This document shows positions 1 to 48,667 of a stretch of 48,667 nt of DNA, piece after piece; the stretch's first letter is position 1, and each line of letters opens with the position of its first letter. This stretch comes from Octopus sinensis (lineage: Eukaryota). Location of the stretch: positions 1-48,667 of the forward strand of contig NW_021834468.1 in the NCBI RefSeq assembly GCF_006345805.1. The letters are read 5' to 3'. The translations under genes and the position numbers were made by a program. Below the pieces are notes generated by a model. The model was not told the origin of the DNA. It saw only the letters and a list, made by a program, of their open reading frames with translations, and did no database searches.

Positions 1-223
1 CGATGTTTCTCTTAATTTCAGCCATGATGGAAGTCTGATCCGAAAATTGGTTTTACTTTTGTTCCTGTGATACGTTAAAGAGTTTTGTTGAGTTCCTTGT
101 AAGACTTTAAAAAGTTGGCGCACTCGTTAGAGCGTTGGATGTAATACACGGCATTAGCTGTTCCTAGTCTGCTCCCGGTTCAAATGCCTTCGACATCGAT
201 AGAAAACTAGTAATCTAGGGCGA

Positions 224-488
224 GTGAAGACGTGTGGCTTAGTGGTTAGTGTATTCTGCTCACGATCGTGAAGTTGAGTTCGATTCCGGACGGTACGATG
301 TGTTCTTTAGCCAGCCACTTTATTTTACGCTGCTCCAGTCATCTGAACCGGTCAAAATGAGTTCTACCTGTAATTCAAAGTGCCAGCCTTGTCATATTCT
401 GTGTCACGTTGAATCTCCTGGAAAACTACGTTAAGGGTACGAGTGTCTGCGGAGTGCTCAGCCACTTTAACTTTAATTTCACAAGCAA
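224..488 (+). mobile_element. tRNA-derived CORE-like SINE (family A), diverged copy
   Basis: A-box-like TGGCTTAGTGG and B-box-like GTTCGATTCC; colinear with the 4056-4376 copy over ~260 bp. Confidence 0.8.
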
Positions 489-932
489 AAACTTGCATTT
501 TGTTCCTTTGCAAAAACAAAAAACAAAAAAATACTAACGAGAGGGAGGGAGATTCGTCAAGGGCCTTAGGGAGAATGCATAGCGGTGTTTGTTCCGTTCT
601 CTGTGCCCTATCTTCAAGTTCTGTAAACACCAGCTTCAAGTCTCTGGTATTTAAGTGGCTGAAAGATTTTTTGTCCCCATATACTTCATTGTTGTCTTCG
701 GAGATCTTCGGGTCTAAGCCATCAGGACTTTTATTCACAGTGAGTTTGAAATAATAGTACATTTCATGAGCGGGTCAGTTCGTATTTACATATTTAATGC
801 TCACAGCGTTAAAATGTTACCAAGAAATGAATGTGGTAAGAACAAAAATAATATTTGTGGATAACTATTACCATTTTCATTTTTCAGAACGTTCGAAATT
901 TGCTGGCATGTTTCGGTGTTATTCTGACTGCT

Positions 933-1070
933 GGCGAGCTGGCAGAAACGTTAGCACACCAGGCGAAATACTTAGCGGTATTTCGTCTGTCTTTACATTC
1001 TGAGTTAAAATACCGGCGAGGTCGACTCTGCCTTTCATCCTTTCGGGGTCGATAAATTAAGTACTGGGTC
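933..1070 (+). mobile_element. tRNA-derived SINE (family B), partial
   Basis: GGCGAGCTGGCAGAAACGTTAGC...GCCTTTCATCCTTTCGGGGTCGATAAATTAAGTAC, shared with many other copies in the window; the central block resembles the Meta-SINE domain (from memory). Confidence 0.85.
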
Positions 1071-2000
1071 GTCCTCTCCCTCTCACATTTCTTGGGCCTC
1101 TCTTTCTTTAACTCCCACTTTCCCCCCTCATTTATCTCCCCTGTACCTTTCCTTTTAACTCTGAATTTTTTTTCTAATCCTTCAATCCCGCTGCCCCCTA
1201 CCCCTCTCTCCTCCTTCCACATGACTTGTATCCGGCCCTCCATGATCTTTCTTTCTTGGCCTGGCTACCGACTGCCAACACCTCTTATGTCCATCTCCTA
1301 CGCTCCTGCCTTTAGGCTTTCACTTCATAACACGCCAGCTCAATTTGATTCGATCTCAGTCGAAAGACACCTGATGTTATTTTTTGTTGTTTGTATTTGT
1401 AATTGTGTACCATGTTCTCCTATTTTTGTCTTTGTTGTCGTACACATTCGCTAGCTTTCTTACAAAAAGTCTAATGCTCTTAGCATAGACTTTTTGGGGG
1501 GCAGCTAGATCGAACTGTCTTAAGTGTAACTTGCCTTACCTAATTGTTGTTTCTCCTGTTCGCCTTTGCATCGTCTATCTGTCCGAATGTTTTATTGTCC
1601 TCTATTGCGTTTCTGTTCCATTTCATATATATATACACACGCAGACACACGAGTTTCATTCTGTCGGCTTATTTATTTCACATAGACATTGCCGTAGCAG
1701 CAATTAAAATTTAATTACTCGTACAACATTCTCCGTGAATAAACGCCTCTATTACGTGAATTAACAAACACCTTGTTTGGTTCATATGTTTCTAATTCGC
1801 ATACTCACATACACACATGCATATGTACACATTCACACATGCACCTATACACATTCGCACATGAACATATATGACTATAAAACTAGCTGTGAAAATGTAT
1901 ATTATATTTCTGATAAATAACAGCATATTTTGTTCATGTGAATATAAATAATATATATATATATATAACCAAGAAAAAAGCAACAGGAATGGATTAGTAG

Positions 2001-2089
2001 TTTAGTACAATTGTTTCATACCGAGAATAATTTTATTTAAAACTGCAAGTATTGCAGCAAATACAAATGTCCAGTATTCAACAGCTAAA
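2001..2089 (-). ncRNA. Type I hammerhead ribozyme with mutated core (CUGUUGA), probably inactive
   Basis: Minus strand tttag-CTGTTGA-atac...gtat-GAA-ACAATTGT-A-ctaaa; A6>U relative to the 2414-2510 copy. Confidence 0.65.
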
Positions 2090-2413
2090 TCACATATATG
2101 TTTTCCAGACATCCTACAGAGTGTGTCTATCCTCATGAAGTATTAGGAGTGAGTTCTATGAAATTTAAAGTCAAATTATAAGCAGACCAAAATTGCTTTC
2201 TAATGATGCACAGTTTTATAAAAAGTTTTTAAAAAGAGTGTTAACATCCCAGAGAAGGTGAATCCATCCATAAAAGTGCAGATATAATTTCCGGAGACAT
2301 GAGGAAAGTTGTTGATCACACAGTGGTTCAATTTGACTTTAAATTTCATAGAACTCACTCCTAATACTTCATGAGGATAGACACACTCTCTAGGATGTCT
2401 GGAAAACATATAT

Positions 2414-2510
2414 GTAATTTAGCTGATGAATACTGGACATTTGTATTTGCTGCAATACTTGCAGCTTTAAATAAAATTGTTCTTGGTATGAAACAATTGT
2501 ACTAAACTAT
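2414..2510 (+). ncRNA. Type I hammerhead ribozyme
   Basis: Stem I tttag(2418-2422)/ctaaa(2502-2506); CTGATGA 2423-2429; stem II atac/gtat; GAA 2490-2492; palindromic stem III ACAATTGT; GUA triplet with cleavage after 2501. Confidence 0.8.
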
Positions 2511-2645
2511 TAATCCATTCTTGGTTATAATCACCCCACATTTTTTATGGTTGATACCATAAACAATTCTGCTGCATCTAAGTTAAGTGCCATATTCATT
2601 TGAATTCATTGGAATTCACTTGAATCATAATTGTTTTTGCTGACA

Positions 2646-2710
<65 letters not shown>

Positions 2711-2819
2711 TATATATTATATATATAAGCATATATAGGTACAGGACATGCATGTATATATTATTTATATTATTATTTAATTGAACGCCACGCACCCATT
2801 TCCAAGTAAGTTTATATAT

Positions 2820-2851
<32 letters not shown>

Positions 2852-3160
2852 ATAAAAGCAATTAAGATTCAAATCAATTCTAATGAATTTACTTGAATGC
2901 GGTACTTAACTTAGATGCACCAGAAAACTATATGGTGTTAACCATACAGTAATGTGGGGTGATTATAACGAGAAAGAAGCAACAAGAATGGATTAGTTTT
3001 TAGTACAATTGTTTCATACAAAGACAGGCTTTATTAAAAGTTGCAAATATTGAATACGGGACACTTTTATCTGCTGCAATATTTGCAACTTTTAATAAAG
3101 CCTGTCTTTGTATGAAACAATTGTACTAAAAACTAATCCATTCTTGTTGCTTCTTTCTCG

Positions 3161-3161
<1 letters not shown>
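2852..3161. mobile_element. Second inverted insertion of family 2 (3' half of the hammerhead only)
   Basis: 2852-3052 is the diverged reverse complement of ~2450-2625; ~2969-3052 and ~3077-3160 form a perfect ~84-bp inverted repeat containing GTATGAAACAATTGTACTAAA; (TA)n flanks. Confidence 0.75.
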
Positions 3162-3192
<31 letters not shown>

Positions 3193-3440
3193 TGTGTGTG
3201 TGTGTGTGTGTAAACATATATACATGTGTGTGTAAACTAAGTAATATCGACGTCAAATTTGGGCAAATTCCGTTGAAATTGGTTATATTATATTAATATA
3301 TTATATATATAATATAATATAAATATATATGGGCAACAGACACGAACACATATGTACGTACGTACACCTATTGCATGTTTTGTGCATGCATACATGTTCA
3401 TAAACAGAAATGAATGGAAAAATGTTGTTAAATTTGTAGA

Positions 3441-3560
3441 TTAACACTCGCAAGATTTTCACTAAGAAAAATAATCGTTTTTTTGCGTGGAATCAATTAC
3501 TCTGGATCTTAATATGCTACAAAACCATTTTTGTGGTCCGTGAAACGGAGTGGGCGTGGT
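3441..3560 (+). repeat. Unclassified dispersed repeat, copy 1
   Basis: TTAACACTCGCAAGATTTTCACT...TTTTGCGTGGAATCAA recurs, diverged, at 4629-4745. Confidence 0.6.
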
Positions 3561-3798
3561 GGAAGCCTCAGAAAGTGTACCCATTTATATTGTGCAATTC
3601 ACTGACAAATTGCTACTCACCATTATGTTTCTTTGTTGTCAGATAAATGGATTGTCAACAAAACACTTTTTTACTCGGCGTAAAATAAAAACAAAATTCT
3701 TTCGCACCCGAAGTAATGTGTGTGTGAGAGAGAGGGGGAGAAAGATGAAAGATTTAAAATAAATATATTGTAATTGTTGTGTGAGAAAGCATATATGC

Positions 3799-3920
3799 TT
3801 TTGGGGAAAATTTTTATAAAATTTTTTCGAAAATTTTTGGGGAAAATTTTCAAAAATTTTTCAAAAATTCTTCGGGAAAGTTTTCAAAAAGTTTATCAAA
3901 AACTTTTGGGGAGGAAATTT
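3799..3920. repeat. ~35-bp degenerate minisatellite, about 3.5 units
   Basis: TTTTGGGGAAAA-like motif at ~3799, 3835, 3870, 3904. Confidence 0.6.
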
Positions 3921-4055
3921 TGTACTTTAGAAGTTATTTCGTCTCAAGTTACAGAGTGACAATGGACAAAATCGTGTTTGATAAGTGCCAATACACGAAA
4001 CTCTCAGTTTTTGACTTACTCTCTAATTTCTTCCGATGATATATATATACATATT

Positions 4056-4376
4056 GTGAGGGCGCGTGGCTTAGTGGTTAGGGCATTCGGCTCATGATCG
4101 TAAGGTTGTGAGTTCGATTCCCGGCGACGCGTTGTGTCCTTGAGCAAGACACTTTATTTCACGTTGCTCCAGTCCACTCAGCTGGGTAAAATGAGTTGTA
4201 CTTGTATTTCAAAGGGTCAGCCTTGTCACTCTCTGTGTCACGCTGATTATCCTCGAGAACTACGTTAAGGGTACACGTGTCTGTGGAATGCTCAGCCATT
4301 TGCACGTTAATTTCACGAGCAAGCTGTTCCGTTGATCGTATCAGCTGGGACCCTCGTCGTAGTAACCGGCGGAGTC
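4056..4376 (+). mobile_element. tRNA-derived CORE-like SINE (family A), near full length
   Basis: tRNA-like head GGCGCGTGGCTTAGTGGTTAGGGC...GTTCGATTCCCGG followed by CORE-like GTGTCCTTGAGCAAGACACTTT...CAGCTGGGTAAAATGAG. Confidence 0.85.
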
Positions 4377-4628
4377 TTTAGAATATACATATTACATACA
4401 TGTGTAAAAAAATCTTATCACGCAATCGAACCAATGAAATAGCCTCTACCTGGTTCCTCCACACGTTAAAAATAGCAGCCAAAGTAGCCCCCTACCTAAG
4501 TCACACGCCCATTGTATGTAATGTCTTATATTATCTCTAAAAAGACGGTTTGCTGAAGGCTGGAATGTCTTTGATGATACATTTTCAGTATCAGGGTTGA
4601 TTTGAGGCTAAATAACAACATTTCTATA

Positions 4629-4745
4629 TTAACACCCGCACGATTTTCACTTAGAAAAAAAAAGATTTTTTGCGTGGAATCAAGACCTTGACCTCCTAAT
4701 GTGCTGCAAATCCCTTATTTTGGTTCGGAAAAAATTAGGTGGGGT
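4629..4745 (+). repeat. Unclassified dispersed repeat, copy 2
   Basis: Similar to 3441-3560. Confidence 0.55.
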
Positions 4746-5097
4746 TCACCCTCCTAATCCCGGAATCGATGGAAATAGTTTTTCGTTGAATGAGTTCCTG
4801 TCACCTCCCAACATTGCAAAATTAGGTTACTTAAAGTGAGCCTGGTAACTGATGGTTTTGGGATCTTGTTGTTTGTAATTTTTGGTGATCCATGGTGCAA
4901 CGAACAACATGGTAAAAATCCCTGCCATAAATTTGGTGTAGATGGGAAATATCAAATAATTCAATCACAACATATATTTAAATTCAACATGGATAAATTG
5001 AAATATTATTTTTCAGTATTTTATAATGTAAAATCTTAAATTATTGACACATTATTACTTATCTTATAACAGCAATGTCTGGAAAAATCATGGATTG

Positions 5098-5600
5098 CAT
5101 GGAAAAATGCAAGCATGAAAAATAAGATTCTTAAGATTATAAACCCGGAAAAGTACAGGACAAGTTATTATACCTGTAAGAGAATAGGACAAGCTATTAC
5201 TTCAAGTAAAGAATAAGAAACTTTTTACTAAAAATATTGCAGCTAAAATTAAAATTTGAATATTAAAAATCATTTTATTATAGTTTTCAGATAACACTAT
5301 ACATATTTAAGTACAATTTGGCAACTTTACTACTTTAAATACAGAAAATAGTGACTAATTAGAAAAACTTGCAAATTAGCTGAACAGTTTTGCGCAATAA
5401 AAGATGAGAACTCTAAAGAGTGATAAATTAGAAGAAGTGGCATTCTTTGGTGCAATATTTTAAGTAAAAACTTTCTTATTCTTTATTTTACTTGAAGTAC
5501 TAGTTTGTCCTATACGTTTACAGGTGTCATAACTTGTCCCGTACGTTTCCAGGTTTATAATCTTAAGAATATTACTTTTCATGCTTGCTTTTTTACCATG
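5098..5600. repeat. Diverged ~145-bp inverted repeat (foldback/MITE-like)
   Basis: CATGGAAAAATGCAAGCATGAAAA...AATATTGCA (5098-5241) versus TGCAATATT...TTTTCATGCTTGCTTTTTTACCATG (5451-5600). Confidence 0.7.
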
Positions 5601-5692
5601 TATATATATATATATATATATATAAATACATGACAGTACATGAAGTTTGTTTAAAAAAAAGGGATCATGTATATACCTCCTGGCTGTTGAGA

Positions 5693-8582
5693 TTATAACA
5701 CCTCGTTGTAAATAATGTTCTTTGTTTTTCCTTGTGGAGCATATATAAAAAGGTTTCTTTTGGTTCCTACTCTTGAGCAGCCAACATACAGTTGTCCATG
5801 CGAGAAGCAGGGCTCTTCCAAGAGAAGACCAGCTACAGAGAGGGTTTGACCCTGAGATTTGTTAATGGACATGGCAGAGCTGACACGAAGGGGGAATTGC
5901 AGTCTTCTGAATGTAAATGGAATTTCTGCTCCTGATGGAGTAAGAGGAATTCTTGGAATAAAGACGTCATCACCTTTTCCACATCCAGAAAGAATGATCG
6001 CCTCGATAACGTGCGACATCATTTTCTTTATCACCAGTCGTGTTCCATTGCAAAGTCTTGGTGATCCAGATTGCGGAGTAGCATTACAGGAGTTCCAACT
6101 TTAAGTGCTAATATGTGTGGAGGTAGTCCAGGAGGCTCCAGTGAATTGAGAAATTCAGGAGGATAGTTCACAACTTCATTTATATCTGGAATTGTATCAA
6201 CAGACTTGTAAGTGTGTATAGTGCCGGGAAGAGAATGCATTAGCTGTTGATTAATTTTGTTAACAGCGACGTTTTTTGGAGCTAATATTGCTCTTTCACA
6301 CAGCCAATTGTGATTTTGGTAGTTTTGTGTGAAGTTGGGATATTTTCGTTTTTGAGGTCATCTACAGAATTAACAACAGTGGAAAATGACCACACTCCCA
6401 TTTGTCCTGCAGCATCGCGAGGCATCGCCTGCACCTAGTGTCAAAATGTCCTGTGCAAACTTTGTGGACATTTTGTCGCCGTGTAGCTGAGCTCTCATGT
6501 TAGTGGTGAGACTGAGGATTCTAACATGATTCCACAGGGTAGAGGACTTTAGGCATGCTTGGACTTCATCTGCTCTAGTGCCTTTTGGAATGACAGGAAG
6601 AGTTTGCCTGAAATCATCTGACAACAGAAGCGTTACACCTCCCACTGGAGCCTGACAGTTTCGGATATCTTTCAGGGCTCTATCTAATGCTTCCAAAGCT
6701 CCCTTGTGAGCCATAGTGCACTCATCTCAGACAATTAGATGACACATTTTAAGTACTTGTCCCTGATCTGAGCTTTTGTTGATGTTGCATGAAGGCATTT
6801 CGGATGCTGCTACATTGAGAGGGAGTTTTAAAGTTGAGTGTGCTGTCCTGCCACCGGGTAACAAAGTAGCTGCAATGCCAGAGGAGGCTTCAGCCACTGC
6901 AATGTCCTGATGCTGCCTAACTTCTGCAAGGAGAAGCTTTGTAATAAATGTTTTTCCTGTCTCTCCAGGAGCATCGAGGAAGAAGATTCGTCCCTCGCGT
7001 TGGCGTACACTGTTAAGAATAGTTCTGTAGGCCTGTAGCTGGTCCGGAAGTAATTTAGGCTCATTTTCAACAATGTACTTTGAAAGCGCTTGAGTGTCGT
7101 AGGTTGTTTCACGAATGACAGCAGTGGGAAGGCTATTTGACTCTGACCTGAATGTTTGTGGCAGGTCATACGTCGACAATTCATTTCCACCCAGTTTAGC
7201 AATTCTGTCTTCAATGTCAATGAGTGTTTTGTTATATATTTCATTGCTGATACCCTCCATGTCAGCAGTTGAGCTTGGCGCTGAAAGCCTTCAGCCAGGT
7301 TGTCTCTATATTTGAACCATAGAGTGGTCGGATCACACAGTTCGCATGCCTGTAGTAATACTGCAAATAGTGCCCTGAGACTTTTAGGTGATTATGATAA
7401 AGCAGCCTCTCCTAAAGTTGCATCCCATTGTGCACCATCTTCTAACAGACCTTGTCGATAGCAGGCTTCTCTGTATGTTGTGCAGACATGTCCATGAACG
7501 GTTTTTAGGGCCTGGAAAGACGTCGGCCCTCTGACCTCATGCAGTAGTAGACAAAGGTAGAAGCACTGTTGTTGAGTGGGATGCACTATGTATATTCGCC
7601 CAAGGCAAGTGTGAAACTTAATGCCAGGGTATCCATGAACATTTTGACCTGCTTTCCGTGGTGCCCATTTTTTTCCATTCCAAGTGTAGTACGATGAAAT
7701 CTGTGGATACAGCAAAGTTCTTTTTTGAGCGAATGGATCCACTTGACAAAGCTTGAAGAATGCAGTGAGTGTGCTATCCCTTGGTTCCTCTGCCAACAGA
7801 GAAGCATTAGCATCGGTGAAGTACACTCTTTGACCATTTTCCAGGTGCACTGCAAGCTGTTGAATGGCGGGGTGTCGTTGGTGAATTGGAAAGCCAAAGA
7901 TGCGCCAGAAAACCTCGTTGCTACTTATGTACCGTCCCACCTGATAATGCGTCACCTCATCCTGGCAGTATTCTTGTTGAAGTCCAAACATTGCAGCGTC
8001 AGAACCCTTGTTTACATATTTGCAAACGTACTTGACGGATTTAACGGAATTGCAAAACTCAACGTTGATGTAGGCATTGAAAGTCTTTGACAGGAATGGG
8101 CAGTATGGAACAATCCATCTATTATCAATATCGTGCTGTCCGATAGTTGCTGTGAAACCTCCGTCTTCTGGTTTTCTGCGTCTGTATGATGGATACCCAT
8201 CAGCATCTGTCTGAGTTTCTTGTAGGAACCTCCTGGGAAATATTTTTGAACATATGCTGTCCTTCAAGCATGGTGAGTTTATGTTGAATCCACACCCACA
8301 TGGACCATGAACCATGTTTGCTTTAACTATTTCGTATAGTTCTTTGTCTAAAGCTGGATCAGGAAGCTCTGCAGAGATTATGATGTCGATGTCATTGGAA
8401 TTTATCTTCGCTGAGAGCCAAAGCTGAACATGAGCATGTGGAAGGCCCCTTTTTTTCCACTCGATTGTGTACATGTCACATTGTATGGGCCCAAAGACTT
8501 GCCCTTTTTGTATGAGCGCCATGAGAGAGATTAACTTGAGATGGAAAACTCGGGCGTTGAGATTCCGGTTCGAATGTAAGGC
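5693..8582 (-). pseudogene. Helitron Rep/Pif1-type helicase (RepHel), disrupted by stops and frameshifts, N-terminus missing
   Basis: HUH motif YTIEWKKRGLPHAH, Y2 motif KYVCKYVNKG, Walker A DAPGETGKT, ASSGIAATLLPGGRTAHS, DFRQTLPV, RRLQFPLRV, SINKSQGQTL, FSHGQLYVGCSRV, spread over five ORF pieces. Confidence 0.95.
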
Positions 8583-8689
8583 AGGTTTGAAAGTGTTCTC
8601 AACAGTTATTAGTTGTAGTGGTAGAGTGTTTATGCCGAATATGTACGTATGCATGTATATATATGTATGTATGCCTGTATATATGTACA

Positions 8690-8822
8690 AAATCCACTGA
8701 GAAGGCTTTTGTTGGTCTGAGGCTACAGCAGAAGACACATGCCAAGTCACCACACAGTGGGACTGAACCCAGGACTATGTGTTTGGAACGTAGTTTGTTA
8801 CCACACAGCCACACCTGCCCCT
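8690..8822 (-). mobile_element. tRNA/CORE-like SINE (family C), head fragment
   Basis: Reverse complement of GCAGGTGTGGCTGTGTGGTAA...GGTTCAGTCCCACTGTGTGG; matches the 22125-22538 and 43947-44260 copies. Confidence 0.75.
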
Positions 8823-9689
8823 ATGTATGTGTGAGTGTGCGTGCGTATGTGTGTATGGGTAGATATATTATGCATGCATATATGTGTATATATATGTGTA
8901 CATATTACATGTACATCTATATATATACATCTACACATAAAATACAAAATACAAAGTTATATCTTGATATCGCTAGTGATAACAATACTCAAAATATTTA
9001 ACAGACTAGAATTGTAGGCCCGTCTCTTGCAATTTTGATCAATTGGATCTTGTCCTCCCTCTTGTATAGAAGTGTACGGCTGCAGCAAAATTCATTTTTG
9101 GACTTTCTTCTATTGAAGGCATTTTAACAAAAATGCTTCCGTAAAGACGTTGAAAATATTGTCAATTTCCCCAAACAGGGACACAATTCAATTTTTAAAC
9201 AATAACGAAAGACCCTTCTCTGAAAGGGGGAGGGTTACGGTTTACAATTATTTTACAAATGCAATACAACAAAGTTTACCTGACGAGGAACCAACAAACG
9301 TGATTACAATAGTCAAACAGTAATAATAATAACAACAAAACTTTTTAATTTATCCCCATTTATGTGAAACCACTTATTCAAGTTCAAGTCATTGATGCAA
9401 TTTTATACGAATTGCTAATACACATAATAAGGGTGAAAATTTGAATATTAATTTGATTAATATGAATTGAAAACTAGTGGTGTAACATATATGACCATAG
9501 CGGATCTTCTTCTAGCAAAATGGATGACCATTGTTAATGGTTCATCCCTGTTATATAATACTTTCACTTTAATAGTGAAAGTGTCTGCATTACAAAAGAG
9601 AGATGTTTTTGTTTCACTTTTAACACGTAATACTGAAATAGTGGAGAAGATATGATATTGCTGTGGGGTCGCCATAGGGAAAAAGTTAA

Positions 9690-9815
9690 GATATTTTTGC
9701 CGATGACACTCCCCGGACCTAGAGTAAGGTATGTGTAAAATTTGAATGAAATTGGTTGTGTAGTTCTCAAGTTTTAGGGAAACACACAAACAGACAGACA
9801 GACACACGTTCTCAG

Positions 9816-9840
<25 letters not shown>
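9690..9840 (-). mobile_element. Probable Helitron 5' subterminal region
   Basis: Minus strand (TA)n-ACTGAGAACGTGTGTCTGTCTGTCTG...CAACCAATTTCATTCAAATTTTACAC resembles typical Helitron 5' ends; same strand as, and upstream of, the RepHel remnant. Confidence 0.5.
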
Positions 9841-9850
<10 letters not shown>

Positions 9851-9911
9851 AAATGAAATGATATCAACAACAAGAGCAACTGCAACAACAATAATATTAA
9901 TAATATTAATA

Positions 9912-10288
9912 AACAAACAAGAACAGACAAACGGATTCAGTCGATTAAATCGACCCCAATGCGCAACTTGTACTTATTTAATCGACACCGAAAGGATGAA
10001 AAGCAAAGTCGATCTCGGCGAAATTTGAACTCAGAACGTAACGACAGACCAAATACCTATTTCTTTACTACCCACAAGGGGCTAAACACAGAGGGGACAA
10101 ACAAGGACAGACAAACGGATTAAGTCGATTACATCGACCTCAGTGTGTAACTGGTACTTATTTAATCGACCCCCAAAGGATGAAAGGAAAAGTCGACCTC
10201 GGCGGAATTTGAACTCAGAACGTAGCGGCAGACGAAATACTGCTTAGCATTTCGTCCGGCATGCTAACGTTTCTGCCAACTCACCGCC
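9912..10288 (-). mobile_element. Family B SINE, dimeric (full unit plus internal restart)
   Basis: Two tandem blocks of TTCTGAGTTCAAATT..GCCGAG..TTTCATCCTTT..GTCGATTAAATAAGTAC on the minus strand. Confidence 0.9.
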
Positions 10289-10339
10289 TTTGTAATAACT
10301 ACAATGCCAATTGTTTTGTCTCAAGATATTCACGGGCAA

Positions 10340-10767
10340 GGCAGTGAGCTGGCAGAAACGTTAGCACGCCGGGCGAAATGCTTAGCAGTATTTCGTCTGT
10401 CGCTACGTTCTGAGTTCAAATTCCGCCGAGGTCGAATTTGCCTTTCATCCTTTCGGGGTCGATTAAATAAGTACCAGTTACGCACTGGGTCGATATAATC
10501 GACTTAATTCGTTTGATTGTCCTTGTTTGTCCTCTCTGTGTGTAGCCCCTTGTGGGCAGTAAAGAAATAAGAAACTTTAGCACGCCGGGCGAAATGCTTA
10601 GCGATATTTCGTCTGTTTTTAATTTCTGAGTTCAAATTCCACCGAGGTCGATTTTACCTTTTATCCTTTCAGGGTCAATAAATTAAGTATCAATTGCGTA
10701 CTGGGGTCGATTTAATCATCTGGCCTCCTCCCGCCAAATTTCGGGCCTTGTGCCTAGAGTAGAAAAG
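10340..10767 (+). mobile_element. Family B SINE, dimeric
   Basis: Full unit 10340-10570 followed by a second unit ending GGCCTTGTGCCTAGAGTAGAAAAG. Confidence 0.9.
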
Positions 10768-11820
10768 TTATTCACGTGCGTGTTTGCGTAAGCGTTTTTG
10801 TGTGACCTCTGTTCGTAGTTTGAGTGAGATTATGTGCGCATGCTTCTGTGTTTGCTGTTAATATTACGTGTATCTGTGTCTGTATCTACCTTGAATGTGT
10901 GTGTGTGTGTGTGTGAATGTTTTGGGGCATGTATTTGTATTTATGTCTGTATGTTAATGTATGTGTGTTAATGTATTTGAATGTGTGTGTGTGTGTATGT
11001 GTTTGTGCGTGTGTGTATATGTGAATGTATTTGTCTTTTTGTGTGTGTGTATGCGTGCATGTACTTTTGAGTGTGTGTGCGTATTTTGAGTGTGTTTGTG
11101 AATGTATAGAGGGATGCATTCGTATATGCGTGTGTTCGTGTGATACCAGCATCTGTGTAGACGTTTGAATCGTAGAAAACTTCTTAGAGAAAGTTTTACT
11201 TCACAAACTCAACAAATTAGAAAAAAAAAAACACATACTTCATTTTAATAAACCACATATTTGAATTTTACTTCTAACACTCATTTCCATCATTCATTCT
11301 ACCTGAATTTTTTCTCTCTTTGCCTAGTTCTCTCTCCCACACCCCTCTCTCTCTCCCTTCGTCTTTCTAACGCTCTCTCACCTTGTCTTTATTTTCTTTT
11401 TCATATTTTCATTTATAATGTTAAGATTTTTCTTTCCTCTCCTAGGTTTTGGCACCGAAACGCTTCTTTCAAGAGTCTTACTTAACATTTTGGTATTGCT
11501 TTAGTATACACTGTTTATTATTATATTTATCTGATATTATTTTCTTTTTTCTTTTTCCGTTTTCTTCCTTTACATATCTCTGGTCTTAGAGAAAGATTTT
11601 AAAACTTTCTTGTGCTTGTTGTAGTTATTGTGTGTTCTTCTCTTTTCAACCGAAAACGAAGAAAATATAGCACATGATAGGACATAAATATATATATATA
11701 TATATATATACAAAACTGTGAGCGTGTGTCTATGTATGAGTGTATGCTCCGCGTGTATCTCGGCTTTGGCGTATATCTATTTATTTTTTCTGTCTCTGTC
11801 TCTCTATCTAACTATATTTT

Positions 11821-11965
<145 letters not shown>

Positions 11966-12199
11966 TATTTCCTCAAATATTTACAATATATTCATATACT
12001 TATACTATGATTACTTTGTCCTGTAGTAACCTCGTGAGGAAGTCAGGAAAGGTAAGTTCGATACCATTAATATTCCACTCGAACAATTACCGACAATACC
12101 TGCATAGAATCAGGAGGGCTGAATTTTAGGGCAGGAAGGACTAGGAAAGTTGATCGATGCTGAATTTATGCGATAGAATATAGATGTTTGTTTCTTTTC

Positions 12200-13620
12200 A
12201 TTGTAGGATTTCCGCTATACCTCAGTTCTTTCACATAGGTTACACGACGTTGCTCCTTTATTGGCCATGACTTAATTCCTATATTGTCTCTCCACGCATC
12301 TCATGTAATACATAACGTGCAATATATTTTAGGTATTGGTGGTGTAGTTTTCGGTGCAAGATATTTTCTTAAATGGTTATGGTTTGCACATAGCTAGTTG
12401 ATGGAACAACCTGCTTTTTTATATGTAATAATTTTCTAAATTTGCAGTCTAGTTCACCTTAGCTTTCGATGTTGCATCGATGAATATCACATCTTGGGAT
12501 ATGTTTTCTTATACCAGGCATTTTTCTTTCCCGGTTTTTAAAAAAAATTTTTCTTTCGAGTTTGTTCCAGAGTTTCGTGCAGTAAGTGTGCCACACTGTA
12601 TTAGTATCATTGCTGAAGGTAGTTTCAAATTCTCTTAAAGCTCTTTATAAAACCGGTTTTTATCTCGTAGCTTGTATGCAGTGAATGAAATCCTGGACAT
12701 GTTCATAGAGTGGACATATCTGAGCTACGTTTCTTATGATCCTTACTAGATCCGGTATCAAGATGTTTATGTTTCCATTTGTTGTCATAGAAGAGCTCTG
12801 AAAGACCAGGTGCTTATCGGCCATAGCTGAATAAAATGTGAGTGGAGATTTGTTTCTTGTAATTCTAATTTCAAGCCAGAACTGGTCGAATTTGGTTGGG
12901 ATGTTTGGGTAATCAATGGTAAATTTAATGGCTTCGTGAAATGGATTTTACTGGCTACTACGTCTTTTGTATACCATGTTTTTCTATTTCGTGTCTATCA
13001 TCTTGTAGAGTTGTTTTATCACAATGCTTATATCATCTGCATAACACGTACATATCATCAGGTATGGAGTTTTCTAGGAGATACAATTTGAATTACATAT
13101 TATTACTTTACTATGCAGAAGTTATTCTCATCCGCATCAATGCCAATACCAATGGCTGTACCCATTTTTTATCGTATAATTTACTAGCAGTATCGCCCGG
13201 CGTTGCTCGGGTTTGCTTCGACCCTTTAGAATTGGAATTTCTGAAAAGTAAAACTTTTGCATTATTTAGCTTGTTATTCTCTTTAAGTGAACATTGTTCT
13301 GGTTGAAATACATCGAAAAATGGCGACACAGCAGTAAAAAAATCGTAAAAAGTAGGGATTTTCATAGAAAAAAAGCACCTTTTTGATGTAAATAATTTTT
13401 GGTGTTAACATTGTTCGATTTGAATTTTTTCTTCTACGGAAGGAAGAGCAAGCCTGCTTCTATCATACTTTCAATTTTGGTCAACTTGTGCCTCAGGGTC
13501 TCGGAGCAGATAGTGTTAGTTGAAGGCTACCAAACCTGCCATACACAGATAACTTCAGCTTTATATATAGAGAGATTGTTAAATTAAAAAAAATATTTCT
13601 TTAGTGTTGTTTTATGCTGG
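12200..13620 (-). pseudogene. Highly decayed Penelope-like retroelement reverse transcriptase remnant
   Basis: In minus-strand order: FNNKLY (restored after removing the Helitron), frameshift, GTAIG (13148-13162), YADD (13032-13043), FHEAIKFTID (12912-12941). This matches PLE motifs FNxxxY-Q-xxG-xAMG / YVDD / NSxHPxIKFTxE. Boundaries approximate. Confidence 0.7.
13184..13575 (-). mobile_element. Non-autonomous Helitron, 392 bp
   Basis: 5' TC (TCTCTCTATATATAAAG); 3' hairpin CCCGAGCAACGCCGGG followed by CTAG; inserted between A and T with no TSD. Confidence 0.92.
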
Positions 13621-14679
13621 CACCAAACGTATGTGACATTGCCTTGCTTATTTGGTATTGGTTTCATTAAGTTCGGATCGATTTAGCCCATCACATATAT
13701 TTTAGCACTCTAAAACTTATTTTTAAAATTCACTTTCATTACACCACTCGCTAAATAACTTAGCCTTCACAAACTATTTTCAGTATCTATAAGAACTAAT
13801 AGCGATAGGTATCTATAAGAACTCATAGCTCTAGGTTAGTTTCCAATTCTATTTTAATGTTGCCTTAGGTGATTTGAGCGCTTCTGTTTACTGTCATAAG
13901 TTTAACGAATTGGATATATATTCACGATATTTCTGGCTGTTACACATGATTGGTTTTTACTGCTGTGTATTTAATAACAACAGCAGCAACAACAATAATA
14001 ATAATGATAATAATAATAATGGTAATGAAAGTCACAACTAAGATTAATACAGTAGACTCTATGAAGAGAGGTTCAAATGAGCAGTCTTGAGCGAGTATTT
14101 GACAGAAGCACAGTCTGTCCAGAGATTGGGGATACTGTATTTCTCTCTCCCTGTCTCTCTATTTCTTTCTTTCATTCAATATTTCATTCCTTCTTTCTTT
14201 CTTCTTTCCTTCTTTTCCTTTCTTTCCTTTTATATATGGATATGAGTAAGCAAACGATAGAAAGTAGAACTCAACACGTTTAGTTAGTGTCACAAGCCTT
14301 TAACAATCATTTGACTGTATACACGCACACAAACAAAAACACCCACGCATACACACATACATACACACACACATAATTACAATATGACATTTGACCTTTC
14401 CTTTGAGCTTGCCTTTCATATTAGCCCTTCTAATACATAGCAGTGGATGCACTTGTATCTTATTGCTCTTAAATGATATTAAATTTGTCATCTTAAAAAC
14501 TGGTATTGCTTGCACGGGAATTGAACTTGTAGATACAGTTCTTGGGTAGTTGCGTGAATACAGCGCCCGTAAATATGAATGCACAGGTCTATATACATTT
14601 ATAAATATATCCTAACGTGAACAAATATGTATGCCTATGCGTATAATTGTGTTTTATATAACGACGTGAATATACATAC

Positions 14680-17250
<2,571 letters not shown>

Positions 17251-17594
17251 GTGTGTGTATTCTTAAAAGTGATTGCGACAGGTATTTGAGATGAAGGTTC
17301 AGGGACACAATCTCAGAAAGAAGTTAAGCAAAACAGTTTCTATGTGTTCAGCTTTGTTTGCTGTGCTGGATGCATGGCCAACAGAGCTTGAAAATGGATA
17401 AACAAATAAACAAATAAATAAGTAACCAAATAAATAAAATCCTTACGGTATGGCCTACAAAATACCGGACATCCACTTATGACAACAACGCTTCCCTTTA
17501 CGGAGAGAAGTTGCAAAAGCAGTATGATTTTTAACAGTAACTGGCAGATGGACTGTCTCTAAGCGCATGCTCTTTTTATGTATTATATATATAT

Positions 17595-18660
17595 CAGATG
17601 ATGGAGTGCTTCTGCACAGTAGAAGTGATGGGAAACTGTTCAATCTCTCGCGTCTGCGGGCCAAGTCCGAAATCAGAAGCGCCCTGATCAAGGAGATACT
17701 GATGATGCCGCTCTGGTATCACACACAGAAGCCATGCAAAGGCTCATCAACTGTTTTGAACAAGCATGTAGCAACTTTGGCTTAGTTGTCAGCCTCAAGA
17801 AGACCAACATCATGGGTCAGGTTACATCGGACATCCCAAATATACATATTGAAGACCACAGACTATAGGAGGTGGAGAAGTTTACCTATCTTGGCTCTAC
17901 CGTCAACTACAACCTATCCCTTGATGCCGAGTTCAATTTACGCATTAGCAAAGCATGGGACAACAATAAGCTGACCAAGACCACAAAAATGAAGATTTAC
18001 CAGGCATGTGTACTTAGACTCTACTGTATGAACGTGAGACTTGGATGCCATATATGCACCAAGAGCGTCGCCTAAATATCTTTCACCTGCGCTGCCTCCG
18101 GAAAATCCTTGACATCACATGGCAGAATCATGTCCCCAACAAAGATGTTCTCAAGCAAGCAGGAATACCAAGCATCTTTACACTCTCTACACAAATACGT
18201 ATGAGATGGCTTGGACATGTTAGCCGTATGGAAGATGGCAGAATCCCTAAGGACATACTCTACGGATAGTTTGCTTGGGGCACTAGGTCCGAGGGAACAC
18301 CGTTCTTACGATACAAGGATGTTTGCAAAAGTGACATGAAGGACTGCGGCATCAATATTAGCAACTGAGAAGCAGTTGCCAGCAACCGTGGGGATTAGCG
18401 GCGTACCCTAAAAGAAGGAATACAAAGGAGTGACAGAGGGAGAAGGAAGAAATGGAAAACAAGAAAAGACGTCAGCAAGAAATTATGACATTAAAACCAG
18501 CCAGGCAAAGTCTTCGCTACATTTGCGGCACCTGCCAAAGGGAGTGTTTGTCCAGGATAAGACTACACAACCACAGCAGATGTATAAGGACATGAAATGT
18601 AAAAGCTGGACTAGATTATTTTATGCGCAACTCCATTGTCTCCTGACACAAAAAGGATGC

Positions 18661-18671
<11 letters not shown>
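17595..18671 (+). mobile_element. RTE-clade LINE, 5'-truncated; decayed RT C-terminus and 3' end
   Basis: DGKLFNLSRLRAK, (A)DDAAL, EKFTYLGST, RRLNIFHLRCLRKILDITWQ, RMRWLGHVSRMEDGRIPKDILYG, LRYKDVCK; ends GGATGCCAACAACAAC. Confidence 0.93.
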
Positions 18672-18693
<22 letters not shown>

Positions 18694-18731
18694 CGAAATA
18701 TATATATATATATCGAAATATATATATATAT

Positions 18732-18968
18732 ACAGGTGAGAAAGTTGGTGTGTGAAAGCACGTGGTTAGATATATAAAAGTAGAAAAGAGTGAAAAAACT
18801 ACAGAGGCTTGTTTTATAAGATTAAAGAATATATTTAAGTCGTTATGTTAGAAGAATGTTATAAAATTTTGTGTATAGTTACATAGTTTTTGGAGAAATA
18901 ACCGGTTTCGTGTAAACTTTTCAAATTTCTCAAATTTCTTTACCTACATCGTGTCATGTCTTCGTTAT
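18732..18968 (-). mobile_element. Penelope-like 3' remnant with decayed minimal hammerhead (family 3)
   Basis: Homologous to 34168-34360 and, inverted, to 34680-34808; minus strand gagaaat-TTGAAAA-gtttacac-GAAACCGGT-T-atttctc. Confidence 0.55.
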
Positions 18969-18979
18969 AAAGTGCACCA

Positions 18980-19022
<43 letters not shown>

Positions 19023-21105
19023 ACACACACACACACACACGCACGCGCGCACATGCACATACAACACCAACACAAAATATACAAGTCTGTACATAAACAT
19101 ACTTACAAAAATACCCGTTGGTCTTATAAAGAATATTCTATTTGATTCTGTAGCTGACAATCTCATCGTTAAGTTTCCAAATTAATGTCGAAAAGTCTTT
19201 TCTCTCGGTGTCTAAAGGCTGAAAGACGCTGTTACGCAGTCATCAACCGAAAAGCTTATCCAGTTTCTATGTTATCCGAAACATATGGATAGCTATTAAA
19301 TAACGTTGCATTCAGAGATACAAAGCATTTTAAAAGTATGCGGCTCAGCACGTTAGAGATATATGAATACACGTATTCGAAAATATATGAGGGAAAAGTA
19401 AGCTGCTGAAAACTTCGTTTGAAAATTTAAAAAGGTCAGAAACGCACTTTATTAGAGATTACCTATTTATGAAAATTGAATAAATATGTAAAAATTGCAT
19501 ATCCTTCCCTGATAAATAGTTCAATATTGACCTATTCGTTCATGAATTGGTATGATTTTCTCATGTTTCAGAAGGTGCTTTTCTAAGTGATGACATTCAA
19601 AGTAGATCTTTGATCTGAAAGTTTGACATCTGGCAAATTTATGAAGTGCTTTTTATGTATATGCTTCTTCTTGGTTATGCAAATCGTGCAACATTTGGTC
19701 CTACTTCTGTATGCTATGTAACACTATTTATTCGAACACTTGTCTTGATTCAAGGTTTTTCTGTTTGTAATTACCATTTTTGTATTACTACAGGAAGAAG
19801 TGCATATAGCTAAAACTTCTAATGTATATGCGTAGTGTTTACGCACGATATTAAGATCTGATTTCGTTTCGTTTGGTGAAGGTGACTCTCTATACTTTGC
19901 CGTGTTAACACACACACACTCACACACACACACACACACATACTCACACACATACGTATCTGTGTGTGGCGTGTTTGTGTAACTGTGTGTGTTTCTGTAT
20001 ATCTGTGGGTGTTTGTGTTCGCGCTATTGTGTTTGTATTTCTATCTATCTATCTATCTATCTCTATATATGTATGCTTGTATACAAACACATAATGCTTC
20101 AATGATTTATATGTGCATATAAAATTATATCTACGAATATAAATACCTCTTCATAAAACCATATCTGCTGACTTTTACAAGTATGTTAAGTCCATGTGTG
20201 CGTGCAGGTATGCATAAATGTATGTTTGAAATATATTTAACAAAACCCAGTGCCTTATTGTTATTATTCTGAGAAATTTACTGAGCATCTACCTTGGGAA
20301 ATTTAGTACGAAGACAGAATGAAGACTAATCTACCACAAAATTCTTACAAAACTATGCTTTAACGTTTGTGAAGTCATTCTTGAATATATTCCTCATCGA
20401 AAACTATTCTGTTGTTGGTATATCGAAGAGAGCCCCTACCGGCTAAATCTATAAACAAAAGCATTTCAACCATAACCACTCTCTTCTATTTATCTAGGCA
20501 TTCATTGTCAAATATTTTCCTTCTGGTCTAAAATTATTCTTCCTATATATACATATATAGTGGTAAATGTTGCCTGTATAAATATATATTCCCACTGTAT
20601 TTAAATTTCACTTCTATACTTGAAAAGGGGGACAATTATCATAAACACGTTGAATAAGATGGGAAAGTACGTTGACAATTCCCCCGCCAGTCCTCCTGAG
20701 AAAAGTCAATAAATTTCTTCCATTTGAAAGAGTAACGAATCTCTGTTGAAGTAAATGTCTTACAGCAAAAATAAATAAATAGAAGAAACCCAGAAAACGT
20801 TTGCAGTTTAATTTGAGAGAAGCCGCAATCAAAGTAAATTTAAGATAGTAAGTAGTTAATGCTTTATTTTGTCTTGTAAGCAAGATATACATGGTTCGAT
20901 ATTTGATATGCGTTTCCATAAAGGCTGGAAATCGGTTTTCCCTTTTTTTTCCCAATGTTTCAGTTTGATGCGGCTTGTGGGGCTCCCGTCTCCCAACAAA
21001 TAAAAAATCCCCCAAAATAAATGGATCCCATAGTAATTTTGCAGTCTAGTTATAAGATCTATTTTCTGTCTGTCTGTCTGTCTGCCTGTCTGTCTGTCTG
21101 TCTGC

Positions 21106-21165
<60 letters not shown>

Positions 21166-21685
21166 CTCTTTTTCTCCTTTACTGAAGGAGGACACTTTTC
21201 CGAAACGCTTGGTTTCCATTCTTTCTTACAACATAAGGTATATTCGACTGTTGAAAATATTATGTTAGGGAACAGATGCTGGGTGTTCCAGTCTTGATTG
21301 AGACAATTTTAAATGTCTGGTATGGACGTTGTTTCCATAACATTTGGAAGACCTCTAAGAGAAGAGGTAGTTAGCGTTCTTGAGCATAAATCAAAGACTA
21401 CAAGCAAAACATGAAAAAAACGAGATCTTGACCGTCTTGAGAAGATCGATGCAGTGTACTGTTTAGTTCATCTTAGAAGGGACAAACATAGGATAGACTA
21501 ATAAATTGGGCCAGGTGGAGGAAGGTTGCGGTTGCTATTATCTTAAATATGGAATCTGCGAAATAATCCAGACGCTTGTCGGGTTTCTCCTACTGCAATT
21601 AAAGAAAACCTAGAACCGTTTGACAAAAACATCTTTGTTTTCTTGAAGCGTTAAACCGTTCTATCCTGTGATAGAGAAAGAAGGT

Positions 21686-21902
21686 AGGGAGCTGAGAGAA
21701 TTGTTGGCACGCCGGACGAAATGTTTTGCGGCACTTCGTCCTTTTTACGTTCTGAGTTCAAAGTCCGCCAAGGCCGATTTTGCCTTTCATCATTTCAGGG
21801 ATCGATCAAATTAAAATAGTTACCAGTCGAGTAATGGAGTCGATGTAACCGATTATATTCCTCCCCAAAAATTTCAACCCTTGTTTCTGTAACAGAAAGT
21901 AT
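21686..21902 (+). mobile_element. Family B SINE, diverged
   Basis: TTCTGAGTTCAAAGTCCGCC...TGCCTTTCATC...CCCCAAAAATTTC. Confidence 0.8.
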
Positions 21903-22124
21903 TATTTAGCAAAAGGAGAAAACGAACTGCCAAGACCGAAGCGCTATGGACATGATCAATTCTTTCGAGTCGAATGTAATGTATACATATACATATATAT
22001 ATATATGTATGACATGTACATTATATAACATACATATATATATGCATGCATAGATAAACACATGCATAGATAAAAGCCTTTATGTAACGTATGTATGTAG
22101 GTGTGTTTGAAAGTATATATATTT

Positions 22125-22339
22125 TATTCTTTTATTTGTTTCAGTCATTTGACTGCGGCCTTCAGTCGGACAAATCGACTCCAGAACTTATTCTTTGTAA
22201 GCCTTGTACTTATCTTATCGCTCCCGTTCGCCAAACCGCTAAGTTACGTGGACAGAGACACACCAGCATCGGTTGTCAAGCGATGGTGGGGGGACAAACA
22301 CAAACACAAAAACATATACATACATACATATATATATAA

Positions 22340-22383
<44 letters not shown>

Positions 22384-22538
22384 GTCGGGTTTCTTTCCGT
22401 TTACGTCTACTAAACCCACTCACAAGGCTTTTGTCGGTCTGAGGTTATAGCAGAAGACCAAGGTTCCACGCAATGGGACAGAACTCTGAGCCATGTAGTT
22501 GGTAAGCAAGCTATTTACCACACAGTCACTCCTGCGCC
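22125..22538 (-). mobile_element. Family C composite SINE (tRNA/CORE-like head, internal microsatellite, 3' domain)
   Basis: Head GGCGCAGGAGTGACTGTGTGGTAA; internal (TA)n/(TG)n; 3' block ATCGCTTGACAACCGATG...GTAACTTAGCGGT...CAGTCAAATGACTGAAACAAAT. Confidence 0.85.
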
Positions 22539-22865
22539 TATATATATATGTATATATATTTGGGTGCGTATATGTGTTTACAAGTACGTGCTTCTTTGTA
22601 TGTGCTTCAGAAAAATGTGGGGCGAGCTGGCAATGGATGAATTCTTGAGTCATGATCCATTCCGCCATATAGCATGTTTATATATGTATGTATAAACACA
22701 AACACATGCACATCTATATATGTGTATGCCGCAGAGAAAAGTCTCCATAATTTTATTTACTTTTCAATAAACATCTACGTCATATCCTCATGATCTGGCG
22801 GCTGGAAAAAATTTTAAAGAGATGTCTGTGGGATACAATGAACCAAACTCTCATCACTCAAGAAA

Positions 22866-23013
22866 TTCTTTTCTAATCTAGGCACAAGGCCCGAAATTTT
22901 GGGGAGGGGGTACAGTCGATGAGATCGACCCCAGTACGCAGCTAGTACTTAATTTATCGACCCCAAAGAGATGAAAGGCAAAGTCGACCTCGGCGGAATT
23001 TGAACTCAGAATG
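22866..23013 (-). mobile_element. Family B SINE, 3' part
   Basis: Reverse complement of TTCTGAGTTCAAATTCCGCCGAGGTCGACTTTGCCTTTCATC...GGCCTTGTGCCTAG. Confidence 0.85.
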
Positions 23014-23014
23014 T

Positions 23015-23135
23015 AAAATCAATCAAGAAATTTTGAAAAGGAAATTAGGCAAGATAGGTCTCACTCTAAGAAAACCTCGAGGCAGATTTACAAGACAAAT
23101 GTTTGACTGGCAACCTGAGCTAAAGAGAAAATTGG
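23015..23135 (+). pseudogene. Short decayed RTE-type LINE fragment
   Basis: INQEILKRKLGKIGLTLRKP..FTRQMFDWQPELKRK resembles the RTE C-terminal motif RRWxWIGHTLRK...TRQALxWNPxGKR. Confidence 0.55.
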
Positions 23136-23725
23136 ATGACTCAAGAAGGTCTGGAATGGGTATATGGGGGATGACGCAAAAGCAATCGGTACTTCTTTGT
23201 CTGAAGTCAAGAAGGCGTCTACTGGTATGAAATGGTCGCCGACTTACGCTCTTTACGGAGTCAATGTGGACTAAAATAACCATTGATGAAATGGATGACA
23301 CGTTTAACAGTGGCGGGTTTTCAACCCTTAGAATCAATATGCTAAATACGAGTGACTGAATGGTGGAGAGATATTAATACTAACAGTATTTAATATGTTA
23401 CGTGTTACAGAGCCTGTTACCTTTACTCTATTCTAAAGAAATATGAAATATAATTTCAATACATAAAACTAAAACTAAAAATTAAACGGTACATAAAAAA
23501 ATACAAAAGCATAAAAATAGCACATACACAAAGAACACGTGTTCGCAAACACGTATATACACCCAGCATATATACACACACACACATACAAACACATACG
23601 TACATACATTCCGTACAGGCTTTTAACTAGGCATATGTGTATTATGTGTACATGTCATATATATATATGAATACGTATACTTTACATACAGTCTAGGTAT
23701 GCGTGTGAGTATGTATGTATGTATA

Positions 23726-23756
<31 letters not shown>

Positions 23757-23863
23757 GTGTGTGGTGTGTTGTGTGTGTGAGGGGATATATATATAACTAT
23801 ATATATATGTGTGTGAGTGGATATAATATATATACATATATATATATGGATATATATACATAC

Positions 23864-23894
<31 letters not shown>

Positions 23895-24044
23895 ATAAAT
23901 AATATAAGAGAGTGGTCACTATATGGCTCACTCTAGCACCAGTTAATTCCAAAAGGTTTCAACCACGAAAATACATGTTTCCCATGAAAGTCGTACGATT
24001 GTTAGCTCACAACACGGACAGGCAAATAAAAAATAACAAAAATA

Positions 24045-24140
24045 CAGATTATTTTGGGACAATTGTTTCGCTATTAATGAATTAAATTAATTTTTACTTA
24101 CAAAAAAAACCATTTGTAGCTCGTCAGCCAAAACTATCTG
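24045..24140 (-). ncRNA. Type I hammerhead ribozyme, array copy 1
   Basis: Minus strand cagatagttttgg-CTGACGA-gcta...tagc-GAA-ACAATTGT-C-ccaaaataatctg; C17 at 24058. Confidence 0.9.
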
Positions 24141-24580
24141 GATGAAATCCACTCAATCACACGCCAGATTTTACCATAATACGAATAAATACGCGTGTGG
24201 TTCAATTGATTACATCCGACGTTATAATTCAAATGCCCCAACCACAGCGCGCCAAACTTTCACGGAAAACAAATACAGCATTTAGAAATAAATGCAGCAT
24301 AATATAATTAATTAATAAGGGTGAGAGAATTAGATACTAATTTAATAGTATATCTATTCAACACCAAGTGGCCTAGTGCTCTCCGAGAAACCTGGATTAT
24401 TATAATATTTTATAACATATTATAATATTTTTACAAAATAAATATAAGAGAGTGGTCACTATATGGCTCACTCTAGCACCATTTAATCCAAAAGGTTTCA
24501 ACCACGAAAATACATGTTCCCATGAAAGTCAGTACGATTGTTAGCTCACACGGACAGGCAAATAAAAAATAACAAAAATA

Positions 24581-24678
24581 CAGATTATTTTGGGACAATT
24601 GTTTCGCTATTAATGAATTAAATGTAATTTTACTTACAAAAAAAAATCCATTTGTAGCTCGTCAGCCAAAAATATCTG
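24581..24678 (-). ncRNA. Type I hammerhead ribozyme, array copy 2
   Basis: Same motif with one stem I variant; C17 at 24594. Confidence 0.88.
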
Positions 24679-25112
24679 GATGAAATCCACTCAATCACAC
24701 GCCAGATTTTACCATAACGATAAATACGCGTGTGGTTCAATTGATTACATCCGACGTTATAATTCAAATGCCCCACCAACAGCGCGCCAAACTTTCACGG
24801 AAAACAAATACAGCATTTAGAAATAAATGCAGCATATTATAATTAATTAATAAGGTGAGAGAATTAGATACTAATTTAATTATAGTATATCTAAACACCC
24901 AAGTGGCCTAGTGCTCCGAGAAACCTGGATTTTATAATATTTTATAACATATTATTAATTTTTACAAAATAAATATAGGAGAGTGGTCACTATATGGCTC
25001 ACTCTAGCACCAGTTAATCCAAAAGGTTTCAACCACGAAAATACATGTTTCCATGAAAGTCAGTACGATTGTTAGCTCACACGGACAGGGCAAATAAAAA
25101 ATAACAAAAATA

Positions 25113-25206
25113 CAGATTATTTTGGGACAATTGTTTCGCTATTAATGAATTAATGTATTTTACTTACAAAAAAAACCATTTGTAGCTCGTCAGCCAAAAC
25201 TATCTG
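25113..25206 (-). ncRNA. Type I hammerhead ribozyme, array copy 3
   Basis: Same motif; C17 at 25126. Confidence 0.9.
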
Positions 25207-25614
25207 GATGAAATCCACTCATCACACGCCAGATTTTACCATAACGATAAATACGCGTGTGGTTCAATTGATTACATCCGACGTTATAATTCAATGCCCC
25301 AACCAACAGCGCGCCAAACTTTCACGGAAAACAAATACAGCATTTAGAAATAAATGCAGCATAATTATAATTAATTAATAAGGGTGAGAGAATTAGATAC
25401 TAATTTAATAGTATATCTATTCAACACCAAGTGGCCTAGTGCTCTCGAGAAACCTGGATTATTATAATATTTTATAACATATTATAATATTTTTTAAAAT
25501 AAATATAAGAGAGTGGGTTGGGGCATTTGAATTATAACGTCGGATGTAATCAATTGAACCACACGCGTATTTATCGTTATGGTAAAATCTGGCGTGTGAT
25601 TGAGTGATTTCATC

Positions 25615-25708
25615 CAGATAGTTTTGGCTGACGAGCTACAAATGGATTTTTTTGAAGTAAATTACATTTAATTCATTAATAGCGAAACAATTGTCCCAAA
25701 ATAATCTG
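25615..25708 (+). ncRNA. Type I hammerhead ribozyme, array copy 4
   Basis: CTGACGA 25628-25634; gcta/tagc stem II; GAA 25684-25686; ACAATTGT 25687-25694; C17 at 25695; 13-bp stem I with one A-A mismatch. Confidence 0.9.
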
Positions 25709-26142
25709 TATTTTTGTTATTTTTTATTTGCCCTGTCGTGTGAGCTAACAATCGTACTGACTTTCATGGGAAACATGTATTTTCGTGGTTGAAACCTTTT
25801 GATTAACTGGTGCTAGAGTGAGCCATATAGTGACCACTCTCTTATATTTATTTTGTAAAAATATTATAATATGTTATAAAATATTATAATATCCAGGTTT
25901 CCGGAGCACTAGGCCACTTGGTGTGTGAATAGATATACTATTAAATTAGTATCTAATTCTCTCACCCTTATTAATTAATTATAATTATGCTGCATTTTTC
26001 TAAATGCTGTATTTGTTTTCCGTGAAAGTTTGGCGCGCTGTTGGTTGGGGCATTTGAATTATAACGTCGGATGTAATCAATTGAACCACACGCGTATTTA
26101 TCGTTATGGTAAAATCTGGCGTGTGATTGAGTGGATTTCATC

Positions 26143-26238
26143 CAGATAGTTTTGGCTGACGAGCTACAAATGGATTTTTTTGTAAGTAAAATTACATTTA
26201 ATTCATTAATAGCGAAACAATTGTCCCAAAATAATCTG
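26143..26238 (+). ncRNA. Type I hammerhead ribozyme, array copy 5
   Basis: CTGACGA 26156-26162; GAA 26214-26216; C17 at 26225, 530 nt after copy 4. Confidence 0.9.
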
Positions 26239-26505
26239 TATTTTTGTTATTTTTTATTTGCCCTGTCCGTGTGAGCTAACAATCGTACTGACTTTCATGG
26301 GAAACATGTATTTTCGTGGTTGAAACCTTTTGGATTAACTGGTGCTAGAGTGAGCCATATAGTGACCACTCTCTTATATTTATTTTGTAAAAATATTATA
26401 ATATGTTATAATATTATAATAATCCAGGTTTCTCGGAGCACTAGGCCACTTGGTGTTGAATAGATATACTATTAAATTAGTATCTAATTCTCTCACCCTT
26501 ATTAT

Positions 26506-26554
<49 letters not shown>

Positions 26555-26872
26555 CATATATGCTGCATATGTATGATATACATATGCACATACACATACA
26601 TACATTTATATATGCAAAGTTGGTATATCAAAAGTTCCCGAAGCAGTTTTACACACACACATACACACACTCACACACGAGTATAAGAATGAGCTATTAG
26701 CTAAATGCGAGATAATTAGTTAAATCTTTAGTGAATTATGTAAAATGAGGCAGGTGTGGTTTTAATAGAGAAACTGGCTGAGAAAGATTACTTTGAACAA
26801 TATTGAGTCAAATGACAGGAATAAAAGCGGTCTTCAATTAGTTAGCGATGGAGGTTCTTAGACGAGTCCATT

Positions 26873-29305
26873 ATGGCGGATCTGGCGCTGGTGGAGATGT
26901 TTGTGATTGAAGTTATGATGGTTGCAGTGGATCTGGTGTTGGTGGATGTGGTGGTGGAGAGGTTTGTGATTGATCATATGATGGTTGCGGTGGATCTGGT
27001 GTTGGCGGATCTGGTGCTGGTGGAGATGTTTGTGATTGAAGTTATGATGGTTGCAGTGGATCTGGTGTTGGTGGATGTGGTGGTGGAGAGGTTTGTGATT
27101 GATCTTATGATGGTTGCGGTGGATCTGGTGTTGGTGGATGTGGTGGTGGAGAGGTTTCTGATTGAAGTTATGATAATTGTGATGGATCTGATGCTGGAAG
27201 TGTTGGTGGAGAGGTTTGTGATTGATCTTATGATGGTTGCGATGGATCTGGTGTTGGTGGATGTGGTGGTGGAGAGGTTTCTGATTGAAGTTATGATAGT
27301 TGTGGTGGATCTGATGATGGAAGTGTTGGTGGAGAGGTTTGTGATTGATCTTATGATGGTTGCAGTGGATCTGGTGTTGGTGGATGTGGTGGTGGAGAGT
27401 TTTCTGATTGAAGTTATGATAGTTGTGGTGGATCTGATGTGGCGGATGTGGGTGGAGAGGTTTGTGATTGATCTTTGATAGTTGCAGTGGATCTGGTGGT
27501 GTGGAGAGTTTCTGATTGAAGTTATGATAGTTGTGGTGGATCTGATGTTGGCGGATGTGGTGGTGGAGAGGTTTGTGATTGATCTTATGATGGTTGCAGT
27601 GGATCTGGTGTTGGTGGATGTGGTGGTGGAGAGGTTTCTGATTGAAGTTATGATAGTTGTGGTGGATCTGATGTTGGCGGATGTGGTGGTGGAGAGGTTT
27701 GTGATTGATCTTATGATGGTTGTGGTGGATCTGGTGTTGGTGGATGTGGTGGTGGAGAGGTTTCTGATTGAAGTTATGATAGTTGTGGTGGATCTGATGT
27801 TGGCGGATGTGGTGGTGGAGAGGTTTGTGATTGATCTTATGATGGTTGCAGTGGATCTGGTGGTGGTGGAGAGGTTTCTGATTGAAGTTATGATAGTTGT
27901 GCTGGATCTGATGTTGGCGGATGTGGTGGTGGAGAGGTTTGTGATTGATCTTATGATGGTTGCGGTGGATCTGTTGGTGGTGGAGAGGTTTCTGATTGAA
28001 GTTATGATAGTTGTAGTGGATCTGATGTTGGTGGATGTGGTGGTGGAGAGGTTTGTGATTGATCTTATGATGGTTACAGTGGATCTGGTGTTGGTGGATC
28101 TGGCGATGGTGGAGATGTTTGTGATTGAAGTTATGATGGTTGCAGTGGATCTGGTGTTGGTGGATGTGGTGGTGGAGAGGTTTCTGATTGAAGTTATGAT
28201 AGTTGTGGTGGATCTGATGTTGGTGGATGTGGTGGTGGAGAGGTTTGTGATTGATCTTATGATGGTTGTGGTGGATCTGGTGTTGGTGGATGTGGTGGTG
28301 GAGAGGTTTCTGATTGAAGTTATGATAGTTGTGGTGGATCTGATGTTGGCGGATGTGGTGGTGGAGAGGTTTGTGATTGATCTTATGATGGTTGCAGTGG
28401 ATCTGGTGGTGGTGGTGGAGAGGTTTCTGATTGAAGTTATGATAGTTGTGGTGGATCTGATGTTGGCGGATGTGGCGGTGGAGAGGTTTGTGATTGATCT
28501 TATGATGGTTGCAGTGGATCTGGTGGTGGTGGAGAGGTTTCTGATTGAAGTTATGATAGTTGTGGTGGATCTGATGTTGGTGGATGTGGTGGTGGAGAGG
28601 TTTGTGATTGATCTTATGATGGTTGCAGTGGATCTGGTGTTGGTGGATGTGGTGGTGGAGAGGTTTCTGATTGAAGTTATGATAGTTGTGGTGGATCTGA
28701 TGTTGGTGGATGTGGTGATGGAGAGGTTTGTGATTGATCTTATGATGGTTGCAGTGGACCTGGTGTTGGTGGATGTGGTGGTGGAGAGGTTTCTGATTGA
28801 AGTTATGATAGTTGTGGTGGATCTGATGTTGGTGGATGTGGTGGTGGCGAGGTTTGTGATTGATCTTATGATGGTTGCGGTGGATCTGGTGGTGGTGGAG
28901 AGGTTTCTGATTGAAGTTATGATAGTTGTGGTGGATCTGATGTTGGTGGATGTGGTGGTGGCGAGGTTTGTGATTGATCTTATGATGGTTGCAGTGGATC
29001 TGGTGTTGGTGGATCTGGCGATGGTGGAGATGTTTGTGATTGAAGTTATGATGGTTGCAGTGGATCTGGTGTTGGTGGATGTGGTGGTGGAGAGGTTTCT
29101 GATTGAAGTTATGATAGTTGTGGTGGATCTGATGTTGGTGGATGTGGTGGTGGAGAGGTTTGTGATTGATCTTATGATGGTTGTGGTGGATCTGGTGTTG
29201 GTGGATGTGGTGGTGGAGAGGTTTCTTATTGAAGTTATGATAGTTGTGGTGGATCTGATGATGGAAGTGTTGGTGGAGAGGTTTGTGATTGATCTTATGA
29301 TGGTT
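26873..29305. repeat. 63-bp minisatellite with alternating A/B units (126-bp dimer) and 48/66-bp variants
   Basis: Units GTGGATCTGGTGTTGGTGGATGTGGTGGTGGAGAGGTTTCTGATTGAAGTTATGATAGTTGTG and GTGGATCTGATGTTGGYGGATGTGGTGGTGGAGAGGTTTGTGATTGATCTTATGATGGTTGCA. Confidence 0.95.
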
Positions 29306-29456
29306 GATGGTGGTAGTAGCGATGGTTGTGTATGGTGTATGTTGTACGTTGTTGATAATGATGATGGTAGTGGCGGGATGGTGGTGGTGATGATAATGAT
29401 AATAACGATAATTGTAGTGGGGGAGTGGAAGTGGTAGTGGCGATGATGAAGATGAC

Positions 29457-29490
<34 letters not shown>

Positions 29491-29504
29491 CTAATGATGA
29501 TGAT

Positions 29505-30107
29505 GAGGAAATTGGCACAACGCGAATACAAAAGACGCTATGGCAATGTGACATGAATGATCCATTGGGAGCTCTGTGGAAATATCGGCCTACAAAGAAC
29601 AAAGATGTTGTGAGGAAACTGCTGAAGGACTCACGGAAAATGAGAATTGCAAAATCCTGAGGGACGCAATGATCCAGTGCAATCACCTGACCATACATAG
29701 GAAACCGGATATTGTTGTGGAGAATAACACAGAAGGTACATGTATGATAATCGACAAAGTATGCCCCGGTGATAACAGGATCGGTGTGAAAGAAGTCGAA
29801 GAAAAATAAACAACTATGACGATTTGAAGTAGGAAATATGAAGGTTGTGGTCAATGAAGAGAGTAGACATGATACCAATAGGAATTGGTGCACTTGGAAG
29901 TATCAGCACTCAACTCCCAGCATGGCTGAAAAAGATTGGTGCCAGTGTGAAGGTAGAACATCTAAAAAATCAGCATTGCTTGGAACTGCCAACATTCTTT
30001 GCAGGGTTCTTGAAACATAACCAGTAAACAAGTGTCACCTTAGTCTGCTGGCTGTGGACAGCTGACACTTCCCATCATACCCAGCAAAATAAGCTATGAG
30101 TTTTCAT

Positions 30108-30139
<32 letters not shown>

Positions 30140-30155
30140 AATAATAATAATAATA
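29505..30155 (+). mobile_element. R4/Dong-like non-LTR retrotransposon 3' end with decayed restriction-like endonuclease
   Basis: ENENCKILRDAMIQCNH..HRKPDIVV...CMIIDKVCPGD...KEVEEK...IPIGIGALG...KSALLGTANIL; short 3' UTR and a (CAA)n(TAA)n tail. Confidence 0.85.
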
Positions 30156-30750
30156 AATTACAGATTCGGGAAGCATTACGCAATGTATTTCCTGCCTTTT
30201 ATACAATGAGTTCAAATCCTACGAAGGTCGACTATTCTTCAACTTTTCCAGATCAAATATAGTAACAGTCAAATACAGTGTACTCGTTAAAGATAATAAT
30301 CGTCAATAATAATACTCGTCAAAATAAAGTGTACCCACTCAAGTAGGGTTTGCTCATCGATAAAATGAATTACCATTGAAAATTGAAGATTCTTCCACAA
30401 AAGTTGTGTTATTGTGCTGATATCCGAATTCATAAGATAAACACTAGCACGCCAGTGAAGTAACGGAGAGGAGAGAATTCCAGACGAAAGGCCTTAAAGT
30501 TTAATTCAGATCGCCTGGGTTCTGCTTCAAAATATTCTCTCCAATCACGTCTTCGTCCTTCAACAATTAGACAGCTATGCTCGCATAAAATTTAAGAAAA
30601 ATTCCGTGCAGCACGGAATTTTGTCAGTGAATAGGTCGCGGTCTCAAAGCGACGAAAATATTTTGACAAATTAAATTTAAATGTTGAAGTGAATCTAACG
30701 GATTTTGTGTGTTTTCTTAAATGGCTTATAAACACCTTCCACGCTGCAAT

Positions 30751-30802
<52 letters not shown>

Positions 30803-31701
30803 GAAGGTTTGAAAATGCTATTTTAAAGATGTTTATTCACTTGCCCGGAAAACTGCATAAACCATACCCACATATACACACACACAGACGCAAATTCAAT
30901 ACCAACATGCACAGAAAGTACACGCATACACATACACACCACCCGGATAAACCCAACATACACGGACACACAACACCCTGAGAAATATTAATCACACACA
31001 TACACACACACAAACGTGCACACACGTATACACACCATCCTACCAAAATATAAAACACAAGCACATGTATATATATATACACACACATAGAGACGTGCAC
31101 AGAGACACACACACACACACACCATTCTGATCTCTGAACCAGTCTCAAAAACCACTGAACCATGATTCCTATTGCTCTTCCTTACTCACCAACCAGCCAA
31201 CCAACCTCCCACACTGTCCCTTAAGATAGCAAACATTCCTTAGCTACACACAAGACAAAATGTCAGAAAGACAGTCAGTTATTCCTCTGCAATTTTTTGT
31301 AAAATCTTAAACATATCTCCTTCTGTGTGTGTGTGTATATATATATATATAATATATGCACACTACTAAACAAACATGATTTTTATTGAACTCATAATAC
31401 TTTTTGGCGTCCTGTTCTGATTACTTTCTGAAATACTTTCTTGTAAACTGTTTTTAACATTTTCTAATTATCATCAAAGAATGTATATCTGTATTTTAAT
31501 ACAATTGTGATAACCAGTACTTAATACCCAAAAGCTCATGCAAAGCTTTACATTTTAATTTTGACAATCCTTTTCTAAAAAAATGAAACCGGTCAAGTGA
31601 ATATATATCTTTAAAATTGCATTTTTCAAACCTTCTCTCATATATATTTCCACTTGTGCGGTACCTTACAACTTTACTTTGTTACGCATATATATATATA
31701 T

Positions 31702-32006
31702 ATCACGTGATCACGTGACCGACCAGTCCGTCAGATGTAGTTACACATCGCTGGTCACAATGCGTTCGCGTTGTTTTAGCCTTCGAATGACGCCACCCCG
31801 CTGGCTAACCGAGCAGGCCAACAGAAGAAAGAGCGGGAGAAATTGTGGTGAAAGAGTACAGCAGGGATCACCACCCCCTGCCGGTGCTTCGTGGAGCTTT
31901 TAGGTGTTTTCGCTCAATAAACACTCACAACTCCCTGTCTGGCATCGAAACCGCGATCCTACGATCGCGAGTCCGCTGCCCTAACCACTGGGCCATTGCG
32001 CCTCCA

Positions 32007-32008
<2 letters not shown>
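31702..32008 (-). mobile_element. tRNA-derived SINE (family D), near full length
   Basis: Head GGCGCAATGGCCCAGTGGTTAGGGCAGCGGACTCGCGATCGTAGGATCGCGGTTTCGATGCC; ends TCACGTGATCACGTGA in (TA)n; CpG-rich, so likely young. Confidence 0.8.
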
Positions 32009-32044
<36 letters not shown>

Positions 32045-32051
32045 TATATAA

Positions 32052-32087
<36 letters not shown>

Positions 32088-32419
32088 ATATACATAGATA
32101 TACATATATATACATATACATTTATATGTGAGTGTGTGATTGTGTATGCACGCGTGTGTGTGTATAAATGACTGCGTGTGTGTGTGAGTGTATGCACATA
32201 CACACACACATACACACACATATGTATCTGTTTTAATCGTGAAGACCAGTTTATGGGGTTCAGGAAAAATATATACTTCTTAGAGTGACTTCTCCGGATT
32301 TATCTCTTTCTAAAAGCATGTATATGTATACACCCACACACACGCGCGCGCATACATATATGTGTGTGTGTCTGTGTGTGTATACATACGTGCGCGTGTG
32401 CATGTGTGTATTTCTATAT

Positions 32420-32622
32420 TGTGTGTTTGTGTCTGCGTTTGTCCACTTCTCTGTATCACATTTTATGTTTTTTTTATATCCCCCGTAAGTTAGCGCTTCA
32501 GCAAATAGAGAACGATAGAAAAAGTACCGGACTTTAAAAAAAAGCACAGGGATCGATTCGTTCGACTACACCATTCAACGCAGTGCTTCTGCATGGCCGC
32601 AGTCCAATGACTGAAACAAGGA
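32420..32622 (+). mobile_element. Family C SINE, 3' domain, diverged
   Basis: CCCCGTAAGTTAGCG...GCATGGCCGCAGTCCAATGACTGAAACAA. Confidence 0.7.
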
Positions 32623-32699
32623 AACGACATCAGGTAAAGATTGATTGAATTTATTTTATCTCAGTAACCTTACTTAGTAACTGTTTCTAGCAAGAAGAA

Positions 32700-32735
<36 letters not shown>

Positions 32736-33339
32736 GATAAAATATATAATATATAATATATAATTGTATTCCCTAATACTGAATTAAAGTTTTGTATTTT
32801 GATGAACAACAAACTACTTCACAATGAAAAAGAACAATATTTTGAATTTAATAGAAAGGACAAGAAAGGGAAAATTTCATTAAAATAATTAATATGTGAG
32901 TGTTTAAAGCGAACCAGCTTACAATTCATAGAAGAAGCAAAAAGTTATTGTTGCTAAATAGAAAACAAATATTCTTTACTATATTCTATGAAGATAGTAA
33001 ATCCGGAACTATAGAACGTAGCTCTGCATCTAATAACAACGATTAATGTAGACTGAAGGTGATTAAGTGCTTTTATAATATTTATTTGAAAACTGAAGTC
33101 CTTTGTGACTACCGCTGTGTATTGGTTTAAAAACAAATTAATAATTAATTTACCTTGTAGCAAATATGTATATGTACGTGTGCGTGTCTGTGTATATTTG
33201 TATATAACACATGGATAATACGTATATATATATGTATATGTATGTATGTATATATATATATATATACATATATACATACATAGATTATATACACATATAC
33301 AGACATATACTTGTGTGTGTATGAGTGTGTATACATATA

Positions 33340-33421
<82 letters not shown>

Positions 33422-33757
33422 ATAGTTTTTGTATTGAAGCTGAAAAACATCACAGATTGTTTTCAGCTTACAAAGAACACTACACCTTCCTCTATCTCTG
33501 TAGTAAATTTCCTCAACTTGTTTGCACCTGACATGCACACACGCATATATGTGTACGTGTGTGTGTTTGTGTGTGTGTGCGTGTGTGTGCTTATATATAT
33601 ATGTTTACATACAGATGATTGCTTGGACCTTGAGTATATGGTTAGTAGTATGCCGGTGAAAGCACTTCCAACCTTTAGGCTACCTGATGTTATCCATAGT
33701 TACGATATAAGTGTCACTAGATATATATCAGAAATTTCTCAGTATTCGTTGAGTTTA

Positions 33758-34125
33758 TAATAAATGAAGGACACGGAAAATTGAATTAGCAAGAATCCTT
33801 ATTCAACACAATGATCGTTTCCTCCCGTCCTGCACCTGTTTCTTGCAGGTGGGATATTGTACTTTTACCTGTGTTACTCACAACATTCCAGCGTTTACAA
33901 CATGCCAAGCGAAATCGAGTATATATTGAGAAGTATCTTATCTAAAACGAGACACCCAATGAGATGCAGCCTGCGCTGGTGGATGCAGCATAACTAGCTG
34001 TACAACATCCAACCTGCAAGGGTGAGTCTAAATGCAGGATGAGTCTAAATGCAGGATGAGTCTAAATGATTGTTGTGTTGAATAAAGGTTCTTTCTAACT
34101 CTATTTGCCGTGTTCTTCATTTATC
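33758..34125. mobile_element. Foldback/MITE-like element with diverged inverted arms and an internal 17-bp tandem triplication
   Basis: TAAATGAAGGACACGG...TTATTCAACACAATGATC versus GATTGTTGTGTTGAATAA...CCGTGTTCTTCATTTA; TGAGTCTAAATGCAGGA repeated at 34023, 34040 and 34057 (last partial). Confidence 0.7.
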
Positions 34126-34159
<34 letters not shown>

Positions 34160-34167
34160 GTATGTAT

Positions 34168-34805
34168 GAAAGACAAAAGGGAGGGAAAAAACTACAGAAG
34201 GCTTGTGTTATATGGTCAAAGAATATCTTTAAATCGTTATGTTAAAAAAATGTTATAAAATTTTGCGTATAGTAACATAGTTTTTGGAGAAATTGCCAGT
34301 TTCGTATTTTCTTTTCAAATTTCTTAAATTTCTTTACCTATATCGTGTCATGTCTTCACTATGTTGTGAAATATGGAGTTCCAGGCAGGGGAAGGTAATC
34401 AGGGATTTTTTTCCGAATAAGGGAGATAATCAAACATGTTCGGAATGACTAGGCTTAATTAATTCAATATGATTTGGTTTAGAAGGAATGTTACAAGTGT
34501 TTAGGTTTTGCTTTATATTTTTTTCAATGAGATGAGTTTTGCTTATTTAAAAATGTTAGAAATGGTTGTTTTGGCTTATATTTTTCAATCAAGAAGGTTT
34601 GTGTTGGTGTTCCAATGGCACAAAGCAACTGCTACCACAATTTATAATATTTCCATTCTATCAATGTGCCATAATATTTTTCTAACATAACGAAATATAA
34701 CATAAATATATTCCTTAACCATATAACACAAGCCTTCTGTAGTTTTTTCACTCTCTTTTGTCTTTTATACATCCAACCACGTGCTTTCACATACCAACTC
34801 TCTCA

Positions 34806-34808
<3 letters not shown>
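34168..34808. mobile_element. Head-to-head inverted insertion of family 3
   Basis: 34168-34250 is the reverse complement of ~34680-34770; both arms are homologous to 18732-18968; microsatellite flanks. Confidence 0.65.
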
Positions 34809-34848
<40 letters not shown>

Positions 34849-34850
<2 letters not shown>

Positions 34851-35067
34851 CGAGCTGACATAATCGTTAGCAGGCTCGACGAAGTGTTTAGCGGTATTTC
34901 GTCTGTCGCTCCGTTCTGAGTTGAAATTCCGCCGAGGTCATCTTCGCCTTTCATCCTTTCGGGGTCGATAAATTAAGTAACAGTAAAACACTGAGGTCGA
35001 TTTAATATTAATAGATTTGTCCCCTCCCCAACAATTTCTAATCTTGTATCTATAATAGAAAGGATTA
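34849..35067 (+). mobile_element. Family B SINE
   Basis: GGCGAGCTGAC...GCCTTTCATCCTTTCGGGGTCGATAAATTAAGTA. Confidence 0.85.
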
Positions 35068-35076
35068 TATGTATAT

Positions 35077-35154
<78 letters not shown>

Positions 35155-35156
<2 letters not shown>

Positions 35157-35638
35157 AACTGTAAGGATAAACAAGTGAGGCAGGTCAATATAAAAAGTAT
35201 TTTAATTTAGGAAATCCCAAACTGTAAAAGATCCGACTCCCACAGACTAGAAATAATAACAAGAATTAAAGGGGCTGAAGAAAAGTATTACAAATCCAAC
35301 AGCTGGTTCTGGGAGTTCAGTGGGCCAAAATAATGTTCGTAGATTGGTTCCATCATAGGATGAGACGAGCCTCTCTCTTCAGAGAAGAGATCATGAAGTG
35401 TGGACAGAGAGAAGATCAAGAAGATGAAAAAAATATTTGATCTTTCTGTCAACGCCTCATATGTAAGATCTCTTCCCTGAAGAAGGAAGCTCGTCTCATC
35501 CTATGATAGAATCAATCAATAAATGTTACTTTGCACCATCGAGACCCCAGAAACAGCTGTGGAATAGTAACATTTTTCTTCACCCCGTTCATTCTTGTTA
35601 CCACTTCTATTCTGTGTAATCAGACCTTTTTGTATGTG

Positions 35639-35679
<41 letters not shown>

Positions 35680-35730
35680 TATTTCATATATTTAATATAC
35701 TTTGCATATTGACCTGCCTAATCTTACAGT
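35155..35730. mobile_element. Old head-to-head inverted element with decayed hammerhead cores (family 4)
   Basis: ATCATAGGATGAGACGAGC versus GCTCGTCTCATCCTATGAT and further matches; right arm ttcc-CTGAAGA(35477-35483)...GAAACAGCTGT(35550-35560)-ggaa. Confidence 0.6.
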
Positions 35731-36399
35731 TAGTTCTCTACCCGCTCGAGTTTAAATCTCATGAGCACTACTAAGTGTATTCTATACGGAGAATATGGGA
35801 TTCTTATCTATGAAATACACACACACACACACACACACACCACACACATATATATATATATATATATACATACACACACACACATGCACACATATATATA
35901 TATATATATATATAGGATCCCGTTCGGTCTCGAATAACCATATGTTTGAATCTAGAAAGCTCAACTCATAGCAAATTTGTTTATGGAACATCAGCAGCGT
36001 CTACACATATTAGTCGCCTTTCTCCAAATACATACATACCTGCATATATATATATATATATATATGCACGCAGACACCCATATATAGGAAAGTCTATCTA
36101 TCTAAATATCTGTTTATCTATCTACATGTATTCATGTATGAGTGAGTGCGTGCGTATGTGTTTGGGTATGTGAGTGTGTGTGTGTAAGGGTGTATGTGTG
36201 GTTGTATTGCGTGTGTGTGTATGTGTGTGTAAAGTCATATGTGTGTAAGCATTTCTATATTCCTGTATATGTAAATGCCTGAGTTCTTTTATGTATTTGT
36301 GCAAAAATATTTCCAATTTTTGTCCTAAATCCTTTATGGCACAACGGCAAGAACGATCCTTCACATGCAGTCAGTTCATATAGGGGAGCCAGGAATTCT

Positions 36400-36418
36400 C
36401 ATAGACAGACAGACAGAC

Positions 36419-36482
<64 letters not shown>

Positions 36483-37061
36483 GTACAGGTAGATGGAGAG
36501 TTAATAGAATAGATGCTTCTGACAGTCGTTACAACACATTTTCTGTGAAACCAATTTCACTCATAATGCAGGTCCGACATAAAACAGTAGTAAAAGATTC
36601 TTGCCCAGGAGACTAGCAATAGCTGCAAACACAAAACATCAAGATTACCTATCAATCTTCTTAACCAAACAAAGATGGCGGAGAAAATATACACAGGGAT
36701 ACATACATACATATATACATACATACATACATAATACATATATACATACATATATACATATATACATCCATATATATATATGCATATTGATATGCGTGTG
36801 TATATAGATATATGTATATATATATATATATATATATAGTTATATACACACACACACACAAATATATGTGTATATATGTATATTTGTGTATATACACACT
36901 TTGACACGAGCACACAAACTCTTACACACACAAAGACTATATCCATTCTATGTCTGTCTGTCTGCTTGTCTCTCTGTCTGCATCCCTCCTTCATTCTCTG
37001 CCTGTCTGTCTGTCTATCTATCTATCTACCTATCTATCATCTATCTATCTATCTATCTATC

Positions 37062-37095
<34 letters not shown>

Positions 37096-37108
37096 ATCTA
37101 TCTATCTA

Positions 37109-37139
<31 letters not shown>

Positions 37140-37180
37140 TTTATCTATCTGTCTATCTATCTATCTATCTATGAATCTAA

Positions 37181-37218
<38 letters not shown>

Positions 37219-37347
37219 CTATCTATATGCTAAACATATGTATGCATATACGTACATATATGTGTGTGTATGTGCGTGTACGTGTTCGCGTGAGTGTGTG
37301 TTTGTCTGCGTGTGCGTGTTTGTGTGTCCATAAACGCGCACATGTAA

Positions 37348-37416
<69 letters not shown>

Positions 37417-37589
37417 GACACGCTATATATGTAAATACAATTACAATCGTATTAGAGATGTACTATAATACTCAGAAGGCTATAATACAGGTATGTGCTG
37501 CTGCATACACACGCGGACTAGTGTACATATATATAGTAACATATGTGCGAGTATGTGATACATATACATACACACATGTAAAGTACGTA

Positions 37590-37644
<55 letters not shown>

Positions 37645-38166
37645 TCTGTGTGTATTTGTGCATGTGCATACACACGCATACACACACATACAAACACATA
37701 TATACATACATATATATATATATATATTAAGGTATGAAGTAGAGACCTTATTATGGTATGACAGCATGACTATAAGTGAGTAGCCGGATGATTATACGGT
37801 AACAACGAAGCCTTATTAAGCACTAATTAGTTACTCAGATCTTTTGCCAAGAATATCTCTGTGATCTGTAATTTGTTTTTTAATTATAAGGGTGTTATTT
37901 ATCCCTATGTGTTTACAGGATAAATATGTGTGTATGTGTGTGTGTGAAGGTGGGTCTAGTCTTATATACATGTGTATGTGTGAAAATACATAGACATTTA
38001 TGTATGTATATATTGTATGTACGTAAGTTTAAATATGTATGAGAGTTCGGTGTGTATATGTTCGTGTGTTTGCGTATGTGTATGGGATATGTGTGTAATG
38101 CACTTATTTGTATTTATATTTCTTTTTATTACTCATTTGTGTGTGATATAATTGTGTGTGTGTATG

Positions 38167-38197
<31 letters not shown>

Positions 38198-38212
38198 ATA
38201 TATTATATATAT

Positions 38213-38261
<49 letters not shown>

Positions 38262-38287
38262 GTTGTGTGTGTGTGTATATATATATA

Positions 38288-38338
<51 letters not shown>

Positions 38339-38505
38339 TATAATACATGTATATGTATACACATAACTATGCAATACACACATATATACGCCCATGTACG
38401 TATGTACACACGTATGTATACATGTGTGTAGTGCGAAAATGTCTATGAAACATAACGACACATACGCCACTACCACCACCAATGATAATAATGATAATAA
38501 TAATA

Positions 38506-38548
<43 letters not shown>

Positions 38549-38580
38549 CGACGACGAACGGTGATGGTGATGATGACGAT
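36400..38580. repeat. Compound microsatellite-rich tract: (GATA)n, (TATC)n, (TA)n, (TAA)n
   Basis: Direct reading. Confidence 0.9.
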
Positions 38581-39061
38581 GATGATGATCATAGATATAT
38601 GTTTGTGCATAGACATACTTTCGTACACACACATATGTATATATGTATATATGTTTGTGTGCGTCCATATGTACACACATATAAACACACGTATCTACAC
38701 TCACATACTCTATTTACTTTGATGTTTATACTAAAATGATGTGTGACTGAATGCATACATCAATGTGTGATTTGTTTGCTATAAACAAATGCATTCACAC
38801 TTTCCTTTTATCCATTTTCACGAGTAGACATAGACATCATTCTTTTCACCTGTGGCCTTCCATAGGGAGACATCATTTTTTTTTCTGTTTCCGGTTTCTT
38901 TGTTGTTTTAATAATTGTCTAAGTGTTATAGAGAGACTGACGTGGCCTACCGTCGTTTCTATCCTTTAATTTATCAGTTTAAGCGTCACGGTTTCCTATA
39001 GATCGCCATTGTTATTATATATATATGGAATATATGGTGTTGTGACTAATAAGTAGTTATT

Positions 39062-39265
39062 GATTTCAAATTTTGACACAAGGACAGCAATTTCGGGGCA
39101 GAGGATAAGTCGATCACATCGACCACAGTACTCAACTGGTATTTATTTTATTGACGCCCTAACCGGCAAATTTGGTCCTTGGCGGAGTTTGAAATCAGAA
39201 TGTTAAGACGGACGAAATGCCGCCAAAGATTTTGCCCAGCGGGTTAATTCTCTGAGCTCGCCACC
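39062..39265 (-). mobile_element. Family B SINE, diverged
   Basis: Reverse complement of GGTGGCGAGCTCAGAG...TTCTGATTTCAAACTCCGCC...CCTTGTGTCAAAATTTG. Confidence 0.75.
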
Positions 39266-40012
39266 TTATACAAAAACAGATATTGAAGGTGGGAAAAATG
39301 AAAGAAAATTAAACGAAGAACACGAAGACTTTTGCTAATCTCCAGTTTAAACTTTAATCATTCTGATCTAGGTTGAACAGAGAGCCAACCATGACTATAC
39401 TGTAGAACGGACTCGATTTTCTTTGTGTCCTTTATGTCTGATAAAAATTTTTATGCTATTTCCAACTTGCCCAGGAACCGCCTCGATATGACGTCCGTAT
39501 ATGTGTACACACAACACACACATACACACTCAACACACACACACCATATATATATATATATAAATACGCATGTATATGTATCTTTTTATCTGTCTACGAA
39601 TGATAAAGAACAGGAATTAGGTAAAACACTTTCATTAGCTAAAACTGTTTCTACCACCGGAAACATTGTACTCTAAGCTAAGTGCTCGTGCGACTTCTTA
39701 TCAGCTTCCCCGGAGACATTTAAATATATATTTTTCTTTCTCTCTTTCCCCTCTCTCTTTATACATGCATATGTATACACACATGCACACGCACACACAC
39801 ACACACACAACATACACACACAAAGATAAATACAGACATATGTATATAGAACGCTATTTTGGAATTCGTTTATATATATATTATATATATATAATATATA
39901 TATCTATATTATATATATACTATATATATATATATATAGTATGATATATATATATATAGATAGGATAGACAGACAGAGATATATATATTAGAAGATATAT
40001 ATATATAGATAT

Positions 40013-40051
<39 letters not shown>

Positions 40052-40076
40052 TATGTAGATAGATAGACAGACAGAC

Positions 40077-40165
<89 letters not shown>

Positions 40166-40189
40166 CTATACCGACCAAATAATTAGATG

Positions 40190-40400
40190 TTGTCACAGTG
40201 CGCTTACGCGCCTCGTAGCGCTCGAATGATTGCAGTCGGCTTTATAGGCGGGCAAACCTATATTCCCTCTAAACGAAATGAGACGTCGATGCAGGGTTAT
40301 CCATTTGCAAGTGAGTGGACTGTAGCAACGTGAAATGAAGTGTTTTGCTCAAGAACACAACGTGAAACCGGTCTGGGATTACCAGGCCGCTCGCCTCCAC
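40190..40400 (-). mobile_element. CORE-like SINE fragment related to family A, head partly deleted
   Basis: Minus strand CGTTGTGTTCTTGAGCAAAACACTTCATTTCACGTTGCTACAGTCCACTCA. Confidence 0.7.
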
Positions 40401-41789
40401 ACAACGGCACGCACATATATGCCTATATGTGTGTGTGTGTGATGCGCGCGCGTCTTTCTGTTGGTGTGTGTGTCTGTGTGGGTGTCGCTTAGTACGCCTT
40501 TGTGTTTACGTTTCTGTGTGTGTCTGTGAGTGCACGGTTCTTTGTGTAGGTGAATGTTGATTGCTGACTCGCAGTAGTTCCTTCTAGTGGTTTCACGGAA
40601 TAAAGTTTCATGTCCCAAGCCTTCATTCTACTGCAAAGACGAGTGGAGGGTCGGGACTCTTCTCATTCATGTTACTTCTATTTGCCATCAAAATGTGAGA
40701 TAATAAGGACGTGGTGGTATTTAATTGGTGCAAAGATGAGTGATAACCTGACAGCCACAACGAATGCTTCCAAACCTGGAGTCTTGAATGCCAGTGGGAG
40801 AAATGTGGGTCCCCAAATTTCTAACATATTAAAATTCATTTAACCAAATGTTTCTGTCACTAGAATTTCACTTCTTAAATACTTCAAGCCGTCAAACAAT
40901 ACTTACAAACATATATACATACATCCATCCATCCATCCATCCATCCATCCATCCATACATACATACATACATACATACATACATACATACATACATACAT
41001 ACATACATAAATCCAACACTGGAACTGTAAAAATATGTAAAACTTTCCAGAAGTTTATCATTTAAATACATGTGAGCGTGTCTAGATATGTATCTATATG
41101 CGGGAGAATACATACAAATCTGCACATATACATACATGCATACATACACATACATACATACATACATACACACATACATACATACATACATACATACATA
41201 CATACGTAAATAAATACATGCAAACAAAAATATCCTGTTGTTGATGTTGAAATTCCAATGAAGGGGCCTGGGATCTAGGTTAGAAACCGGCTCTTTCACT
41301 ATTGGCAAGAAATAAAACTGAACAATGACATACATACATACATACATACATACATACATAAATATATACATACATACGTATGTACATACATATGATACAT
41401 ACATACACACGTACATATATACACGTATACATACGCATATATATGTATGTATCTCTTGCCATATATACGTATTATTCTATTCATCAATCCAGCCAGCTAT
41501 GTATCTATCTATCTATCAACATACATATATAAACACACATTAATACGCATGTATTATAAATATGTGTGTGTTGTTTGTGTGTGTAATCCATACTATGCCA
41601 TGTTTCCTCAAATCCTTGATGGAATCGCACGGCGCCATCATGGCTTACTATTTGTATTGGGCACCTGTTTAGACCGAGCGAAGGTCACCATTCTTTAGAG
41701 TTGGTACAGTTGATCTTTCTAGAAAGAGAGAAAGAAAAAAAAACCCAGAATGACGAGTGGGAGAAAGGGAAGAACCGACCCAAACAAAG

Positions 41790-41932
41790 AATTGATACTT
41801 TATTTATTGATCCAGGAAAGGATGAAAAACAATGTTGACCTCAGCGTGATTTGAACTCGAAGCACAGAGAGCCAGAACATCTACTACAAAGCAATCTATC
41901 TGACGCTCTAATGACTCTGCAAATTGGCCACC
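41790..41932 (-). mobile_element. Family B-like SINE, strongly diverged
   Basis: Minus strand GAGTTCAAATCACGCTGAGGTCAAC...TTTTCATCCTTTCC. Confidence 0.55.
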
Positions 41933-42113
41933 ATTGTATATTCCTGTGTGTATCTATGTATGCATGTGGCTGTGCATGTATGTGAGTGTGTGTGTGTAAG
42001 TACGCATGTATGTGTATATCTATGTATGAATACATGTGTATATAAATAATGAATGTATATGTGCATGTATGAATATATGTATACAGATATATGTTTATAT
42101 ATATATATTATAT

Positions 42114-42146
<33 letters not shown>

Positions 42147-42358
42147 ATACAGATATATGTTTATATATATATATATATAAGCAAATGTGGAGGTATATAA
42201 GCAAATTAGACAGATCAATATACAAAGTGCATGTCTGGTATGTGTGTGTTTGTGTGTTTGTGTGTTTGTGTGTGTGTATTTTTGTATGTATAAATATATG
42301 TATGCATGTATGTTCATAAAGACGTATGCCTTAAGTATGTGTATACGCAGAGACATCT

Positions 42359-42450
42359 AGAGAAAGGGAGAAGCAGAGAAGGGGAGAGAGAGAAAGGGAG
42401 AAGCAGAGAAGGGGAGAGAGAAAGGGAGAAGCAGAGAAGGGGAGAGAGAA
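42359..42450. repeat. ~28-30-bp purine-rich tandem repeat, 3 units
   Basis: AGAAAGGGAGAAGCAGAGAAGGGGAGAG repeated three times. Confidence 0.85.
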
Positions 42451-43044
42451 AGTCACAAACGGAGAAGAGAGAAAGAGGGAGTCAGAGAGAGGCGGAGGTG
42501 GCAGAGAACTGAAGTGAAAAAGAACAGAAAAGAGATAGTAATACAGAAGTTGAAAATAACTGTTAGCCACTTACATGGCACTGGGAAACACAGGATTCGG
42601 TGCATGAGATATTTCACATTGTTTTGGTAAATTTTATTCGTTGATTTTAAATATACCATAAATTTTCTGTACCAGCGGTGACTATCGAGATATGTTATAC
42701 TCCTAATTGGTAGGCATGCATCGATCGGGCACAGGGATTGATTACTACAAAACATTATTGTTGCTATGTCTCGGAACGGTCATGTTTTTATTGCTAAACA
42801 AACATAGGCGCTATATATTCGTTCTTCACTCGTATATTATTCTTCTTATCTTATCTTATGTCCATGGTTTGGAAATCATTCGTCACACAACTATGACCTC
42901 TTCAGCGACTGTTCCATACATGTGTTTCCTCCTGTTCTGTGCTAAAAAAAACGACTTTATATAAGATGTTTATTTACTTATTAGATTACATCCATAGAAG
43001 CACATAATAGTGAAACAAGCCAAGCAAGTTATCATTTGCTCAGA

Positions 43045-43643
43045 CGTCTCATGAAAGCTGCGTTTCAGAAACTTCTTGTGGTGAGCTGCCTCAGGACAGT
43101 CACGTTGAATTCCAGGAGTAATTCGCCATATAGGTATCCCAGTGTTACTGGTATCTTCCTTTCATTGTGCTTAAATCATAGTGGAAAATTTTCATCTGCT
43201 TATCACTTAAATCACCAAGGTTGTCTGGGAATTAACCCAAGTGGCTGTGGTGGTAATGCGTTTTAATGCTCGAATTGACAGCAATAGGAGAATACGCTTG
43301 CCATTAGTAAATATTAGTTACCTGCTTTATGTCTTCAAAGAAAATTTCTTACAACCAGAGGGAACGAAAACTATGCGTCTACCTTAGCATTGTTCATAGG
43401 GAATATGGGTTTATCATGAATTCTCTGATTGTTAAAAATACCAGCTTTCAGATTCTCCATGCTCAACAGTGGAAATTTTCTGCTTAAGTCAAAGCAGTCT
43501 CCCTCTTTGTTCAAAGCTTTCACAAACTGTTTCATTAAACCTAATTTCATGTGCAGTTCTAGTAAAATGATCTTGTTTCTGTCAAGTAAATATTCTGACA
43601 TTACTTTCTTTTTCCATCGATCATGTTTCCTCTCAGAAGCCAT
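43045..43643 (-). pseudogene. Decayed DNA-transposon transposase C-terminus, probably CMC/Chapaev3-like
   Basis: LHMKLGLMKQFVKALNKEGDCF, LKAGIF, then HSHLG*FPDNLGDLSDKQ..FHYDL..RYQ..WD..MANYSW; matches the LPPLHIKLGLMK / SDEQGERFHQDI family. The superfamily name is from memory. Confidence 0.75.
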
Positions 43644-43913
43644 GGTTTTTTAACTCATTAGATTTACTATATGGACTTGAAAGATATATGCTAGTTCACA
43701 AAACCATTCCTTCAGAATCCGATTCCAAAGGGCAAAGATATAGAAGAAACTGAAATAATATCTACCATGTTTTAAACCATGTCAATCAAAAGCTCATCTG
43801 AAAAGTCATCTGAGGGCTTATCCTCAACGGAGTGATCGTGCTGTGTGATGGGGTGTGGTGTGTGTGTGTGTTGGTGGGACGACTATCATCTGTGAAGATG
43901 GAGCAATCATATT

Positions 43914-43946
<33 letters not shown>

Positions 43947-43950
<4 letters not shown>

Positions 43951-44260
43951 GTCGAGGAAATCGACCCTTGGATTTATTCTGTCAGTTTCTTTTTTGCTGA
44001 ACCGCTAAGTTACGGGGACGTAAACACACAAACATCGGTTGTCAAGCGATGGTGCGGACAAACACAGACGCAAATACACAAACATATACATATGTATGTG
44101 CGACGGGCTTCTTTCTGTTTCCATCTACCATATCCAACTCACATGACTTTGGTTAGCCCGAGGCTATAGTAGAAGGCAGTTGCCCAAGTTATTACGCAGT
44201 GGAGCTGAACCAGAAACCATGTGGTTGGAAATCAAGCTTCTTATTACACAGCCTCACCTG
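43947..44260 (-). mobile_element. Family C composite SINE
   Basis: Colinear with 22125-22538 (CCGCTAAGTTACGGGGAC, CATCGGTTGTCAAGCGATG, GAGGCTATAGTAGAAG). Confidence 0.85.
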
Positions 44261-44322
<62 letters not shown>

Positions 44323-44618
44323 ATAATATATATATTATATATATATAAATATATATATATAAATTATATAAATTATACCCCCAAACAAACAAAATGTCTA
44401 ATTCCAGAATTTCATCCAAAAACTCAAAATTTGAAAGGCGATAGCGAAATCGGTTATGTTGGAAGACAAAAATCTTATTTTATACAATATTGTATAATGC
44501 TTTTGCTATTATGGTTCTAATATATTCTTTAGTCTTGTAAAACAAATCTTCTATGTTTTTCATCTTATTTCTTCCCGTATATACATACATACATACACAC
44601 ACACACACGCACACACAC

Positions 44619-44654
<36 letters not shown>

Positions 44655-44721
44655 ATATATATATATATATACATATGTATGTATGTATGTATGTATGTAT
44701 ATATATATATATATATATTAA

Positions 44722-45130
44722 TAGGCATCAGTCGGTCTCAAAAAACCATTTGTCTTGTTGGCCCATAGAAATTGTGTCAGTTGCTGATGGTGATGCAGCG
44801 CTTGCTGTGGCTATAGAGGATCACACAGGAGTGCAGTCACGCATACAGTGACGGTATTTGAAGGAGCTCTCTACTGGCTCTTCAGGGTTTTCTTTCCGTT
44901 GAGTGCGTTGGTCTTTAGTGGTGACTTCCTGCTTCTCTTGTCCTCGCTTCATCTCCTTTCGCAGTATTTGTCTCCAGCGTGGGTGATCACTTTTTATCTC
45001 AGGATATCTAAATCAAGCGACTTCATACCTCTCTTGTAGACGTCCTTGAAACGAAGACGAGGTTGTCCTCGTGCTCTTGTGCCAGTGGCCAATTCCCCAT
45101 ACGGCACTGGGTTTGGATCCTCCTATCCTA
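44722..45130 (-). mobile_element. RTE-clade LINE 3' fragment
   Basis: Minus frame YGELATGTRARGQPRLRFKDVYKRGMK; ends GAGACCGACTGATGCCTATTAA. Confidence 0.85.
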
Positions 45131-45550
45131 TGCGATGTACATGACTGAGCCAGTTTATATATATATAAACTGATGTTACCCGTAATATGATGGTAAATAT
45201 TGAAGTGTACTTTGGCCGCACTAGGTAATAGCAGGAAATATTGCATATATACAATAATCATCATTTAATTTTTATCAAATTTGGTGGTGCTTATATAAAA
45301 CGATAAAATGATCGCTAATTTTGAAAAGGAGAATATTTATTACATGGAAATAAAATTAAAAACGAATTTCTCATTTGTGTATTTGCAATAAATACCTGTT
45401 ATTGTTTTTCTAAATTTTATCAGCATAATTGCAATCTGTTGCATAGAAAAACCATCTCCAAAATTTCATACATTAATGTATATTATTCAGAAAGCTGCAA
45501 TAATCAAAATGAAGGCTGAAGTACGAAACTGGATTGTTGCAACTCTCTCA

Positions 45551-45585
<35 letters not shown>

Positions 45586-45925
45586 AGTGTCTCCGTGTCT
45601 CATTGTCTTTCTGGGTGTGTGTCTTTTACCAAGACTGTATTTGCATTCATCCTCATAAGTAACTCTCTTATATTAACTTCAATGTTAGCTCTCAAAGTAT
45701 ATCTCTTTCACTCTTTCTCTGTCTCTTTTCTCTATTCAGTATAAAATGTAACTGCCAAAATGAGCAAACAAGCAGCAGCAGGCAAGCAACATCTATATCC
45801 ACTATGATTAAGCAGAGAATATATATATATATATATATAATATATATATATATATATCAGTATGTGACCTCGTGAGTACCACCGGCGATTTTTTTCCTCT
45901 GTCTTCCCTTCTCGGGATCTCCTAT

Positions 45926-45960
45926 GTTTCCGACGAAGAGCTCCGCTCGAAACGTTAAAC
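45926..45960 (+). ncRNA. Minimal hammerhead-like motif with variant core, in a probable Penelope-like 3' remnant (~45860-46058)
   Basis: gttt-CCGACGA-a-gagc(tcc)gctc-GAA-ACGT-T-aaac; U4>C deviation. Confidence 0.55.
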
Positions 45961-46058
45961 CCTCCTTCTTCCCTTCTTTCCTGAGCGTCCAATAATACTT
46001 TATTTGTTCCACGTCCTTGCGTTGTTGTGTTTTTTTGTTTTCTTGTTTGAATTAACTT

Positions 46059-46101
<43 letters not shown>

Positions 46102-46289
46102 AAAAAAAGTCAAGGTTTCAGTCATTGAGACTTTTTCAACTGTAACAATTAAATAATTGAATTTAGAAAAATTAAAAGAAAAGTTTTTTTAAAAGAATAT
46201 TTATATAGTGTTCAAACACAAGTGGCATTTTTCTTGTTTCTGCCCGTCTCTGTCTCTCTTGTTTACTCTTGTGGTTCGAGGTCGTTGTG

Positions 46290-46363
<74 letters not shown>

Positions 46364-46969
46364 AGAGAGAGAGAGAAAATCCGCAAAATAATACGAGGGA
46401 AATCATGAAATAAGGAGGAGTCAAATAAGCAACATTATGCCCAACAGTCAAAGACGCATTACTAAAGTTCTGTAGAAATATACAGGTATAAAACAGAAAA
46501 GAGAAGAAGTGTGTCCTAAAAACGAAAAAATGAACTATGCAGGAGAAGCAACAGGTATCGGTCGGAGTGATAAACTTTATCAAAGAGAAGAGAAAAGTAT
46601 TAAGAGATACAAGAGGAAAAATAAAATATACGAAATACCAAATTTACGGTGTTAGTTTACATACTGTAAGACCCCCCCCCCCACAAAAACAGACAGAGAG
46701 ACAGACAGACACACACACACATACATATATGGTGTCATATGCGTGAATATGGATATATGCCACATTTAATCAATATCCATTACTGCACAACTACACTACA
46801 CTGAAATTCTGACGATTCACTTACTACGGATGAAACCATTGATCACTGTGAACGATTGTACATTGAAACTTGCAGCTCTTACAATAAATTTTTACTCTAG
46901 AAGCAACATGCATTGACTACTTAATCTCTTAGAGGTAATTATGCTGAGTGCAAACTATTCTGGTGCCTA

Positions 46970-47045
46970 TACATACATACAGACATACATGCATACATAC
47001 ATACATACATACATACATACATACATACATACATACATACATACA

Positions 47046-47079
<34 letters not shown>

Positions 47080-47085
47080 AACATG

Positions 47086-47117
<32 letters not shown>

Positions 47118-47211
47118 CGTAAACATATATATATATATATACACACACACAAAGATATAAAGATATATACATACATAAATATATGTAAATATATATATGC
47201 ATATATACATG

Positions 47212-47249
<38 letters not shown>

Positions 47250-47678
47250 TCAAAAAAGGGGGTCGAATTAATTAATTGTTAATAAATTAATTAATACATA
47301 CCGTCTTACATACCGTCTTTATATATATATATATATGTGCATATATATATATATATATAGACTAGCAGGCAGACGGATAGATAGATCAATAGATATAGAC
47401 ATACATATAGGCGAATTATGATATTTATATATATTCATTTGTTAAAATGGGGATGACAGAGTTTGAGAGAGTGAGAAAGAGAAAGGGTGTATATAGAAAT
47501 ATCAGATTTGGGAGATAGAAAATAGATTGATAGTAGATAGATAGATAGATAGATAGATATATAAATAGATAGATAGATAGATACATAGATAGATAGATGG
47601 TGAAAGAAATGTAGGGATAAATAGATAGATGGTGATAGAAAGATAGAGAATAAGTGATAGAGAATAAGAGGGAGAAAG

Positions 47679-47713
<35 letters not shown>

Positions 47714-48508
47714 AAAGATATTAAGATAGAGAAATAAAAGGAAGAGACAGGAAGCGAAATACAAATGATACGAGTAAAATGGAGACACCGAATGCATTGG
47801 ATAAAACTAGATATAGAAGAACAGAGATAAAGCGAATATATTAAGCTATTAAAATTGCCGCGCTCACCGCCCTCCTAGACGACGGCGAAAACAATCCTAC
47901 AACAAACGCAATAACAACAACAACAAGAACAACAAGAACAACACGAACAACAACTACGGCAGAAACAACTATAGCAACAACAATAACATTACCAATGCGA
48001 TCAGCATAAACCACAGAGTATTCCCCTCCATCGTACCTCATCACAGTTATGATACAACACAGGGTAATAAATCATAAAGCAGATATAGCAATTCATTTAT
48101 TAGATAAATAGCAAGTCTCCAGAAGAATCACATCTCTACAAGCACAAACGCATGTGTAAACAGGCGCACTCACACCGCGCACACACATGTAGATTTAGAC
48201 TTAAAATCAAATTAAACACCGTTAATGCATATATGTATATATGTATATATATATATATAATATATATATATATAATATATATATATATATATACATATGT
48301 ATGTATGTATCATATATATATGTATGTATGTACATATATATTTACATACATATATATATATGAGTATATACATATATATATATATATTTATATATATATA
48401 TATGTACTGTGTGTGTGTTGTATTACAGCACAATAAAAATAAGCATACATATACACATACGCATACACATACATTACACACATACACACCACATATATAT
48501 ATATATAT

Positions 48509-48547
<39 letters not shown>

Positions 48548-48640
48548 TAACATATTCATGTATATATGTATGTCTATGAATGCATACATATACATGTATA
48601 TATGTGTATTTGTGTGCATGTGTGTATGCCTGTGTCACTG
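46970..48640. repeat. Compound microsatellite-rich tract: (TACA)n, (TA)n, (GATA)n, (GA)n, (ACA)n
   Basis: Direct reading. Confidence 0.85.
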
Positions 48641-48667
48641 TGTTATCTCATTCTGCTTCTGCATCTA

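What the first reader, a model, noticed from the sequence alone, without database searches (positions are those of the whole stretch)
23896..26511. Young ~530-nt tandem array with one intact hammerhead ribozyme per unit: candidate cephalopod retrozyme/circRNA element
Seen: five near-identical copies of cagatagttttgg-CUGACGA-gcua...uagc-GAA-ACAAUUGU-C-ccaaaauaaucug, with all core nucleotides intact, a GUC triplet and a 13-bp stem I. Cleavage sites are 536, 532 and 530 nt apart, there is no ORF, and copy differences are mostly small indels. Established: tandem non-coding repeats with one type I hammerhead per monomer define non-LTR retrozymes and Penelope pLTRs, and self-cleavage of multimeric transcripts releases monomers that can circularise. 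Inference: this array is a reverse-transcribed concatemer of a ~530-nt, possibly circular, RNA mobilised in trans by a Penelope-like RT. I cannot tell from the window whether this family has been described.
Basis: partly seen in the sequence, partly recalled or inferred. Interest (0 to 1): 0.92.

Follow-up and report, generated by a model that had tools for sequence, protein, structure and literature searches.

The report
Two-ended ribozyme retroelement with fixed ends
This is a small non-coding mobile element with a self-cutting RNA motif, present at hundreds of places in this animal genome, whose insertions look as if one RNA circle had been copied round and round from both broken DNA strands, a copying step that was proposed for such elements but which I did not find shown in genomes.

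Summary
The five type I hammerheads are real, but the array is not head-to-tail: three units lie on the minus strand and two on the plus, joined head-to-head at 25516. It belongs to a young dispersed family (at least 562 insertions) of ~535-nt non-coding units, a non-LTR retrozyme: a known kind, which this scan also found in sea squirts. The insertion anatomy is the new part. Arms point outward into (TA)n and stop at two fixed sites 130 nt apart (A, B). Among 100 insertions, 65-66 pair A with B and none pair A+A or B+B. Both arms carry the same sequence variant (45 of 49; 0.17 by chance), and private variants are fixed over up to 11 units. A sister family at 75% identity keeps both ends and compensatory ribozyme pairs. 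Best model: a Penelope-like RT/GIY-YIG enzyme primes from both target strands on one circular RNA and rolls round it. Intact TA-targeting Penelope-like elements are in the genome, but the partner is not identified. Cleavage, circles and expression are untested. An A-to-I editing signal failed replication.

The parts
23785..23895 (.). left (TA)n-type flank, probable target
23896..25516 (-). B arm: about 3.0 units, 5' end at unit position 140, 3' end at fixed site B (unit position ~161, counted from the ribozyme cut)
24045..24140 (-). type I hammerhead, cut after 24058
24581..24678 (-). type I hammerhead, cut after 24594 (extra stem I mismatch)
25113..25206 (-). type I hammerhead, cut after 25126
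25516..25516 (.). head-to-head inversion junction, 1-nt overlap (unit positions 140 and 352)
25516..26511 (+). A arm: about 1.9 units, 5' end at unit position 352, 3' end at fixed site A (unit position ~291)
25615..25708 (+). type I hammerhead, cut after 25695
25696..26225 (+). one cut-to-cut monomer, 530 nt (536 nt in the reference unit of L033), the predicted circle
26143..26238 (+). type I hammerhead, cut after 26225; stem III is the palindrome ACAAUUGU
26512..26561 (.). right (TA)n flank, probable target

Best explanation
A non-autonomous Penelope-type retrozyme. Inferred: arrays are transcribed, the hammerhead cuts out ~535-nt monomers and a host ligase closes them. Inferred: a Penelope-like RT/GIY-YIG protein cuts both strands of a (TA)n tract; one 3' end primes at site A and the other at site B, 130 nt apart on the same circle; each RT rolls for a variable distance (under 0.1 to about 17 turns) with strand displacement; the two cDNA ends are joined bluntly or through 1-4 nt. 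If only one primer is productive, a one-armed insertion results. Shown: head-to-head arms, two base-exact outer ends in (TA)n, strict A+B pairing, random inner junction, one variant set per insertion, conserved ribozyme and a sense-strand-specific fold.
For: Ends: 34 A and 34 B ends among the first 40 insertions stop at the same few bases and run into TA repeats; 2 further arm ends stop elsewhere. Pairing: 28 of 28 with both ends intact in the set not anchored on an end; 55 A+B of 80 (with two offsetting corrections); 9 by script and 10-11 by eye of 20 more; never A+A or B+B. Sister family (~75% identity): 22 of 25 two-arm loci that I read from the coordinates are A+B, 3 have an incomplete partner. 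One template: arms fully concordant in 45 of 49 (null mean 0.17, max 0.35) and 6 of 8 (null 0.11), although 55 insertions hold 17 haplotypes. Private variants are fixed in both arms over 8-11 units (L046, L054, L104). 5' ends do not pile up at the cut (1 of 161) or at the other start site (3 of 92, 4 of 69), and in 31 of 58 two-arm insertions both arms run through the other's start. 210 of 252 passes through the cut site are exact over 32 nt. Core invariant in 61-64 insertions except position 7 (11 vary) and one U4C insertion. Stem I has two compensatory pairs in the sister family. Circular fold -151 kcal/mol, z -6.1; the antisense strand gives -111, at shuffle level. Intact 781-aa RT+GIY-YIG elements end in (TA)n with a 37-nt tail, and one head-to-head copy (L136) has the tail on one arm only. 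PMC11167929: a Penelope-like protein cuts and extends both strands, starts at two internal RNA sites and is predicted to be a dimer.
Against: No RNA, cleavage or circle was observed. 17 variant sites in 11 insertions are carried by only some units, several in blocks (L052, L054), which a pure one-monomer template does not give without later conversion or assembly error. The lowest-energy fold pairs part of the core with the cut triplet, so cleavage could be slow and uncut multimers could persist. No sequence shared with any Penelope-like locus fetched. PMC11167929 found no strand preference between its two start sites and found ribozyme cleavage unnecessary in vitro. Junction overlap is not clearly above chance: mean 1.57 against 0.75, inflated by one 12-nt case.
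Confidence: 0.6

Rival explanations
1. Same element and enzyme, but the template is an uncut linear multimer from a homogeneous donor array (or two RNAs from the one donor active at the time), primed at A and B; no circle is used in the insertion step.
For: Arrays of about 17 units exist (L086 with L153), long enough to template most insertions. The core can be blocked in the predicted fold. Block-wise partial variants occur. PMC11167929 found unprocessed RNA to be the main substrate in vitro.
Against: Variants seen in only one of 100 insertions are fixed over 8-11 units in both arms. A-arm 5' ends do not stop at site B as simple twin priming predicts. The ribozyme core is conserved and stem I covaries. 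Some monomer-to-array step is still needed to make homogeneous donors.
Confidence: 0.27
2. Arrays arise or are homogenised at the DNA level after a short insertion (unequal crossing-over, gene conversion or rolling-circle DNA replication), as satellite models propose (bioRxiv 10.64898/2026.07.22.740005, discussion).
For: Tandem units can recombine; partial variants in blocks; three whole insertions are duplicated with their junctions (dropped).
Against: Concordance spans an inversion and holds for short arms without tandem copies. Each arm begins at a random phase and ends at a fixed site. DNA amplification does not explain the strict A+B rule or strand-specific structure.
Confidence: 0.08
3. 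The units are the pseudo-LTR of an autonomous Penelope-like element not yet found, so these are truncated copies and not an independent retrozyme.
For: Penelope-type ends, target and inversion. Retrozymes are related to pLTRs in frogs (bioRxiv 10.64898/2026.07.22.740005). Only 150 of 5030 GIY-YIG candidates were scored.
Against: Long arms are pure unit repeats up to about 9 kb, with TA repeats outside and the other arm inside. 9 of 10 single-arm 5' ends abut TA repeats. No similarity to 33 Penelope-like loci beyond AT-rich chance matches and two neighbouring insertions.
Confidence: 0.05

Closest known systems
Metazoan non-LTR retrozymes (Cervera and de la Pena 2020, PMC7229834; coral, mussel, axolotl)
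   Same: Non-coding, low-GC tandem units with one type I hammerhead each, a two-pair stem III with a tetraloop, a stable predicted circle and coexisting Penelope-like elements.
   Different: Unit of ~535 nt against ~170-400 nt (but within the 51-972 bp of bioRxiv 10.64898/2026.07.22.740005). Head-to-head two-arm insertions with two fixed ends are not mentioned in the main text ('inverted' and 'orientation': 0 occurrences). Circle-templated tandem cDNA is stated there as a hypothesis.
Endonuclease-bearing Penelope-like elements (PMC3846280, PMC8557442, PMC11167929)
   Same: An inverted 5'-truncated copy head-to-head, a 'tail' at one end only, two RT start sites, AT-rich or (TA)n targets, a type I hammerhead.
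   Different: No ORF. The distance between the two ends is 130 nt, not 30-40. The pairing is strict in this sample. Both arms can be multimers of one monomer variant.
L1 twin priming (recalled, not read here)
   Same: Both target strands prime and give an inversion.
   Different: The second start site is fixed, and arms overlap and run through each other's start, which needs a circle, a multimer or two RNAs.

Membership tests
non-LTR retrozyme | tandem units, each with a type I hammerhead | tested here: met
   (1573 exact-pattern ribozymes, sister family included); no Rfam model hit
non-LTR retrozyme | no protein-coding ORF, low GC | tested here: met
   no ORF of 120 aa or more; GC about 0.32
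non-LTR retrozyme | dispersed genomic copies | tested here: met
   562 exact A ends and 345 exact B ends, 0 for reversed controls
non-LTR retrozyme | no LTR, PBS or PPT | tested here: inconclusive
   no terminal direct repeats beyond the units; no tRNA gene in the window; PBS and PPT not searched
non-LTR retrozyme | self-cleavage of transcripts | not testable with these tools
   only conservation and covariation
non-LTR retrozyme | accumulation as circular RNA | not testable with these tools
   only contigs of runs guessed to be RNA were available
non-LTR retrozyme | target-site duplication longer than 4 bp when present | tested here: inconclusive
   flanks are TA repeats, so a duplication cannot be read
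non-LTR retrozyme | autonomous Penelope-like elements in the same genome | tested here: met
   781-aa and 775-aa RT + GIY-YIG ORFs with a Cys linker before the nuclease; RT score just under the Pfam cut-off
autonomous Penelope-like element (pLTR) | unit adjoins an RT + GIY-YIG ORF | tested here: not met
   ORF scans on 52 stretches; arm boundaries on all 100 insertions; no homology to Penelope-like loci
Penelope-type insertion signature | inverted 5'-truncated copy, tail at one end only, microsatellite target | tested here: met
   definitions from PMC8557442 and PMC3846280 passages

The most novel reading that the evidence does not exclude
One circular ribozyme RNA is reverse-transcribed by two RT active sites of a Penelope-like dimer, primed from both strands of a cut (TA)n target at two fixed sites 130 nt apart, each rolling round the circle. 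This would be genomic proof of rolling-circle reverse transcription of a retrozyme circle, and a general explanation of the inverted repeat and one-sided tail of Penelope-like elements.
Probability: 0.5. Interest if true: 0.8.

Novelty: new variant of a known kind. Interest (0 to 1): 0.62.

Why it matters
How Penelope-like elements make their inverted repeats and one-sided tails is described as undefined (PMC8557442 passages), and circle-templated tandem cDNA for animal retrozymes is a hypothesis (PMC7229834 discussion). This family gives hundreds of young insertions that carry natural sequence barcodes. They turn both questions into countable predictions (A+B only; both arms from one molecule) and supply a 535-nt RNA with two mapped start sites for an in vitro test.

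Tried and rejected
A-to-I editing inherited from the RNA. First pass: fixed A>G 22 against T>C 10 (p=0.0035) and UAG context enriched (p=0.015). Polarised on the sister family it fell to 13 against 10 (p=0.12); new variants in the replicate were 2 against 2; insertions with private A>G against private T>C were 9 and 7. Not supported. A>G differences at window 26279 and 26287 in runs X1 and X5, nearly absent in X15, stay a weak hint, because the run type is a guess and individuals differ. Expression: no RNA holder listed on record. Contigs of three runs guessed to be RNA cover parts of the unit and cross the cut site; this shows neither strand, ends nor circles. Run-off from linear cut monomers: 1 of 161 5' ends near the cut. 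Simple twin priming with collision: 3 of 92. Fold-back self-priming as the rule: only 3 of 30 junctions have both 5' ends within 7 nt of the same position. Rfam: no hammerhead hit. Partner search: no shared sequence with 33 Penelope-like loci; sister-ribozyme loci were retrozymes, not pLTRs. Ribozyme pattern in metagenome and viral contigs: 0 and 0. Literature searches for a prior description found none of this family or of the A+B rule. The library lacks most subscription papers and Repbase, and the supplement of PMC7229834 (with its model figure S9) and the bioRxiv supplements could not be read, so a prior description is not excluded.

Full report
Observation. The five hammerhead motifs, their cut sites and the spacings 536, 532 and 530 nt are as stated, and no ORF of 120 aa or more overlaps them. 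The layout is not as stated: a minus arm 23896-25516 and a plus arm 25516-26511 meet head-to-head, and their 3' ends (ribozyme sense) face outward into TA repeats. Rfam does not recognise the ribozyme. The call rests on the core motif, on folds better than shuffles (z -2.3 to -5.0), on a core that is invariant in 61-64 insertions except at position 7 and in one U4C insertion, and on two compensatory stem I pairs in a sister family (only two lineages, so few independent events). The lowest-energy fold pairs part of the core with the cut triplet, so activity is not assured.

Family. The genome (2.72 Gb) holds copies at 94-99% identity on many chromosomes (40 of 965 candidates scored). Exact patterns give 562 A-type and 345 B-type ends and 1573 ribozymes, sister family included. 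I mapped 100 insertions. 40 were chosen for holding a full unit. 34 of the 36 chromosome-1 A ends were taken without further choice (the other 2 were already in the first set), plus 6 stretches picked as odd pairs. 20 of 40 planned chromosome-2 A ends served as a replicate. Three segmental duplicates were dropped before counting.

Two fixed ends. Counting from the cut, arms end at ~291 (A) or ~161 (B), to within a few bases, and run into (TA)n. In the first set, which was not anchored on either end, 28 of 28 two-arm insertions with both ends intact are A+B; 2 more have one arm ending elsewhere and 10 have one arm. Over 80 insertions the script gave 55 A+B, 18 A only, 4 B only and 3 with another end. 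L082 moves to 'another end' and L086 moves to A+B, with an A arm of about 17 units; one more is cut by the fetch edge. The replicate gave 9 A+B, 8 A only and 3 other by script, and 10-11 A+B, 4 other and 5 A only by eye. No A+A or B+B was seen; the A-anchored sets could not have shown B+B. The inner junction is at random phase: 9 blunt, 13 with 1-4 nt overlap, 1 with 12 nt and 7 with 3-15 extra bases, of 30. An older sister family (~75% identity) keeps both ends; from the coordinates I read 22 A+B of 25 two-arm loci (one probably a duplicate, 3 with incomplete partners).

One template per insertion. 55 well-covered insertions fall into 17 haplotypes, yet the two arms agree at all shared polymorphic sites in 45 of 49 insertions (permutation mean 0.17, max 0.35) and in 6 of 8 in the replicate (0.11). 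The six exceptions each differ at one site. Variants seen in a single insertion are fixed in both arms over 8-11 units (L046, L054, L104). Against this, 17 sites in 11 insertions are carried by only some units. Arms cross the cut site without a scar (210 of 252 exact over 32 nt, the rest small scattered differences), 5' ends do not pile up there (1 of 161), and 77 of 92 A arms run through site B. The sense strand folds as a stable circle (z -6.1) and the antisense strand does not; 9 of 124 consensus pairs show double changes.

Partner. The genome has young RT + GIY-YIG elements with intact 781-aa ORFs and a second type of 775 aa. Both have a Cys linker before the nuclease, which PMC8557442 links to Neptune/Nematis elements and microsatellite targeting. 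The 781-aa family ends in (TA)n at two sites 37 nt apart, and one head-to-head copy has the tail on one arm only. No sequence is shared with the retrozyme, so the partner is a candidate only.

Mechanism. Shown: geometry, fixed ends, pairing rule, single haplotype, conserved ribozyme. Inferred: transcription, cleavage, ligation, priming from both target strands at A and B on one circle, rolling synthesis, end joining (0.6). The main rival is a homogeneous uncut multimer or two RNAs from one donor (0.27). DNA-level homogenisation (0.08) and an unfound autonomous parent (0.05) are less likely. An apparent A-to-I editing signal did not survive polarisation or replication.

Literature seen. PMC7229834: passages and parts 3-4 of 6 of the text, supplement unreadable. 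bioRxiv 10.64898/2026.07.22.740005: parts 1-3 of 5. PMC11167929: parts 1-2 of 4. PMC3846280, PMC8557442, PMC6962438 and PMC7761336: passages only. Retrozymes, inverted Penelope copies, one-sided tails and two RT start sites are all known, and hammerheads were counted in a squid genome (PMC6962438). Eight searches did not show this family, a strict pairing rule or haplotype evidence for one template; Repbase and most subscription papers were not searchable. Earlier notes of this scan list retrozymes in sea squirts and a ribozyme-free tandem element with an inverted head; I did not check them.

Verdict. A real, young retrozyme: a new variant of a known kind. The element class is ordinary. The insertion record makes an open mechanistic question directly testable. 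Interest 0.62.

Noticed in passing
L142-L149 (e.g. L145:5990-6747): Older sister retrozyme family, ~75% identical, ~500-nt unit, same A and B ends, 2305 search candidates.
   Followed up: partly
L132:6286-7370; L144 ~4990-5300: A third, unrelated hammerhead family (3581 candidates). In L132 it ends at TA repeats at two sites about 140 nt apart, and 4 of 40 scored loci show an inverted partner arm ending at or near the shorter site.
   Followed up: partly
L124-L141: Young Penelope-like family with an extra upstream ~479-aa ORF before the 781-aa RT-GIY-YIG ORF, and a degenerate hammerhead-like motif just before its 3' end.
   Followed up: partly
L124:884-2537 and 6817-8472: About 1.1 kb of apparent flank is duplicated with the element's terminal repeat at 99.8% identity and holds a hammerhead-like motif; possible 3' transduction.
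   Followed up: no
L104: An 11-unit insertion has a U4C change in the ribozyme core fixed in all units of both arms.
   Followed up: no
window 5693-8774 (-): Fragments that look like Helitron Rep/helicase by recall.
   Followed up: no
window 26889-29313: 63-nt minisatellite, about 39 copies, strongly G-skewed, open in several frames (His-rich or Thr/Ser/Ile-rich).
   Followed up: no
window 1984-2523 and 10141-10487: Inverted repeats of 194 nt (96%) and 150 nt (93%); the second belongs to a dispersed repeat also near 933, 10570, 22868 and 34849.
   Followed up: no
window 26279-26291: Clustered A>G differences in contigs of two runs guessed to be RNA, two of them nearly absent in a DNA-sized run; possible editing, unproven.
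   Followed up: partly

What the first reader, a model, noticed from the sequence alone, without database searches (positions are those of the whole stretch)
25502..25545. Strand switch makes the ribozyme array a head-to-head ~1-kb palindrome with both 3' ends pointing into (TA)n
Seen: the fourth unit stops after AATATAAGAGAGTGG and continues with essentially no spacer as the reverse complement from a mid-unit position. The ribozyme-sense strands diverge from this junction, and the two outer ends stop at different AT-rich points of the monomer. Inference: both strands of a break in a (TA)n tract were primed on concatemeric RNA and the cDNAs joined centrally, like the inverted pLTRs of Penelope elements. 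Any read-through transcript would fold into ~1 kb of dsRNA and contain active-sense hammerheads whichever strand is transcribed.
Basis: partly seen in the sequence, partly recalled or inferred. Interest (0 to 1): 0.7.

Follow-up and report, generated by a model that had tools for sequence, protein, structure and literature searches.

The report
Two-ended Penelope-style retrozyme insertion
This back-to-back repeat is one of hundreds of copies of a protein-free jumping element with a hammerhead ribozyme motif that lands in TA repeats, usually as two arms that each end at a different fixed site, a footprint likely left by a borrowed Penelope-type reverse transcriptase copying one RNA from both sides of a DNA break.

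Summary
The strand switch at 25516/25517 is real, but it is the family's usual form, not a one-off. The 535-nt unit has a type I hammerhead motif and no ORF (retrozyme-like); the genome holds at least 554 exact 'A' ends and 356 exact 'B' ends running into (TA)n. Of 121 elements examined, 85 are head-to-head. All 80 with two classifiable ends pair one A end (about 288 nt after the ribozyme cut) with one B end (about 161 nt); none is A+A or B+B. Junctions are scattered, and both arms usually share one haplotype. Two autonomous Penelope-like (PLE) families here show the same plan with shorter tails (roughly 35-45 nt); the retrozyme's is 127 nt. Best reading: a PLE enzyme primes both strands of a (TA)n break at two sites of one RNA, probably a circle. 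L1-type twin priming is not supported, fold-back self-priming is not excluded, and the window's own junction lacks read confirmation. Inverted copies and one-sided tails are published for PLEs; I found no report of them for retrozymes. This scan has already noted the pattern on other DNA of this genome.

The parts
23785..23893 (.). Left (TA)n-rich target tract
   Evidence: TRF AT array 23785-23906; sequence
23894..25516 (-). B arm: 3.04 units, ribozyme-sense on the minus strand; 3' end at the fixed B site (monomer ~161), 5' truncation at monomer 141
24052..24133 (-). Type I hammerhead motif, predicted cut 24058/24057
   Evidence: motif scan; unit phase
24588..24671 (-). Type I hammerhead motif, predicted cut 24594/24593
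25120..25199 (-). Type I hammerhead motif, predicted cut 25126/25125
25516..25517 (.). Head-to-head junction (monomer 141 joined to 353), no insert, 0-1 nt microhomology, unique in the assembly
25517..26511 (+). A arm: 1.9 units, ribozyme-sense on the plus strand; 5' truncation at monomer 353, 3' end at the fixed A site (monomer ~288)
25622..25701 (+). Type I hammerhead motif, predicted cut 25695/25696
26150..26231 (+). Type I hammerhead motif (CUGACGA core, long helix II, GAAA, palindromic minimal helix III, GUC), predicted cut 26225/26226
26385..26511 (+). 127-nt 'tail' between the B and A sites, present at the outer end of the A arm only (approximate bounds)
   Evidence: end alignment of 40 loci
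26512..26561 (.). Right (TA)n target tract
   Evidence: TRF 26513-26561

Best explanation
The array is one insertion of a young, protein-free, 535-nt hammerhead-motif retroelement whose head-to-head form with one A end and one B end is the family's usual footprint, likely made when a borrowed Penelope-type RT/GIY-YIG enzyme nicked both strands of a (TA)n tract and started one cDNA at each of two fixed sites of the same RNA, probably a circular monomer. Shown: two fixed 3' ends in (TA)n, strict A+B pairing, scattered 5' truncations, arms that run across ribozyme cut sites and mostly share one haplotype, and the same plan in two autonomous PLE families of this genome. Inferred: target-primed starts at A and B, one complex (possibly a dimer) on one RNA, reverse transcription going round a circle several times, and joining of the two cDNA ends with little or no microhomology. 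The N2 family is a weak candidate for the enzyme donor.
For: Fixed ends: 554 exact A-end and 356 exact B-end matches, reversed-pattern controls 0; 155 of 156 ends of inverted loci are followed by TA units. Pairing: of 121 elements, 80 are inverted A+B, none A+A or B+B, 5 inverted with one odd end, 19 A-only and 17 B-only (L085 completed by L232). Each site also ends an insertion by itself: 31 of 36 one-armed elements have (TA)n on the 5' side too, and 7 carry a short stub of the opposite end type, none of the same type (stub motifs chosen after viewing the flanks). One template: arm haplotypes disagree at 16 of 131 informative sites within loci against 93% between loci (first 83 loci); 16 of 79 inverted loci have both arms ending in the same register (lenA-lenB = 127 +/- 20) against 2.7 expected; arm lengths correlate (rho 0.58). 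One-unit template: with at least 3 units covered, 150 variants lie in all units against 15 in a subset; 11 variants fixed in both arms are private to one of 83 loci; 111 of 158 arms cross a cut site, and 5' ends are not enriched at it (5 of 158, 5.9 expected). PLE link: N2 has 11 long and 14 short ends among 25 copies; L233 and L234 (N2) and L157 (N1) are head-to-head with one long and one short end. PMC11167929 (abstract and main text read, parts 1-2 of 4): a purified PLE protein nicks and extends both strands, starts internally at two sites that bracket the tail, and is predicted to be a dimer.
Against: The same-register excess is weak in the fresh C2 sample alone (3 of 20 against 1.1 expected, p 0.07). 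Shared haplotypes could also come from a homogeneous source array or from gene conversion within the palindrome, and 'private' means private among the 83 elements sampled at that step, out of several hundred. Some arrays are mixed (L055, L060, L052, L085; 18 polymorphic cases), which one monomer circle does not explain without later changes. In PMC11167929 unprocessed RNA was the main substrate and ribozyme cleavage was not needed. The 127-nt tail is 3-4 times the published 30-40 bp, and the B site does not align with N2's short end. No partner shares clear DNA homology: the N2 match is AT-rich, chosen after inspection, and one control window also beat all its shuffles. The hammerhead is absent from the 150 Rfam rows shown, and the active fold is 4.6 kcal/mol above the predicted minimum.
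Confidence: 0.6

Rival explanations
1. Same two-site priming on both strands, but the template is an uncleaved linear multimer read from an existing array.
For: Arms cross cut sites freely (111 of 158); some arrays are mixed; unprocessed RNA is the main substrate in vitro in PMC11167929; helix III is minimal, so cleavage may be slow (PMC4209133, passages).
Against: Variants are mostly array-wide rather than unit-specific (150 against 15), and the sense-strand A>G excess lies in array-wide variants (24 A>G against 12 T>C), not in single-unit ones (7 against 14); this points to a one-unit bottleneck.
Confidence: 0.2
2. Fold-back or self-priming: one cDNA (or an antisense template, as proposed in PMC3846280) snaps back and is copied, giving a palindrome that later loses its centre unevenly.
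For: Excess of near-symmetric junctions (16 of 79), several at short palindromes (L099, L112, L082, L102); shared haplotypes and correlated arm lengths follow directly; microhomology of 2 nt or more in 29 of 69 junctions against about 19% by chance.
Against: 63 of 79 junctions are asymmetric, and the B arm is longer than the A arm in 33 of 79; among the 16 same-register loci the B arm reaches further 5' in 7 and the A arm in 5; 17 B-only insertions show B acting as an end in its own right. Uneven central deletion could still produce the length patterns, so this rival is not excluded.
Confidence: 0.14
3. Classical L1-type twin priming: the first cDNA runs until it meets a second primer annealed at an internal AT-rich site (mechanism recalled, not read here).
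For: Same polarity (both 3' ends outward) and AT-rich priming sites.
Against: It predicts that one arm stops near the other's priming site: seen in 9 of 79 and 5 of 79, against 9.0 expected by chance for each; the arms overlap in sequence instead of being complementary parts of one pass.
Confidence: 0.04
4. Long-read fold-back chimera or assembly artefact at this locus.
For: The window is a whole 48.7-kb contig whose units carry many indels.
Against: A fold-back chimera would mirror the end and the flank; here the ends and flanks differ. The same plan recurs at 80 loci, most on contigs of tens of Mb, with different junctions. Contigs of public runs hold other head-to-head joints at low, single-locus-like depth (14 of the 15 listed joints, 28 not shown; one opposite-polarity joint in table 5c).
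Confidence: 0.02

Closest known systems
Metazoan non-LTR retrozymes (PMC7229834, passages; bioRxiv 10.64898/2026.07.22.740005, parts 1-3 of 5 read: abstract to discussion)
   Same: Tandem non-coding units of low GC, each with a type I hammerhead motif with a minimal palindromic helix III; dispersed arrays; proposed dependence on PLEs.
   Different: Those papers describe head-to-tail tandems: 'inverted' and 'orientation' occur 0 times in the main text of PMC7229834, and the parts of the preprint that I read describe no inverted arms or fixed ends. Here most insertions are two-armed with two fixed ends. Circles and cleavage were shown there and are untested here. Supplements were not seen.
EN+ Penelope-like elements: inverted 5'-truncated copy and one-sided 30-40 bp tail (PMC8557442 and PMC3846280, passages)
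   Same: Head-to-head inverted 5'-truncated copy, tail at only one end, (TA)n preference, hammerhead in the repeated unit.
   Different: No ORF; both arms are multimers; the tail is 127 nt; the strict long+short pairing is counted here (80 of 80).
Poseidon PAc of the green anole in vitro (PMC11167929, main text parts 1-2 of 4)
   Same: Two internal start sites that bracket the tail; both target strands nicked and extended; AT-rich targets.
   Different: Its sites are adjacent, its template is linear, and it makes no statement on A+B pairing in the parts read; here the sites are 127 nt apart and the evidence is genomic only.
Autonomous PLE families N1 (L065, 765-aa ORF) and N2 (L164, 775-aa open frame) in this genome; Neptune/Nematis-type domain order
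   Same: (TA)n targets, two alternative 3' ends, head-to-head copies with one long and one short end.
   Different: Tails of roughly 35-45 nt; N1 shows no similarity to the retrozyme (113 of 500 shuffles reach its score), N2 only a weak one (0 of 500, with a caveat). No tree was built, so the clade name rests on domain order.

Membership tests
Non-LTR retrozyme | Tandem units of a few hundred nt, each with a type I hammerhead | tested here: met
   535-nt unit; 5 motifs in the window; 236 of 286 units with the 3' half carry the full core. Found by motif and fold; no hammerhead among the 150 Rfam rows shown of 226.
Non-LTR retrozyme | No protein coded | tested here: met
   No stop-to-stop ORF of 100 aa or more overlaps 23894-26511.
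Non-LTR retrozyme | Dispersed, mobile copies | tested here: met
   At least 554 A ends and 356 B ends over many contigs; the best-matching units are 90-97% alike over most of their length.
Non-LTR retrozyme | Self-cleavage of the RNA | not testable with these tools
   Active fold -23.7 against minimum -28.3 kcal/mol; a two-copy fold did not give the helix III dimer.
Non-LTR retrozyme | Expressed as circular RNA | tested here: inconclusive
   Indirect only: array-wide variants. No RNA reads were laid.
PLE-mobilised element | Inverted 5'-truncated copy, head-to-head | tested here: met
   85 of 121 elements; 53 of the 82 picked by end pattern on C1 and C2.
PLE-mobilised element | Tail at only one end | tested here: met
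   80 of 80 A+B; length 127 nt, outside the published 30-40 bp.
PLE-mobilised element | Terminal sequence shared with an autonomous PLE | tested here: inconclusive
   Weak end-registered match to the N2 3' region; none to N1 or to single loci of other GIY-YIG families, and none via a hammerhead pattern. Only the 30 best GIY-YIG loci and their families were looked at.
Autonomous PLE | RT and GIY-YIG ORF | tested here: not met
   No ORF in the array.
L1-type twin-primed inversion | One arm ends near the other's priming site; arms do not overlap | tested here: not met
   9 of 79 and 5 of 79 against 9.0 expected.
PLE-mobilised element | Target-site duplication (optional in PLEs) | not testable with these tools
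   Both flanks are (TA)n; no second copy of the left flank, and so no empty allele, turned up among the scored candidates.

The most novel reading that the evidence does not exclude
A Penelope-type reverse transcriptase dimer grips one circular ribozyme RNA, starts a cDNA from each side of a (TA)n break at two sites 127 nt apart, and both copies run round the circle before being joined; each array is the print of one RNA molecule, A-to-I edits included. This would explain the inverted copies and one-sided tails of PLEs as coordinated dual priming rather than self-priming.
Probability: 0.3. Interest if true: 0.75.

Novelty: new variant of a known kind. Interest (0 to 1): 0.5.

Why it matters
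How PLEs make tandem and inverted insertions and one-sided tails is named as an open task in PMC8557442, and retrozyme mobilisation by PLEs is proposed but not shown (bioRxiv 10.64898/2026.07.22.740005). A young family with hundreds of copies, an unusually long and easily scored tail, and strict A+B pairing lets dual priming, fold-back and circle-versus-multimer models be told apart by counting, and gives a defined RNA and a candidate enzyme for an in vitro test. The locus itself is one ordinary copy of that family, and its dsRNA potential is shared with many sister loci.

Tried and rejected
Rfam scan: only microsatellite-driven miRNA-type hits among the 150 rows shown; not used. Run search: no RNA holder listed on record; no evidence on expression. 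The window's own junction was not bridged in the 32 pieces listed, of 220 laid from four runs; these may be other individuals and a hole proves nothing, so it counts neither way. No empty allele or second copy of the left flank among 40 scored candidates. The family PF26215 is not in the library; PF01541 was used. Search for a parent by a hammerhead pattern with a shorter helix II gave 10 loci, none with a PLE ORF match; one is a deleted retrozyme copy. Local alignment of the monomer to 11 GIY-YIG loci gave scores within the shuffle range. First junction calls by exact extension were disturbed by substitutions and replaced by local alignment, which may inflate microhomology. Rows dropped before counts: L066 (duplicate of L065) and L108 (duplicate of L109, cut by the fetch); five inverted loci with an odd end and L085 were left out of the 79-junction statistics. 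The first 40 loci were picked by similarity and lean to long young arrays; the C1/C2 set was picked by exact end patterns and misses diverged ends. A two-copy fold did not reproduce the dimeric hammerhead. Rejected: unique event, L1-type twin priming, read chimera. Literature searches found no paper on inverted or two-ended retrozyme insertions; PMC13282606 has 0 occurrences of hammerhead, ribozyme or retrozyme in its main text. Subscription journals, Repbase entries and all supplements were not seen and could hold such a description.

Full report
Observation. The array spans about 23894-26511 between two TA-rich tracts. It is built from a 535-nt unit that carries a type I hammerhead motif: helix I, CUGACGA core, long helix II, GAAA, a minimal palindromic helix III and GUC. 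Counting from the predicted cut, the left arm is sense on the minus strand and covers 3.04 units; the right arm is sense on the plus strand and covers 1.9 units. They meet at 25516/25517, monomer 141 against 353, with no insert and 0-1 nt of microhomology. The arms pair at 96% over 1019 columns around a loop of about 205 nt. The junction is unique in the assembly. No ORF of 100 aa overlaps the array. Rfam shows no hammerhead among the 150 rows listed of 226, and the active fold lies 4.6 kcal/mol above the predicted minimum, so the ribozyme is a motif-level call.

The inversion is the family's rule. A search of the own genome scored 40 of 886 candidates; 33 of these 40 loci are head-to-head. 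Their outer ends fall at two fixed points, A at about 288 and B at about 161, each followed by (TA)n. Exact patterns find 554 A ends and 356 B ends, with reversed controls at 0. To lessen bias I fetched loci by end pattern along C1 and part of C2. After dropping two duplicates, 121 elements remain: 80 inverted A+B, none A+A or B+B, 5 inverted with one odd end (two end elsewhere in TA, two break off, one meets an assembly gap), 19 A-only and 17 B-only; among the 82 picked by end pattern, 53 are inverted. Of 156 scored ends of inverted loci, 155 run into TA units; 31 of 36 one-armed elements have (TA)n on the 5' side too, and 7 carry a stub of the opposite end type (motifs chosen after viewing).

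Not an artefact, as far as can be told. A read fold-back would mirror both end and flank; here they differ. Contigs of public runs hold other joints of the same polarity at depths of 38-92 against about 100,000 for the repeat (14 of 15 listed, 28 not shown, one opposite joint in a side table). The window's own junction has no read confirmation.

Junctions. For 79 A+B loci, 5' ends are scattered and not enriched at the ribozyme cut (5 of 158, 5.9 expected), and 111 of 158 arms cross a cut site, so the template was not a cleaved linear monomer. Neither arm tends to stop at the other's priming site (9 and 5 of 79, 9.0 expected), which argues against L1-type twin priming. Microhomology is modestly raised (2 nt or more in 29 of 69, about 19% by chance; 10 junctions have inserts). 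In 16 of 79 loci both arms end in the same register (2.7 expected), and arm lengths correlate (rho 0.58); in the fresh C2 sample alone the excess is weak (3 of 20 against 1.1, p 0.07). The B arm is the longer in 33 of 79, as in the window. A simple fold-back cannot make such loci unless the palindrome later lost its centre unevenly.

One template. Arms of one locus disagree at 16 of 131 informative sites, arms of different loci at 93% (first 83 loci). With three or more units covered, 150 variants sit in all units and 15 in a subset; 11 variants fixed in both arms are private to one locus. This favours a one-unit bottleneck such as a circle, as proposed for PLE RNAs in PMC4209133 (passages), but homogeneous source arrays or gene conversion could mimic it, and a few arrays are mixed. 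Following a lead from note e1-8807236, I found A>G on the sense strand in 24 of 71 array-wide variants against 12 T>C (p 0.003), but in only 7 of 122 single-unit variants; four A>G sites recur on two or more haplotype backgrounds. G>A is also above C>T (10 against 5), and neighbour preference is weak, so editing is a hint only; structural tolerance of G-U pairs or enzyme bias are alternatives.

The likely enzyme. [quoted passage not shown] Families N1 and N2 both end in (TA)n at two alternative sites roughly 35-45 nt apart (N2: 11 long, 14 short of 25), and the three head-to-head copies whose two ends I could read (L157, L233, L234) pair a long with a short end. After the lead in note e1-8806981 that a particular PLE is the donor, I aligned ends: the 184 nt at the N2 3' end match monomer 111-289 in register with the A end (0 of 500 dinucleotide shuffles), N1 does not (113 of 500); but the region is AT-rich, one control window also beat all of its 100 shuffles, and B does not align with N2's short end. 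N2 is a candidate, not a shown partner.

Mechanism. Most likely a PLE protein bound to the retrozyme RNA nicks both strands of (TA)n, starts one cDNA at A and one at B, copies round the unit one or more times on each side, and the two cDNA ends are joined. If only one start succeeds, a one-armed insertion results. This matches the in vitro behaviour of PAc (two internal starts bracketing the tail, both strands extended, predicted dimer; PMC11167929), and differs from the self-priming reading of head-to-head palindromes in PMC3846280 (passages). Ends, pairing and haplotype sharing are shown; priming, dimer, circle and joining are inferred.

The dsRNA claim. A plus-strand read-through of 25000-26030 is predicted to form a long duplex that takes in the hammerhead at 25622. 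Either strand meets the antisense arm first, so most hammerheads would be buried; sense transcription from within would diverge. No expression data were obtained.

Novelty. Inverted 5'-truncated copies and one-sided 30-40 bp tails are published for PLEs (PMC8557442, PMC3846280), and retrozymes as non-autonomous PLE derivatives are proposed (bioRxiv 10.64898/2026.07.22.740005). In seven searches I found no account of two-armed retrozyme insertions, strict long+short pairing or a 127-nt tail; supplements and subscription journals were not seen. The scan's own notes describe this footprint for several hammerhead repeats elsewhere in this genome, one with ~534-nt units; these are unchecked AI notes and not independent support, and they name the host as an octopus, which I did not test. 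Verdict: a real feature, a new variant of a known kind, ordinary as a locus and useful as a test system.

Noticed in passing
Monomer positions 79, 173, 239, 336 and others, across 121 elements: Array-wide variants are enriched for sense-strand A>G (24 against 12 T>C) and some recur on different haplotype backgrounds; possible A-to-I edits copied back into DNA.
   Followed up: partly
L065:294-2588 (+), L066, L145-L147: Young PLE family N1 with an intact 765-aa RT-linker-GIY-YIG ORF, repeated CCAAT/CRE-like motifs (labels recalled) in the 3' region, a hammerhead-like motif with a UUGAUAA core, and two 3' ends; in L047 a truncated N1 copy and a retrozyme arm share one TA tract.
   Followed up: partly
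L164:3845-6169 (-), L165-L189, L233, L234: Young PLE family N2 (775-aa open frame, 47% identical to N1) with two 3' ends and head-to-head copies; candidate enzyme donor.
   Followed up: partly
window 26858-29902 (-): A 63/126-nt tandem repeat open for 1014 codons as a His/Gln/Asn-rich frame (other frames are also open); may be a coding repeat or a by-product of the repeat.
   Followed up: no
window 22860-23020: A ~155-nt dispersed repeat (SINE-like) with thousands of candidates in the genome.
   Followed up: no
window 1984-2523 and 10127-10717: Other inverted repeats of 150-194 nt, one group apparently built from the same short dispersed repeat.
   Followed up: no
L048:4187-4286, L105:8379-8409, L041:4463-4477: Junction inserts that look like short repeated pieces of the two arm ends, suggesting repeated template jumps during joining.
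   Followed up: no
B ends of L037, L044, L051, L054, L060: Stuttered AT-rich units between the B end and the (TA)n tract, perhaps repeated priming; assembly error in AT-only sequence is not excluded.
   Followed up: no
L098 and L202: Inverted loci whose second arm ends in (TA)n at non-standard positions (about 397 and 114), rare exceptions to the B site.
   Followed up: no
L065/L066, L108/L109: Pairs of loci with identical junctions, so segmental or assembly duplicates.
   Followed up: partly
L236, L238, L240-L244: Other hammerhead motifs with the same palindromic helix III but different helix II, most followed closely by TA-rich sequence; further small families.
   Followed up: no
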